Virus record (IMG/VR): IMGVR_UViG_3300033146_003306
Location: 1-54,866 of that record
Direction: 5' to 3' (one strand)
DNA length: 54,866 nucleotides
Source of the DNA: a virus
Taxonomy: Duplodnaviria; Caudoviricetes
A program made the position numbers and the translations under genes. Below the pieces are notes generated by a model that was not told where the DNA came from, did no database searches, and saw only the letters and a program-made list of their open reading frames with translations. Positions 1 to 54,866 of this stretch are shown here, piece by piece (positions within the stretch are counted from its first letter, which is position 1; the number at the start of each line of letters is the position of its first letter).

Positions 1-500
1 GTTGCATGAGAAACAACTTCATGTATCTCTTCTAAGTTTATAATTCCTGCTAAATGTTTTGCAACTTGTCCTGGTCTTTCATCTAAAAGATACGCCTGAT
101 CCTTCTGTGACTGATAATTAACGCTGCCAAAGTTAAATATTCTTGCTATATCGTCTGGTACAGATTTTCCACCTCCTGTTTGTGGCTGATTATTATCGAG
201 ACTATATTCATTAATAGACTTTGATCTTGTTCTCGTAATTATGTGATCATTACCGTTGTTTTTTACGCCGATTTCTATTTTTGCAGCCTTACCCCTGTCA
301 AGCGGTCTATTAATAAACCCTAATGCTCCTTCTGCACTTTTAGGTGTTTCGTTTTCAATCACCATCTTTAATGCTTTTAGTATTTCTGATTTTCCTGTGC
401 TTGATTCACCAATTATTACATTAACTCCTGGATGAAAATCAAAACGCTGATCTACCCATCCCCCGAAATTTTTTAAATGTACATATTTAACTATCTCCAT
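1..500 (-). CDS. SbcC/Rad50-like AAA ATPase (recombination nuclease subunit), runs off the window edge
   Basis: Not in ORF track. Manual translation from ATG at 500: MEIVKYVHLKNFGGWVDQRFDFHPGVNVIIGESSTGKSEILKAL, an SMC/SbcC-type N-terminus with Walker A. Confidence 0.85.
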   Translation of the reverse strand, partial: MEIVKYVHLKNFGGWVDQRFDFHPGVNVIIGESSTGKSEILKALKMVIENETPKSAEGALGFINRPLDRGKAAKIEIGVKNNGNDHIITRTRSKSINEYSLDNNQPQTGGGKSVPDDIARIFNFGSVNYQSQKDQAYLLDERPGQVAKHLAGIINLEEIHEVVSHA

Positions 501-919
501 GATTCATCCCATTTCTGTTTGGTTACTTTTCCTGACCAAAAACACCCCGGTGGTATCTTATTCTTCCGTTCAAAAAAATCAATGATTTCAACTAAGTCGT
601 CTTTCATTTCACTCCAATTTGTATGTTCAATTATTTCAAGTAAAGCCGACACATACGATATTAAATGACGTGGATTTGTATCCCATTTTGTTAATTTTTC
701 AAATTTCTTAAATTTTTGTTGAACAATTTCAGTTTCTTTTTTATTCAATAAAGGCTTCTTTTTAATTTCTTTATAGGCCTTTTTAGATGCATTGTTTGCA
801 AGACCATAAATCCGACTTTTGGTATTAATTCTTATTATGTCTTTAAGAGAAGCAACTAATCCAAGTTCTGACTGGCTTTTTAATTCATTAATGTTCATGT
901 TTGATTTTGCCCTCCCCAC
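491..919 (-). CDS. hypothetical protein
   Basis: 142-aa ORF, co-oriented, overlaps the start of the next gene. Confidence 0.6.
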   Translation of the reverse strand: MGRAKSNMNINELKSQSELGLVASLKDIIRINTKSRIYGLANNASKKAYKEIKKKPLLNKKETEIVQQKFKKFEKLTKWDTNPRHLISYVSALLEIIEHTNWSEMKDDLVEIIDFFERKNKIPPGCFWSGKVTKQKWDESWR

Positions 920-973
920 TATCCCCCATGACTTTTTAAGGATATTGTCATTTATATATTACTTTGTTGTTTT

Positions 974-1531
974 TTATACTCCTATTAATTCAGCATTTTG
1001 TAGTTGATTTAAAATACAGTCTATGAACTGCTCCCATTCCGGCAATTTATGTTCTTTTCTTTGAATAATTATATTCCTCAATACCTTGTAGTTCGTATTG
1101 ATCATTCTTGTTTGAAGAAACCCCTGCGGTAGGTTTTTTGAAACTCCGTCAAAATCACCTGCTAATCTATATCCTTCTACAACATCAAGAATTTTCTGGT
1201 CTACTTTGTTGTGAAACAATTCTGGATTTAACGGTGACCTCATAATTGTATGCATGGTGGATTTACTGAGCTTTGACGTTCCAACTCTATATGTGTCAAT
1301 TTGTTTCCAAAAATCAAGTGTTGCTCGTACAACTATGTGAACTTGAATCTGCTCAAGAAATTTGTTATGTCCGTGATCTCTTCTGCATAATTTAATTGCT
1401 GTTTTCATATGTTTATTGATATCTTCTGCGGTTTGCTGTATTTTACTTATTTCACATTCTTCTTGAAACGAAAATTTCATACCAATTAAAGCCTGTTTTA
1501 GCCCATTTTCACTTACTATTTTTAATTCCAT
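974..1531 (-). CDS. ThyX-like (FAD-dependent thymidylate synthase fold) phage protein
   Basis: GHNKFLE...FWKQIDTYRVG...SKSTMHT...LPQGFLQTR...QRKEHKLPEW, typical of short phage ThyX-like proteins. Confidence 0.7.
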   Translation of the reverse strand: MELKIVSENGLKQALIGMKFSFQEECEISKIQQTAEDINKHMKTAIKLCRRDHGHNKFLEQIQVHIVVRATLDFWKQIDTYRVGTSKLSKSTMHTIMRSPLNPELFHNKVDQKILDVVEGYRLAGDFDGVSKNLPQGFLQTRMINTNYKVLRNIIIQRKEHKLPEWEQFIDCILNQLQNAELIGV

Positions 1532-1592
1532 TTATTTTTTATCCTTTTGTTTAAGTGTTAATACTTAATTAAATTGATTTACAAAAATACTT

Positions 1593-1937
1593 TTATTTAT
1601 TACCTTGTTTTTTATATTCTATATTGTGTTTTTTAATAAACTGAGACGTGGCTTGTCTTGAATTGCTTTTTATTATTTTACCTATTTCTTTCTGAGTCAT
1701 TAATGATGTGTCAAAACGGCCAATTGCTTTTAGTCTTTGCACTGCCATATAATTTAAACTGTGCTGTCTTTTACATTTAAAACCCAACGCCCTTTTTATA
1801 GTAGATATTGCGCTTGTTCCTCTATATCCATATTTTTTCGCAATTTGAGATTGAGTCATGTTTGTAAATACATTATTGTCTTTTTTAAAATCAATTCTTA
1901 ATCTATCAAGTCCTGTCTGCTTTGTTGTTTTTGGCAT
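1593..1937 (-). CDS. putative double-HTH DNA-binding protein
   Basis: two MTQxxIxK HTH-like segments; basic. Confidence 0.5.
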   Translation of the reverse strand: MPKTTKQTGLDRLRIDFKKDNNVFTNMTQSQIAKKYGYRGTSAISTIKRALGFKCKRQHSLNYMAVQRLKAIGRFDTSLMTQKEIGKIIKSNSRQATSQFIKKHNIEYKKQGNK

Positions 1938-2352
1938 TTTTAATTTTATTTCTCCTTTTTTTAATTATCATTTTCTTTTGAAGTTTAGTTTTGAAATCTG
2001 GATGCAATATATATGAAGGATTTGTTTTATTTGACTCCCAATGTTCAACAAGGTTTTTTACAAAATCCTCAAAGCTAATTTCTATATTTTTTAAAAACCT
2101 TTGTTTTGCATTTTTTGTTTTTCCTTCAAACCTATTGCATCCGGCACACAATGCACCTCTTATCATTCCTGTTTCATGATCGTGGTCTAAATGTATTTTA
2201 GAAAAATCATGATCTGAAAAATCAGTTTTGCACAACGGACAAATATAATTTTGTTTTTGCGCAAATTGTTTTTTTGTTTCAGATATTTGTTTTGTAGTTA
2301 TTTGCTTTAATAACGGCTGCTTTTTTGATCTTCTTTTTATGTTTTTACTCAT
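1906..2352 (-). CDS. recombination endonuclease VII (Holliday junction resolvase)
   Basis: CPLC...LDHDHETGMIRGALCAGCNRFEG signature. Confidence 0.9.
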   Translation of the reverse strand: MSKNIKRRSKKQPLLKQITTKQISETKKQFAQKQNYICPLCKTDFSDHDFSKIHLDHDHETGMIRGALCAGCNRFEGKTKNAKQRFLKNIEISFEDFVKNLVEHWESNKTNPSYILHPDFKTKLQKKMIIKKRRNKIKNAKNNKADRT

Positions 2353-3513
2353 TTAAAACACTCTTTTTCTGCCTGTACATAGTTTCTTTTCTCTCGTGTT
2401 CCATGCTTCTTGCGTAAGTGTTCTTAGTTTTTTGATATTATTTTTTGGGTCTTCCCATAGTAAATCAACTAAATCCCTGAATTTAATACTTGTTTTTGAA
2501 AATTCTGTCGCTTTTATTTTTGACGAAGGAGTTACGTTTGTAGATGAACATTCCCACATGTTTTCTGACAAAAACAAACACATACTTTCAATATCGTCTA
2601 TGCCGTACTCAGAATAAATATTAAATGTAATATTTCTCTTTTTTCCGTTAAGGTGATTCTTTTTCATTATTATGTTTGCTGTATTCCCAATCTCAATCTT
2701 GTTTCCATTTATTGTTTGTGTTATTTTTGCCCCCTGCATAACCCTCGCAGAATGAGTTGAATTATAGAAAGGGGATGTACCACCATTAGATGTCCATTTA
2801 TCTTCAAATCGGCTCGCATCCATCTTTTGCGTTAGCTGTTGAACAATAATCAAAACAGAGTTAGTTCCGGCAAGCATATCATTGCATTCGCCTAATATTT
2901 TTCTTATTGTTTTTGCTTTTTCTGCATTGTAACTTTTCTTTATGTCTTTTATTGCTTTTAAATCACCCTCTGCAACTTTAATTGCTTTTTCAATACTTTT
3001 TTCATAATCAGAGTCGGCCTTTAAGGTATCTAATGAGTCGAGTACCTGAATAAAAGGTCTGTTTGTTTTGCATTGTGCAATTATGCTTCCTCCAAACTGT
3101 TGAATTGTTTTAGAAAATCCACCTATCGGCTCTGTTAGCCTTCCTACCAACGAGGGGAATAATTCTTCAAGGTCAAAACTGCCTTTTACTTCTGAGTTAT
3201 TCATTATCAAATCATATTTATCAAACCTTTTATTTGAGGCTGCTTCTGCAAGCCCTGACATTGCAAGGAATGTCTTTCCTGCATCTGATTGTCCCGGCAA
3301 TGTATTTATACTGCCTTTCTTCCATCCTCCCGAAGCATACCCTGAGCATGCAAGATTAAACATCGTTGCACCTGTAGGAACAAGATCTTTTTCTGAAAAC
3401 TTAATTGCCTTCTCATCCATTTGTTCTTTTATATCTTCAAGATTTAACTTTACCTTTTCAGAAACTTCTCCAATCTTTTGCTTGTTTGATTTTCGTGGCT
3501 TTCTTGCTGTCAT
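2353..3513 (-). CDS. RecA/UvsX-like recombinase
   Basis: Walker A GQSDAGKT, VLDSL Walker B, IIVQQL, KKNH and YGID RecA-like segments. Confidence 0.85.
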   Translation of the reverse strand: MTARKPRKSNKQKIGEVSEKVKLNLEDIKEQMDEKAIKFSEKDLVPTGATMFNLACSGYASGGWKKGSINTLPGQSDAGKTFLAMSGLAEAASNKRFDKYDLIMNNSEVKGSFDLEELFPSLVGRLTEPIGGFSKTIQQFGGSIIAQCKTNRPFIQVLDSLDTLKADSDYEKSIEKAIKVAEGDLKAIKDIKKSYNAEKAKTIRKILGECNDMLAGTNSVLIIVQQLTQKMDASRFEDKWTSNGGTSPFYNSTHSARVMQGAKITQTINGNKIEIGNTANIIMKKNHLNGKKRNITFNIYSEYGIDDIESMCLFLSENMWECSSTNVTPSSKIKATEFSKTSIKFRDLVDLLWEDPKNNIKKLRTLTQEAWNTREKKLCTGRKRVF

Positions 3514-3914
3514 TCTCTTCTCCCTATTCTTCTGCCCTTATAAATGCACCTTGTTTGCAAGAACTCTGTCCATCTTTTTTTAGAGTGTTGGAATATGCCC
3601 CCTACCTGAACACCAAGTGCATATTTTTTAGCTAATGTTCTAACTGTCTTGTGTGTGGGCACTCTTTTTTCTCCATACCTCTCTTTATACATTAGTCTTA
3701 CGTCTTTTGTTCCAATTGTTTCATCGTAAAGCTCAAAGTAATTATTATGAGATATTATTTGTTTTTTTATTAACAACTCAATTAATGCCTGGACTGTTGT
3801 TATGTCTCTTTGCTCTCTCATGCCATTAATTTCCTCAGCAATAGCCTCATATACACTGGCTTCTTGCTGAGTCAATTTAGTAGGCGTATACGCAAATATT
3901 TTTTGCCTACTCAT
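3510..3914 (-). CDS. hypothetical protein
   Basis: 134-aa ORF, ATGA-coupled to the recA-like gene. Confidence 0.6.
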   Translation of the reverse strand: MSRQKIFAYTPTKLTQQEASVYEAIAEEINGMREQRDITTVQALIELLIKKQIISHNNYFELYDETIGTKDVRLMYKERYGEKRVPTHKTVRTLAKKYALGVQVGGIFQHSKKRWTEFLQTRCIYKGRRIGRRE

Positions 3915-3919
3915 TATAG

Positions 3920-5005
3920 TTATCTCCTTGGTTTTCTTCTTCCTTTTCTTTGATGGGAAACTTCTTTATGTGTAACGTCTTGGTTTTTTTCTGCTAAAGG
4001 CTGTCTTCTTCCTGGTCTTTCTTGTGTGTCTCCCCACGCAGGGTTATCGTCAATTTCTTCGTCTTGTATGTTACTATCTGTATCATTTATTGGTGGAGCA
4101 GGTATATCATCTTCTTTTTGCTCTGTCTTGTCGATCATTTTTTTTGCAAGCATTTGTTCCATTTCTTCGTATGTATAAATTAACGGTGTAGCTAATTTAT
4201 CAAACTGAACGCACTCAGAAATGCGAGGTGTAAAATCTGTTCCTTCCGGCCTTTTGTCAAACTTAATAACAGGAAATTCAAAATAACCTTTTGTATATAT
4301 ACCTCCTGTAGGAGTATTCCATACGCTATCGAATCTTAGCGTGTACCCTGCTTTTGGATGTGGCCACGGATATACAAAGTTATCTCCTACTTCTGTGTTC
4401 CTTGAACATGTTATGATATTTTTATGAAAAACTGCTCTTGAAACGTCATTTATAACTTCAAGCGCATCGCCTGACGTATCGTGATTATAAATATTTGCCC
4501 ACGTTCTCCATGTTGGCTTTAATGATTTTGCTTTTTCGTCTGCTTCTGGATCACCTTGCTTTCTTTTTTTATATTCCTCAAACATTCTCTGGCAATGAGG
4601 GCATTTTTCTCCAAATGCTTCTCTTAAACAAACTGCGTCCCCCGAGTCTCCGTCTGCGTATCTATGGAACGGTATTTCAAAAAAAGACATTGCGCTACCT
4701 TGCTTTAAATTTCTTTTTTTTGCATATATCTGGCCCGCTTCCCTTTGCTCTTGTGTTGGAGGTGCATGAAGAAGTTTTTCAATCCACGGTTCTGACACAA
4801 TAAAAGGGATTATATCAATTCTGTTTTCCTTTGCATGGCCGAGTGGTATCCATTCTGTTACTTCTATTTCTGCCGCTTCAAAGTCAAACCCTCTTTTTGT
4901 CCCTGCTTCACTTTCTGTGCTTGCTGTTTTTTCTAAACCCATGTCAGAAACAGTTTCCACCATGTCACAAAAAGCATTTTCAAGCATTGCTAACTGATCA
5001 TTCAT
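3920..5005 (-). CDS. single-stranded DNA-binding protein (T4 gp32-like)
   Basis: H...C...CPHC Zn motif, acidic C-terminal tail, position between UvsY-like and RecA-like genes. Confidence 0.65.
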   Translation of the reverse strand: MNDQLAMLENAFCDMVETVSDMGLEKTASTESEAGTKRGFDFEAAEIEVTEWIPLGHAKENRIDIIPFIVSEPWIEKLLHAPPTQEQREAGQIYAKKRNLKQGSAMSFFEIPFHRYADGDSGDAVCLREAFGEKCPHCQRMFEEYKKRKQGDPEADEKAKSLKPTWRTWANIYNHDTSGDALEVINDVSRAVFHKNIITCSRNTEVGDNFVYPWPHPKAGYTLRFDSVWNTPTGGIYTKGYFEFPVIKFDKRPEGTDFTPRISECVQFDKLATPLIYTYEEMEQMLAKKMIDKTEQKEDDIPAPPINDTDSNIQDEEIDDNPAWGDTQERPGRRQPLAEKNQDVTHKEVSHQRKGRRKPRR

Positions 5006-5092
5006 TATTTATTTTCCTTTTTTATGTAATTTTAAATATTATTTATTTTACTTATAATAAAAAAACAAAAGACAAACCAAAATATTATTGAC

Positions 5093-5263
5093 TTAACTAT
5101 CTTTTTTGTCCTTGTCTTTTAACAAATCACCAAATAAATTAACGCTGGCTCTCGTTTTTCCTATGATACACGCATTATACGCCACAACGACCAGTACGCA
5201 TATCCATATTGGCAATGCTACGTAAAGCCCAAATAACTTTATAAAAACAGTAAATACCTCCAT
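5093..5263 (-). CDS. small membrane protein
   Basis: ATG after AGGAG; MEVFTVFIKLFGLYVALPIWICVLVVVAY hydrophobic helix. Confidence 0.55.
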   Translation of the reverse strand: MEVFTVFIKLFGLYVALPIWICVLVVVAYNACIIGKTRASVNLFGDLLKDKDKKDS

Positions 5264-5264
5264 T

Positions 5265-5879
5265 TTAAATTCTTCTCCTCTTTCTCTTTGTTTTGACTGT
5301 GGATGTGCTATCAATTGCTTTTTCTTCCGTTTTTTTTAATTTTTCCTGGTCTTCTGTTTCTACTTTTACGTCAGCAAGGACATCACTACTGATGTCATCA
5401 ATATCCAACACATGCCTTGATTCTGCTGATTCTGTTGACTCAAAATAATTTGATAATGCCAACGCAACAGCGTCTTTTATAAGCCATTTTTTATCCTCCA
5501 TTATCTTTTGCATACTCTCGTATAAATTAAGCTCGTTTTCTGCATGTATCAATGCATCAACAACAGAAATATAGTCGCTGTGCAACCTATAGTATACCTC
5601 TGCTTTTTTATCTGTGTATTTCGCTGTTTTTGGATCGCACAATGAAGGGTCTGACACGCAATCAAGCATTAATTGTGAGCGTGTTTGCTTTTTTAATTCA
5701 TGTAGTTGGTCAGTAATCTTCTGTAATTTTGCCCTTTCTTTATTATATTTAAAGCAAAGGTCGCCATTCAACTGTATTTCTGAATGAAGGTTATTGATGT
5801 CAATCAATCTATCCTTTGTGACATCAATGTCAGAGCATATGTCTACCGTGTTATATATCTTGTCTATTTTACTTTGCAT
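5265..5879 (-). CDS. UvsY-like recombination mediator
   Basis: coiled-coil, KYTDKKAEVYYRLHSDY, YF near the C-terminus, synteny with SSB/RecA. Confidence 0.55.
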   Translation of the reverse strand: MQSKIDKIYNTVDICSDIDVTKDRLIDINNLHSEIQLNGDLCFKYNKERAKLQKITDQLHELKKQTRSQLMLDCVSDPSLCDPKTAKYTDKKAEVYYRLHSDYISVVDALIHAENELNLYESMQKIMEDKKWLIKDAVALALSNYFESTESAESRHVLDIDDISSDVLADVKVETEDQEKLKKTEEKAIDSTSTVKTKRKRRRI

Positions 5880-5969
5880 TTTTTATTTTCCTTTTTTTTG
5901 CGCAGAACGTCATTTTTTTTACTGCATTTTCAGGCAATATAATTTCTGTTGTCACTTATTTTACTTTAA

Positions 5970-6149
5970 TCATTTTGTTTCCTTTAATGCCTGTCCACAT
6001 TTTTTATATATTTCTGATAGCTCGTCAAAAAAATCTTTTTTTAATATGCTTTTGAACACATGATGAATATATTTGGTTTGTCTTGCGTCCTTGTTAGTGA
6101 CCATTCCGGGGGGTTCTATTATTACACCTTTTTTGAATAATTCGTTCAT
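5970..6149 (-). CDS. hypothetical protein
   Basis: ATG at 6149 after AAGGAG. Confidence 0.5.
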   Translation of the reverse strand: MNELFKKGVIIEPPGMVTNKDARQTKYIHHVFKSILKKDFFDELSEIYKKCGQALKETK

Positions 6150-6150
6150 T

Positions 6151-6477
6151 CTAATCTCCTTTGGACGGCGAATCTGCATCGTATATTCTTGTAGCCGCTT
6201 CTTCCTGTTGCGGCTACAGGTTTATGGCTCAACTCTATTATAGGTGGACAAAAAGAAACCTTGTCTATTTGGATAGCATAAAAAACCTGACACCCTGCAA
6301 CTGTCATTTCTCCAATTTTGACATACCAATTAGTCGATCTTGAATTAGTTTTTACGCCTAATTCTTTTTCTGCGTCTGTTATGGCACTTACCGTTCCATA
6401 TATCGCTTTGTATTGTTCTCTGTCATGCCCAAAAGCCAATCGCTTGTTGTTATCAAATATCTCTTTTCAACTTCCAT
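6151..6477 (-). pseudogene. conserved phage hypothetical gene with two frameshifts
   Basis: MEVEKRYLITTSDWLLG / HDREQYKAIYGTV...STNWYVKIGEMTVAGCQVFYA / EAATRIYDAD; the middle segment is out of frame with both ends. Confidence 0.65.
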
Positions 6478-6492
6478 TATTTTCTCCTTTTT

Positions 6493-7050
6493 TTATTCTA
6501 CAAAGGCAAATTCATACAGTTTTTCTTTGAATTTGTGTCCCTGTCTTCTACAAGGGTAATATTTTATGTATTTCTTCATGCATTTTTTTAAATTTTTTTG
6601 TTTTCTTGTTTTTTTGTTATCTTTGTTATCTGAAAGCTCAAGTATGTTGCCTGAATATTCCTTAGAGTATACATATCCTTGTTTTGTATATGCTATGTGC
6701 TGACACGTTAACGAAAATTGTGATATAAGTTCAACAGAATCAGTTATTTTCGTAAACAAAATATCTATGTTTATTGATCTGTATCTTGCCTTTATTAATA
6801 AATCAAAACTACCTATATCATAATTCTCTGTTCTATGCGTGCTATTCACTATCTCTAAGCCAATAATTCCTGATAATTTCCTCCTTACATAAGCACTTTC
6901 ATTTATAGAAATCCCTATAAATGCAAAATCAACATCCTTTGATTCATCGCTTACAAGAGACCTTCCAATAATAACGGTCTCGTGAATCTTATTTAACTCC
7001 TTAAATAATTCTTTTACTTCTTGTCTAATTGCAATCACTTTAACCTCCAT
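6493..7050 (-). CDS. nucleotidyltransferase-like protein
   Basis: IIGRS...KDVDF (hG-S..DxD) and third Asp in IDILF. Confidence 0.5.
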   Translation of the reverse strand: MEVKVIAIRQEVKELFKELNKIHETVIIGRSLVSDESKDVDFAFIGISINESAYVRRKLSGIIGLEIVNSTHRTENYDIGSFDLLIKARYRSINIDILFTKITDSVELISQFSLTCQHIAYTKQGYVYSKEYSGNILELSDNKDNKKTRKQKNLKKCMKKYIKYYPCRRQGHKFKEKLYEFAFVE

Positions 7051-7057
7051 TTTTTAA

Positions 7058-8044
7058 TTAACCTAACATACATACATACCTGACCGCCGTTATCAATGCG
7101 TAGATACGTGAGTCATGCATAGGGTGTTTTAACTGCTCTATGCATGCATGCGCCCTTGCTATCTTTTTGTTATCTGTTTCGTTTAACACTACCGCCGCCA
7201 TATATCCCATAATTGGGAATCTTACTGACTCTGCGTCAACTTTGTTCTTTTTCATTACTATTAATTGCTTTGCGCATTCAGTCCAATTTTTATTTAGCAT
7301 TGACTGACATAGTTTTTTTATGTCTTCTGAAACCTGCTCTTCGTCATTGGGAGTATTGTTTAAATAAGAAATCATTTCTTCCGGTGTATTTAACCCAATA
7401 ATTGTTTCGAGGTTCTTGTACATATTTGCCGGAACACCGTTTGAAATATCGAGAATTTTATCAATAACTGTATCAGGAAGCTGTTCTTCTGGCACATCAA
7501 ATCTTGTCAATGCATTGATGATCATGTTATATCCGTCTGTATCGTCAATTTTATTAACCCTTAGTTCTAAGCACCTCCTTAAGAATGCTTTTCTTTCTTC
7601 CCCTGTAAATTTTTTTAAAAAACCTGACTTGTCAGACGTGCAAAATATAAAATAATTAAAATCAGGAGCATCTTCCAACGGCTTTAACAGTCCTGATATT
7701 GTATTTGCATTTGCCTTATGAGACTCATCAAACAACCATCCGTTTGACCTCCCTATGCCCGGCATAAAATTTATCTGCTTTTCAACCTTTCTCGCTGTTT
7801 CTATGCCCCCTTGCGTTCCCATATTAAACTCTTTTAAACATTCTTTTGCACAACCGACTGTTTTTAAAATAATCCTTGCTATAGTTGTTTTTCCACTACC
7901 CGGCTCTCCTTCAATTAAAATCGCTTTTGGCATTGTAGATGCTGTTTTTGACAATATAATTTTTTTTATATCTGGATTTCCAAAAACATCGTCAATTGTT
8001 TTTGGTCTCATTTCGAGAGCAATGTTCTTAATATTTTTTTTCAA
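7058..8044 (-). CDS. clamp loader, DNA Pol III gamma/tau-like AAA+ ATPase
   Basis: RPKTIDDVFG, GEPGSGKTTIAR, DESH, LLKPLED, RRC. Confidence 0.9.
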   Translation of the reverse strand: MKKNIKNIALEMRPKTIDDVFGNPDIKKIILSKTASTMPKAILIEGEPGSGKTTIARIILKTVGCAKECLKEFNMGTQGGIETARKVEKQINFMPGIGRSNGWLFDESHKANANTISGLLKPLEDAPDFNYFIFCTSDKSGFLKKFTGEERKAFLRRCLELRVNKIDDTDGYNMIINALTRFDVPEEQLPDTVIDKILDISNGVPANMYKNLETIIGLNTPEEMISYLNNTPNDEEQVSEDIKKLCQSMLNKNWTECAKQLIVMKKNKVDAESVRFPIMGYMAAVVLNETDNKKIARAHACIEQLKHPMHDSRIYALITAVRYVCMLG

Positions 8045-8045
8045 T

Positions 8046-8327
8046 TTAACCTTCCTTTATTTTGTAATCAATATCTATTTTCATTTCTTCCATAAATCTA
8101 TCCTCGATCATCCCGTTGTAAAATGTATCAAGCGACCTCCTATAAGTTTTTATTATTTTCATTTTTTCTTCTTGCGTTTCATATTTAATATAAACAATTA
8201 CTTTTCCATCAGGAGAAGATAGATATGCTTTTTCTGACTCTTGCAATATATTTGATTTTATCTTGTCGATGTCGCATCCGGTTATGAACACCATTATAAT
8301 CAATACTAATATAAATTTTGTTTTCAT
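8046..8327 (-). CDS. lipoprotein
   Basis: signal peptide with lipobox ITGC. Confidence 0.7.
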   Translation of the reverse strand: MKTKFILVLIIMVFITGCDIDKIKSNILQESEKAYLSSPDGKVIVYIKYETQEEKMKIIKTYRRSLDTFYNGMIEDRFMEEMKIDIDYKIKEG

Positions 8328-8427
8328 TTTAATTTCCTTTATTTATTATTTACGTTACTTTACTATTTTTTTGTTTTGAGTTTGTCGTTCTGGTACGTAT
8401 ACTAAATTTAGTCAATAAATAAAATAT

Positions 8428-11400
8428 TTATTTTTGCTTTATGCTAACATTTTTTTGATAAGGAAGAACAAACTGTAAATTGTCTTTTTGTAATTTTCTT
8501 GATGGTAATGTACTTTTATCATGGCACATCATTTCTGCTAATAATAATTGCATTTTATTTTCTGATTCAATTATCTGCATTTCGTCCTCATCGAATATAC
8601 TTATTTTTTTATGTTTTTGTTTTGTTTTTGCATAAAAATCAGCCTTGTCGTCAATGCCGTTTATGCAGTCAAACGGCATATAGAAAGTATTTGTTTGCTT
8701 ATTAAATGCCCATACGTGACCTTTGGACAATCCATATTTAGGTGTCATTATTTTATATTGCTTATGAATCATTAATTCAATCATTGTTAATTTCGACTTT
8801 GCTACGTCTTTGTGTTTTTCATCCCATTTAGCAAAAGATAACGCTGCGGCGTAAAATATTTCTGGACAATTAATTTTATACCACATACACCAATATGTAA
8901 TTAATGAGTATGATGCAGAGTGAGAGTTATGAGACACAATGCCATTTGCGATAAAATTATGCCCAACTGTTTCCATCTCTACATCGTATGTCATTTCTAA
9001 TCCGGCATCAACTATTTTTATTACTCTCGATCCTATAGTTGGTATTCCTTTTGAATACCTTTTTATCCTTTCTCCTTTTAAATAATCATATTTTTTGTGA
9101 CAATTGCTACACAAATAAAGTAAATTTTTATCTGCATGATATTTAGAAAAATCGCCTTTTAAAATTTCAAGTGGGATTATATGTGCATACTCATATGTGT
9201 GAGGTATTTCTGAGTCTTTTTTAATTCCACACCTTTCACATACTCCCATAGACCTTTTAAAAACAACCTTTTTTGATGCTTTTAGGGTAATTGACCTTCC
9301 ATCTATGAACCCTATATTTTTTTCACCTCTCTTGAATCCTTTGCCATTGTACGTCTCTCCTGTGCCCCTTGTCTTGTCAGCTATGTTCGTGTTGCTTTTA
9401 TTTGTCTTTTCATACTCTCCTTTTATAACTACAACGCTACCTATGGATAATGAATCAATTCTTTTATATCCATTATGCGTTAATATCTTGTGGTTATGAG
9501 TTCCTTTTATACTCATTCCATTTTCAAGAATCACCTTAAAAACAACTTTGATGCCGTTTTTGTAAATTTTTTTTATTTTTCCAGGACGTATTTTTCCATC
9601 GTCATCCATTTGTAGTACTGTGATTCCTTGTTTTTTGTATTTCTCTCCAACGTGACTATTGGAATACCAACTGTCATAAAGCTCTCTTATCGTCACTTCT
9701 ATTTTTGTGTGTTGATTTCCTGATACTATAATAACAACCGTATCGCCGGATAAGCATTTGTTAAATCCGTATGAAGCCCATTTAAGCAACCCATCCCAAA
9801 ACTCTTTGGCTTGCTCAGGTGATAATGTTTTTTGTTTTATACATCCTTGTCGGAACTTTTCCCAATAAGGCTCAAACTCTTTTGCTTCTCTTTTTTTTCC
9901 TATTATCTTTCTAATATTGTCTGCTTCTGAAAATGGCAGCCCTGCTAATTTAACAATGCATTCCATTACCTGCTCTTGATATGCAAGAACACCGTATGTC
10001 TTTCTTGTTATCTCTGTATAAAACGGGTGTATGTCGTCCCACTTAGTGCCGTTTTTTCTGTCAATGTACATATCTGTCATGCCAGAATCCATTGGCCCAG
10101 GCCTTACCAACGCAAGGCAAGCCGACAGATCATCAAAATTGTTAGGCTTCATTTTTTTAACAACCTGGGTTGATGCCTTTGCTTCTATTTGAAACGCCCC
10201 TAATGTGTTTCCGGAGGATATCTCTTTAAATACATTTCTATTATCCATTGCGATATCTTCCCATTCAATACCGGATTCTCTTCTGCAATTATGGATAACA
10301 TCAAGTGTTGCTAACCCTAATACATCGAGCTTTAACAATCCGTTGTCTTCACAATCACCCATTATTGTTCCGCATATTCTTTTTACTGATTTTCCTTTGT
10401 CTCTTAATATGGTGCATTGACTACCTGACATCAACGACTTTTTATTAACTATTATTCCTGATGCATGAATTGAAGTGCCTCTGATACTCCCTTGACTTTT
10501 TTTTATGTAATCAACAACATGAGGGTATTTATTATTGAATATCCTTCCATATGCAGAGTTTAAACCTTCCTCTAAATGATCTCCTTCGTATGAAAAACAT
10601 GACTTTGCGAAAACATCAACTTCTTTAAGATTAATATCAAAAACCCTTGACACGTCCCTAACGGCCGTTTTTGCCCCCATTCTTAATAAGGTGACAATAT
10701 ATCCTGTCCTATCTTTTCCGTATGTTTCTGTTATATATTTGACTATCTCATGTCTTCTTTTTTGTGAAAAATCAATATCAATATCTGGATAATCATTTCT
10801 TTGCTCGTTAAGAAATCTTGCAAAGATTAAGTTATGTTCAATTGGATCAAGATGCGTCAAATTAAGAAGGTAAGAAACCAATGATCCAGAACAACTTCCA
10901 CGTCCAGGGCCGACAGGTATATCAACTGACCTTGCAAAATCAACTACATCCTTAACTATTAAAAAATACCTGCACAAATCTTTTTTCTCAAACAGGTCAA
11001 ATTCCTCATTTAGCCTTTGTATGTATATTTCATACTTATCTGCTTTTTCTTTGTTCCCTGCAAAATAAAATTCAGGAGTTTCATTTTCTGCAATTGAAAT
11101 ATCTATATTTAACTTGTTCTTGAACCCTTCCATGCAGCTCTGCCATAAAACATCGCTTGCTGATCTATTTGTCTTTTGTTTTATCTTTGGGGGTATTGGA
11201 AGAATTATTTTCTTCTTATTGATTTCCACGTTACATTCATCTGCAATTGACTGTGTATTTCGTATTGATATTTCTATTTCTTCTTTTGGAATAAAATCGT
11301 GCTTATAATTAAGGCATTCTTGTTCGCTCCATAAATAATATGTATCGCAAGGCAGTTTTATTCTGTTCTTGTCTGTCATTTTACCACGGGTGGCAACTGT

Positions 11401-12018
11401 CATTAATACGTCTTGAAGATTTGACTGCGTTTTATCTGGATAATGAGCATCGCAAGTCATAATTAAATCAAGGTTATACTTTAATGCATAATTATACACT
11501 TTCTTATTAAAATCGTAGTGTAACTTTAAGTCATGAGGTTGTATCTCACAAACAATATCTGCGTTATTTTCAAGCAACACTTGTATGTGCTGATCTGCTC
11601 TTGAATTATTTAGCCAACCACCTGGGCAGGCTGTTGAAATTATTATATTTCTTAAGTCTATTTCAAGTATTTTTTTTATGTCTATTTTTGGTTTATAGTA
11701 AAATCCATGAATATTTGCATATGAGCAAAGTGCTTGAAGGTCTTTGAAACCTTGATTATTTTTTGCAAGCATAAGCATATGGGTTGATTGACGTGTTTTT
11801 ATTAATACATCGTCTACAAAATAAAACTCAGCCCCGAATAGAGGTTTTATATCGTGTTTTTTACATGCAGATTGTAGCTGAATTGCGGACAACATATTTC
11901 CGTGTTCTGTTAATGCTATCGCTGATTGACCTAATTCTTTTGCTTTTAACACCCATTTTTCAGGAGATGACACACCGTCTAATGACGAAAACTCTGAATG
12001 GTTGTGAAGGTGTATCAT
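8428..12018 (-). CDS. dnaE: DNA polymerase III alpha subunit (phage DnaE) with intein
   Basis: PHP domain HLHNHSEFSSLDG, GPGRGS, PDIDIDF, KLDVLGL, RPGP, YQEQ, YGFNK|SH. Confidence 0.95.
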   Translation of the reverse strand: MIHLHNHSEFSSLDGVSSPEKWVLKAKELGQSAIALTEHGNMLSAIQLQSACKKHDIKPLFGAEFYFVDDVLIKTRQSTHMLMLAKNNQGFKDLQALCSYANIHGFYYKPKIDIKKILEIDLRNIIISTACPGGWLNNSRADQHIQVLLENNADIVCEIQPHDLKLHYDFNKKVYNYALKYNLDLIMTCDAHYPDKTQSNLQDVLMTVATRGKMTDKNRIKLPCDTYYLWSEQECLNYKHDFIPKEEIEISIRNTQSIADECNVEINKKKIILPIPPKIKQKTNRSASDVLWQSCMEGFKNKLNIDISIAENETPEFYFAGNKEKADKYEIYIQRLNEEFDLFEKKDLCRYFLIVKDVVDFARSVDIPVGPGRGSCSGSLVSYLLNLTHLDPIEHNLIFARFLNEQRNDYPDIDIDFSQKRRHEIVKYITETYGKDRTGYIVTLLRMGAKTAVRDVSRVFDINLKEVDVFAKSCFSYEGDHLEEGLNSAYGRIFNNKYPHVVDYIKKSQGSIRGTSIHASGIIVNKKSLMSGSQCTILRDKGKSVKRICGTIMGDCEDNGLLKLDVLGLATLDVIHNCRRESGIEWEDIAMDNRNVFKEISSGNTLGAFQIEAKASTQVVKKMKPNNFDDLSACLALVRPGPMDSGMTDMYIDRKNGTKWDDIHPFYTEITRKTYGVLAYQEQVMECIVKLAGLPFSEADNIRKIIGKKREAKEFEPYWEKFRQGCIKQKTLSPEQAKEFWDGLLKWASYGFNKCLSGDTVVIIVSGNQHTKIEVTIRELYDSWYSNSHVGEKYKKQGITVLQMDDDGKIRPGKIKKIYKNGIKVVFKVILENGMSIKGTHNHKILTHNGYKRIDSLSIGSVVVIKGEYEKTNKSNTNIADKTRGTGETYNGKGFKRGEKNIGFIDGRSITLKASKKVVFKRSMGVCERCGIKKDSEIPHTYEYAHIIPLEILKGDFSKYHADKNLLYLCSNCHKKYDYLKGERIKRYSKGIPTIGSRVIKIVDAGLEMTYDVEMETVGHNFIANGIVSHNSHSASYSLITYWCMWYKINCPEIFYAAALSFAKWDEKHKDVAKSKLTMIELMIHKQYKIMTPKYGLSKGHVWAFNKQTNTFYMPFDCINGIDDKADFYAKTKQKHKKISIFDEDEMQIIESENKMQLLLAEMMCHDKSTLPSRKLQKDNLQFVLPYQKNVSIKQK
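8926..9756 (-). mobile_element. 277-aa intein with HNH homing endonuclease
   Basis: begins CLSGDT, block B GTHNHKIL, ends TYDVEM..HNFIANGIVSHN|S; internal CERC...AHIIP...NLLYLCSNCH; removal restores GFNKSHS. Confidence 0.93.
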
Positions 12019-12085
12019 TTTTTTAATTTTCCTTTTTTTATTTATTTTTTTTATATCAGGACAAAAAATATCCTGATAGTCTATA

Positions 12086-12388
12086 CTATTTAGGAATGCT
12101 CAGGATTCTCATCCAGTGAGTTATAATTGATGCATAAATAGGGATGTAATTGTACTCTCCATTTTCGCTAAGTTCGTACCATCCCTCCGGAAAATGAGAG
12201 ATTCCTAATTCTTCATCAAACTCACATCCGCAATCATAGTCATTGCAATTGCACTCAATGCTTTTTTTAGAAACAAGCATTCCCATTACTGTTTTTCTCT
12301 TATTTCCTATCTTGCCCACATAAGAAATAATTACTTTTTTATTACTTTCTGGTAGTTTATCCGTTATACATATCCATTTTTGACACAT
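12086..12388 (-). CDS. DUF551-like phage protein
   Basis: KWICITDKLPE...ITHWMRI. Confidence 0.75.
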   Translation of the reverse strand: MCQKWICITDKLPESNKKVIISYVGKIGNKRKTVMGMLVSKKSIECNCNDYDCGCEFDEELGISHFPEGWYELSENGEYNYIPIYASIITHWMRILSIPK

Positions 12389-12407
12389 ATTATATCCCTT
12401 TTTTATA

Positions 12408-14006
<1,599 letters not shown>

Positions 14007-14017
14007 ATTTATTTCCT

Positions 14018-14536
14018 TTATAGTAAATTATTTTTGTTACAAAACGCCTGTGCATCATCAAGGAACTCTCCTAATGTTGAGTTATTATAAATATGCCAAT
14101 CATATTTATAATTAAACACACCTTGATCTGCTTCATTATTAGGGATATTCTCTTGTTTTTTTTCATTAACAATAAGTACCGCTTCACACTTTTCTTTAAA
14201 CTTATTTTTATATTTCTGTATTTCTTCTGGTTCTCTGCACATAACAGTAATTATTTTTTCAGGAGAATGCGTCCAAATAGCAGATATCTCTGCGGCAACA
14301 TATCTAAATATACGATCATCATATGCCGTCATTGCTATCCTCATGTCGTTCCATAGTTTTCTTTTTTTGTCTGTTTTTGGCTCTATCTCAACGCCCATAT
14401 ATTTTTCACAAAATCTTTTAACTTGATCTATTGTGCTTATTTTTCTTATTCCATTTTTTGATAACATATCAATGAAATTCACAAAAGTGTCTTTTCCTGC
14501 TTCTGCTACTCCGTTAATAATAATTAATTTTGACAT
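14018..14536 (-). CDS. dNMP-kinase-like P-loop protein
   Basis: IINGVAEAGKDTF, CREPEE, YDWHIYNN. Confidence 0.7.
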   Translation of the reverse strand: MSKLIIINGVAEAGKDTFVNFIDMLSKNGIRKISTIDQVKRFCEKYMGVEIEPKTDKKRKLWNDMRIAMTAYDDRIFRYVAAEISAIWTHSPEKIITVMCREPEEIQKYKNKFKEKCEAVLIVNEKKQENIPNNEADQGVFNYKYDWHIYNNSTLGEFLDDAQAFCNKNNLL

Positions 14537-14714
14537 TATTTATCCTTTTTTTTAATATACGCTCTTTTTCTGCGTAAAAATTATCTATTTCGATATCGAG
14601 TTTTCCTTAGCTCAGCCGCAGCATTTATTGTTAATTTTTGATTGCAGTAATTGTCTATACACATCATGACTGGAAACAGGTTGCTCTCTATTTTGCATTC
14701 AGCTTTTACACTCA

Positions 14715-16265
14715 CTATTCATCTCCCCAATATGTATCAAGCACTGGTTTTCCTATTTCAAGCCGCTGTAAACAATATAAAACTTTCCCTTTTGTCCCTT
14801 TTCCAAACCTTTGTTTTATATCCATTGCCCTGAATATCCCCCTTGTCTTTTCTTCATTTGTTTGTAAAATCCTTATTCCTGAGTCCATTAAGTGCATCTT
14901 TTTTCTGCTTCCAAACAGCTTTCCTTCATCGTTTTCCTGGCTTGCTGATACTATTGCAATATGCCTTTTCTGTGCTATTGCTTTTAAGTCTCCGTGTATC
15001 TGGTTTAACCCTAATCTTTCGTCTCTTCTATTGTCCTTTTTCATTTCATCTGCATAATCAATAACTCCTAAGTCAATTAAAATATTTTGATGATGGTACA
15101 AATTATGCAAATATGCTTCATAGTCATCTGTCGATAAATCTTCTCGGGGGAAATCGTCTATATATATTCCTGCGTTAACTAATCCTGACTCACTTAAAAC
15201 ATCAAGGTATTCTATTGATTTATCTGCTGTAGCATAGTTAGCTTTTTCAACTTTGTACCATGTTGATGGTTTAAAATATTTTGCACTTGACAGAGGAGTC
15301 GTTTCTTTGCACTTAGTGCAACATATGTGATCTGAATACATATCGAAATCGTGATATGTAGGTATTGTGTATTTTGTTTCTTCTTTAAATCCTGACTTCA
15401 CTGTTCTTGATGTTGCAATAGGATCGACTGATCTTTCACATTCACCTGTCTGGTTAAAGTAACAATCCCATACAGGAATAAACAGTTTATCGTCTTTTTC
15501 TTTGTACAAGCACAGCCCTGACAACATATGTTGTACTCTTAGGTTTGTTTGAAGATTTGTCATCTCTAAAGGCGTAAGTGCAGTCTCTATTCCTGACATT
15601 GCACCATGAAGTGCTATCCACGATAAAAACCAACTTTTACCTATTCCTGATCCCGCTTGTATTAAATAATACCCACCCCTTCTTATAGGCCCTATCATCT
15701 CTCCTATTGCCCCCGGAAGATTTAAAAGTACCTCCCTTTTATCAGACTCATAGCTCTCAATTAAAAATTCTTTATCAGTTAATGCATTAACTGACTTGTT
15801 ATACTCTGCGTCAATAGTTTCAAAACTATTACATACTTGTTCTGCTTTTTTGTATTCTTTTCCTTTTATCATTTCTCCAAGTGTTTCATGGAGTCTTGAT
15901 AATTTGATATGAGTTAAATGATCTGTTGCATTCTTTAAATGAAAGTCTGTGTTGTATAATTTATCAGGTTTATAATTTTCGAGGTCTAAATTGATACTGA
16001 CTAAAAATGTTTTTATTAATTCTTTTTGGTCAGGGTCAATTCTTGTTATGTTATTATATAAATCTTGAATGTGTTGACCAGGAGCTTGATCATACTCTTT
16101 ATAGTACTCTATACATAAATCAGCTATTGTATTTGTATATGGCATTTTCAAGCTGTTTTTTTTATATGTCTTTTCTATTTTTTGTAAAAAATCTGTATTT
16201 AATATCATTTGTGTAATGATATCTCTTTCTATCTTAGAAGAATCAATCTGCTTTTTTTTAATCAT
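14715..16265 (-). CDS. DnaB-like (SF4) replicative helicase
   Basis: AGSGIGKSW, LEM, IDYAD, SASQ, KQRFG. Confidence 0.85.
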   Translation of the reverse strand: MIKKKQIDSSKIERDIITQMILNTDFLQKIEKTYKKNSLKMPYTNTIADLCIEYYKEYDQAPGQHIQDLYNNITRIDPDQKELIKTFLVSINLDLENYKPDKLYNTDFHLKNATDHLTHIKLSRLHETLGEMIKGKEYKKAEQVCNSFETIDAEYNKSVNALTDKEFLIESYESDKREVLLNLPGAIGEMIGPIRRGGYYLIQAGSGIGKSWFLSWIALHGAMSGIETALTPLEMTNLQTNLRVQHMLSGLCLYKEKDDKLFIPVWDCYFNQTGECERSVDPIATSRTVKSGFKEETKYTIPTYHDFDMYSDHICCTKCKETTPLSSAKYFKPSTWYKVEKANYATADKSIEYLDVLSESGLVNAGIYIDDFPREDLSTDDYEAYLHNLYHHQNILIDLGVIDYADEMKKDNRRDERLGLNQIHGDLKAIAQKRHIAIVSASQENDEGKLFGSRKKMHLMDSGIRILQTNEEKTRGIFRAMDIKQRFGKGTKGKVLYCLQRLEIGKPVLDTYWGDE

Positions 16266-16280
16266 TTTAATTTTCTTTTT

Positions 16281-16634
16281 TTATTTTGTTATTTTATTTA
16301 ATTCTATTAGTCTTTCAAGATTGATATTTAATTGCTTTGTTATGAAGTCAACGTCATTTTGAACAATTAGTCTGTATGAAGAATGTTTAACTGTTACTGT
16401 CTGTCCATTAACAGATATTTTTATTGTATTATTGTCAGGCAAAACATTTACTATTCTATCCAACCTTGATTTTAATTGTTTGATACTTGCAATTGTTTTT
16501 TTTGTTTTTTCAAGCTGAATGTCAAGAGTTTTGATTAAATTGTTTGACGTTAGTTTTGTGGCTTTTGTGTTTTTGATTACATCTATTTCTTTATTAGCAA
16601 GTCCTTTGCGGTTATCCCTTCCTAATACAACCAT
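16281..16634 (-). CDS. hypothetical coiled-coil protein
   Basis: ORF with strong RBS. Confidence 0.6.
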   Translation of the reverse strand: MVVLGRDNRKGLANKEIDVIKNTKATKLTSNNLIKTLDIQLEKTKKTIASIKQLKSRLDRIVNVLPDNNTIKISVNGQTVTVKHSSYRLIVQNDVDFITKQLNINLERLIELNKITK

Positions 16635-16660
16635 TTTAATTTTCCTTTTTTTAATTTAAT

Positions 16661-17071
16661 TTATATTTTATTATCAGCAATGTCATTTATAGCCATTTGT
16701 ATCCCCACAATTGTTTTTCTAGAAATTATCTTTTTTCCGTTTGGGTCATCCTCTGCTTTTATTTCATAAATTGAAAATGACCTGGTTGACCTGAAATACG
16801 CAAATGAATATGGCTTACCATTTATATATTTAATTACAATCGGAGTAATTCCTCCGTTATTCTTTTTTATTATTGATGCTATGCCTTGTATCCTGTTTGC
16901 AAGTTCATTCACCACTATCGCAGGGTGAAGTTTTGCGAGTCTTTGTCTTTCATCTATAGGTGATTCTTTTGATACTTGCTTGTAATTAAATACTTTTGTT
17001 TCATTCTCTTTTCTGTCTTTGCCGTTTTTATTATTTTTATTTGATTTAAAATAATCAATTATATTTTTCAT
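16661..17071 (-). CDS. hypothetical protein
   Basis: 136-aa ORF. Confidence 0.6.
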   Translation of the reverse strand: MKNIIDYFKSNKNNKNGKDRKENETKVFNYKQVSKESPIDERQRLAKLHPAIVVNELANRIQGIASIIKKNNGGITPIVIKYINGKPYSFAYFRSTRSFSIYEIKAEDDPNGKKIISRKTIVGIQMAINDIADNKI

Positions 17072-17165
17072 GTCTTTACTTTCTATTTACGTTAATGTTC
17101 AATTTTTTAATTTCTCTTTATTATTTATTACTTATACTTACTTTATTAATTTTTTAAAATACTTT

Positions 17166-17582
17166 TTATTTTATGTTTAATTTTATTTGATTTATTATTT
17201 TTAATAAAAAAACTATGTCGCATTCAGGAATGACATTTTTAATCACCCATAAAGACTGAAATTTGTTGTTTATTACTATAAGTTCCGGTGGAATATTTTT
17301 TATCTCTTTATTTAGAATATTTAAAAACTCATAAAATGTTATTTGTTTTATTTTTAAAACTGATTCCGCCACACTTAAGACATCTAAAACTTTCTGTCTA
17401 TACATTGGATTTTTTTCAAGGACTTTATACGCCGCAACTTGAATAATTATGTTTGCTGTTTGTTTATCTACTGTCTTTGAAATTATTGAGTCTTCACAAT
17501 TATCAATATTAGTAGTAACATTAAGTATTCCGCACCCTGACAATGCACATATAAGCATAGTAATTAATAGTATTTTTCTCAT
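17166..17582 (-). CDS. lipoprotein
   Basis: start re-called at 17582 (AGAGGA RBS): MRKILLITMLICALSGC lipobox. Confidence 0.7.
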   Translation of the reverse strand: MRKILLITMLICALSGCGILNVTTNIDNCEDSIISKTVDKQTANIIIQVAAYKVLEKNPMYRQKVLDVLSVAESVLKIKQITFYEFLNILNKEIKNIPPELIVINNKFQSLWVIKNVIPECDIVFLLKIINQIKLNIK

Positions 17583-17686
17583 TGTTTCCTCTCTTCTTTT
17601 TATTGATTTTTTTATTCTTGTATTTATTCCGCACTTGACATTGACATTCTCAAAACAAAGAATCAACGCACTTTCCTCCTTCATGA

Positions 17687-17869
17687 TTACATATTTTGAT
17701 ATTGATGTTTTGTGCTAACTCTCTCAGGCGTCAACTTTGTTTTACTTAAATTATCTACGTCAATCTTGAATTTAACACTTGCCATTCCTTTAAGTTCTTT
17801 TCCGTCGATTAAGACTTTGTTTCCACAAGCTTTGCCATTAGATATTATCTGTATGTTCTCTGATTTCAT
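17687..17869 (-). CDS. hypothetical protein
   Basis: MKSENIQIISNG..KVLIDGKELKG; start uncertain. Confidence 0.4.
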   Translation of the reverse strand: MKSENIQIISNGKACGNKVLIDGKELKGMASVKFKIDVDNLSKTKLTPERVSTKHQYQNM

Positions 17870-17891
17870 TTTTTTCTTTTCAAATATTACT

Positions 17892-18278
17892 TTATAATTT
17901 TTGAAAATGACTGCCGCCAAACATCCTAACAGCAGAGTACATTAACGTTCTTTTCCATATAGAAACACCGAGATGCTTCATTGCTTCCAAAAAAATAAAA
18001 TCTGCCTGTTTTCTTGATATAAACCTATCGCAATCAACACTGTATAAAAAATCATGTATTACAGTTGCCTTTCCGTATTTTCCGTAAGGGGGGAAATAAC
18101 CTTGTATTGCTTTCGGTATGCTTCCAAAATTAGTCAAAAAACCTTCTGGGGCAGTATACGTTATACCTGACTCTGAAATGTACCTAAATGGTTTTTTTAA
18201 CATAAAATACCCTACATTGTTATCTACAGGTGTAACGACCAATTCTACTGGAAATCTAAATTTTGAACCAGCTCTCAT
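17892..18278 (-). CDS. DUF1353 family protein
   Basis: PEGFLTNFGSIP, ATVIHDFLY, ADFIFLEAM, AVRMFG. Confidence 0.9.
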   Translation of the reverse strand: MRAGSKFRFPVELVVTPVDNNVGYFMLKKPFRYISESGITYTAPEGFLTNFGSIPKAIQGYFPPYGKYGKATVIHDFLYSVDCDRFISRKQADFIFLEAMKHLGVSIWKRTLMYSAVRMFGGSHFQKL

Positions 18279-18608
18279 TTATTTCACCTCCGGTTTTCCA
18301 TAAACTTTAACTATTTCTAATTGAAGGTCGGCAGATGCTTGTTTTTTTGATTCTATTGCTTGCATTAACGCCATTTGCAACCTTATTTTTTCTGGTATTT
18401 TTAATAAATACTTTAAGTTTCCCCCTACAGCTTTTACACATTCTTTTTTTGCGTGTTTCTGGTCTTTAATGCATTGCTTTAATAACGACAATCTATGATT
18501 CATCTGCTTTGAAGTAGAAGACAATAGTATTTTTATTTTTATTCTTGATGTCTGCTCTTTGCATCTTTTATATTTTTCTATTTGAGAAAAGCCTTTTATA
18601 TAGTCCAT
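18279..18608 (-). CDS. hypothetical protein
   Basis: 109-aa ORF with AAGGA RBS. Confidence 0.55.
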   Translation of the reverse strand: MDYIKGFSQIEKYKRCKEQTSRIKIKILLSSTSKQMNHRLSLLKQCIKDQKHAKKECVKAVGGNLKYLLKIPEKIRLQMALMQAIESKKQASADLQLEIVKVYGKPEVK

Positions 18609-18640
18609 AATATTGTCCTTTTAGTAATATTATGGACTAT
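18600..18640. promoter_or_regulatory. 15-bp perfect inverted repeat over a start codon
   Basis: ATAGTCCATAATATT-N11-AATATTATGGACTAT. Confidence 0.6.
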
Positions 18641-18642
18641 GT

Positions 18643-19920
18643 TTATTTTTTGTGCAAATAACTTAATATATGTGCAATGACATCTACTGTCATTCCGTTA
18701 CCTATCGCCTTGTATCTTTGAGTGTTACTTATTTTTACTTTTCCTTTATCATTTACCCCTGTGGAAGTATAATTTTCAGGTAATGTTTGCAGCTTTTCGC
18801 ATTCAATAGGGTGAAATTTCCTTATACAGTCACAGTCTTTCAGTACATTATTTGGGACTCCTTTAAAAAAATTTGCAACAATACAAGTTGATTTTTCATC
18901 TTTGATATCAGAATGATACCCGAAGTCCCAATGCGTCCTTTTTCCGTCTTTTGTTCGTCTATCCATGTACTTAACTGCCTTTTCTGAATGGACAAGTTTG
19001 TCAAAATTAACAACAAGGTGTTCTTTTGTCGTTGAAGTTGTTACGCAATTAGACTTACTCTCATTTCTTTGGGTTAATTCTTTTCCTGTTCTTGGTGAAA
19101 AATCTTTTCCAGTCTCTTTTCTCGCCCTCCTTCTTATCTTTTTTGCGTCACCTGTTCTTGTTTCTGTAAAAGTGACCGGATTTATGACGCTTTTTTTTAT
19201 GAATGACGGTATATGTCCTCCCCCAGATGACGTTTTTACTGTTGGAGACTTTTCTTCAAACACCCTTGGGGTAGTTTCGTTGAAACCTCCATATAAATTA
19301 TGCAGTGCAATTGGCAACGCATCTTTTAAAACAATATTTTTTAATAATATCTTTTTGTCTTCCGGCTGTTCAACTCCTGGAATATTTGTCCAATATAACC
19401 GTTTTCTATTTTGAGCAGATACCAAAGAGCTATTTATTTCTATGTAATTAACACCAATTGCATCAGAAAATACTTTCTTCCACTTTTTACCCATACTACT
19501 AACATTTTCAAGTAAAAAATATTTTGGCTTTAATATTTTCAAAGCTTTTATAAACTCCCAAAAAAGGTATGATTGTCCATCAAACTCAAACCCATCTAAC
19601 TTTAAATTTTCATATTGTTCAAGTGTTAGTATCTCTATCTTTTCTTTTGTAGACAAGCCGCTTCTTTTTCCTGCACAACTTAAATTTGTACAAGGACTCC
19701 CCGCAACAAACAAATCAATTTTAGGAATTTTTTCTAATTCAATGCTTCTTACATCTCCCAGTTGAATTGTCTCAGGAAAATTTTTTTGCGTTATTGAAAT
19801 TGCATATTTGTCGATTTCACTTGCGTAATATTTTTTTATTTTTATATTTTGTTTCTTTAGAGCTAATTGAGCACATGAAATTCCGTCAAAATAACTTAGA
19901 ACATTTATTGAATTTTCCAT
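18643..19920 (-). CDS. C5-cytosine DNA methyltransferase
   Basis: FDGIS, GSPCTNLS, ENV, QNRKRLYW, IGNG motifs. Confidence 0.93.
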   Translation of the reverse strand: MENSINVLSYFDGISCAQLALKKQNIKIKKYYASEIDKYAISITQKNFPETIQLGDVRSIELEKIPKIDLFVAGSPCTNLSCAGKRSGLSTKEKIEILTLEQYENLKLDGFEFDGQSYLFWEFIKALKILKPKYFLLENVSSMGKKWKKVFSDAIGVNYIEINSSLVSAQNRKRLYWTNIPGVEQPEDKKILLKNIVLKDALPIALHNLYGGFNETTPRVFEEKSPTVKTSSGGGHIPSFIKKSVINPVTFTETRTGDAKKIRRRARKETGKDFSPRTGKELTQRNESKSNCVTTSTTKEHLVVNFDKLVHSEKAVKYMDRRTKDGKRTHWDFGYHSDIKDEKSTCIVANFFKGVPNNVLKDCDCIRKFHPIECEKLQTLPENYTSTGVNDKGKVKISNTQRYKAIGNGMTVDVIAHILSYLHKK

Positions 19921-20396
19921 TGATACCCCTCGTGTCTATGGCTTCCTATTTTTTTAAAACATGTGTCGCATCTAAAATAGTTCTTGCTCATTATTTTATT
20001 ACCACAGTCAATGCAAAACCTTGTCTTTGTTTTCTTTTGATCTATTATGTTGTTCCCTGAATACTTATTGTATAAGTCCTTATAAAATCTTCCTGTGATA
20101 ATTGAATTTATTGTTGTGGTTGTTGTTCCTATATGTTTTGCAATCTTTACTTGTGGTGTTTTCTTTGCATATAAATCAAAAATTTCTTTAATCTGGGGTT
20201 CTTTTAATTTATGTCTCCTTACCCTTCCTTGTGTTTTTACGTTTCTATTATATTTTTTATTTGCTTCCTCTATGCATCTGTTAAACTTATCAAACTTTAA
20301 CCTATATTTTTTAGCTGCTTGTTTTCTTGTTATTCCACTAAAAAATAACTCCTGAATATCGTCAAGGTCTTTATTTGTAAATTTAGTCACAAACAT
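19905..20396 (-). CDS. HTH + Zn-ribbon protein
   Basis: two HTH-like segments, CIDC...CDTC. Confidence 0.6.
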   Translation of the reverse strand: MFVTKFTNKDLDDIQELFFSGITRKQAAKKYRLKFDKFNRCIEEANKKYNRNVKTQGRVRRHKLKEPQIKEIFDLYAKKTPQVKIAKHIGTTTTTINSIITGRFYKDLYNKYSGNNIIDQKKTKTRFCIDCGNKIMSKNYFRCDTCFKKIGSHRHEGYQWKIQ

Positions 20397-21221
20397 TTAT
20401 TTATCTCCTGTAAAAAATTCAAATTTAGGGGTTGTTCTCTTTGTAATTATATTGTTCCTTTTTGACTCACCAGTCTTTTTTACGATACTAAATAATTTTA
20501 ATCTGTCCGTGAACATTTCCCCGTATTTTTCTTTGATATTCGACATGCTCTTATTCGTAGTAAAAATGGTTTGTTTTGAAATATCAAGTATTCTTTCATC
20601 GAGGACAGAAAACAGTTTTGAAGCAAAGGCCGGGTGAGCAGATGCACTTCCTAAATCTTGTATTACCAATAAATCCGCATCATACAAATCTTCAAAATTC
20701 CACGCACCATACACATCATACGATTTGTACCTGTCAAATGCTGTTTGCTTTTCTATTTTTCTTGAAAACATATCAAGACACATTTGTTCTGTCACATATA
20801 CAATTTTTCTTTTTGCTCTACTTGTCGTCCCTTGTGCATATATGCCTTCAAAAAAATCCGGCGACTCTCTGTATCTTGTAGGAATATACTGAGAACAAAA
20901 ATAGTCTTTTGTGAGTTTTACAGACAAATATGTCTTTCCCGTTCCTGTTGTTCCCATGATTATGACATTCTGCCCCCTTAATCGGCTGTTTTCTGGACTT
21001 AAATCACAACAGGTATACATAAGTCTACCTGGAACTTTTAAGTCTTTAAAATCGCCTGTTTTTTGGAATATTGCTTTTGTACGTCTTGCCGCAACACAGA
21101 ATGCGAACTGCACTATCTCACTGTCTGATAAATCTTTTGGAACATCAGGCCACTCATAAAGATTTTTTTGTTCAGTGAACAACTGCTTGACTCTATAAGT
21201 GTAGTTTGATTCTGATAACAT
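20397..21221 (-). CDS. DnaC/IstB-like helicase loader
   Basis: GTTGTGKT, DLLVIQDLG, TIFTTN, DRL. Confidence 0.85.
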   Translation of the reverse strand: MLSESNYTYRVKQLFTEQKNLYEWPDVPKDLSDSEIVQFAFCVAARRTKAIFQKTGDFKDLKVPGRLMYTCCDLSPENSRLRGQNVIIMGTTGTGKTYLSVKLTKDYFCSQYIPTRYRESPDFFEGIYAQGTTSRAKRKIVYVTEQMCLDMFSRKIEKQTAFDRYKSYDVYGAWNFEDLYDADLLVIQDLGSASAHPAFASKLFSVLDERILDISKQTIFTTNKSMSNIKEKYGEMFTDRLKLFSIVKKTGESKRNNIITKRTTPKFEFFTGDK

Positions 21222-21467
21222 TTTTATTTTTCCTTTTGTGTTTTTTTGTGTTTGCCTTCACTTCCCTATCTGTTTTGTAAGCTTTTCTCTTTGTTTGTCT
21301 GTCAATATCCTTTTTTGTACGATACTGATTCTTACTTATCCTGAAATAATAAAGTTCGCAGTTTGTAATTTCGCACTCTCTAACATCTGACACTGAGTTA
21401 TTTGAACATTCAAGGCATTTTAATCTGGTTGCTTTAAGAAGGGTTTTTGCTTTTGTTTGATTCCCAT
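21193..21467 (-). pseudogene. small Cys-rich phage protein, frameshifted near start
   Basis: RBS+ATG at 21467 is out of frame with LLKATRLKCLECS..VRECEITNCELYYFR; one extra A in the A-run restores it. Confidence 0.6.
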
Positions 21468-21642
21468 GCTCAACTTCCTTTTAATTTTGCTTTGTTAATT
21501 GAAACGTTTATTTTTTTATAACAAAACTTGATACATACTAACATATACATTTTTTATTTTTAAATCAAAAAAATGCTAAGCCGTTCATTGGTAAGCTGAC
21601 AAGAAACACCATTCCGGCGTTGCGCCGACCAGTTGTTTTATA

Positions 21643-22770
21643 TTAATCTTTGAATATGTCGTTTATACTCTCATAATATATTCCATTAATTTCTTTTCCA
21701 ACACGAGGATCATCATGATTTACACTTCGTATTTCGTCAGCCTGAATACCTTTGTTTTGTAATTCTGTTTTTTGTTTTCTAAATTCATCAAAGCCAAATT
21801 GATTATTTATATTCTTATTATTGTTTTTTGCAAATACAAACGCTTTTAGTTTTGCTGAATGGTCTTCAAGATATCTTTTGTCATAATTAATATAATTTTT
21901 TAATAAGTACATATAAGCCTGTTTAAGCTGAATGCAGTCTTTTAAATTTTTTATGAAGCTTTGTTTGTTTACTTCTCCTGTTTTTATTTTATTATAAAAA
22001 TTAATTAATTTTTTATGATCTCTCGGTTCTACTTTTTCAGAGGGGTAAATATTTAATATTTCATTTTTGAAGTTCTCAGCTTCTTTTTTGAATGAACGGT
22101 TTGTTTTATTAGTTTTATTAGTTTGTTTATTTTTAAAATCATTTAATTGTATACTTTTATTTTTTAATGAAGATTGTGTTTGTTCTTCTATCACTAATCG
22201 TTCGGAATCATGTTTTAGAAACAGGTGGCTACGCCGTGAGGTTGATTTATCAACCGAAGGGGTTGTCACAGGAAGAGCGTTAGCGATTTTCTCTGTAAGT
22301 GAGCTTGATTTATCAAGTGAGCTTTCTTTTTCTTTTTCTTTTTTTTTTATTGTATTATTAACTGTATTATTAACTGTATTATTATACCTGGCGTTTTCGC
22401 CAGGAGGGTACTGGCGTTTTCGCCAGGAGGGTACTGGCGTTTTCGCCAGGAGGGTACTGGCGTTTTCGCCAGGGGGTGTCACGACCTTTAAAATTCTTTT
22501 TTTAATTTGTTTGGAACCCTCTTTGTAAATAATATATCTTTTTATATACCCCTTTGCTTCAAGAGAAGATATGATCCTTATGCATCGAGATGCAGAAATT
22601 CTAAAAAAAGAAGAGAAGTATTCATTTGTGGCAAAGCACCCATTTTCATTATCTAAACTTTCAACTTCAACAACAAACAACATCTCCATTTTTGTAAGGT
22701 TTTCGTCAAGCCAGCGACTTTTTTCTATCCATACTCCTTTAAAATCCCTTTCATATTTCTTTATCATCAC
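21643..22770 (-). CDS. phage replication initiator (N-terminal wHTH, internal iterons)
   Basis: FKGVWI..GCFATNEYFS..RIISSLEAKGYI; upstream of DnaC-like gene. Confidence 0.85.
   Translation of the reverse strand: MMIKKYERDFKGVWIEKSRWLDENLTKMEMLFVVEVESLDNENGCFATNEYFSSFFRISASRCIRIISSLEAKGYIKRYIIYKEGSKQIKKRILKVVTPPGENASTLLAKTPVPSWRKRQYPPGENARYNNTVNNTVNNTIKKKEKEKESSLDKSSSLTEKIANALPVTTPSVDKSTSRRSHLFLKHDSERLVIEEQTQSSLKNKSIQLNDFKNKQTNKTNKTNRSFKKEAENFKNEILNIYPSEKVEPRDHKKLINFYNKIKTGEVNKQSFIKNLKDCIQLKQAYMYLLKNYINYDKRYLEDHSAKLKAFVFAKNNNKNINNQFGFDEFRKQKTELQNKGIQADEIRSVNHDDPRVGKEINGIYYESINDIFKD
22388..22472. repeat. four iterons, 23-bp period (putative replication origin)
   Basis: CTGGCGTTTTCGCCAG at 22388, 22411, 22434, 22457 with GAGGGTA spacers; AT-rich repeats/T-tract at 22321-22386. 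Confidence 0.85.
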
Positions 22771-22865
22771 ACTCCTTTTATTTCCTCTTATAAATCCACT
22801 TTTTAGTCAACGATATATGCAAAATTTCCTTTATGTCTTTTTCTTTCATGTTTTAATACTCTTGA

Positions 22866-23096
22866 TTACTTACGTCTTATTTTAGAGTTAAATATCTTTC
22901 CTCCATTATCCGCATGTATTTTATTATGATCAATGTAAAATTTACCTTGTCCCCCGTCTCCCGGCTTGAAGAATCCTTCTGCCGTTATGTCATCGCCATA
23001 TATATCGTCTTGACAAATAGAATACCAACCAAAACTAAATATAGGATGTCTCCAAAATGGACGTTTTGCGATTATGAGTGGTTTGTTTTTATACAT
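22866..23096 (-). CDS. hypothetical protein
   Basis: 76-aa ORF with AAGGGG RBS. Confidence 0.55.
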   Translation of the reverse strand: MYKNKPLIIAKRPFWRHPIFSFGWYSICQDDIYGDDITAEGFFKPGDGGQGKFYIDHNKIHADNGGKIFNSKIRRK

Positions 23097-23108
23097 TTGT
23101 TACCCCTT

Positions 23109-23273
23109 TTATTTATAATTATCAAAATAAACATTTGTGCATTTTTCGCTTTTACATACCCACAAAATGCCATTTTGTTTCAACATACACTTCATTATGT
23201 TTCCACATTCAATACATATATCAGATTCTAATTTTTTGTTTTTGTTTAATTTTTTTAGTTTTTTATTTGTCAT
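23109..23273 (-). CDS. small Zn-ribbon protein (54 aa)
   Basis: manual translation: CIECG...WVCKSEKC. Confidence 0.55.
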   Translation of the reverse strand: MTNKKLKKLNKNKKLESDICIECGNIMKCMLKQNGILWVCKSEKCTNVYFDNYK

Positions 23274-23277
23274 TATG

Positions 23278-23480
23278 CTAATAGTCTCCGTCTAACAAGA
23301 TTAATGCATGGTGTACGTTAACAGCATGCTTAATTTGGGAAGTAGGTGTTTTCTGCTCAACCACAATATACTTTAGTTTTTTTGAAATAAGTCTTTTGCT
23401 TGTTTTTTATTGTCTGCCATAATTACAGCTACAGCACCTACCTGATAACGACATTCAAAGCAACATACATATGTTTTCAT
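23278..23480 (-). pseudogene. small phage gene interrupted at an A7 run
   Basis: MKTYVCC..VGAVAVIMADNKKQAKDLFQK then -1 frame LKYIVV..LILLDGDY*. Confidence 0.6.
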
Positions 23481-23662
23481 TTTAATTTTCCTTTATTTAT
23501 AAATGTTAAAAATCATTAATAATAACATTATTATGTCTCCAACGAGTAAGGAATAAAATATCAAATAAAAAGCTTTATCTGATAAATAAAATTTTCTATC
23601 CAAAAATCTATTGTTTATTAAAAAATCATTCATTCGAGCCGCCTTTAAAATAAAATTTTCGT

Positions 23663-23686
23663 TGACTTAGTATATATACTAAGTCA
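23663..23686. promoter_or_regulatory. 24-bp perfect palindrome, putative operator
   Basis: TGACTTAGTATATATACTAAGTCA in intergenic DNA. Confidence 0.55.
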
Positions 23687-23716
23687 GGCAAGCAAATAAA
23701 ATAAAAATCTTATTTG

Positions 23717-24676
23717 TTATAAACATATATCTAATTGTTTGATTAAGTTATCCGCTTCTTTGCAAGTTAAGTCTCCTGGGTCTTTTGGGGTATTGTCTGG
23801 ATTTCTTAGTGATCCATCGAGTTCATATATTTCAGGGGTTATTCCTGTAAGTACTTGTATTTCATCAAATGCCTTTTGAGAGGCCGCTTGACCTGCTGAG
23901 TCAGGATCAAGAATAAAAACGCACTTATTAAAATTAGAAACAATGAATTTAACCTGAGCAGGAGTAAATTTAATACCAGACAAACTGCCGGAACAAGTCG
24001 GAAACATCCATGCGTCAGGTTGCCCCTCAAAAAACAACGTTCGTTGATTTTTACGGTGTTTTATATTGTCAAAATTATATATAAAAAAATTGCCAGGTAG
24101 AAGACAATCTGACTTCTTACAGGCTATATATTTTGCTCTCATACCAGACTGTTTTGTATCAACTGAAATGTCCCTGCATGTATATGTCATTAATTTGTTA
24201 TTCAAGTAATAAGGAATAAAGATTTTGTTTTTTTGATAAAAAGGGTCTGTTTCATATCCGGTAGATTGCAACTTAAAAAAATGAACTAAACGATCAACGT
24301 CAAATCCACGTTGCTCAAGATAAATTTTATGATATTTCACTAACGGTCTTAAATTTAATTTTTCAATATTTACTTTTTCTACATTTGCTTCCCATCCTGA
24401 GAAGTTTTGAGATATAAAACCTGTTGAGTGTTCAGATATTATTTGCTTTGCATGATTAATATCTACCCCTAAAACACTCGACAGTGCTTTATTTACGTTG
24501 TGACCTCCTCACCTGAAACACACACATGAGTTTTGAGCATGATTAAAGCCCATATGCGAGCCGTCATTACCGTGGCAATATGGACAAGGTACGTTTGACC
24601 ATCCATGACGGTAATGACGGCCAGAATTTGATGTTTGAATGCGGTGTATGCTAAATATTTTTTCGAAGTCAATCAT
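23717..24676 (-). CDS. DNA primase (Zn-finger + TOPRIM), 319 codons with in-frame TGA at codon 56
   Basis: ATG 24676 with AGGA RBS is in frame with track ORF 23717..24340; CPYC..CFR*GGH, YLEQRGF, AKY, FFEGQPDA, LDPDSAG; only interruption is TGA 24511-24509. Confidence 0.85.
24470..24491 (-). promoter_or_regulatory. candidate bacterial SECIS hairpin
   Basis: UAAAGCACU-GUCG-AGUGUUUUA (9 bp, one G-U); loop starts GU, 26 nt after the UGA. Confidence 0.4.
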
Positions 24677-24696
24677 TTTAATTTTCCTGTCTTAAT

Positions 24697-24906
24697 TTAA
24701 TTTTTAATTTTATTATGTTTTTTACAGTTTTTTATTACGTTGTTTATATCAAGGTATTTATTGTGCTCTCTTAATATTATCTTATTGGTAACTTTACACC
24801 TACCTTCATACACATAGACCTTTTTTGAATTAAAGTTTGTATAATAATGAGAATATTTAAAATTAGGTTTAAAGGAACAATTGCCACAGTTTTTTTTGTC
24901 TTTCAT
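24697..24906 (-). CDS. small Cys-containing hypothetical protein
   Basis: RBS, CGNC...C...C. Confidence 0.55.
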   Translation of the reverse strand: MKDKKNCGNCSFKPNFKYSHYYTNFNSKKVYVYEGRCKVTNKIILREHNKYLDINNVIKNCKKHNKIKN

Positions 24907-25014
24907 TTTAACTTCCTTTTTTAATTTTTATGCTTAATAAAGGCCAATTTTGCTGACACCTCATTATTTGTTTAAGCATTTGATAAAAATAGGTATGTGC
25001 TCTTGTTCAACTTT

Positions 25015-26355
25015 TTAATAAGAGCTGTATACTTTTAGTCTTTTGTGCCACTGTTTTAAAAAAACTGGATTATTATCAACAAAATCATATACCCTGACTT
25101 GTTTTTTGCCGGATTGTGTTCTAATTAATCTGCCTAAAATTTGTTCTAATCTTCCATCATATGAAATAGGCATACACAGGAATAGATCAGTGAAGCCGCC
25201 ATAGTCGAATCCTTCTGCTATTAGGCTTGTCGTAGCAAGCAGTATTGTAACTTTATTATTATTTAGGTCTTCAACCACCTGCTTTCTTTTTTTTGTTGAT
25301 ATTTTGCCTGATAGATAGTGATATGAAATTTGTTCAAAATCAAGATTTTTTTTAATAAAATCAAGGTGAGTCGAATGGTCAGATAAAACAAGGCAACATG
25401 AATAGTTTTGCTGAGATGCCTTTTTTATTTCGTCTACAATTATTTGATTTCTTATGTTTGATTTTTTTAATTTTGACAATAACGAAACATAATCACCCCT
25501 TTCTCCATTAAAAAATAAATTAGTTTGCACTTTTATTATTTTGGGTTTTAGTATCTTACCTTGCCTGACAGCTTCTGATTTATTCATTTTATATATTATG
25601 TCGCCCAAACTCCAAAAAATGAAATTTCCTAGGCCATCTCTTCTTTTTGGAGTCGCCGTCAGTCCTAAAATATAAAAACTCTTAAACAAGCTTACACATT
25701 CAGAAAAAGTCCTTCCTGGCACTTTGTGATTTTCATCTACAATTAACATTCCGAAATCTTTACAGAAATTATGCTTTTTGTTTTTATTTATGGTACTTGT
25801 TACCAGTCCAACTGTAATGTCTTTTATGTTAAAATGGTTGTCTCCTACTAATCCGCAATCATAATCCAAAAACTGTTTAATTCTGGCTTGCCATTGATAC
25901 ATTAATTCTTTTGTGTGACAGATTATAAATGTTTTTTGAGATCGTTTATATGTGACATATAGAGCAACTACGGTTTTTCCTGTCCCTGTAGGTAGTTGAA
26001 GAACACCAACCTCATTATTTAGACACGCATTGACCGCGGGCAGTTGCTCTTTGTACGGAGTTATATTACATTTGAACTTAATGTTTACGTTATAAGTTGT
26101 TTTGTCGTCAAAAGAAATATCAGGGTAATACTTGTTGCACAATATACAAAGATAGCCTTCAACTCCCCTTGGTACGCTGAAACAGTCTTTGTGTTTTTTG
26201 TACGCAGATATATTTTTCTGGATGCCGTATACACGCCTGGCGTTTTGTATAGCATCTGTGTATTTTGGATTTGTCATTGTTAAATGTTTTTTTAATATCT
26301 TTTCGATTATTGGCATATCATAAATATAAATTCTTTTTTCGATTATAATCTTCAT
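25015..26355 (-). CDS. superfamily 2 DExH helicase
   Basis: LPTGTGKT, VDENH, GLTATPKR, EGFD, QILGRLIR. Confidence 0.92.
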   Translation of the reverse strand: MKIIIEKRIYIYDMPIIEKILKKHLTMTNPKYTDAIQNARRVYGIQKNISAYKKHKDCFSVPRGVEGYLCILCNKYYPDISFDDKTTYNVNIKFKCNITPYKEQLPAVNACLNNEVGVLQLPTGTGKTVVALYVTYKRSQKTFIICHTKELMYQWQARIKQFLDYDCGLVGDNHFNIKDITVGLVTSTINKNKKHNFCKDFGMLIVDENHKVPGRTFSECVSLFKSFYILGLTATPKRRDGLGNFIFWSLGDIIYKMNKSEAVRQGKILKPKIIKVQTNLFFNGERGDYVSLLSKLKKSNIRNQIIVDEIKKASQQNYSCCLVLSDHSTHLDFIKKNLDFEQISYHYLSGKISTKKRKQVVEDLNNNKVTILLATTSLIAEGFDYGGFTDLFLCMPISYDGRLEQILGRLIRTQSGKKQVRVYDFVDNNPVFLKQWHKRLKVYSSY

Positions 26356-26435
26356 TTAATTTTCCTTTTTTAAAGTTTATTTATATTTATTTCATGTGGC
26401 TTTATATGTCAACAAGTTTTTTATTTTTTTGTTAT

Positions 26436-28433
26436 TTACCTGCTTACGTATGTTAATGTTATTATAAAATCAGCGGCTGAGTTGACACTTGCATCGGTTG
26501 ATAGATTTACAAAAATAGCTTTCGAGCTTGTACTGTACGCTATCTTGTCTTTAGAGGATATAAACCCTGTTTTGTGCGATGTATCAAGCGTTATAACTAA
26601 ACTTTCAGTCCCTGTTCCTGTAGACGCTCCACCGTGATCCACCGTGATCACCGCAGAACCTGCGGTAAGCTCAACTGCTTCTACTCCTACACTGCATAGT
26701 CGCATGATGTGGCCTGTTCTCAACCCTCCTAAAACAGAACTTCTTGGTATAAATTCTTTAGAAAGTGAGGCTCCTGTATTCTCTATAATAAAGGTTTCTT
26801 TATAAAAATTGCCGTCCCTAATTATGTTAGAGGGGTGGCCTTGCTCGTCCGATATCATTTTACCAGAACCGAGAGAACCTATTTCAAGTTGCGAAAACTC
26901 GTTAAATAGTGCGCCCGGCTTTATAGTTATTCCGTTTGGGTTTTGTGTGTTCCATCCTTCCTGTCGGAGATTGACAAATTTATTTGAAAATGCCGCCGAA
27001 TCATGTATCTCATATGTTTCTGAGCCTGCTAAAGATGAAGGGAAAGGCAAATCAAGCGTTAGCGTTGTTGCGTTATTAGATGCGATTCTACGCACTTCGC
27101 CGTTATGTGCCCCTGACGATATCTTTACAGATTTATTGGCGTGTTCCAGAGAAGCCCATGTTTGTGTTGAATCGGTAACCGTTATCGTTGTAGCTGACGT
27201 TAAGGTTCCGCCTTCTTCGTAGGCGTAGTCATTTAGTTTTATTAGTTGAGAGTATAATAACTCGCCGGAGATATTTGTAAAAAGATTGCCATGCCCTGCT
27301 CTAAGGTCTATTAATGTATCTAATACAGCCCCTCTTTTTAATCCGTTTATAATATTTGCGTTACATCCGTTTGCAGAGATAAGTGTCCCATTCGGTTTAA
27401 ATTGTATGCCTATCTGAGTCCCTCCCGAGCCAAACAAAGAAAACGAATCAAAAACATTATAGTACGGGCCGACTCCATTACTGCCTTGACCGTAAATCAG
27501 AATAGCGTTTGTTGTTTTATTTTGGACTTCAAAGTTTCTGTATTCACAATAATTACCACCTGTAAAGTCTATAGATTTACTCCCCGTTTCTGTGTAAAGG
27601 TATATCGACTCCATAACGCACCGCTCTCTTTGCGGGTCTCCATAGCTTAAATTGATTGCTAATTGCGTTCCAGTGCCAGTATAGTGCAGTCTTACAGACG
27701 TACTGTCACCATACATTTTCATGTCAGACACGCCAAAATACAGTGTGTTAGAGTGCCTGTAAGTCACGTTTTCATCTTTTATTTTAGGAAAGAACACACT
27801 ACAACCATTAGCCCTTGCGTATGCAAACGCATTATTAAGTGCAGTTGCGTTATCGGTTGCGTTGTCGGCTACTGCCCCCCAATAACATATATTGGCTACT
27901 TCTCCATTTTCAAATACTCTTACCCACCTACCAGTGGCGATAGATGTAACTTTTATTGTTATTCCGTTGTCATCTACGGCTGTACTTGTTGCGTCCCATC
28001 TGAATTTCCCTTGCCCTCCATCCCCATTTATTGTATGTCCGAGAAGATCAATAACAACGCCGTCAATAACTCCTGGGGTTAATCTTAAATCTGCAATAGT
28101 ATCAACACCGATACCATTGCTTTGATAAACAGCCAGAAAACCATTCGCTAAATCAGTAGCAAATGTGCCTGATATATGATCTCTAATAACAACATAAACA
28201 GTCGCATTTACTGCATACCAAACAAGGTCTTTTTCTTGATATGAAACTCCTGTCGCCCATGTCCCCCTTGCAATGTACCCGACAAGCCTATTCATTGCTG
28301 TTGCGACAGTTACTACTGTTCCATTGTCAGTTATTACATCTTGACCAATAGCTCCGTTTGCAACATTATCAATTATGTCTGTTGCTTCTACAAGCCTTGT
28401 TATTTGAGTAGTTGTTTCAGAAGCAGTTGCCAT
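26436..28433 (-). CDS. tailspike / receptor-binding protein with beta-helix
   Basis: virion anchor, DTIADLR..GDGGQGKFRWD..GRWVR, WGAVAD..DNATALNNA pectate-lyase-3-like start. Confidence 0.8.
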   Translation of the reverse strand: MATASETTTQITRLVEATDIIDNVANGAIGQDVITDNGTVVTVATAMNRLVGYIARGTWATGVSYQEKDLVWYAVNATVYVVIRDHISGTFATDLANGFLAVYQSNGIGVDTIADLRLTPGVIDGVVIDLLGHTINGDGGQGKFRWDATSTAVDDNGITIKVTSIATGRWVRVFENGEVANICYWGAVADNATDNATALNNAFAYARANGCSVFFPKIKDENVTYRHSNTLYFGVSDMKMYGDSTSVRLHYTGTGTQLAINLSYGDPQRERCVMESIYLYTETGSKSIDFTGGNYCEYRNFEVQNKTTNAILIYGQGSNGVGPYYNVFDSFSLFGSGGTQIGIQFKPNGTLISANGCNANIINGLKRGAVLDTLIDLRAGHGNLFTNISGELLYSQLIKLNDYAYEEGGTLTSATTITVTDSTQTWASLEHANKSVKISSGAHNGEVRRIASNNATTLTLDLPFPSSLAGSETYEIHDSAAFSNKFVNLRQEGWNTQNPNGITIKPGALFNEFSQLEIGSLGSGKMISDEQGHPSNIIRDGNFYKETFIIENTGASLSKEFIPRSSVLGGLRTGHIMRLCSVGVEAVELTAGSAVITVDHGGASTGTGTESLVITLDTSHKTGFISSKDKIAYSTSSKAIFVNLSTDASVNSAADFIITLTYVSR

Positions 28434-28442
28434 TTTATTTCC

Positions 28443-28967
28443 TTATACCCATTTATCTTTTATAAAACTGTCTTGTAATTTTGAATCAGTGAAATCAGAA
28501 GAAACACCGTTTGAATACGCATATAAATAATCTACGCTCAAATTAAAATCTGCGTATGTGTCATATGCTGTTAAATTAATATATTGTAACTGAGATATTA
28601 ATTGTTTGTTGTCAATTTCAATATTAAAACTAACAGACCATAAAGTATTGGACATCAGCTTTGCTTCATACTTTGATGTCATTTGAACATAATGCTCAAT
28701 ATACCCTGCGCCTACAAGAATATCTATTTTAAACCATTTATGACCATTTATTAGGTCATTAAAATAAAACATCTCAAAAGTGTTCATTTGAAATTCATTA
28801 AAAACGAAACTCAAAACCATCGAAGTGGTTCTTTGTTCTGAAATTCTCTTTTGTGTTTGAAATCCAAAAGAATCAGGAGTAACACTGACATTTGAAAGGA
28901 TTTGTTCATAGCCATAATTATTAATTAAAGGTGCTGGCAATGATGTTGGATATGTAGGTGTAGCCAC
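28443..28967 (-). CDS. distal tail (Dit)-like protein, copy 2
   Basis: YPTSLPAPL..GY..Q..FE.FY..DL.NG..WF pattern. Confidence 0.65.
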   Translation of the reverse strand: MATPTYPTSLPAPLINNYGYEQILSNVSVTPDSFGFQTQKRISEQRTTSMVLSFVFNEFQMNTFEMFYFNDLINGHKWFKIDILVGAGYIEHYVQMTSKYEAKLMSNTLWSVSFNIEIDNKQLISQLQYINLTAYDTYADFNLSVDYLYAYSNGVSSDFTDSKLQDSFIKDKWV

Positions 28968-28988
28968 GTTAAATTCCTTTAATCAATA

Positions 28989-31900
28989 TTAAATTCCAGT
29001 TGTTCCGTCAGCCGTGTAAACTCTTTCGTCATCAACAATACACATTAACTTTACTTTTGTTGATTGTTGAGGTTGCATTGTTTCAACAAGACATTTTTTG
29101 TCATAATCAGCTCCCTTACCGAATTGGAAATAAGTTTTTTCCATTTCATACCCCGTATAAATAAAAGACGGTGGAGTAACTGACATTAAAACTTTTTTTG
29201 GCTCTCCTGTTACTTCGGTAACAAGATACGGTGTGTCTTGCGTTCCGTCTTTTTTTCTAAAAGCAATATAATGATCTCCTGACTCAAATGTAACAGTTTC
29301 AGATAACTCAATTTCATTTCCGTTTACTCCAAGAACTACCCCTGACAGCCCATAGCCTATCCTTGGGTTTGAGATACTTATATAATCAAGCCTTGAAAGA
29401 ATCCTACCCTCAAGTTCTGTAATAAAACTAGGGAGTTTTCTTCTATACGCATTACACGCAGCTTCATATTTTGCTTCCCTTATTGCGTGTGCTTCCTGTG
29501 TTATTCCCCATCTTTGAATCTTTGCCGGACGATCTGTTGTTCCACCTGTAATTGTTTGTAATGTTTGTTTAAATACCCATTCATCATCATCAAGGTATTC
29601 AAATTCTACACTGTCAGGAGTATCATTGTCAAAATTAATGTAATCGACATTAAAGCTGTTCGCTTCAATATTATTTATTGTAAAAACCTGCTTTGGTATT
29701 GTTTTTGGTTGGTCTCTTACAAAATCAATTGAACCTGCGACTAACAATGGCTGCGCCCTTCCTACCCTCATTATCTTTTTTAATGATTCCCAAAAAACTT
29801 CTTTTGACTCAAATACGCCATTGCAGTAATCACCTCTACTTGACCATATAGTATCCATTGCAAGTAGCTCATCAGCGTTTAATTCTGTATCGCTAATAGC
29901 AACGCTGTATTCAGAGTTCCTACACGCATCTGCTGCCGCCCATGCAATGCTCGAAGTCGCAACAGGATCAGACCACATAGCACCGTCATATATCGGTAAT
30001 TTACGTGTTGATACCGTATTGAACTTAGACAATGAAGCATTTACCAAAGAATCAGTTGTTTTTACTTTTACGGCTACAACGGTAACGTCTCCGTAAGTAC
30101 CTGTATTTGTTAAGAATGCTTTTAAGTCAGTAAATACCATTTCTGATTGGCCTTTTTGAGAATCTGCGTAATCAGATGCTGTTCCAAATATCCTATTTAC
30201 CCTTGCCCTTATTTTTTTTGCGGTTACAGGGATACCTGTTACTTCATATGTTTTTGCAATTGGGTTTTTTTGAGCTGCTGTTATTGTTTGTGTTCCAGTA
30301 TCAAGCCATGAAGATGATTCTGTTCCATTTTCAGCAATAAGCTTATATTGCAACTTAAAATTTACAGTTAGGTTTTCAAGCTCTCCATTTGTAAGGTTTG
30401 TGCCGTATAGGCCGTTAGGGAGTACAATATCAAACTGTATTTTTTGAATAGAAGAGTTTGTGTTTGGAACAATATAACCTATAGAATCACTGCCAGGAAC
30501 AAACGTCATTGTTGTTTGCGTAGACAAATCAGCTCCAGAAGGAACAGTTTCAATAAACTCATATGCAACATATTCAATTAAGTCTTCTGTTGTTACTGTT
30601 CCATCTGTGTAATAATAAGACGATTTTATAACAAACCTTGCATTGTACGAGCTTAATGGATCATCAATTATTATTGTATCCCCTGCAATAAACCCATCAA
30701 ATGAGTCAGCTACTCCATAGACTCCATTTGTAAAAGGTATTGTTCCAACTGTCCCTGTTATAAATGTTAAAAATGAATTAGACATAACAGTCCCTATAGG
30801 AAATGTGTAATTTGCAGTAAGTGAAGGCGACACGATATAACCAATGTAAGAGGGGTCTCCGTCTGCAATATTAACTATTTCGGTTGTATATATTGTTCCG
30901 TCAGGTTCTCTTATTTTTAAAACTTCGTTTACTTTCCATACGTACCATTTTGCTTGCGGGGAAAAGTAAAGATTTCCGAGGTAGTCTGTTTCTGCAATAT
31001 CTCCTGATTCAACTGTAAGAGTGGTCAGTGGATTTGACTCGACTTTATATTCATCAACCCTTCTTACAGAAATATTATCAACTTGATTTGAAGTAAAAAC
31101 ATTATCGTAAAATGTTTTTCCTGATGTACATGTTTGTATTTCTCCTGTTATTCCCGCAAGACAAAGTATGTCTGACGTTGCTTCTACACAGTAAAAATCA
31201 CCTGTAAAATTATTTGCATTTGATTGAGTTATCCAATTTATACCGTCAAGACTTGTTTGTATTTTGCCTGTGTCGCCTACAATAGTAAACATTCCGTCTG
31301 CCCATGTTATGCCCGTGAATGTGCCTGTAAAGCCGTCTGCATTGCTTCTATGAGTCCATGTGATACCTTCTCCATCTTCGCATGTCTGTATTTCACCGTT
31401 TGATCCTACAATTACAAATATGTTTAAGTCATTACTATACTCTGCGCCCCAAAATGCATCTAAATATCCACCTCCGTAACCATTGTCTGCTGTTCTGTGC
31501 GTCCATGTTATGGCGTTAAGGTCACTTGTTTGTATTTCGCCTTCCCATCCAACAGCTAAATAAACATTGTTTCCCGATATTATGCTTTTAAAAGTACCTG
31601 TGTAGCTATTATCTGCTGCTCTGTGCGTCCATGTACCTCCTACTGATTGCTGAATCTCTCCGTTATCCCCTACCGCAATTGGGAATATTCCTCCTACAAC
31701 TCCGTTAAAGTCACCTGTGTAACTATCCGCAGGTGTTTCTTTTGTCCATGTTGCCGTATCAGGGCTTGTTTGTATCTCTCCGTTTTCTCCGACTGCAATG
31801 TAGCCCCCTGCTGTAGAATCAACGTCATAAAAAAAGTCAGTAAAGCCGTTGTCTGCTGTCCTGTGTGTCCATGTTATGGCATCTGGACTTGTCTGTATTT

Positions 31901-32738
31901 CTCCAAAGCTCCCTACAAGAACAAGTAAATTTGCTTTAGAGCATATACCTCTAAAAGTATGTGTTGTGCTTAAATCAGGTGTTCTGTGAGTCCAATCTTC
32001 ACCATTAATAGCAAGCCTTACATTTTCATTATTTGAAAAGGTTCTTATTTGAGCATATGAAAGGTCGGTCGAAGGAACAGTGTCAAAATTAAATGATTCA
32101 AAGTCAAATTCCCCTTGCCCCTGACAAAATAAAAGGTATGCATATTTATTATTTTGCTCAAATTGGCTCCACGATTGCATTGCATAGTGTGGATATCTTT
32201 TCATCCGTCCGTACTGGACAGGAATAATTGCATTTAGAGCAGACGTATTTCCTCTGTCGTTAAGGTCGTAAATAGAAGATGACGTACCTTGCCTTGAAGA
32301 TAATCCTCCTATTCCTTCTTGTTGTAGTGGCTCTGGTGGAAACGCCTTGTTTATGAGCATTGATCCACCAAGCATGACTGCACCTCCAAGCATGCCACTC
32401 ATAAAAGTTCCGGCTAAACCTGCTCCGAATAATTGCATGCCTGGTATCATCATTGCGCCTGCGGCAAGAGCAATCGAAAGTACAGTAGCAACAGGGTTTG
32501 ATCCACCGTCACCTCCTCCTAACGGAAAAGCGACAAAAATAACTATATCGTTTTTTTTAATTATTAATGAATCCCAGTGTTTTCTTGAAATAGGCTTTTC
32601 ATTGACAATCAAAATATATGGCGCAACTAATGATATTTTAGTGTCTTGAATATACTCCTGTAGTAAGAAATCATTATTTATTATTTTTTTATTTTCAATG
32701 CCCGTCATAGGCATGTATGTTTGAATTATTTCTGCCAT
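28989..32738 (-). CDS. tail tip / host-specificity protein J-like (central hub)
   Basis: ubiquitin-like N-terminus, IPVQYGR, STRKLP..W..P.ATSSIAWA, VRDQ; follows DUF1833 and NlpC genes. Confidence 0.88.
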   Translation of the reverse strand: MAEIIQTYMPMTGIENKKIINNDFLLQEYIQDTKISLVAPYILIVNEKPISRKHWDSLIIKKNDIVIFVAFPLGGGDGGSNPVATVLSIALAAGAMMIPGMQLFGAGLAGTFMSGMLGGAVMLGGSMLINKAFPPEPLQQEGIGGLSSRQGTSSSIYDLNDRGNTSALNAIIPVQYGRMKRYPHYAMQSWSQFEQNNKYAYLLFCQGQGEFDFESFNFDTVPSTDLSYAQIRTFSNNENVRLAINGEDWTHRTPDLSTTHTFRGICSKANLLVLVGSFGEIQTSPDAITWTHRTADNGFTDFFYDVDSTAGGYIAVGENGEIQTSPDTATWTKETPADSYTGDFNGVVGGIFPIAVGDNGEIQQSVGGTWTHRAADNSYTGTFKSIISGNNVYLAVGWEGEIQTSDLNAITWTHRTADNGYGGGYLDAFWGAEYSNDLNIFVIVGSNGEIQTCEDGEGITWTHRSNADGFTGTFTGITWADGMFTIVGDTGKIQTSLDGINWITQSNANNFTGDFYCVEATSDILCLAGITGEIQTCTSGKTFYDNVFTSNQVDNISVRRVDEYKVESNPLTTLTVESGDIAETDYLGNLYFSPQAKWYVWKVNEVLKIREPDGTIYTTEIVNIADGDPSYIGYIVSPSLTANYTFPIGTVMSNSFLTFITGTVGTIPFTNGVYGVADSFDGFIAGDTIIIDDPLSSYNARFVIKSSYYYTDGTVTTEDLIEYVAYEFIETVPSGADLSTQTTMTFVPGSDSIGYIVPNTNSSIQKIQFDIVLPNGLYGTNLTNGELENLTVNFKLQYKLIAENGTESSSWLDTGTQTITAAQKNPIAKTYEVTGIPVTAKKIRARVNRIFGTASDYADSQKGQSEMVFTDLKAFLTNTGTYGDVTVVAVKVKTTDSLVNASLSKFNTVSTRKLPIYDGAMWSDPVATSSIAWAAADACRNSEYSVAISDTELNADELLAMDTIWSSRGDYCNGVFESKEVFWESLKKIMRVGRAQPLLVAGSIDFVRDQPKTIPKQVFTINNIEANSFNVDYINFDNDTPDSVEFEYLDDDEWVFKQTLQTITGGTTDRPAKIQRWGITQEAHAIREAKYEAACNAYRRKLPSFITELEGRILSRLDYISISNPRIGYGLSGVVLGVNGNEIELSETVTFESGDHYIAFRKKDGTQDTPYLVTEVTGEPKKVLMSVTPPSFIYTGYEMEKTYFQFGKGADYDKKCLVETMQPQQSTKVKLMCIVDDERVYTADGTTGI

Positions 32739-32740
32739 AT

Positions 32741-33184
32741 TTATTTATCTTTTATGAATTTATAAAATTCTAATTTGTTGTATGTTCTTTTTAACGAGAA
32801 CAATGAGTCAAAAATAACGCCATGTTTCCTTATTGAGTGTATTATACCAGATTCAGGATGATCAATATATACTCCTACATGATTTGGTTGTTCTACTGTA
32901 AATATTTTTACAATGCAGCCGTCTTCTGGTTTTTGTATTTTTTCAAATTTTTCCCATATTTTATGTTTTGACATTTTTCTTATTACGTCAAGTATTGATT
33001 TTGCATTGACCTCAACTGACGGAAGTTCATTGCCGTAAAATTCTTTTTGTATTTCAATTACAAGTCCGTGGCAATCATAGTGTGTTGGGCCTGTTTCTCC
33101 TAAGCCCCATTTTAAACCGATATAGTCCACTATGTTTTTTTTATTTAATTTGTTTGATTTGTTTGATTTGTTTGATTTATCCAT
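32741..33184 (-). CDS. NlpC/P60 tail tip assembly protein
   Basis: YIGLKW..GPTHYDCHGL, HVGVY, IIHS. Confidence 0.85.
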   Translation of the reverse strand: MDKSNKSNKSNKLNKKNIVDYIGLKWGLGETGPTHYDCHGLVIEIQKEFYGNELPSVEVNAKSILDVIRKMSKHKIWEKFEKIQKPEDGCIVKIFTVEQPNHVGVYIDHPESGIIHSIRKHGVIFDSLFSLKRTYNKLEFYKFIKDK

Positions 33185-33186
33185 TT

Positions 33187-33702
33187 TTACCTCACTAATG
33201 CAGGGAACCTTGAAGATGTATATATTTTATTTGGGAAAGACCTATTAAAATAGTCAGAAAAGAATAATGTCCCAACAACACTGTTTCCTACGTTTATATT
33301 TTTTAATTGCATGTTTTTAAGGACATAGTGAGGTTCAGGTGAAGCGTCAGACTGAATGAATTGCCTAAATATAATAGGTATTATCTCTTGTGCATCCATG
33401 CTTGACTCAATATATTCACCTAATATTTGACTTACATTATCTATTTCAAGTGTTACCTGCGGTAATGTATCTGTGCTTTCCGGAAGAGTAATTTTAAATT
33501 GGCATTTTTGAAATGTGACTTGCGTAGATGGATCAACAGGAGCATCACTTTCAAGTGTTCCTATAAAATCTTCATAATCAAGAACAAGTCTTGCAGGTGG
33601 CGACAATGAAGTAGGATATATTTCTATTGTATCAAGAATTATTTTATCATCTTCGTTTGAGGCCATAGCCTCTTTTATTGCCTGTGAATACGGGTCAGTC
33701 AT
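33187..33702 (-). CDS. DUF1833 tail tip protein (gpL-like)
   Basis: AIKEAMAS..LDTIEI..FKITLP..LEIDNV..FPNKIY..FPAL. Confidence 0.8.
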   Translation of the reverse strand: MTDPYSQAIKEAMASNEDDKIILDTIEIYPTSLSPPARLVLDYEDFIGTLESDAPVDPSTQVTFQKCQFKITLPESTDTLPQVTLEIDNVSQILGEYIESSMDAQEIIPIIFRQFIQSDASPEPHYVLKNMQLKNINVGNSVVGTLFFSDYFNRSFPNKIYTSSRFPALVR

Positions 33703-33722
33703 GTATTGTGTCCTTTTTTTTG

Positions 33723-36182
33723 CTATCTATATGCCCCTGCTGCTCTGTTTAGCCCATATACAGAGGACATTGTATTATGGATGCTCCCTCCCCTTCTTAT
33801 GTTTGCATCAACTGCGTTTGAAATCATAACTTCAACATTCATTCCATCATCTGATTGCTGTGTTTCTGCATTTGTTCCTGGTGGGGTTGTTATGCTTATT
33901 TTTGGCTGAACAAGTACATTTGATCCTTTTTTAGACAATGATCTTATCTGGCTTTGGTTTAATACTAATTCGGACTCATTTTCTCCAAACTCCCATGTTC
34001 TACCTGTTCTTTGCCCTACGCCAATAACGTGTTCGTCAATTGCTCCTCCACTTGCCCTACTTACCACAGGCTTGTTCATGATTATATTACTGTTATTAGG
34101 TGAGTATCCTGTTGTTGCAGGTGTTCTCATATAGTTAAATGCACCCTGAAATCCCTGTGCCAATGGCATTACTATTGCCTGTCTAACAGCTATCCTGACA
34201 ATTTGTTCTATGATTGAATTTGCTAAATCTTTCCAACTTGCTTTACCTGTCATTACAAAATTAACCAGTTGGTCTTCCATGCCTTTAAAGGCATCTGCAA
34301 AAGCATTTTTTATATCTTCTGCAATACTAACAGAGTTCTCTTTGTATCCTAAAAACAGGCTATTCATTATGTCAATATGTTTTTTATAATCTTCAAGCAC
34401 TTTTGGGTCTATTTCCGGCAAGAGACTTTTTTTTGCTTTTGTTTCTGATTCTACCAAAGTTCCAATTGGCATTATTTTATAATTATGCTTTATAATTGTT
34501 TTCTTTTTTCTGTTTTGATAAAGCTCTTTTAATCGACTATCTCTGTACATATCTGAAATTATTGCATCTTTTTCTTTTAGTTGCTTTATTTCCTCTGTGC
34601 TTGCTTTCTCTACAGACTTAATATAAGAATCAAAATTATTTTGCTGTTGATTTTTTGCCGCCTTTGCTAATTTATCTCTTATCAATTGTATCGTAGCACC
34701 TGTCTTATTTTCTATGCTTACTGTCTTTTTTGCTAAGTCTTCACTTATTTTTGCTGCTTTATTTGCTGCTGCTGCAAGTATTGGGTGGCCTGTTTTTGCA
34801 AAATAACCCGCAAGTTTTCGTCCTGTTTTTCCGGCTATGTCAAACATTTCAGCATACATTCGTACATAGCCTGTGACGATATCTTTCATATAAGACAGTG
34901 AAGGGTCTACAAACAATATCCTCATTAAGTTTGATGATTCTGTAAAAAACTCTTTAAAAATAACAATTGTAGATGCAAAAGCTATTTTTGTGTATTTTTT
35001 CACTTTTATCCATGCTGTAACAGTTGCGTCTACTAATCCTGTCCCCCAATCCCTCGCCGTTTGAGAATATTCAGAAAACCATGATCCTATATCCCACCCT
35101 GCTTTTAATGCTGTCCATGCGCCTAATATGTTTGCAAATGAAGTTACGAATAACATCGCTCTTGCACTTGCGGTTGCAAATAGGCTTGCAGTTTTTGTTA
35201 AAAGACCGGGAAGAAAAGCTGCTGATTTAGAAAAATACAAAACTATATCTGCTGCTTTAGACATACCTGCGGACATACCTTTTGATATTGTTGATAAAAA
35301 AAGCATTGCTGCACCAGCTTTTGCGGTAAACTTAGCAAACTCTATTATGCCAGAATTGTTACTTGATAGCCTGTCTATCAAATTAACAAGCACATCCATG
35401 TCTTTATTGATAGCCTTTAATGTGTTTGCAACTTGCTTAAATAGATTTGTCAACCACGATGAAGCACCTGCCTTTTTCATAAAAGACTGCTTAAAATCAA
35501 ACCATTCATTTTTAACTCTGTTCAATTCAGCTTGCATTGATTTTGCAGAGTCTAATGCTCCTTTGCCAAAATCAACATGAAAAACCTCACCTAATGAGTA
35601 AAATCTTCAAACGCAACTTTGGCAGCCCTTGCACCTTTCTCAGCCATGCCGGGCATTGCATTTCCCATCTGTACTTTAAACTCTTGAGCTTGAACAGTTC
35701 CTTTGGAGAGCATTTCTTTCAATGCATAAACAATGCTTGCAGTTTTGGCGGCAGGTAATTGAAGTGCTGTAACGCCCTCCATAACTTGAAACCACGCTGT
35801 CCTTATTCCTTCTCCTTCAAGCTTACTTCCTTTTGCCGCAGCTTGAAGTTGCATAAACCCTTCAAAAGCTTAATCCTAATTTATCAGATGACTTTCTTAC
35901 AAAATCCATTTCTTTTTTTGCATTGTCAAGGCTACCTGTAACAGATGTCATTGCTTTGGTCATTCTGTCCATATATATTGCTGTCTGTACAAAATCTTTA
36001 GCAAGCGCACCACCACCGATAGTTGCTCCCAATGCGAGCATTGTTCTTTTTACTGAATCTAAACTTTTATTTATGGATTTTGTTTTTGATCTGACATGCC
36101 TTTCGGCATCAGACATGCCTTTTTTTGCCATTGTAGGGTCAATGGCAAATTTAGCATAAATCATTCCAAGTAAACCTGCCAT
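33723..36182 (-). pseudogene. tape measure protein, split into three ORFs
   Basis: 35862..36182, 35591..35854 and 33723..35537 are consecutive parts of one TMP (MLSKGTVQAQE, C-terminal SGG..GE..SELV); breaks at ~35864 and ~35593. Confidence 0.8.
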
Positions 36183-36201
36183 ATTATTTTCCCTTTAATG
36201 T

Positions 36202-36537
36202 TTATTTGTCCTTTTTTGCCATTGCGGTAAAACAGCTTAGCAATGAATCAATGCAACTTTCAGGCTCTTTTTTTGAGTCTGAATCTTTCCAACTCGGTAA
36301 AAAGATATCATCCCACTCTATATCTTTTTTAAAAGATTTTCCGGCAGAATTGTAAATCGCAGAACATATCTGCCCAAATCGTCTGTTTTCAACATCGTAG
36401 CCAAAAGGCTTAATGCGTCTGTATGCCGACATATCCACTAAATCATCAACAGACATTTCTTTTAGCAATTTTGCTGGCGTGTAACCTAATTCAAAACATA
36501 AGTCTAACACCAACATCCTTTGACTGTCGGCTTTTAT
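36202..36537 (-). CDS. tail assembly chaperone C-terminal (gpT-like) part via -1 frameshift
   Basis: -1 frame from A AAA AAA reads KIKADSQR into track ORF MLVLDL... Confidence 0.8.
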   Translation of the reverse strand: MKADSQRMLVLDLCFELGYTPAKLLKEMSVDDLVDMSAYRRIKPFGYDVENRRFGQICSAIYNSAGKSFKKDIEWDDIFLPSWKDSDSKKEPESCIDSLLSCFTAMAKKDK

Positions 36538-36935
36538 TTTTTTACTGCTTGTTCAACTTTGCTTTCTGTAACACCGTTAAGACCTTCAACTGCGGCGTAA
36601 ATGGTGTCGATCATCTTTTTTGCTTTCTGTTGAAGAATTTCAACGTCTTCTTTTTCAAAAATTTGATCACCGTCGGCATCACACGTTCCCTGAACAATGA
36701 ACTGAAAAATAAAATCATCTGCTGTTTCATAATCATCCGGTGTAGCTTTGTTTTTGTCTATTCCTTGCTTTAGTATAATTGCGTTTTTTGTTATTTGATT
36801 CGATTCAAATGCGGTCAATGTTTTTGCAAATATCGAGCCTTTAGGAAACCCCCACTCAGTTAAGTCAATTTCTTTCTTTTTAATTGTATCTACATTACGC
36901 ATATGCGATCTTACATCAAACTTCTTTTTTGCCAT
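36534..36935 (-). CDS. tail assembly chaperone (gpG-like)
   Basis: between tail tube and TMP; ends GTA AAA AAA TAA. Confidence 0.8.
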   Translation of the reverse strand: MAKKKFDVRSHMRNVDTIKKKEIDLTEWGFPKGSIFAKTLTAFESNQITKNAIILKQGIDKNKATPDDYETADDFIFQFIVQGTCDADGDQIFEKEDVEILQQKAKKMIDTIYAAVEGLNGVTESKVEQAVKK

Positions 36936-36963
36936 TTTAATATCCTTTATTTATTATTTTGCT

Positions 36964-37371
36964 TTATGGTACGTCTGTAATTACTGGTTTACCTACAACT
37001 TTAAGTGTAACCGTAGCAGATATTTTGTCTGCGGCTGATCCTGACTGGTTGTTTGAAATGACAATCACAGGAATTGTAAATACTTTTGCGTCTGTTGTTG
37101 TCAAAACAAAATCTACCGTTTGAGTTGCAAAGTCATTAACAAGTGCATCCAATGCAACAAATGTAGCCGCTGTATAATTCATATCAAGGCTGATGTCGCC
37201 ACCTCTTTTGATAACTTTGATGTGTTCGTCGAAGTTATCAGGTGAATCAATGTTTGTTACTTCTGTTGTATCTGCGGTAACACCAACGTTAGCCCAATTT
37301 GTTATTTCTGAGATAACGTTTCCATCTAATGTTATGGTTGTTCCTTGAGAACTTATCGCTGATGAAGCCAT
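36964..37371 (-). CDS. major tail tube protein
   Basis: AISSQGT..EVTNIDS..E.I....GGDISL..TLKVVGKP. Confidence 0.85.
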   Translation of the reverse strand: MASSAISSQGTTITLDGNVISEITNWANVGVTADTTEVTNIDSPDNFDEHIKVIKRGGDISLDMNYTAATFVALDALVNDFATQTVDFVLTTTDAKVFTIPVIVISNNQSGSAADKISATVTLKVVGKPVITDVP

Positions 37372-37408
37372 TTTTTATATCTCCTTGTTATTTATTGTTT
37401 TTTTATTA

Positions 37409-37436
37409 ATTATACATCAAGTAAGTATTAATGCAA
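37409..37436 (-). promoter_or_regulatory. sigma70-like promoter for tail tube operon
   Basis: TTGCAT-N16-TATAAT. Confidence 0.4.
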
Positions 37437-37442
37437 AACGCA

Positions 37443-38045
37443 TTAAGATATTGTTCTTTTCTGAACTTCTAATTTGCAGACAACTCTATAAACATCGCCT
37501 TGCTTAACTATATTTGGTGGTGCTGAATGCTTTACTGTGATAGGAGATAGTCCATACCCTGTTCTTAAAACAATAGTAAATAATAACGTCATGTCTTCAA
37601 GCTCAACAATATTGAAATATTCAAATACACCTAATTGTTCTTGTGTAAAAATAAACTCAACATTAAAACCTGACGGGATATTTTTTGTTAGTTGTCTTCT
37701 GCGTGTTCTGCCTGATTCCATTGTTGTGATAGCTGTTTGTTTTTGATGATCTTTGTATGAATATGACCTTTGAAGGCATTTATCCAATATGTCTGGAAAC
37801 CATGGTTGTGTTTGAGCAAAGATAAATTCACGGTCAAGTACAATATTAGAATGTACATTTATTATTTCTGATGCAGGGGCGGTGAACTGTTCAATTGGTC
37901 TATATCCTATTGAAACATTGTCTCTTTCGTCTATCGACAAGCTCCTTCCTGATTCAAGCCATATCCCATCTGACGTGCCTAAATCGTCTATCTCCCACCT
38001 TGCAAATTCAGGGTTTAAGTTTACTGTTACTGTAAATATTGACAT
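37443..38045 (-). CDS. Dit-like protein with extra N-terminal beta domain, copy 1
   Basis: FP..L...SY...TTMESGRTRRRQ..FIFTQEQLGVFEYF. Confidence 0.65.
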   Translation of the reverse strand: MSIFTVTVNLNPEFARWEIDDLGTSDGIWLESGRSLSIDERDNVSIGYRPIEQFTAPASEIINVHSNIVLDREFIFAQTQPWFPDILDKCLQRSYSYKDHQKQTAITTMESGRTRRRQLTKNIPSGFNVEFIFTQEQLGVFEYFNIVELEDMTLLFTIVLRTGYGLSPITVKHSAPPNIVKQGDVYRVVCKLEVQKRTIS

Positions 38046-38459
38046 TTAGCTTATATCTACCTGCTCTAATACAAAGTTTATTGAAACAACAGGGCATTCA
38101 TTTGTATCTTCTCCAAGGTCGAGGACATCCCCTGTTAAATGAATACTGATATATCTTTTTGTGTTTATTTCTAAATTGTATGACTGATCAATTAAATCAA
38201 TTATTTGCCTTGCTGTAGTAAATACTTGATCGTATCCGTACTTGTTGCCCCTTATCTTTATTTGTATTGTGGGCTTTGTTATTTTTGTAGATTTTGACAG
38301 GTGAATACCTGGGTCATATCCTCCTGTATCTCTTACACATACTTGGAATGTTTTTCCTGCGGGTGAGTTATGATAAAACAATGTCTGACCGTAAATGCCG
38401 ATGTCGTTTAGCTCTAAGTATTCAGCTATATCTTTTGCAGGGGTTATTGAGTCAGACAT
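38046..38459 (-). CDS. tail terminator / minor capsid 3-like
   Basis: DTGGYDP, PTIQIKIRG..Y, LGEDTN..SINF. Confidence 0.75.
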   Translation of the reverse strand: MSDSITPAKDIAEYLELNDIGIYGQTLFYHNSPAGKTFQVCVRDTGGYDPGIHLSKSTKITKPTIQIKIRGNKYGYDQVFTTARQIIDLIDQSYNLEINTKRYISIHLTGDVLDLGEDTNECPVVSINFVLEQVDIS

Positions 38460-38469
38460 TGTTTACCTT

Positions 38470-39012
38470 TTATATCTTTGCATGTTTCTTTATTATTTCT
38501 AATATTCTTGATGTTTTTTTTAAATTTGTTTCAAGAAACTTCCACTCGCCTACAACTGCGTAACTACCTTCTTTATATGGCTTTCCAGACGGACTTGTTC
38601 CCCCTGTTGCGCCAGACCTTACGTTTTCATGTGTTTTTAGTGCATATATGCTACTAAAGCCTACTGTCCCTGATTCCTCAGATAGTTCTCCATTCGCATC
38701 TTTTGATATTTGTTGCATTCTTTGAATCGCATTTGAATGCTGACTTGCCATTTTTCCGGCAGATAACCCATTATGAGGGCTATCTTTAAAATTTGCTGAC
38801 TGTTTAGGCGTTCGCCTTTGTCCCCATGTAACGAAACTTGAAGCTCTTAAATTGCCAACAACAGATGGAGCAAGCTTTACAGATTGTCTTGCTATATCAA
38901 GCATTGCTGAAATCATTCCTTGCTTTGTTTTATTATGTATCTTCTTGACTTCCTTGTTTAAGTTCTTCATTACATTGTCAATACTTTTCATATCAACGCC
39001 TGACTCGTACAC
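38470..39012 (-). CDS. neck protein, HK97 gp10-like
   Basis: P...GNLRAS, VGFSSIYALKTHE, KFLE. Confidence 0.75.
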   Translation of the reverse strand: MYESGVDMKSIDNVMKNLNKEVKKIHNKTKQGMISAMLDIARQSVKLAPSVVGNLRASSFVTWGQRRTPKQSANFKDSPHNGLSAGKMASQHSNAIQRMQQISKDANGELSEESGTVGFSSIYALKTHENVRSGATGGTSPSGKPYKEGSYAVVGEWKFLETNLKKTSRILEIIKKHAKI

Positions 39013-39036
39013 TAAGAACTCCTTTTGTGCTTGCAG

Positions 39037-39366
39037 TTAAACATGATAAAGATACATTGAGTAATCAGTACTTAAGTTCGGTATTATTGATTGCCTTTTT
39101 ACTTCCTCACAGCCTGCCGTAACAAAGTCAGGCTGTGAGGTTGTATCTCCAAGCACAACAAGATCGCCTTCATTAAAAAGAACTTTGGTTATTATTAGTG
39201 CTTTTGAATAAATTTCTTCTCCTGAGTTTGTATAAAATAATTCGTTTACGGTTGACCATCTGCAAGGTATTAATTCAGGATTAGAAACAATTGGCTTTCC
39301 AGAAAAATCATTCCCTATTTTTCTATATAAAGTCATGTATTGATTTAATTTTCTTCCAAAATCCAT
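39037..39366 (-). CDS. head closure protein
   Basis: D.SG.P...P..IPCRW..G.E; position. Confidence 0.65.
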   Translation of the reverse strand: MDFGRKLNQYMTLYRKIGNDFSGKPIVSNPELIPCRWSTVNELFYTNSGEEIYSKALIITKVLFNEGDLVVLGDTTSQPDFVTAGCEEVKRQSIIPNLSTDYSMYLYHV

Positions 39367-39369
39367 TTC

Positions 39370-39774
39370 TTACCCCTCTGAGTATGGCCCATAAGTTGTG
39401 ATCCCTGCTTGTTTTTTATTTTTCTTTGCCATATCAGCAAGCGTTCCCGAGTAGTCAAGGTCTACCGCCTGTTGTCCAAAAGCAGTAGAATTAAAGCCAT
39501 GTTCAGTTAAGCTTGATTTTCTTTCTTCTTTTACAGTGGCGTCCCTTCCACCTATTTCTTCCTTAAGAAGTTGTGGTTCTCTTACGCTACAAAAATGAGC
39601 TGCGAGATATAACTCTATTTTTGTTAATATCGGATCAATAACCCCTGCATTTACAAGTAGGCCGTCAGTTATAGCATTTGCTGTTTCAATGCACTGGTCT
39701 ACCATTGGATCGGTAAAAGCATTGCTTAAATATATTGCGTCCCTGACTTGTGTTGATGTTACTCTTATCGCCAT
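39370..39774 (-). CDS. head-tail adaptor
   Basis: IELYLAAHF, STAFGQQAVDLD.SG.L. Confidence 0.75.
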   Translation of the reverse strand: MAIRVTSTQVRDAIYLSNAFTDPMVDQCIETANAITDGLLVNAGVIDPILTKIELYLAAHFCSVREPQLLKEEIGGRDATVKEERKSSLTEHGFNSTAFGQQAVDLDYSGTLADMAKKNKKQAGITTYGPYSEG

Positions 39775-39777
39775 TGC

Positions 39778-40146
39778 TTAACCTTCTATTATTTTTTTTG
39801 GTCTTCCTGGCCTAACTCTTTTTATTTTTTTAGTATTATTAATTATAATTTCCTCATATTTTTTTTTAAGACTGATTAGTTCTTTTTCTAACTTTACGGC
39901 TAAGCCCCATGAATCGTTGGCAAATTTTAATAATTCTGTATTGTCAATACTATTTGATTTTTCTGATTCTTCGTTAACATATTTCTTAATAGCTTCTACG
40001 TCGCAAGATTTTCTTACGTTAAACTCAACACCCTCACCGGGGTCTCTTATTTCAAACTCAACTCCTTTTGATCTTCTCTCGAGATAGACATAGCTACCCT
40101 CTTTCATTTCCTTTTTTAATTTGCATTTTAATATTGTTATTTCCAA
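39778..40146 (-). CDS. hypothetical protein
   Basis: TTG start with RBS; C-terminal GRPKK. Confidence 0.55.
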   Translation of the reverse strand: MEITILKCKLKKEMKEGSYVYLERRSKGVEFEIRDPGEGVEFNVRKSCDVEAIKKYVNEESEKSNSIDNTELLKFANDSWGLAVKLEKELISLKKKYEEIIINNTKKIKRVRPGRPKKIIEG

Positions 40147-40164
40147 TTTAAAAATCCTTTATTT

Positions 40165-40202
40165 ATAACAGAGGTGGGTAAACAAACGACCACCTCTGTT
40201 AT
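40165..40202 (-). terminator. 13-bp stem hairpin after major capsid gene
   Basis: ATAACAGAGGTGG-N12-CCACCTCTGTTAT; no U-tract on minus strand, may be a stabiliser or leaky terminator. Confidence 0.5.
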
Positions 40203-40208
40203 TGTTAA

Positions 40209-41387
40209 TTATGCAAGTTCAAACTGAGCGTTGCAAATACCGCAATTCCCGGCCTGCTTAGTTCTGAGCTGTGGAACTTGAATTGTAAGAATGCGATAAC
40301 TTGTATTCATTGCTCCCTGAGTCGCCCACTGAACAGGCATAGCGTCAAAACCGTCAATAATCCTAATAACGTCCGGTCTCTGTGCTACCATACTCATATT
40401 AATAAATTGTCCGGCAGTTGTGGGAGTAATCCTCCCCATTGAATCACAAAACTCAACTGTTAGCTCATTGATCATCCTTATTCTTCCAAGGATAGACAAT
40501 ACGCTTGAAGACTCAGACGACTTGTAATCTGCATCAAGCGGAACTTCAAGATAAGACGGAAGAGTAAGTTTTAAGTCTCCGCTGAAACCTTCTTCAATAA
40601 GAAGTTGTTTCATTGCCATTACATCATCAACTATTTGTTTTCCTGTCGTAGCAGCAGCAAGCCAATTATTAGCTAACGTATACCTTACTGCAGCGTCTTT
40701 AGTGAAAACACCGTCAATGCTGTTTCCTCCATGCGTAAATCTATTTGCTGCTCTTACGGAAGAGTCAGCAAAGTCAAAAGTAAGCTTGTTCGCTTCTGTG
40801 ATCAATCCATTACCAAACAATGTTTGGTTTTCAAGAAACTCTGCATTTGCCCTTGCAAGAAAAGTCATGTTTGTTGTGTCGAGTGGAAGTGCTGAGTTTC
40901 TTGATCCTGCAAGTTGACGAATATCAAGATTAAAACCAGAGCTGATAATAGGAATTGGGATACTGTCTTGTCCAACCTCGAATGTATCTCCCTGATTTTG
41001 GACATTTGCATCCATGCTGATCATTGCCTGTTGTGCATTTGACATATTTTGATGGGTTAGAACAGTGTGCTTTAATGGATCAGGCAAAGAGTACGTAAGG
41101 CCAGCAACCTTAAGGCTTTTTACATAAGAAAGTTCGTGCTGATATGCGGTTATGATGTCTGTATCCATCATCTCCCATTCGTCTTTCGTGAGAGTCGCAT
41201 TGTTCATTGCAGGGACAGCGATGTTTTTAGTTACACCGTCAATCTTTTTATTTGCAGTTATATATGCCTTTCCATTCTGAACATAAGGTCTTAGTGCGTT
41301 TGGGTCAAAGTTGGCAGTAAGAAGCATTTCAGCAATGCCAGAACCTGTTGAAGCTGCACCATCTGCGTTAAATATAATTGGTTCCAT
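40209..41387 (-). CDS. major capsid protein (HK97 fold, encapsulin-like type)
   Basis: ALRPY, NATLTKDEW..D, PIPII..F....RQL..SR...PLD. Confidence 0.88.
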   Translation of the reverse strand: MEPIIFNADGAASTGSGIAEMLLTANFDPNALRPYVQNGKAYITANKKIDGVTKNIAVPAMNNATLTKDEWEMMDTDIITAYQHELSYVKSLKVAGLTYSLPDPLKHTVLTHQNMSNAQQAMISMDANVQNQGDTFEVGQDSIPIPIISSGFNLDIRQLAGSRNSALPLDTTNMTFLARANAEFLENQTLFGNGLITEANKLTFDFADSSVRAANRFTHGGNSIDGVFTKDAAVRYTLANNWLAAATTGKQIVDDVMAMKQLLIEEGFSGDLKLTLPSYLEVPLDADYKSSESSSVLSILGRIRMINELTVEFCDSMGRITPTTAGQFINMSMVAQRPDVIRIIDGFDAMPVQWATQGAMNTSYRILTIQVPQLRTKQAGNCGICNAQFELA

Positions 41388-41419
41388 ATTTTTTTTATTC
41401 CTTTTTATTATTTTATTAG

Positions 41420-41953
41420 TTATGCAACATCACTTAGAACTTTTACAGGAATACATCTTGCAACAATAAGCCCTGTAGTGGTAATATCTGCCGATGGAGC
41501 TTCTTCTACTATAAAGTGGCAAACAGTTGAAAGTTCAAGTGTTCCTGATTTAAAAGTAAGTCCTGTCACTGCTGTTGATGCAACACCTGGCTGATTAACA
41601 AGCTCAACGCCTTTTGCGTAATTTGCAACTGTACCTGCTCCAACTCTAACTGCAACGAGCGTACCGGGTGTAGGCAATCTTGTCATTACCTTTGAGTTTG
41701 TTGTCCATTCATCAAGAACTGTTTTACCTGAAAGATAGTCAAAGTTAGTAAGCTGTGGAGAATAGTAACCACCTTTGTTTGTTGCGTGACCGGAACTAAA
41801 CTTTGATTTATTAACAAGATCAACACACATACCTGGATAGATATCAATGTCTGTCGAACCATAATCAAAATCATCAGCGATCAAATTGTCGCCTGGGCGT
41901 AGAAAAATCGTTTTTATTGCTTTACTTCTGTCTGCTGCTGCGCTATATGCCAT
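41420..41953 (-). CDS. capsid decoration/cement protein
   Basis: between protease and MCP; IYPGM motif. Confidence 0.6.
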   Translation of the reverse strand: MAYSAAADRSKAIKTIFLRPGDNLIADDFDYGSTDIDIYPGMCVDLVNKSKFSSGHATNKGGYYSPQLTNFDYLSGKTVLDEWTTNSKVMTRLPTPGTLVAVRVGAGTVANYAKGVELVNQPGVASTAVTGLTFKSGTLELSTVCHFIVEEAPSADITTTGLIVARCIPVKVLSDVA

Positions 41954-41982
41954 TTTTCAGACTCCTTATTTTATTATTGTAA

Positions 41983-43455
41983 TTATTTTTTTGCCCAGTC
42001 AATTTTTTTAGGCACAAGCACTTCATTGTCTGCAAGTGTAGTCTTTGTTCCTGGAATTTCTGATTTGTCGTCTGCCCCTGCACTCCCTGTCATATCTGTT
42101 GTTGAATTGTCAGTGACGGTAGTTGTGTTTGTCGCTGACATTTTAGAGACAAGCCCTGAAAGTTTATTTAAATGAACAGTGCTCATGCTTTCAAGTTCTT
42201 CTTTTTCAAATAAGCAATCTTCATTTTTGAAAAGATTTTCAATTATTACAGACCTTTCATCTGATTCTTTTTTGAGAAGCCCGTTCAATACCGCCTGAAT
42301 CTCTTCCGGTGCTGTTTTGATAAATTCATTGATTGTCATTTCTGGAATGTCTTCCTTTTTTGTTTCATGTACATTCTGGTTCATTGCAAGTGCTGATTCA
42401 AGCTGTTTTTCATTTAAGCTTAAAAGAAACTCTTCGTCGCTATCGGTAAATGTGTTTGCGGTTGTCTCGATCAGGCTTTTCACCTTCTCTGGACAACAAG
42501 GTTTTACTTTTGCCATCTCGCCACCTTCTTTATTGGTTTTTGGTTTATCAATATCACCTGTGTTTGTCACTGATGTATATTGTGTTGTTTCGGTAACTTG
42601 CTGTGCTTCACCCTCTGTTGCAATAATATCGTTTATGTTTGTGTATGACTGCTTCCATAGCGTTATTACTGGTTCGTTTTCTTGCGACCTTCTTAACTGT
42701 CTTTTATAAACAAAGCAGTTGCCATAAACAGCTCTTATATAATAAACATAACTGTTATCGTCCATAGAGTCAACATACTGTGATAATTGGGTATCTACCT
42801 GTGAGCGGGACAGTTCGTTAAAAACGATATTATGTTTTTTTTCTTTTTTATTGTTTCTTAATCCGCAACCGTCATTCCATGAGCAAGCACCTGTATCATT
42901 TGGGAGCAATGCGAGGTGATCTCCATGCATATTTGTTGCCGATGAATTATATGCAATTCCGTTAAACTCTCCTGGGTTTCCTTGTTCTTCAAATAAAACT
43001 CCGACTGAAACTTCTATGTTCGCATTTTGAGTCGCAATTTTATTATAAAGGTCGGGGAATTTATCTTGAAGTAATTGTTTGTTTATATATGCGTCTGCTT
43101 TTAACGTCTTTGTTTCAGAATCATAAGAACAATTGAAGATATTGCCGACACCAAAATTCTCAATTACCTCCGGCGACCTTGCAGATACGTTGTTTCCTGA
43201 TACATCTGTTGGATGGTTAATTGTAACAGGTGCACCGTCCCAAAACGGCAATGACTGTTCCATTTCATTTGAGGTGTAGAGTATTGGCCCCATACTACCA
43301 GAAAGTACTCCTTCGACAATCATGTTCACCGGTGCAATAATGTAGTCTACTCCGTGAATACTTCCTGACCTTGTTGTCACGTTTTTTGTTGGTGACCTTA
43401 AATTCGTTATTTTTTTCATATTTACCTTTCGTAATCTGGTTTTATTTGCACCCAT
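41983..43455 (-). CDS. DUF2213-type prohead protease/scaffold (true start probably ~43419)
   Basis: PVTINHP, EVSVG, DHLALL....GACSW.DGCG; acidic scaffold C-terminus. Confidence 0.85.
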   Translation of the reverse strand: MGANKTRLRKVNMKKITNLRSPTKNVTTRSGSIHGVDYIIAPVNMIVEGVLSGSMGPILYTSNEMEQSLPFWDGAPVTINHPTDVSGNNVSARSPEVIENFGVGNIFNCSYDSETKTLKADAYINKQLLQDKFPDLYNKIATQNANIEVSVGVLFEEQGNPGEFNGIAYNSSATNMHGDHLALLPNDTGACSWNDGCGLRNNKKEKKHNIVFNELSRSQVDTQLSQYVDSMDDNSYVYYIRAVYGNCFVYKRQLRRSQENEPVITLWKQSYTNINDIIATEGEAQQVTETTQYTSVTNTGDIDKPKTNKEGGEMAKVKPCCPEKVKSLIETTANTFTDSDEEFLLSLNEKQLESALAMNQNVHETKKEDIPEMTINEFIKTAPEEIQAVLNGLLKKESDERSVIIENLFKNEDCLFEKEELESMSTVHLNKLSGLVSKMSATNTTTVTDNSTTDMTGSAGADDKSEIPGTKTTLADNEVLVPKKIDWAKK

Positions 43456-44381
43456 CCATCATAAGGAATATTTAAACTTTCACCTTCGTTGATGCTTGCA
43501 ATATAAGGAATTATTGAGCAACGACAATTAGGCTCACCTATTCTTGTCGTTGCCTTTTGTGTTGTTATTATATCTCCATGCCAATGTCTGTGTTTGCTTC
43601 TGACCCTTTCGTCAAGTGCTGTCCACCACTGAACCATTAAATCATCTGTAATAAGTTTATCTAATTGTTCAAAATTAAGCAATGTAGCGATATTATAGGC
43701 TCTTACAATTTCTGTTCTTGCTATCATCTTCGCTCTTGTAATTCCGATCTTATCAATTCTATTCGCTATGTTTCTTGCTAATTCTAATGGACTTCTTCCT
43801 TCTGCTATTCCCTGAGTTAATACATGGCTTATTTGAGCAGACATAACAGAAGTGATGCCCTTCATTGCTTCAAATTGCCTTATATAAGCTGTTTTTAAAG
43901 CATCTATATGAACACCCATACCCATATATGCGGCGATCGCTGTGTCGGCGGCAGGTAGCTGTAACCCAAAACCCATTTTGATTAAGTCTTGCCTGCTTCT
44001 TTCTAACCCTTTTTGGTAAGCAGTTGTAATATATATACTTGACCACATTTGATTTTCTGGCATAGTAGCCGTCCATACATATTGCATTTCAAATATGTTT
44101 TGTTCTATAAGTAAATTTATGTAATCCATAAAGCCTGATATTTTTTCAGGCGATGATGGATATATGTATTGATTTAATGAAATTACATGACTGTTCTGAA
44201 CAGATAATTGCTGGGTAGCATTAAAATAATTTTCGTTAACAATTTTATTTCTAATTTCTGCAGAAATCTTTCTAAAACGACCTGCGTATTTTGAAGCAAG
44301 TGTTGTTCTTAAAGTTAATGTTAAAGACGGATCACGATCACGCATTGATCCGTCTTTGATTATTTGAACGTTATTTATCAT
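43422..44381 (-). CDS. head morphogenesis protein (SPP1 gp7/Mu gpF-like)
   Basis: RAKMIARTE, WWTALDERVR..H, PNCRC. Confidence 0.9.
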   Translation of the reverse strand: MINNVQIIKDGSMRDRDPSLTLTLRTTLASKYAGRFRKISAEIRNKIVNENYFNATQQLSVQNSHVISLNQYIYPSSPEKISGFMDYINLLIEQNIFEMQYVWTATMPENQMWSSIYITTAYQKGLERSRQDLIKMGFGLQLPAADTAIAAYMGMGVHIDALKTAYIRQFEAMKGITSVMSAQISHVLTQGIAEGRSPLELARNIANRIDKIGITRAKMIARTEIVRAYNIATLLNFEQLDKLITDDLMVQWWTALDERVRSKHRHWHGDIITTQKATTRIGEPNCRCSIIPYIASINEGESLNIPYDGWVQIKPDYER

Positions 44382-44774
44382 TTATTTTACTGCTACCAGT
44401 GCCATTTGAAGTTCGCCTGTTGCGAGCGTTCCTGATACAGTTATTTTAACGCTTCCTGCTGCAACTGGATCATCTGATGGTGTATTAAATAAGCTCGGTT
44501 TAAACGGCCCTAATTGAATCATGGAGCTTACAGCACAAGTATGTGTGTAATCATCAACCGCAACTTCAAGTGCATCTGTTGTTGAAGGAGTTTCTATTGT
44601 TAGAAGAGGTGTATTTGTCGCACTTGTATTATTGACCAGTAGGTAAAAGCTTTTTGTTGGGTTTTCTACATAGACTACGTCTGCGGTTGCAGGTTCAGTC
44701 CACGGCAATGATACACCTGCATTTGCCGCTGTAAAGTCTTTGATATCTGCCAATACTTTTATTATGTCTGCCAT
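44382..44774 (-). CDS. putative virion structural protein
   Basis: beta-rich, LLVNN..GPFKPSLFN. Confidence 0.55.
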   Translation of the reverse strand: MADIIKVLADIKDFTAANAGVSLPWTEPATADVVYVENPTKSFYLLVNNTSATNTPLLTIETPSTTDALEVAVDDYTHTCAVSSMIQLGPFKPSLFNTPSDDPVAAGSVKITVSGTLATGELQMALVAVK

Positions 44775-44804
44775 TTCATCTCCTTGTTATTTATTATTTT
44801 ATTA

Positions 44805-45086
44805 CTATTTAAAAACGTCCCACACACTAAAGTCGAACGTTTCTCCGTAACCTTGCCAGTCAGGCAAAGCTACGTATGCTTGACCTGTATATTTACCCAC
44901 TTCGTCTATGTCGTTTAGAATTGTTGTGTATGTTATTTTTGTTGTTTGTGTCTGCGTACAGTCCCACGTTACTATCGTTCCCGACGGTTTTTTTATTTTT
45001 AATTGCATTGTAGTTGCAGTTGATATATCAGAGCCAGTATCTACTACAAACTCTGTGCCTATGTCACCGTTATATATTTTACTCAT
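44805..45086 (-). CDS. BppU-N-like beta protein
   Basis: KIYNGDIGT..KKPSG..W..ITYTT..DID.VG.Y. Confidence 0.55.
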   Translation of the reverse strand: MSKIYNGDIGTEFVVDTGSDISTATTMQLKIKKPSGTIVTWDCTQTQTTKITYTTILNDIDEVGKYTGQAYVALPDWQGYGETFDFSVWDVFK

Positions 45087-45383
45087 CTGACTCAACCCCC
45101 AAAATACTATTTTCTATTAATGTTGTTTTTACGTAGCTGTCAAAAGCAAGGCTTGTTTTTATATTGCTATTTTCCGCTAACGCTGTTTTTATATTGCTGT
45201 TTTTTGCTTGAGAAATATTTATAAAAGAGCCTGATATTATTTTAGCCATGATGAATGATAAACCTTTTTTGATATAATTGAAAATTTTCTTATTACTTCT
45301 CTTATTCTTGCAACGATTTCAGAAACACTATATCCTTTTGTAATTATTGTTTTTGATGTATACCCTTTTGTAATTACACTCAT
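45079..45383 (-). pseudogene. 10-aa-repeat protein broken at ~45240 (or two tiny ORFs)
   Basis: MSVITKGY..SSWLK* then shifted frame IISGSFINISQAKNSNIKTALAENSNIKTSLAFDSYVKTT. Confidence 0.5.
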
Positions 45384-46000
45384 ACCCTTACCCTTGAAAA
45401 CGCATTTATTGTTGTAGGATTTCCACTTGAATCAAACAAATTAAATCTTGCAATTTCAGTCAAGTTATCAGATTCAAAAAATATCATCTGGTCATTTACG
45501 ATTGTCCATTTTCCACCTTCCATTTTATGAACAAAATCTAATTTAGTACCCCTGTCTTCTTCGCTCCAAACATCGTTTGTAATCGTACTGGATTGTGGCA
45601 GTCCCATTAACTTATCATGTTCTTCACCTGATAGGCCTGATCCTGTCGAGACCTGAACGACCGTGGATGCAGCAGATTGAATAAGCAAGACCTGAACTCC
45701 TGCTGAGTAGGCGACTGGATCGCCTGATACTCCTCCTGTAAGATTTCCCCCAGTAATTGATGCAATATAATTGCCCTCCCAAAACTTGATCTGCCAGTCC
45801 AATAATTGGACGGTGATACCGACGTTGACCTGCCCACCCAATGACTCTTTACCTGATGCGTTTGCGATTTTGTCATAAGTTATTCCTGTTTGAGACGCTT
45901 CATTTGCTCTTATCTCATCAATTAAGTCTTGTATGACAACCTCTGTTTGAGGTGATGTTATATAGATTAAGCGGCTGTCAAAATCAAATTGATATGCCAT
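45380..46000 (-). CDS. putative structural protein
   Basis: 206-aa ORF, translationally coupled. Confidence 0.6.
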   Translation of the reverse strand: MAYQFDFDSRLIYITSPQTEVVIQDLIDEIRANEASQTGITYDKIANASGKESLGGQVNVGITVQLLDWQIKFWEGNYIASITGGNLTGGVSGDPVAYSAGVQVLLIQSAASTVVQVSTGSGLSGEEHDKLMGLPQSSTITNDVWSEEDRGTKLDFVHKMEGGKWTIVNDQMIFFESDNLTEIARFNLFDSSGNPTTINAFSRVRV

Positions 46001-47256
46001 TAAATAGCCACCGTGTCCTCTATCTGTGACACATACATGTTTAAGCCTGATGCTGTTATTACCCCCAGCATTCTAAAAGGAAGATACTTGACAGGAGTAC
46101 TTGACTCTCTAACTTTTAAAATAACGTTGACATCGGATGTGTAATTGTAGGTCTTGGTAATAGTTCCCGTTGAGTCAACTATTGCAGGTGCTATAATGAC
46201 TGTGCCGTCCGTTTCCTCTAATGTCATTGCGCTTCCTTCTATCATATTCTCTATATTTATATTGACTATTGCTACGGGGACATACCCTGTATCGTACTCA
46301 AACGCTCCTATATCGTAATAGGTGTCTCTATAGACACCTATTATATCAGTGTTTGGTGCATTATATAGTTTTGTACCAACGTCCCTCGCATTTGATGTTG
46401 ACGGAATAGAATAGTCGTCATTTGTGTAATCAGTGAATACATCTCCCGACACTTGATTTATTATGCCATTGTTCCCTGATGCAGTGGCATCAGAAGACAA
46501 GCATCTGTACTTTACACATCCGTAAAAATCATATGCGTTGTTGTCCATTGATACGCAATTAATAGCTTTTCCGTATGTTGAGTTATCGTATATTCCACTT
46601 CTATAACCATTGCCTGATATATTGCACCCATAAACAGTGTTGTTTATATGATTGTTGGACTTTGCCAAGTTTCCATTGGCTCTAATGCCACACTCGTACA
46701 TATCATAAACAAGGTTGTTAATAGTTGTTATGCCCCCATTTCCTGACGCAGAACCGTGATATATTCCGTTTTTTCCACCCCCTGTAATAATTGAATTTTG
46801 TATTGTCATAAAACTTGCATATCCATATAAAGATATTGCATCGTATGCGATATCACTACTGCTCACCTGTATTCCATCTATAACCACATAATTTTCACGT
46901 ACATTTATTGCGTGAGACGCTGATGTATTGACTATTCTGTATGCAGTATTAGTCCATGTTCCAGAATGTCTTGCTACTCCTACTGCGGTAATAGTAATCC
47001 AATTCAAATAGCTATTGTTCCAACCATTAAGAGATAAAATTACATCTTGCGTAGCCCATGTGCCTAATATTTCACATGTAACAGGCTCGCCAATGTCACC
47101 TGCTTCATTGTCATCCCATAATTGCAACGACGCATATCTGGATATGTAATACGCATCCCTTTCTGTAGTTGTTGTTATGACTGTTCCGTCAGATGTCGTC
47201 CAGGAAGCGGCGTTCCAAAAAGAATCATCTTGACAAACTGCGTAATATTTTGTCAT
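46000..47256 (-). CDS. right-handed beta-helix protein
   Basis: Asn/Gly repeats NNLVY, NNTVYG; C-terminal DIGAFEY. Confidence 0.7.
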   Translation of the reverse strand: MTKYYAVCQDDSFWNAASWTTSDGTVITTTTERDAYYISRYASLQLWDDNEAGDIGEPVTCEILGTWATQDVILSLNGWNNSYLNWITITAVGVARHSGTWTNTAYRIVNTSASHAINVRENYVVIDGIQVSSSDIAYDAISLYGYASFMTIQNSIITGGGKNGIYHGSASGNGGITTINNLVYDMYECGIRANGNLAKSNNHINNTVYGCNISGNGYRSGIYDNSTYGKAINCVSMDNNAYDFYGCVKYRCLSSDATASGNNGIINQVSGDVFTDYTNDDYSIPSTSNARDVGTKLYNAPNTDIIGVYRDTYYDIGAFEYDTGYVPVAIVNINIENMIEGSAMTLEETDGTVIIAPAIVDSTGTITKTYNYTSDVNVILKVRESSTPVKYLPFRMLGVITASGLNMYVSQIEDTVAI

Positions 47257-47269
47257 TTCTTTTTGCCTT

Positions 47270-48637
47270 TTATGTTACCACGGTATCTTCTGTCCTGATT
47301 GCAGAAACAGACAACCCCGACGACGAAATAGTTGTCTCCACTTCAAACGGGAGTATCTTGTATGCCCTCACAACCACCTTAACAGGAACGGATGTTGAGT
47401 ATGTTATTGATGTCGATACACTTATACCCGTTGACTCTTCATCTATAAAAGGGACATACGAGCTTTCCCCTCCTACATAAGCAACGCCAAGGGTCGCAGG
47501 GACTGTAAATACTGAGCCTGTGAAAGATGTATATATATGCCTATTGTCACCGACTCTAACAACGCCGTCCGGGGGGGTGTCTGATGTTATTGTGGTATTT
47601 ACTGTTAAGGTGGTGTCTGTAGATAAGTGCGCTCCTGAAACCGTATACTCTGTTTTATTTATTGTTCCTCCTACCCCTGTAAGCCTGTAAACGCCAACTC
47701 TATCTTCCGCTAAAAGAGAGGAAACAGAAATAGGAACGGTAACCGGTGGGGCTTGTGTAGTTCCTGTAGCATCTATTAATTGGAAGTTATTTGCGTCGCC
47801 TGCGTCATAATTTGTTATCCACACACCCCTTGCTCCAAAAAAAGTTCCACCTGCATACAGCCCAAATGGAGCCGCTTTTACTTCTGAATATGATGTATTC
47901 GCAGAAACATAAGCATATGAATTTATTGTATTTAGTGTTCCTGTTGATGATGCGTATGTTTTGTATTTTAGCCATTCGTATACATTAGATAAAACCTCTC
48001 CGCCGCAATCTATTTCTACATCGTAATTTACAAATCCGTTTCCATTTCCTATATCTCTTGAAATTGTTCCAAAAGTTATTGTTAGGCCTGATAGTGCTTC
48101 TATTGTTGTGACTGATGTTGAATTGTTGATATCACTTTCTGTCGCCAGAGGAACAGGGTTTCTTCCACCTGTTGCCGGGGGCGTAATAGAAAGATTATCA
48201 AACTTATCTCCCCATTCTCTCGCAAAAATAGTCAAATCCCTGTTATCTATGTCAACCCCTGCGGCAGTCACCTTAACAAGTATATCTATGTGTCCGTCTG
48301 CCCAAAAATCAGTTATTTTTGATCCGTTTTGCACAACATACATATGAGTACCTGTCTCGATAGCCCCCAGTGTGTATATATTCGCCCACACATCGTTACC
48401 GCCTGTTTTATTCACAATGACTGACCCGCCAGATAAAAACTGAACGGATGTGTCATTTAGAAATTCCCAACCGTATATAAGCTCGTACTCATCAGGAGTG
48501 TTGTACTTAATAGGTTCGTCGTCGTCCATTTGAACTTGTTCGTAAAAAGTGCCCATCAACGAAGAGTAAAAAGCAACCATGCTGTATGCAGACGTTACTT
48601 CTATTGTTTTGTTTGTGTAATCAAGGTTTATTGCCAT
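47270..48637 (-). CDS. putative structural protein
   Basis: 455 aa, Thr/Gly beta-rich, APFG..AGGTFFGARGVWI. Confidence 0.6.
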   Translation of the reverse strand: MAINLDYTNKTIEVTSAYSMVAFYSSLMGTFYEQVQMDDDEPIKYNTPDEYELIYGWEFLNDTSVQFLSGGSVIVNKTGGNDVWANIYTLGAIETGTHMYVVQNGSKITDFWADGHIDILVKVTAAGVDIDNRDLTIFAREWGDKFDNLSITPPATGGRNPVPLATESDINNSTSVTTIEALSGLTITFGTISRDIGNGNGFVNYDVEIDCGGEVLSNVYEWLKYKTYASSTGTLNTINSYAYVSANTSYSEVKAAPFGLYAGGTFFGARGVWITNYDAGDANNFQLIDATGTTQAPPVTVPISVSSLLAEDRVGVYRLTGVGGTINKTEYTVSGAHLSTDTTLTVNTTITSDTPPDGVVRVGDNRHIYTSFTGSVFTVPATLGVAYVGGESSYVPFIDEESTGISVSTSITYSTSVPVKVVVRAYKILPFEVETTISSSGLSVSAIRTEDTVVT

Positions 48638-48648
48638 TTGTTCACCTC

Positions 48649-49014
48649 TTAGTCACCTTGCGTAATAGTGGTTGTAGTAGTTGTAACAATTGTCGCTGAA
48701 CAAGAGTTTATTAAAACAGAACTTACGGCAGAAGGAACAGGCATAGAGCTGACCTCATCAGAGAAACCAGACGAGTTCCCACATTCATTAAATGCCTTGA
48801 CAGCGAAAAAGTTTTGTTTATCGCTTACGTTTTCTGCTGTATACTGAGCGCCTGTTATATTTTCGCTATTATTTGTGTAATTGAGAGACTCTTCCCCCCA
48901 ATAAACAACATAGTAATCAGCGTCAGGGTTTACGTCCCACGACAAAGACACCTCCATTGCAGATACGTAAGTTGAAACTAAAAGTAATATTGTAATAAGT
49001 AATAATTTTTTCAT
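48649..49014 (-). CDS. secreted fibronectin type III domain protein
   Basis: Sec signal peptide, then LSWD..DYYVVYWG..FAVKAFN..GNSSGFSDEV. Confidence 0.8.
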   Translation of the reverse strand: MKKLLLITILLLVSTYVSAMEVSLSWDVNPDADYYVVYWGEESLNYTNNSENITGAQYTAENVSDKQNFFAVKAFNECGNSSGFSDEVSSMPVPSAVSSVLINSCSATIVTTTTTTITQGD

Positions 49015-49069
49015 GTTTTGTTCCTTTTATTGTTTTATTTATTTTGTTTGTTTTTTTGTTTGTTTTTAA

Positions 49070-50368
49070 TTATCTCCAAAAATAAGCAATTATTCGTGCG
49101 TTTGTTATTACTATGTTGCTTGCGTATGTATCGTCTGGATTACCGGACGTGGCATCCCTGAAAAGGCTCCCATAAATAGTATCTCCCGGTAACGCATCTT
49201 GCACATATATCTCAAATATACTTGTCTGTCTGTGGAAGCGTTGGTTGTTTAACGTCGTTATGTTTGTTTGTGTAACGGCAGGTAACGCCGTTCCGTCATA
49301 TATAAAATCAGAGTCACATACAGTCGCTGAAAGTTCCAATTCAACATCACCCGCCCCCGTTGATTTTCCGTACCAATCAACTATTAACTGAATAGGTATG
49401 GATGTGTCTATACCTACAGGAAGAACTCCCATCAATACATTGCCGTCTTGCGCTCCGTTTGCGAACTCATTGTCTGTTTTTAGCACTGTGACACCAGGAG
49501 AGATAAGTATATTTTCATTAGGCGGGTTCTTAAGTGCATTTGCTTTTATTTCTGTATAAATAGACTTTTGATATCTTGCACCTGCAAAGTATTCTGTCAC
49601 TCCGTCTGCATTTATTTCAAATCTTGCTGTGTGCATCTTGATTTGTTCAATCATAGGGTCGGTAACGATATCGTTGATCACTCTAAATCTTGACCAATAC
49701 CTTTCTTGATCAACACCGTTTATATTTAACGTTATTTTTTGCCATGTATCGGCAGTGTAAGCCCTATTAAATCCAAACCTCCATTGTTCAGAACCTACAA
49801 CAGAAGCAATAACTCTACCTCTTTGCTCATACGGTCTGTCTGCTCCCACTGACATATATTTTGACTGATACCATATGTCTCCCGTTGTTATGAACTCACC
49901 TATAATGTCGTCCGAGTTCATATCTCCTGCTACGGCTATTTTTGCCTTTATCCCTCCGTGTTTATAGTCTGTTCCTATTAAGATATAGTTTCCGGCAGAT
50001 ACACCATTAAACAGACCTGCCGTAGACCCTGTATCGGATTTAAATATAGCTGTTCTGTCTATAGCATTTGTTATTGTCGTTCCTGTTGTATCTGTTTCTG
50101 TACAATGATATGCAACGGGAACAGGATAAGAATCGCCCTCACCAAAGACAGACTCTTTCCCTAATTCTTTTGTTCCTACAGAAAACTGCTCAGTAACAAC
50201 GAGGCCTTTGTCGTCTCCTTCTGCTGTGACTTCGATAAAAGGAGTCTTTGAATATTCTTTTATCGCATCAGGAGAAAAATTCCTTGTTGTTCCGTCTGAT
50301 TCTGTACCGAGTATCTTATCACCTGAATCAATTGGCGACTTTAGCGGATATGTTGATGCTTGTGGCAT
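49070..50368 (-). CDS. putative structural/fibre protein
   Basis: 432 aa beta-rich. Confidence 0.55.
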   Translation of the reverse strand: MPQASTYPLKSPIDSGDKILGTESDGTTRNFSPDAIKEYSKTPFIEVTAEGDDKGLVVTEQFSVGTKELGKESVFGEGDSYPVPVAYHCTETDTTGTTITNAIDRTAIFKSDTGSTAGLFNGVSAGNYILIGTDYKHGGIKAKIAVAGDMNSDDIIGEFITTGDIWYQSKYMSVGADRPYEQRGRVIASVVGSEQWRFGFNRAYTADTWQKITLNINGVDQERYWSRFRVINDIVTDPMIEQIKMHTARFEINADGVTEYFAGARYQKSIYTEIKANALKNPPNENILISPGVTVLKTDNEFANGAQDGNVLMGVLPVGIDTSIPIQLIVDWYGKSTGAGDVELELSATVCDSDFIYDGTALPAVTQTNITTLNNQRFHRQTSIFEIYVQDALPGDTIYGSLFRDATSGNPDDTYASNIVITNARIIAYFWR

Positions 50369-50382
50369 TTATATATTTCCTT

Positions 50383-50532
50383 TTATTCGGTTATCGGCAA
50401 ATCGTTATTATCTGTTATCGCCAGATCGTTATTATCAAGAATGTTTAAATTGGTATGTCTATGAAAAAACGGTCTATCAAACTGAACCCTTAGCACTCTG
50501 TATAAAAGTAACTCTAACATTTTACCATCCAT
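50383..50532 (-). CDS. small protein with DNNDLxIT repeat
   Basis: TAATG-coupled start; 24-bp tandem duplication. Confidence 0.4.
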   Translation of the reverse strand: MDGKMLELLLYRVLRVQFDRPFFHRHTNLNILDNNDLAITDNNDLPITE

Positions 50533-50813
50533 TATTGAATATGTATGTATGCCACGCCAGAAGTCCATGCAGTTGACCCTATCTGGTAGTAATAGTTCCC
50601 ACCGGATATGTCAACTGCTTCAATCGGTGCTGTGTAGTTCTGGACAATCCCTATATTATCAGTGCTTGGAGTCTCTCCGTATTCTTCAAGCCACCTTCTT
50701 ACGGATATTGTTCCTACAAAAGTTCCTTTTACAGATATCGACACACAGTCACCCTTTGAAAGCGATAGTGCGTCTGTCCATTGATCATTGGCTGTTACGG
50801 TTGTGTCTAACAT
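50532..50813 (-). CDS. small beta-sandwich structural protein
   Basis: ISVKGTFVGTISVRR..YYQIG..WTSG. Confidence 0.55.
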   Translation of the reverse strand: MLDTTVTANDQWTDALSLSKGDCVSISVKGTFVGTISVRRWLEEYGETPSTDNIGIVQNYTAPIEAVDISGGNYYYQIGSTAWTSGVAYIHIQ

Positions 50814-50824
50814 TTATCACCTCT

Positions 50825-52285
50825 TTACAGTACGTTGTTGTCTTGATTGTCTTGCCTTGATTCCATTATTGACCTTAACTCTGCTGCGCTCATGTCTTTT
50901 CTATCTTCCATTATTTGGCTTACTATATTTTCTGAGAATCCCATGATTTGCTCAAGGAATATTTTTACAGGAAGGACAGACTCTCCGCTCATAGTCAGGT
51001 AATCTTTTAATGCTCTCATTCTTGACTCTGCAATTTTAGATTTGTCAATTGCAGACATAGAGTATAAGTCAGGCCATTCTATCCTATATGGCGTAGCTGG
51101 TTCGGGTAATACCCCTACCTTAATCATTTTGTCAATGAACGGTCTTAGTATTAAAAGTTCTCCGTGGTCAATTCGTCTTTCATCAACTCTTTTGTTCCAA
51201 TTGACTTCATCTTGACCAGACGCAAGCTCACCTGACTCTGACCCTAATAAAATTCTTTTTGGAATTGCTTTTGCCGAAGACACAAGCGTACACAAGACAT
51301 CAAATATATTTTTAGGATCAGCAACTTGTGTTTCAATCGTTTTTACGTCCATGTTTTGCAGCTTTAGATATCTCTGCATGTTATTTACGTAGTTATCAAT
51401 TTCATTCGTTAAGGCGGTTCTTGCTTCTTCGCCCATGGTTGCGCCTTCATCGTTCTTAAATGCAAGCCCCTGAAACGCACCTCTCCAAAACATTTCTGCT
51501 CCACCACCTGAAACAGTATCTATATCTTGCAGCCTATTGTAAACATTCTCTAATCTTGGTGTTCCAAAGATATCATTTTCTGTTGCAAGCTCAGGAATAA
51601 CATGAATCACTCTTGAGTGATGGACATTAAAACTATTGCCTACGCCTGATGTTTGAGCAAGTGTTGTGCTGTCACTTGATAATGGGGTTACTTGATACAT
51701 ATCAGGCTTCATGTATCTTTCACTTACTGGATTTGTATCATAGTTAAGTATCTTTGCAGTTCCTTCATGGTAAGGGCGCATGTATGTTAGCTGCATATTT
51801 TTTTTATAAGTGACTGGTTGATCTAATTTTTTAGAATCATTAAAACCTAAAACAATGATGCCGTACCGTCCTATCCCAGATATAATATCTGCTCTTGATA
51901 AATAATAAAATAATTTATTTTTTGTTGTTATTTGCTTGAATTTAACTTCAAATTCTGTTTCTGTTGAAGGAGTATTTGATTCTAAGACATTCGGCTTCAT
52001 ACTCCACACTGCACTTGGAAATGCTGAGACAACTCTTGTTGCTATGTCTTGCCTTTTGAATCTCCATAGATAATCAGAAAATTCTAACTTTTTTTTATAT
52101 CCTAATATTGTATATAAATCTCTTGTGCCATTATGTGTTGTGCCTATGCTGTCATTTGCGTAACCTGCAAGTATTGACCTGCTTGACAAAGCATTTGTAA
52201 CAGCTTCAAGAGAATTTATCGCTTGCTGCTTCGCAGTTTCTAACGCAGAGTCAGTTGTTTTTGCGATTTGTTTTTTTCTCCGCAT
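50825..52285 (-). CDS. portal protein (DUF1073-type)
   Basis: HHSRVIH, G.PRLE.VYN.L, IPKRILLGSE.GELAS.QD; follows terminase. Confidence 0.88.
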   Translation of the reverse strand: MRRKKQIAKTTDSALETAKQQAINSLEAVTNALSSRSILAGYANDSIGTTHNGTRDLYTILGYKKKLEFSDYLWRFKRQDIATRVVSAFPSAVWSMKPNVLESNTPSTETEFEVKFKQITTKNKLFYYLSRADIISGIGRYGIIVLGFNDSKKLDQPVTYKKNMQLTYMRPYHEGTAKILNYDTNPVSERYMKPDMYQVTPLSSDSTTLAQTSGVGNSFNVHHSRVIHVIPELATENDIFGTPRLENVYNRLQDIDTVSGGGAEMFWRGAFQGLAFKNDEGATMGEEARTALTNEIDNYVNNMQRYLKLQNMDVKTIETQVADPKNIFDVLCTLVSSAKAIPKRILLGSESGELASGQDEVNWNKRVDERRIDHGELLILRPFIDKMIKVGVLPEPATPYRIEWPDLYSMSAIDKSKIAESRMRALKDYLTMSGESVLPVKIFLEQIMGFSENIVSQIMEDRKDMSAAELRSIMESRQDNQDNNVL

Positions 52286-52389
52286 TATTTATCCTTTAAT
52301 TTTTTGTATATTTTTGTATATTTTTTGTATATTTTATTTAAAATTATTATATATAATAGTAGCACCTATCAATAACAAAGCCAAATAAA

Positions 52390-54087
52390 TCACCATGTTC
52401 CGGCCTGTTTTGTTCCTAACGCTAACTTATTAAATGCGCCTGCTGAGCTATCCCATGTGTCATTATGTGCACCTTTAGGTGCAAGAGCCATCTCTTCTAA
52501 CGCAATATTGTTCCACTTCCCATCACAAAAACCAACGTTTCCTGCATAGACTTGATCGGCATACGGTTCTGCCCTGCCTGTTTTACCGACTCTTTGGCCT
52601 GTTGACGGTTGTTTTGTTTCTGTTTTTACTCTGAATCCTGCCAATTCCCTTATTGTTATTTCTGCTGATTCTTTTCCTCCTGAACCTGGTTCTTGTTCTA
52701 TCCAATTTACTATGTTTTCGCCGAATTTATTTTTATCTCTTACTGCTGTTTGTCTTATTTTTTGATTCCTTTTAGTTGAAGACCATTGGCCTCTTTCCAT
52801 ATCTTCGATTATGTATTGCGGGCCGTCATACTTCCTTTTCATTCTGTGCATTAATGCTCCACAGGTATAATCACCCCCACCTGCGGTTGCTGCTTTATCC
52901 CAATACCTTACTGACTCTTCTATCATATGGAGTGGTGGCTTAGGCACATCTTCAACTATTCTATCTGCATCAAATAGTCCCGTTCCTCTTGCTACTGGAA
53001 CCTGATCTAGCTGCCCTGCTGCGGCATATGGCCCTAAGTTTGCTCTTAAAGTCGCTATTGCCTGTTTCCCTCTTCTGATAGGATCAAAAAAACCACCTCT
53101 TGCCTTATAGTATTTTTTGCACTCTTCCGGCTTTATGTATTCCTGATACGTAACAGGTAAGCATATATGATTTATTGGACGCATATCAGGGTTCTTTTTT
53201 GCCTTAGATATTAGATGTCCTGTTGTGTCTGTTGAGCCTAATCTCTGCATCACAACTATCATCATTGTTACATCTTGGTCTGTATTTCTTGAAGACAATG
53301 TTTCATCAAAATATGTGTTTGCGCCGGACGCTTTTCTTTCTGAATCAGATGACAGCGGGTTCATCGGGTCATCAGGTATCTTACAATCAAAATGCTGTCC
53401 TGTAACACCTCCGTTTATTCCTACCGACCATCTTTGACCTCCTTGTGTATTCCAAAAATCTCTTATTCCACTTGAATCTTTTTTTATTCTTAGCTCGGGA
53501 AAATAAGACATATATTTGTCGCATTCAACTACTGCTTTATGCTTTCTTGCATTAGCCAGTGCAGCGTCTTCATTATATGAAACTCCACAAAACCGCATGA
53601 AGCCACCGTATATCCTTTTTTCTTTTTCATCTTCATTGTCAGGTCTTAACTTTCCCGCTTTTCTTTTTATTTCATATGTTTTTTTGTATTCTTGTGTTTC
53701 AGGCAATACAGCGATCCATGCCCACGCAGGGAGGAGCTGTGACACAATAGTGCTTTTGCTTGTTCCGGGAGCTACATTTATTATTATGTCGCTTTCAGCG
53801 GGAAGCCTTGCAATAATTCTAAAAATAACAGGCTGTAATAGATTGCATAAATATTTAACATGCCAATTCAAAACAACCTCACCTGGTATCAATTCTGATA
53901 TAAACGTCTGTACAAAAAAATAAAAATTACGTCTGCATTTTTCAGCGATCAAAGCGTCTTTATTAAACACTAACGCCTGAACAGACTTATCTTTGTCTTG
54001 CCTTAGTATCTTTTCTGCTAATTTTCTTTTTTTATAAACTGACATCTCAGAAAATTCTTCTGAAAGCTCTGTTTCTGGCGTATCCAT
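52390..54087 (-). CDS. terL: terminase large subunit
   Basis: NVAPGTSKS, DDP, VMQRL, YWDKA, EQEPGSGGK, HNDTWD. Confidence 0.93.
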   Translation of the reverse strand: MDTPETELSEEFSEMSVYKKRKLAEKILRQDKDKSVQALVFNKDALIAEKCRRNFYFFVQTFISELIPGEVVLNWHVKYLCNLLQPVIFRIIARLPAESDIIINVAPGTSKSTIVSQLLPAWAWIAVLPETQEYKKTYEIKRKAGKLRPDNEDEKEKRIYGGFMRFCGVSYNEDAALANARKHKAVVECDKYMSYFPELRIKKDSSGIRDFWNTQGGQRWSVGINGGVTGQHFDCKIPDDPMNPLSSDSERKASGANTYFDETLSSRNTDQDVTMMIVVMQRLGSTDTTGHLISKAKKNPDMRPINHICLPVTYQEYIKPEECKKYYKARGGFFDPIRRGKQAIATLRANLGPYAAAGQLDQVPVARGTGLFDADRIVEDVPKPPLHMIEESVRYWDKAATAGGGDYTCGALMHRMKRKYDGPQYIIEDMERGQWSSTKRNQKIRQTAVRDKNKFGENIVNWIEQEPGSGGKESAEITIRELAGFRVKTETKQPSTGQRVGKTGRAEPYADQVYAGNVGFCDGKWNNIALEEMALAPKGAHNDTWDSSAGAFNKLALGTKQAGTW

Positions 54088-54291
54088 TTTATTTTCCTTT
54101 TTTTAATAAAAAATATTTCAAGAGTAAGTTTAATTTAGTATAATATATGAAGAGTGTGAAATAAAGTATTTTAGAATTTTGAGTTTGTCTTACAAATAAA
54201 AAGGGGGAAGTTATGCTTTATCGCAAGTAATGATAAATATAAAACAAAGTAACTAAAACACAAATACAAAACGATCATTTTCAAAGAAGTT

Positions 54292-54321
54292 AAACCCTGC
54301 ATATTTTATGCAGGGTTTTTT
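54292..54321 (+). terminator. intrinsic terminator, plus strand
   Basis: AAACCCTGCATA-TTT-TATGCAGGGTTT followed by further Ts. Confidence 0.7.
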
Positions 54322-54635
54322 GTAAAGGGTTTTTGAGCAAAAAGTGAAAAAATTCTAAAATAAAATAAATGATGTGCTTATATGGAATTTCTGCAACCAA
54401 CCTGATTGTTGCTTTGTGGTTGCAATCGTTACGACAATATTGTGCGCTGCATATCATTTAGCTTTGTCGTTATGTTTATTATTTAATCCTTATTTAAGTT
54501 GTCAATAGCTTGCAATAAGCTTTTGATTGTTTCTGGTGGATGGTTGTTCTGAATCATTGAATGTGCTAACGCATACTTATTTTGTTGCGACTTCATGCAG
54601 ATATAACTGTTTGTAATCGCCCCTAAAGTAATAAT

Positions 54636-54866
54636 TACCGAAAAAAAGCCAATCGCTATTGCAATAGCATAGCATTTGAACCATAATCATTTCTGTATTT
54701 CTTTTTAACTAATTTTTCAAGTGTTTTAAAATCACCATAAAAACACCCTACTGATATCATATTTAGATTGTCTATTGTTAAAGTTCTGTTTTTATTACCA
54801 AAAGTCCCAATAGTTATAAAATCATTATTTGATTTTACGTGACTGTTGCCTCTTAAAATAGACCTA
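54636..54866 (-). CDS. C-terminus of a phage repeat protein (partial)
   Basis: ..FITIGTFGNKNRTLT..SVGCFYGDFKTLEKLVKKKY; 5-nt duplication (ATGCT) shifts the last codons. Confidence 0.45.

Follow-up and report, generated by a model that had tools for sequence, protein, structure and literature searches.

A phage primase gene was found to be interrupted by a single in-frame TGA, which takes the place of the last cysteine of a CxxC...CxxC motif and is followed by a hairpin resembling a bacterial selenocysteine (Sec) insertion sequence (SECIS). The gene lies in a viral DNA stretch of 54,866 nucleotides (IMG/VR record IMGVR_UViG_3300033146_003306, Caudoviricetes), hereafter called the window. Judging from the sequence, we tentatively read TGA codon 56 as a genuine, inherited feature of the phage lineage that would be translated as Sec through bacterial-type insertion, a reading to which we give slightly less than an even chance. 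More tentative, and further from even, is the broader proposal that this gene would be the first bacteriophage-encoded selenoprotein, with a SECIS read by host SelB, a replication dependent on Sec and selenium, and the first Sec ligand in a primase zinc motif. In the proposed mechanism, ribosomes would pass the UGA at codon 56 instead of terminating, host SelB with Sec-tRNA(Sec) would bind the downstream hairpin, and Sec would be delivered at the position of the fourth zinc-ligand Cys, where it could act as a zinc ligand. The host would then possess the Sec machinery, and a primase of the full 319 aa would result. In a close variant, a tRNA(Cys) resembling tRNA(Sec) would deliver Cys.

The first-pass annotation of this DNA had described a 320-codon frame with a sole internal stop, and this description holds: the frame runs on the minus strand from ATG 24676 to TAA 23719-23717, and its only internal stop is TGA 24511-24509, within ...CPYCHGNDGSHMGFNHAQNSCVCFR*GGH. 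The frame stays open, and keeps its homology to the relatives, both before and after the TGA. The ribosome-binding motif of the primase (Table 1) is of the AAAGGA type found ahead of 41 of the 53 ORF starts in the window. The protein matches phrog_47 'DNA primase' (E 2.1e-26, residues 25-314) and the PDB DnaG structure 5guj (E 6e-4), and hhalign aligns it to T7 gp4 residues 1-265 with a probability of 91.7%, over the TOPRIM region only; through these three matches it displays a TOPRIM / RNA-polymerase catalytic region. The Pfam Toprim_2 model scores 19.3 bits, under its cut-off of 22.1. The N-terminal Cys region matched no Pfam zinc-finger model and was left unaligned in the hhalign comparison with T7 gp4; that its four Cys are zinc ligands is suggested by the motif and its invariance. 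The phage primase has in common with DnaG/T7 gp4-type primases, which carry an N-terminal Cys4 zinc ribbon, the TOPRIM region and the CxxC pair. It differs from them in that its fourth Cys codon is TGA and in being a stand-alone protein of ~320 aa, without a helicase fusion.

Table 1. Positions in the window of the primase gene and of the elements discussed in the text.
Feature	Position	Strand	Description
DnaG/T7-type phage primase gene	23717..24676	-	N-terminal CxxC...CxxC and TOPRIM domain; 319 aa with TGA read-through
AGGA ribosome-binding motif	24685..24688	-	8 nt 5' of ATG 24676
Other motif Cys codons	24518..24586	-	C31 24586-24584, C34 24577-24575, C53 24520-24518
In-frame TGA, codon 56, candidate Sec codon	24509..24511	-	Last Cys position of second CxxC
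SECIS-like RNA hairpin	24470..24491	-	9-bp stem including one G-U pair; GUCG loop
207-aa fragment reported by gene callers	23717..24340	-	Starts at GTG 24340; without Cys motif, linker or ribosome-binding motif

The first in-frame start past the TGA is GTG 24340, and no AGGA/GGAG-type motif lies upstream of it, in agreement with the absence of an evident ribosome-binding site noted at first pass. Re-initiation after the TGA is unlikely, as no start codon (ATG, GTG or TTG) lies in reach of the adjoining GGAGG. This GGAGG stands directly 3' of the TGA because of the Gly-Gly codons encoded there, and in the relative L002 the TGT is followed by GGAGGAGGA. A bypass of the TGA by frameshift was ruled out, the frame being identical on either side.

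Ten full-length relatives of the primase (319-322 aa, 61-67% identity) and 146 family representatives were used to examine the column of the TGA. The family motif is an N-terminal CxxC-x18-CxxC, which reads C31-x2-C34...C53-x2-[TGA]56 in the window. C31, C34 and C53 are each invariant (146/146 representatives), and the column of the TGA is Cys in 10/10 close relatives and in 145/146 representatives, the remaining one having a gap, so that the TGA does fall on the last Cys of the motif as had been claimed. The aligned codon is TGT in L002 and L003, two relatives with readable DNA.

The strongest competing explanation, doubtful in our view and to be weighed seriously, is that a TGY codon simply mutated to TGA, truncating the primase to 55 aa at the onset of gene decay, with a fortuitous hairpin. 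Priming in such a lineage might be taken over by host DnaG or, on co-infection, by a helper genome; alternatively, the contigs might represent defective genomes. A single substitution is enough to produce the allele, and all other relatives carry Cys. However, of the 149 single-base changes that would create a stop in the primase gene, 12 fall on Cys codons and only 4 on the four motif Cys, which argues against a random hit. At columns that are otherwise invariant, the window primase also has more changes of its own than any relative (9, versus 0-7), a point in favour of decay, although this number fits its position as the most isolated sequence and indicates no obvious long-term decay.

The use of TGA and the gene content of the phage were examined as well. 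Five of the 53 minus-strand ORFs of at least 100 aa end in TGA, including those ending at 3510, 45380 and 52390, and some of these gene ends lie in ATGA overlaps; TGA is thus an ordinary stop elsewhere, as the first-pass annotation had it. When TGA is read as sense, nine frames of more than 300 codons contain one, and the primase is the only case of a TGA inside a gene. A global recoding of TGA (code 4 or 25-like) was therefore rejected, given one internal TGA in 54.9 kb and the 5/53 genes ended by TGA. The window phage resembles stop-codon-recoded phages in having an in-frame stop inside an essential gene; it is unlike them in having one such codon in 54.9 kb, in its TGA-terminated genes and in the absence of a suppressor tRNA from the window. 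The other large replication genes were said to be intact, and the phage indeed encodes its own full replisome. Since no second primase was seen in the window, the primase is unlikely to be dispensable, which speaks against its loss by a nonsense mutation.

The hairpin, UAAAGCACU-GUCG-AGUGUUUUA (24491-24470), was recovered as first drawn, with a 9-bp stem and a loop that starts 26 nt past the A of the UGA. Its folding energy is -9.0 kcal/mol (38 nt); a 60-nt fold reaches -11.9 kcal/mol (z = -2.56), and 3/200 shuffled sequences fold equally well. Because of its G-U pair, the hairpin forms in the sense RNA only. A search for Watson-Crick inverted repeats did not return it. Bacterial SECIS (bSECIS) elements are described by an apical loop of 3-9 nt, an upper stem of 4-16 bp, a G in the first two loop positions, and, for spacing and energy, 16-37 nt from the UGA and an MFE of at most -7.5 kcal/mol (PMC13188914). 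With its 4-nt loop, 9 bp, 26-nt spacing and MFE of -9.0 to -11.9, the primase hairpin lies within all four sets of limits, so that the bSECIS check proposed at first pass came out in its favour.

How often such a structure arises by chance was assessed in two ways. The basic bSECIS criteria are passed by 3306 of the 54803 coding-strand positions of the window (6.0%, ~1 in 16) and by 316/5000 synonymous recodings of the same peptide drawn with the codon usage of the window (6.3%); the ~6% chance rate leaves room for a fortuitous hairpin downstream of a nonsense codon. At the actual strength of the hairpin, by thresholds that were chosen after it had been seen, the counts fall to only 137/54803 positions (0.25%) and 8/5000 recodings (0.16%), and this rarity argues against a fortuitous origin. 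Further arguments of the same kind are the presence, at the top of the stem and in the loop, of two seldom-used codons, CTG (5.1% of Leu codons) and TCG (6.7% of Ser codons), and the two Cys-bearing (TGT) relatives with readable DNA, L002 and L003, in which no such hairpin was found (z = +0.52 and +2.47). As to other identities for the structure, no intrinsic terminator was found in 23300-25100. Rfam gave no match at gathering thresholds in the window and only chance-level matches near the TGA, none of them to a SECIS family.

A second strain provides a comparison. A contig from another public run (X1), which spans 24327-24768 at a depth of 3.5 and is ~1.4% diverged, keeps the TGA; as contigs drop rare variants, minority TGY genomes are possible in that sample. 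It differs from the window at 24413, 24422, 24557 and 24664, and not at 24509-24511 or in the hairpin. Within the primase gene, X1 and the window differ by seven substitutions, five synonymous and two non-synonymous (E5K, I88M), and the probability of at most two non-synonymous changes among seven is 0.005-0.017. Past the TGA the ratio is four synonymous to one non-synonymous (P 0.007-0.020). These mostly synonymous differences are signs of selection, including purifying selection downstream of the TGA, in a test that comprises 7 sites only and two samples that may share a habitat or campaign. Over its 960 nt the primase gene shows 7 substitutions and a single indel, fewer than the flanks, which are mostly non-coding and show 11 substitutions and 4 indels in ~850 nt.

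Both the sharing of the TGA by two strains ~1.4% apart and the excess of synonymous changes since their split count against a simple nonsense allele. One observation in X1 points the other way: an extra T in a T7 run behind 24227 would shift the frame at ~codon 149. Only one 151-nt contig, of depth 2.4, carries this T, which is possibly erroneous; a genuine insertion would indicate decay. A pseudogene is typically marked by several lesions and a dN/dS near 1. Here, the window shows a single lesion and the strains a 5:2 ratio of synonymous to non-synonymous changes over 7 sites, next to the possible additional T of X1 at its low depth. Runs X2, X3 and X4 yielded short pieces only (165 and 153 nt long at 23727-23908, or else unrelated), with the TGA outside.

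Decay of the gene is also favoured by the fact that no second TGA lineage was found. The column held no TGA in 10 close relatives, 146 representatives, 10 IMG/VR loci and 2 metagenome loci, and no other 55-aa N-terminal fragment or C-terminal fragment occurred in a collection of 5.8 billion proteins. The related primases with a TGA and a covarying hairpin that the first-pass annotation had envisaged were therefore not encountered; across orthologues, only the near-identical X1 shares both UGA and hairpin, the latter without variation. The primase search gave no match in viral contigs or in genome contigs, and in metagenome contigs only L002, L003 and a weak L004. Accordingly, the Sec interpretation put forward at first pass stands in part: the sequence statements, the TGA in X1, the Cys column, the fit to bSECIS and the lack of the hairpin in two Cys relatives support it, and the absence of a second TGA lineage does not.

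The phage and its potential hosts were also examined. A phage collection contained no near DNA match to the window, and its protein matches were distant, with identities of up to 28% for the primase, 32.5% for TerL and 35.5% for DnaE; the best TerL match was that of a Croceibacter phage (32.5%). The best match of the tail protein, at 43%, was in a prophage of a Desulforapulum MAG, at a locus with a GC of 0.46 versus 0.32-0.35 for the phage group. A scan with the tail protein retrieved prophages in Desulfobacterales and Alphaproteobacteria (32-43% identity, GC 0.43-0.56); four of the genomes with tail-protein matches were searched for TerL and for the primase of the window phage, and neither turned up. 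A profile of the primase family, run on 401 genomes of the order of G001, detected only host DnaG, of ~600 aa, in 372/401, and there were no internal stops in DnaG among the matches listed.

Read-through without Sec is an unlikely third possibility. A near-cognate tRNA for Trp or Cys, or else an opal suppressor, would decode the UGA; the hairpin would possibly stimulate read-through or slow termination, and a small dose of full-length primase would be made. A suppressor tRNA could come from the host or from the missing ~15% of the phage genome. The purifying selection suggested by the strain differences beyond the TGA agrees with this possibility as it does with Sec insertion. Trp is the usual near-cognate insertion at UGA, and at codon 56 it would remove an invariant Cys; more generally, a stop located precisely on a Cys codon is left unexplained unless Cys is inserted. 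In addition, a general opal suppressor would also pass the ends of the 5/53 TGA-terminated genes. No tRNA gene was found in the window. A phage tRNA may lie outside the window because the record is 85% complete according to CheckV. For delta-proteobacteria, PMC5389517 reports a tRNA(Cys) resembling tRNA(Sec) that 'may function as opal suppressor', and such a tRNA could supply Cys at this codon. Finally, a sequencing or assembly error hiding a true TGT or TGC, conceivable for a one-base difference in a metagenome-assembled record, is very improbable because the diverged X1 contig, built independently from another run and different elsewhere, agrees at 24509-24511, in favour of the TGA being real.

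We return to Sec insertion, which can be compared with known systems. The textbook bacterial selenoprotein gene with an intragenic SECIS is E. coli fdhF, whose SECIS stem carries a bulged U; the stem of the primase hairpin is without one. As in the phage primase, bacterial selenoprotein genes have an in-frame UGA where homologues have Cys and a stem-loop in the coding sequence immediately 3' of it, and their bSECIS elements share with the primase hairpin a small loop starting with G then U, a spacing within 16-37 nt and an MFE below -7.5 kcal/mol. Unlike bacterial selenoproteins, the candidate belongs to a phage and concerns a presumed structural zinc ligand, not a redox or catalytic residue, and no UGA orthologue of it was found.

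Precedents exist for viral Sec and for Sec as a metal ligand. The accessible sections of PMC8310308 describe glutathione peroxidase (GPx) selenoproteins in poxviruses, namely molluscum contagiosum and fowlpox, with the fowlpox SECIS in the coding region. As would be the case for the primase, a UGA in a virus gene is there redefined as Sec by the host machinery (PMC8310308). These are captured cellular genes of eukaryotic viruses with a eukaryotic-type SECIS, whereas the primase is a core replication protein of a bacterial virus with a bacterial-type SECIS candidate, and its relatives all have Cys. In [NiFeSe] hydrogenases, as outlined in the available portion of PMC13582414, the metal site is formed by two CxxC, and Sec replaces a Cys of the C-terminal one, an earlier example of metal binding by Sec in a CxxC pair. 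The hydrogenase site is the redox-active Ni-Fe catalytic centre of a cellular enzyme, in contrast to the presumed structural Zn site of the primase, and the Sec form recurs across many lineages. The literature searched yielded neither a case of Sec acting as a structural zinc ligand within the Cys motif of a primase nor any phage selenoprotein, and the lack of the latter favours plain decay of the gene. A 2026 review (PMC13188914) never uses the words phage, virus or viral, and zinc, primase, phage and virus are all absent from the text of the BSepDB paper.

If the TGA is only a nonsense allele, the window would provide a modestly useful case, that of a phage lineage persisting in more than one dataset, its only primase being truncated. 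Where a stop codon is translated, gene callers cut the gene in two (here, pieces of 55 aa and 207 aa), and comparable cases in viromes would therefore be filed as broken. The earlier suggestion of a nutrient or host-range switch is purely conjectural. If the TGA does encode Sec, phages can recruit the host SelB pathway for a core replication enzyme, beside the viral Sec cases treated in the accessible part of PMC8310308, which are poxvirus GPx genes captured from cells. Infection success would then be tied to the selenium supply and to Sec decoding by the host, which would act as a host-range filter, and Sec chemistry would extend to the zinc motif of a primase.

The primase frame contains one stop only, a TGA at codon 56 in the context CPYC...CVCFR-(stop)-GGH, as the first-pass annotation had reported. 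An AGGA lies 8 nt upstream of its ATG, and AAAGGA-type motifs of the same type precede 41 of the 53 ORF starts, so that translation of the N-terminal piece starts normally. The next in-frame start, a GTG said to lack an evident ribosome-binding site, has indeed no AGGA/AAAGGA-type motif upstream. The 53 ORFs of at least 100 aa end in TAA (44), TGA (5) or TAG (4). Nine frames of more than 300 codons contain TGA when it is read as sense; it is intragenic in the primase only and, in the remaining frames, either precedes the start or ends the gene itself. TGA is therefore an ordinary stop elsewhere, as had been claimed, and global recoding is excluded.

The window, a complete IMG/VR virus record of 54,866 bp (linear, 85% complete by CheckV; GC 0.27-0.40), carries all the ORFs of at least 100 aa that tile it on the minus strand and is that of a tailed phage, with terminase, tape-measure and J-like tail protein genes. 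The phage encodes its own replisome, composed of a DnaE-type polymerase with an intein, a processivity factor and clamp loader, a DnaB-like helicase with a DnaC-like loader, an initiator, an SF2 helicase, a UvsX-like recombinase and the primase. We recognised no further primase in the window, ARAGORN found no tRNA there, and no Rfam family matched it at gathering thresholds.

Positions of the primase elements and of other features in the window
Feature	Position (strand)	Remarks
Primase gene	24676-23717 (-)	320-codon frame from ATG 24676
In-frame TGA	24511-24509 (-)	fourth Cys of the CxxC...CxxC motif
SECIS-like hairpin	24491-24470 (-)	UAAAGCACU-GUCG-AGUGUUUUA
Next in-frame start, GTG	24340 (-)	
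Inverted repeat AGATATTA/TAATATCT	24434-24441 and 24457-24464	perfect, 8 nt, close behind the SECIS-like hairpin on its 3' side; forms another stem-loop when 100 nt are folded
Palindrome GACTTAGTATATATACTAAGTC	23664-23685	perfect, 22 nt, ~30 nt downstream of the primase stop; unique in the window (0 further matches at <=3 mismatches); no T-run after it in the terminator scan, not terminator-like; could be a protein-binding site
Strain difference	23809	G in the window, A in public sequencing runs X1, X2 and X3
X1 indels in A/T runs of non-coding flanks	behind 23393, 24922, 24973, 24984	+TT, +AA, +A, +A, respectively
DnaE-type DNA polymerase III alpha	8428-12018 (-)	PHP, NTPase and finger domains; Intein_splicing match at residues 771-1031, E 1.1e-12
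C-5 cytosine DNA methyltransferase	18643-19920 (-)	inside the replication module; PF00145, E 9.7e-34; atlas neighbours mostly viral
665-aa ORF	26436-28433 (-)	EPS-depolymerase-like region (phrog_4250, E 3.2e-13); flanked by tail genes and SF2 helicase
J-like (TipJ-type) tail protein	28989-32738 (-)	best cellular relative 43% identical

Read-through of the TGA would give a 319-aa product that matches phrog_47 'DNA primase' over residues 25-314 (E 2.1e-26) and the solved DnaG 5guj (E 6e-4). Profile comparison with the T7 gp4 TOPRIM region gave a probability of 91.7%, and the Pfam Toprim_2 score, 19.3 bits, is under the 22.1 cut-off. Since no Pfam zinc-finger model matched the N-terminal part, which the T7 gp4 profile alignment did not cover either, the assignment of this part as a putative zinc-binding domain rests on the CxxC-x18-CxxC motif and its conservation. 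A search of 5.8 billion proteins returned 11 among 725 candidates: the window's own 207-aa fragment and ten full-length relatives (319-322 aa, 61-67% identity), all with Cys in the TGA column (motif CFRC). An exhaustive representative search gave 1862 family members at E <= 0.001. In the alignment of 146 of the 150 listed, from which the fragments P0013, P0058 and P0127 and the window's own 55-aa piece P0028 were omitted, C31, C34 and C53 are Cys in all 146, and column 56 is Cys in 145 and a gap in one. In ten family loci from IMG/VR that are more distantly related, the four Cys are all present and the frame is free of internal stops. The proposed alignment of the Sec codon to Cys in homologues thus holds; related primases with TGA in the same column, which had been suggested as a check, were found neither in the ten relatives nor in the 146 representatives and ten IMG/VR loci. 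No other C-terminal fragment was present among the 11 proteins returned, and no other 55-aa N-terminal fragment in the 5.8-billion-protein collection (one candidate, one match, the window's own). In these collections the TGA is thus confined to the window's lineage, where it hits a residue that ranks among the best conserved of the family. Counting private changes at columns that are otherwise invariant in the set of 11 sequences, the window primase, the most isolated of them (maximum identity 0.667), has nine and the others 0-7; these nine are not clear evidence of relaxation.

The 9-bp stem and GUCG loop described 3' of the TGA were recovered. One of the nine pairs is G-U, so that the hairpin exists in the sense RNA only, and it was not reported by a Watson-Crick repeat search. 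The 38-nt fold reaches -9.0 kcal/mol (z -2.52) and the 60-nt fold -11.9 kcal/mol (z -2.56; 3 of 200 shuffles as good), the latter including a weak lower stem where the first-pass annotation had seen no clear one. The hairpin fits the bacterial SECIS (bSECIS) model quoted in the Fig. 2 legend of PMC13188914 in all four respects, namely a loop of 3-9 nt on a stem of 4-16 bp, a G at position one or two of the loop, mostly with G or U next, a spacing of 16-37 nt from UGA to loop, and an MFE <= -7.5 kcal/mol. Because these criteria are loose, the background pass rate was measured in three ways; false positives are stressed for both search strategies in PMC12013277. They are passed at 3306 of 54803 coding-strand positions (6.0%), by 75 of the 1102 UGA triplets in any frame, and by 316 of 5000 synonymous recodings with the peptide fixed and codons drawn from window usage. 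Equally strong hairpins, defined after ours had been seen as having at least 8 stacked pairs and <= -8.0 kcal/mol, occur at 137 of 54803 positions (0.25%), 44 with GU or GG opening the loop, and in 8 of the 5000 recodings. As these strict thresholds were chosen post hoc, the honest chance range for the hairpin is 0.2% to 6%. Rare codons, CTG (5.1% of 1087 Leu) and TCG (6.7% of 1111 Ser), lie in the stem top and loop, and the same place in the two Cys-bearing (TGT) relatives with readable DNA folds no better than shuffles (z +0.52 and +2.47). The joint chance of a random nonsense change at this residue and a passing hairpin is roughly 0.03 x 0.06 at most. The observation of the TGA and its hairpin stands confirmed, and chance alone would not easily account for it.

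Of the 31-mers sampled from the primase gene, 63% occur in run X1, whose Logan contigs were placed on 23200-25200. A 442-nt contig of depth 3.5 covers 24327-24768 and is identical to the window in the TGA and in the hairpin, the placed differences being at 24413, 24422, 24557 and 24664. Six other letters were counted in this contig and four placed, the remaining two being near its ends by the table's rule. With 18 listed differing positions in 2 kb, X1 is another strain, about 1.4% apart, rather than the same consensus, though its sample may be a related one. The TGA is genuine, and the two strains share it by descent or recombination. Seven substitutions separate the two primase genes, of which E5K and I88M are non-synonymous and those at S40, T85, T143, G218 and L290 synonymous. 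At an expected non-synonymous share of 73-80% among random changes, P(<=2 of 7) is 0.005-0.017 on a small sample of sites; downstream of the TGA, one of five is non-synonymous (P 0.007-0.020). The gene accumulated these 7 substitutions and 1 indel in 960 nt, against 11 substitutions and 4 indels in the flanks (~850 nt, mostly non-coding). Changes that are mostly synonymous and fewer than in the flanks argue, on few sites, that the region past the TGA is still translated.

In X1, an extra T in the seven-T run behind 24227 would shift the frame near codon 149; this T comes from one 151-nt contig of depth 2.4 and could be erroneous. A genuine insertion would indicate decay, and hence a nonsense allele that is tolerated and whose hairpin arose by chance. 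We regard this explanation as a serious though somewhat less likely alternative: the strain comparison speaks against it, and, of the 149 single-base changes that create a stop in the gene, only 4 fall on motif Cys and 12 on Cys codons overall. Read-through without selenocysteine is less likely again but a live alternative; a tRNA(Sec)-like tRNA(Cys), a possible opal suppressor, is described in delta-proteobacteria in PMC5389517. A sequencing or assembly error is very improbable, the X1 contig differing at four other sites and not at this one.

Concerning the host, the phage collection contained no near DNA match to the window, and its best protein matches are distant (primase <=28%, TerL 32.5% with a Croceibacter phage, DnaE <=35.5%). 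A tail-protein alignment scan with one genome per species gave 242 relatives; among the best 80 of 242, the top match (43%), which is also the best cellular relative of the J-like protein, lies in a prophage of a Desulforapulum autotrophicum MAG, and matches from Micavibrio and other Alphaproteobacteria (32-37%) come next. These genomes were rejected as host lineage because the GC of their prophage loci is 0.43-0.56 versus 0.32-0.35 for the phage and two relatives, and the phage TerL and primase were not found in the four searched. The strong GC difference between the Desulforapulum prophage locus and the phage (0.46 versus about 0.33) speaks for mosaicism of the tail module and not for a link to the host. 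The regular AAAGGA before starts suggests a Shine-Dalgarno-using host, and the phage GC a low-GC one.

Among the papers listed on selenocysteine or selenoproteins and phages, none reports a natural phage selenoprotein in its title or abstract opening. PMC13188914, a 2026 review of prokaryotic selenoproteomes, contains no occurrence of phage, virus or viral, and the BSepDB paper none of phage, primase, zinc or virus. Viral selenocysteine is represented in PMC8310308 by poxvirus GPx genes, and PMC13188914 mentions selenocysteine as a possible metal ligand in some predicted selenoproteins. In the best-supported reading, which we advance tentatively, the UGA is decoded, and selenocysteine insertion via the downstream hairpin is the most likely route. 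The UGA at codon 56 would then be read as selenocysteine through the hairpin 3' of it, giving a 319-aa primase.
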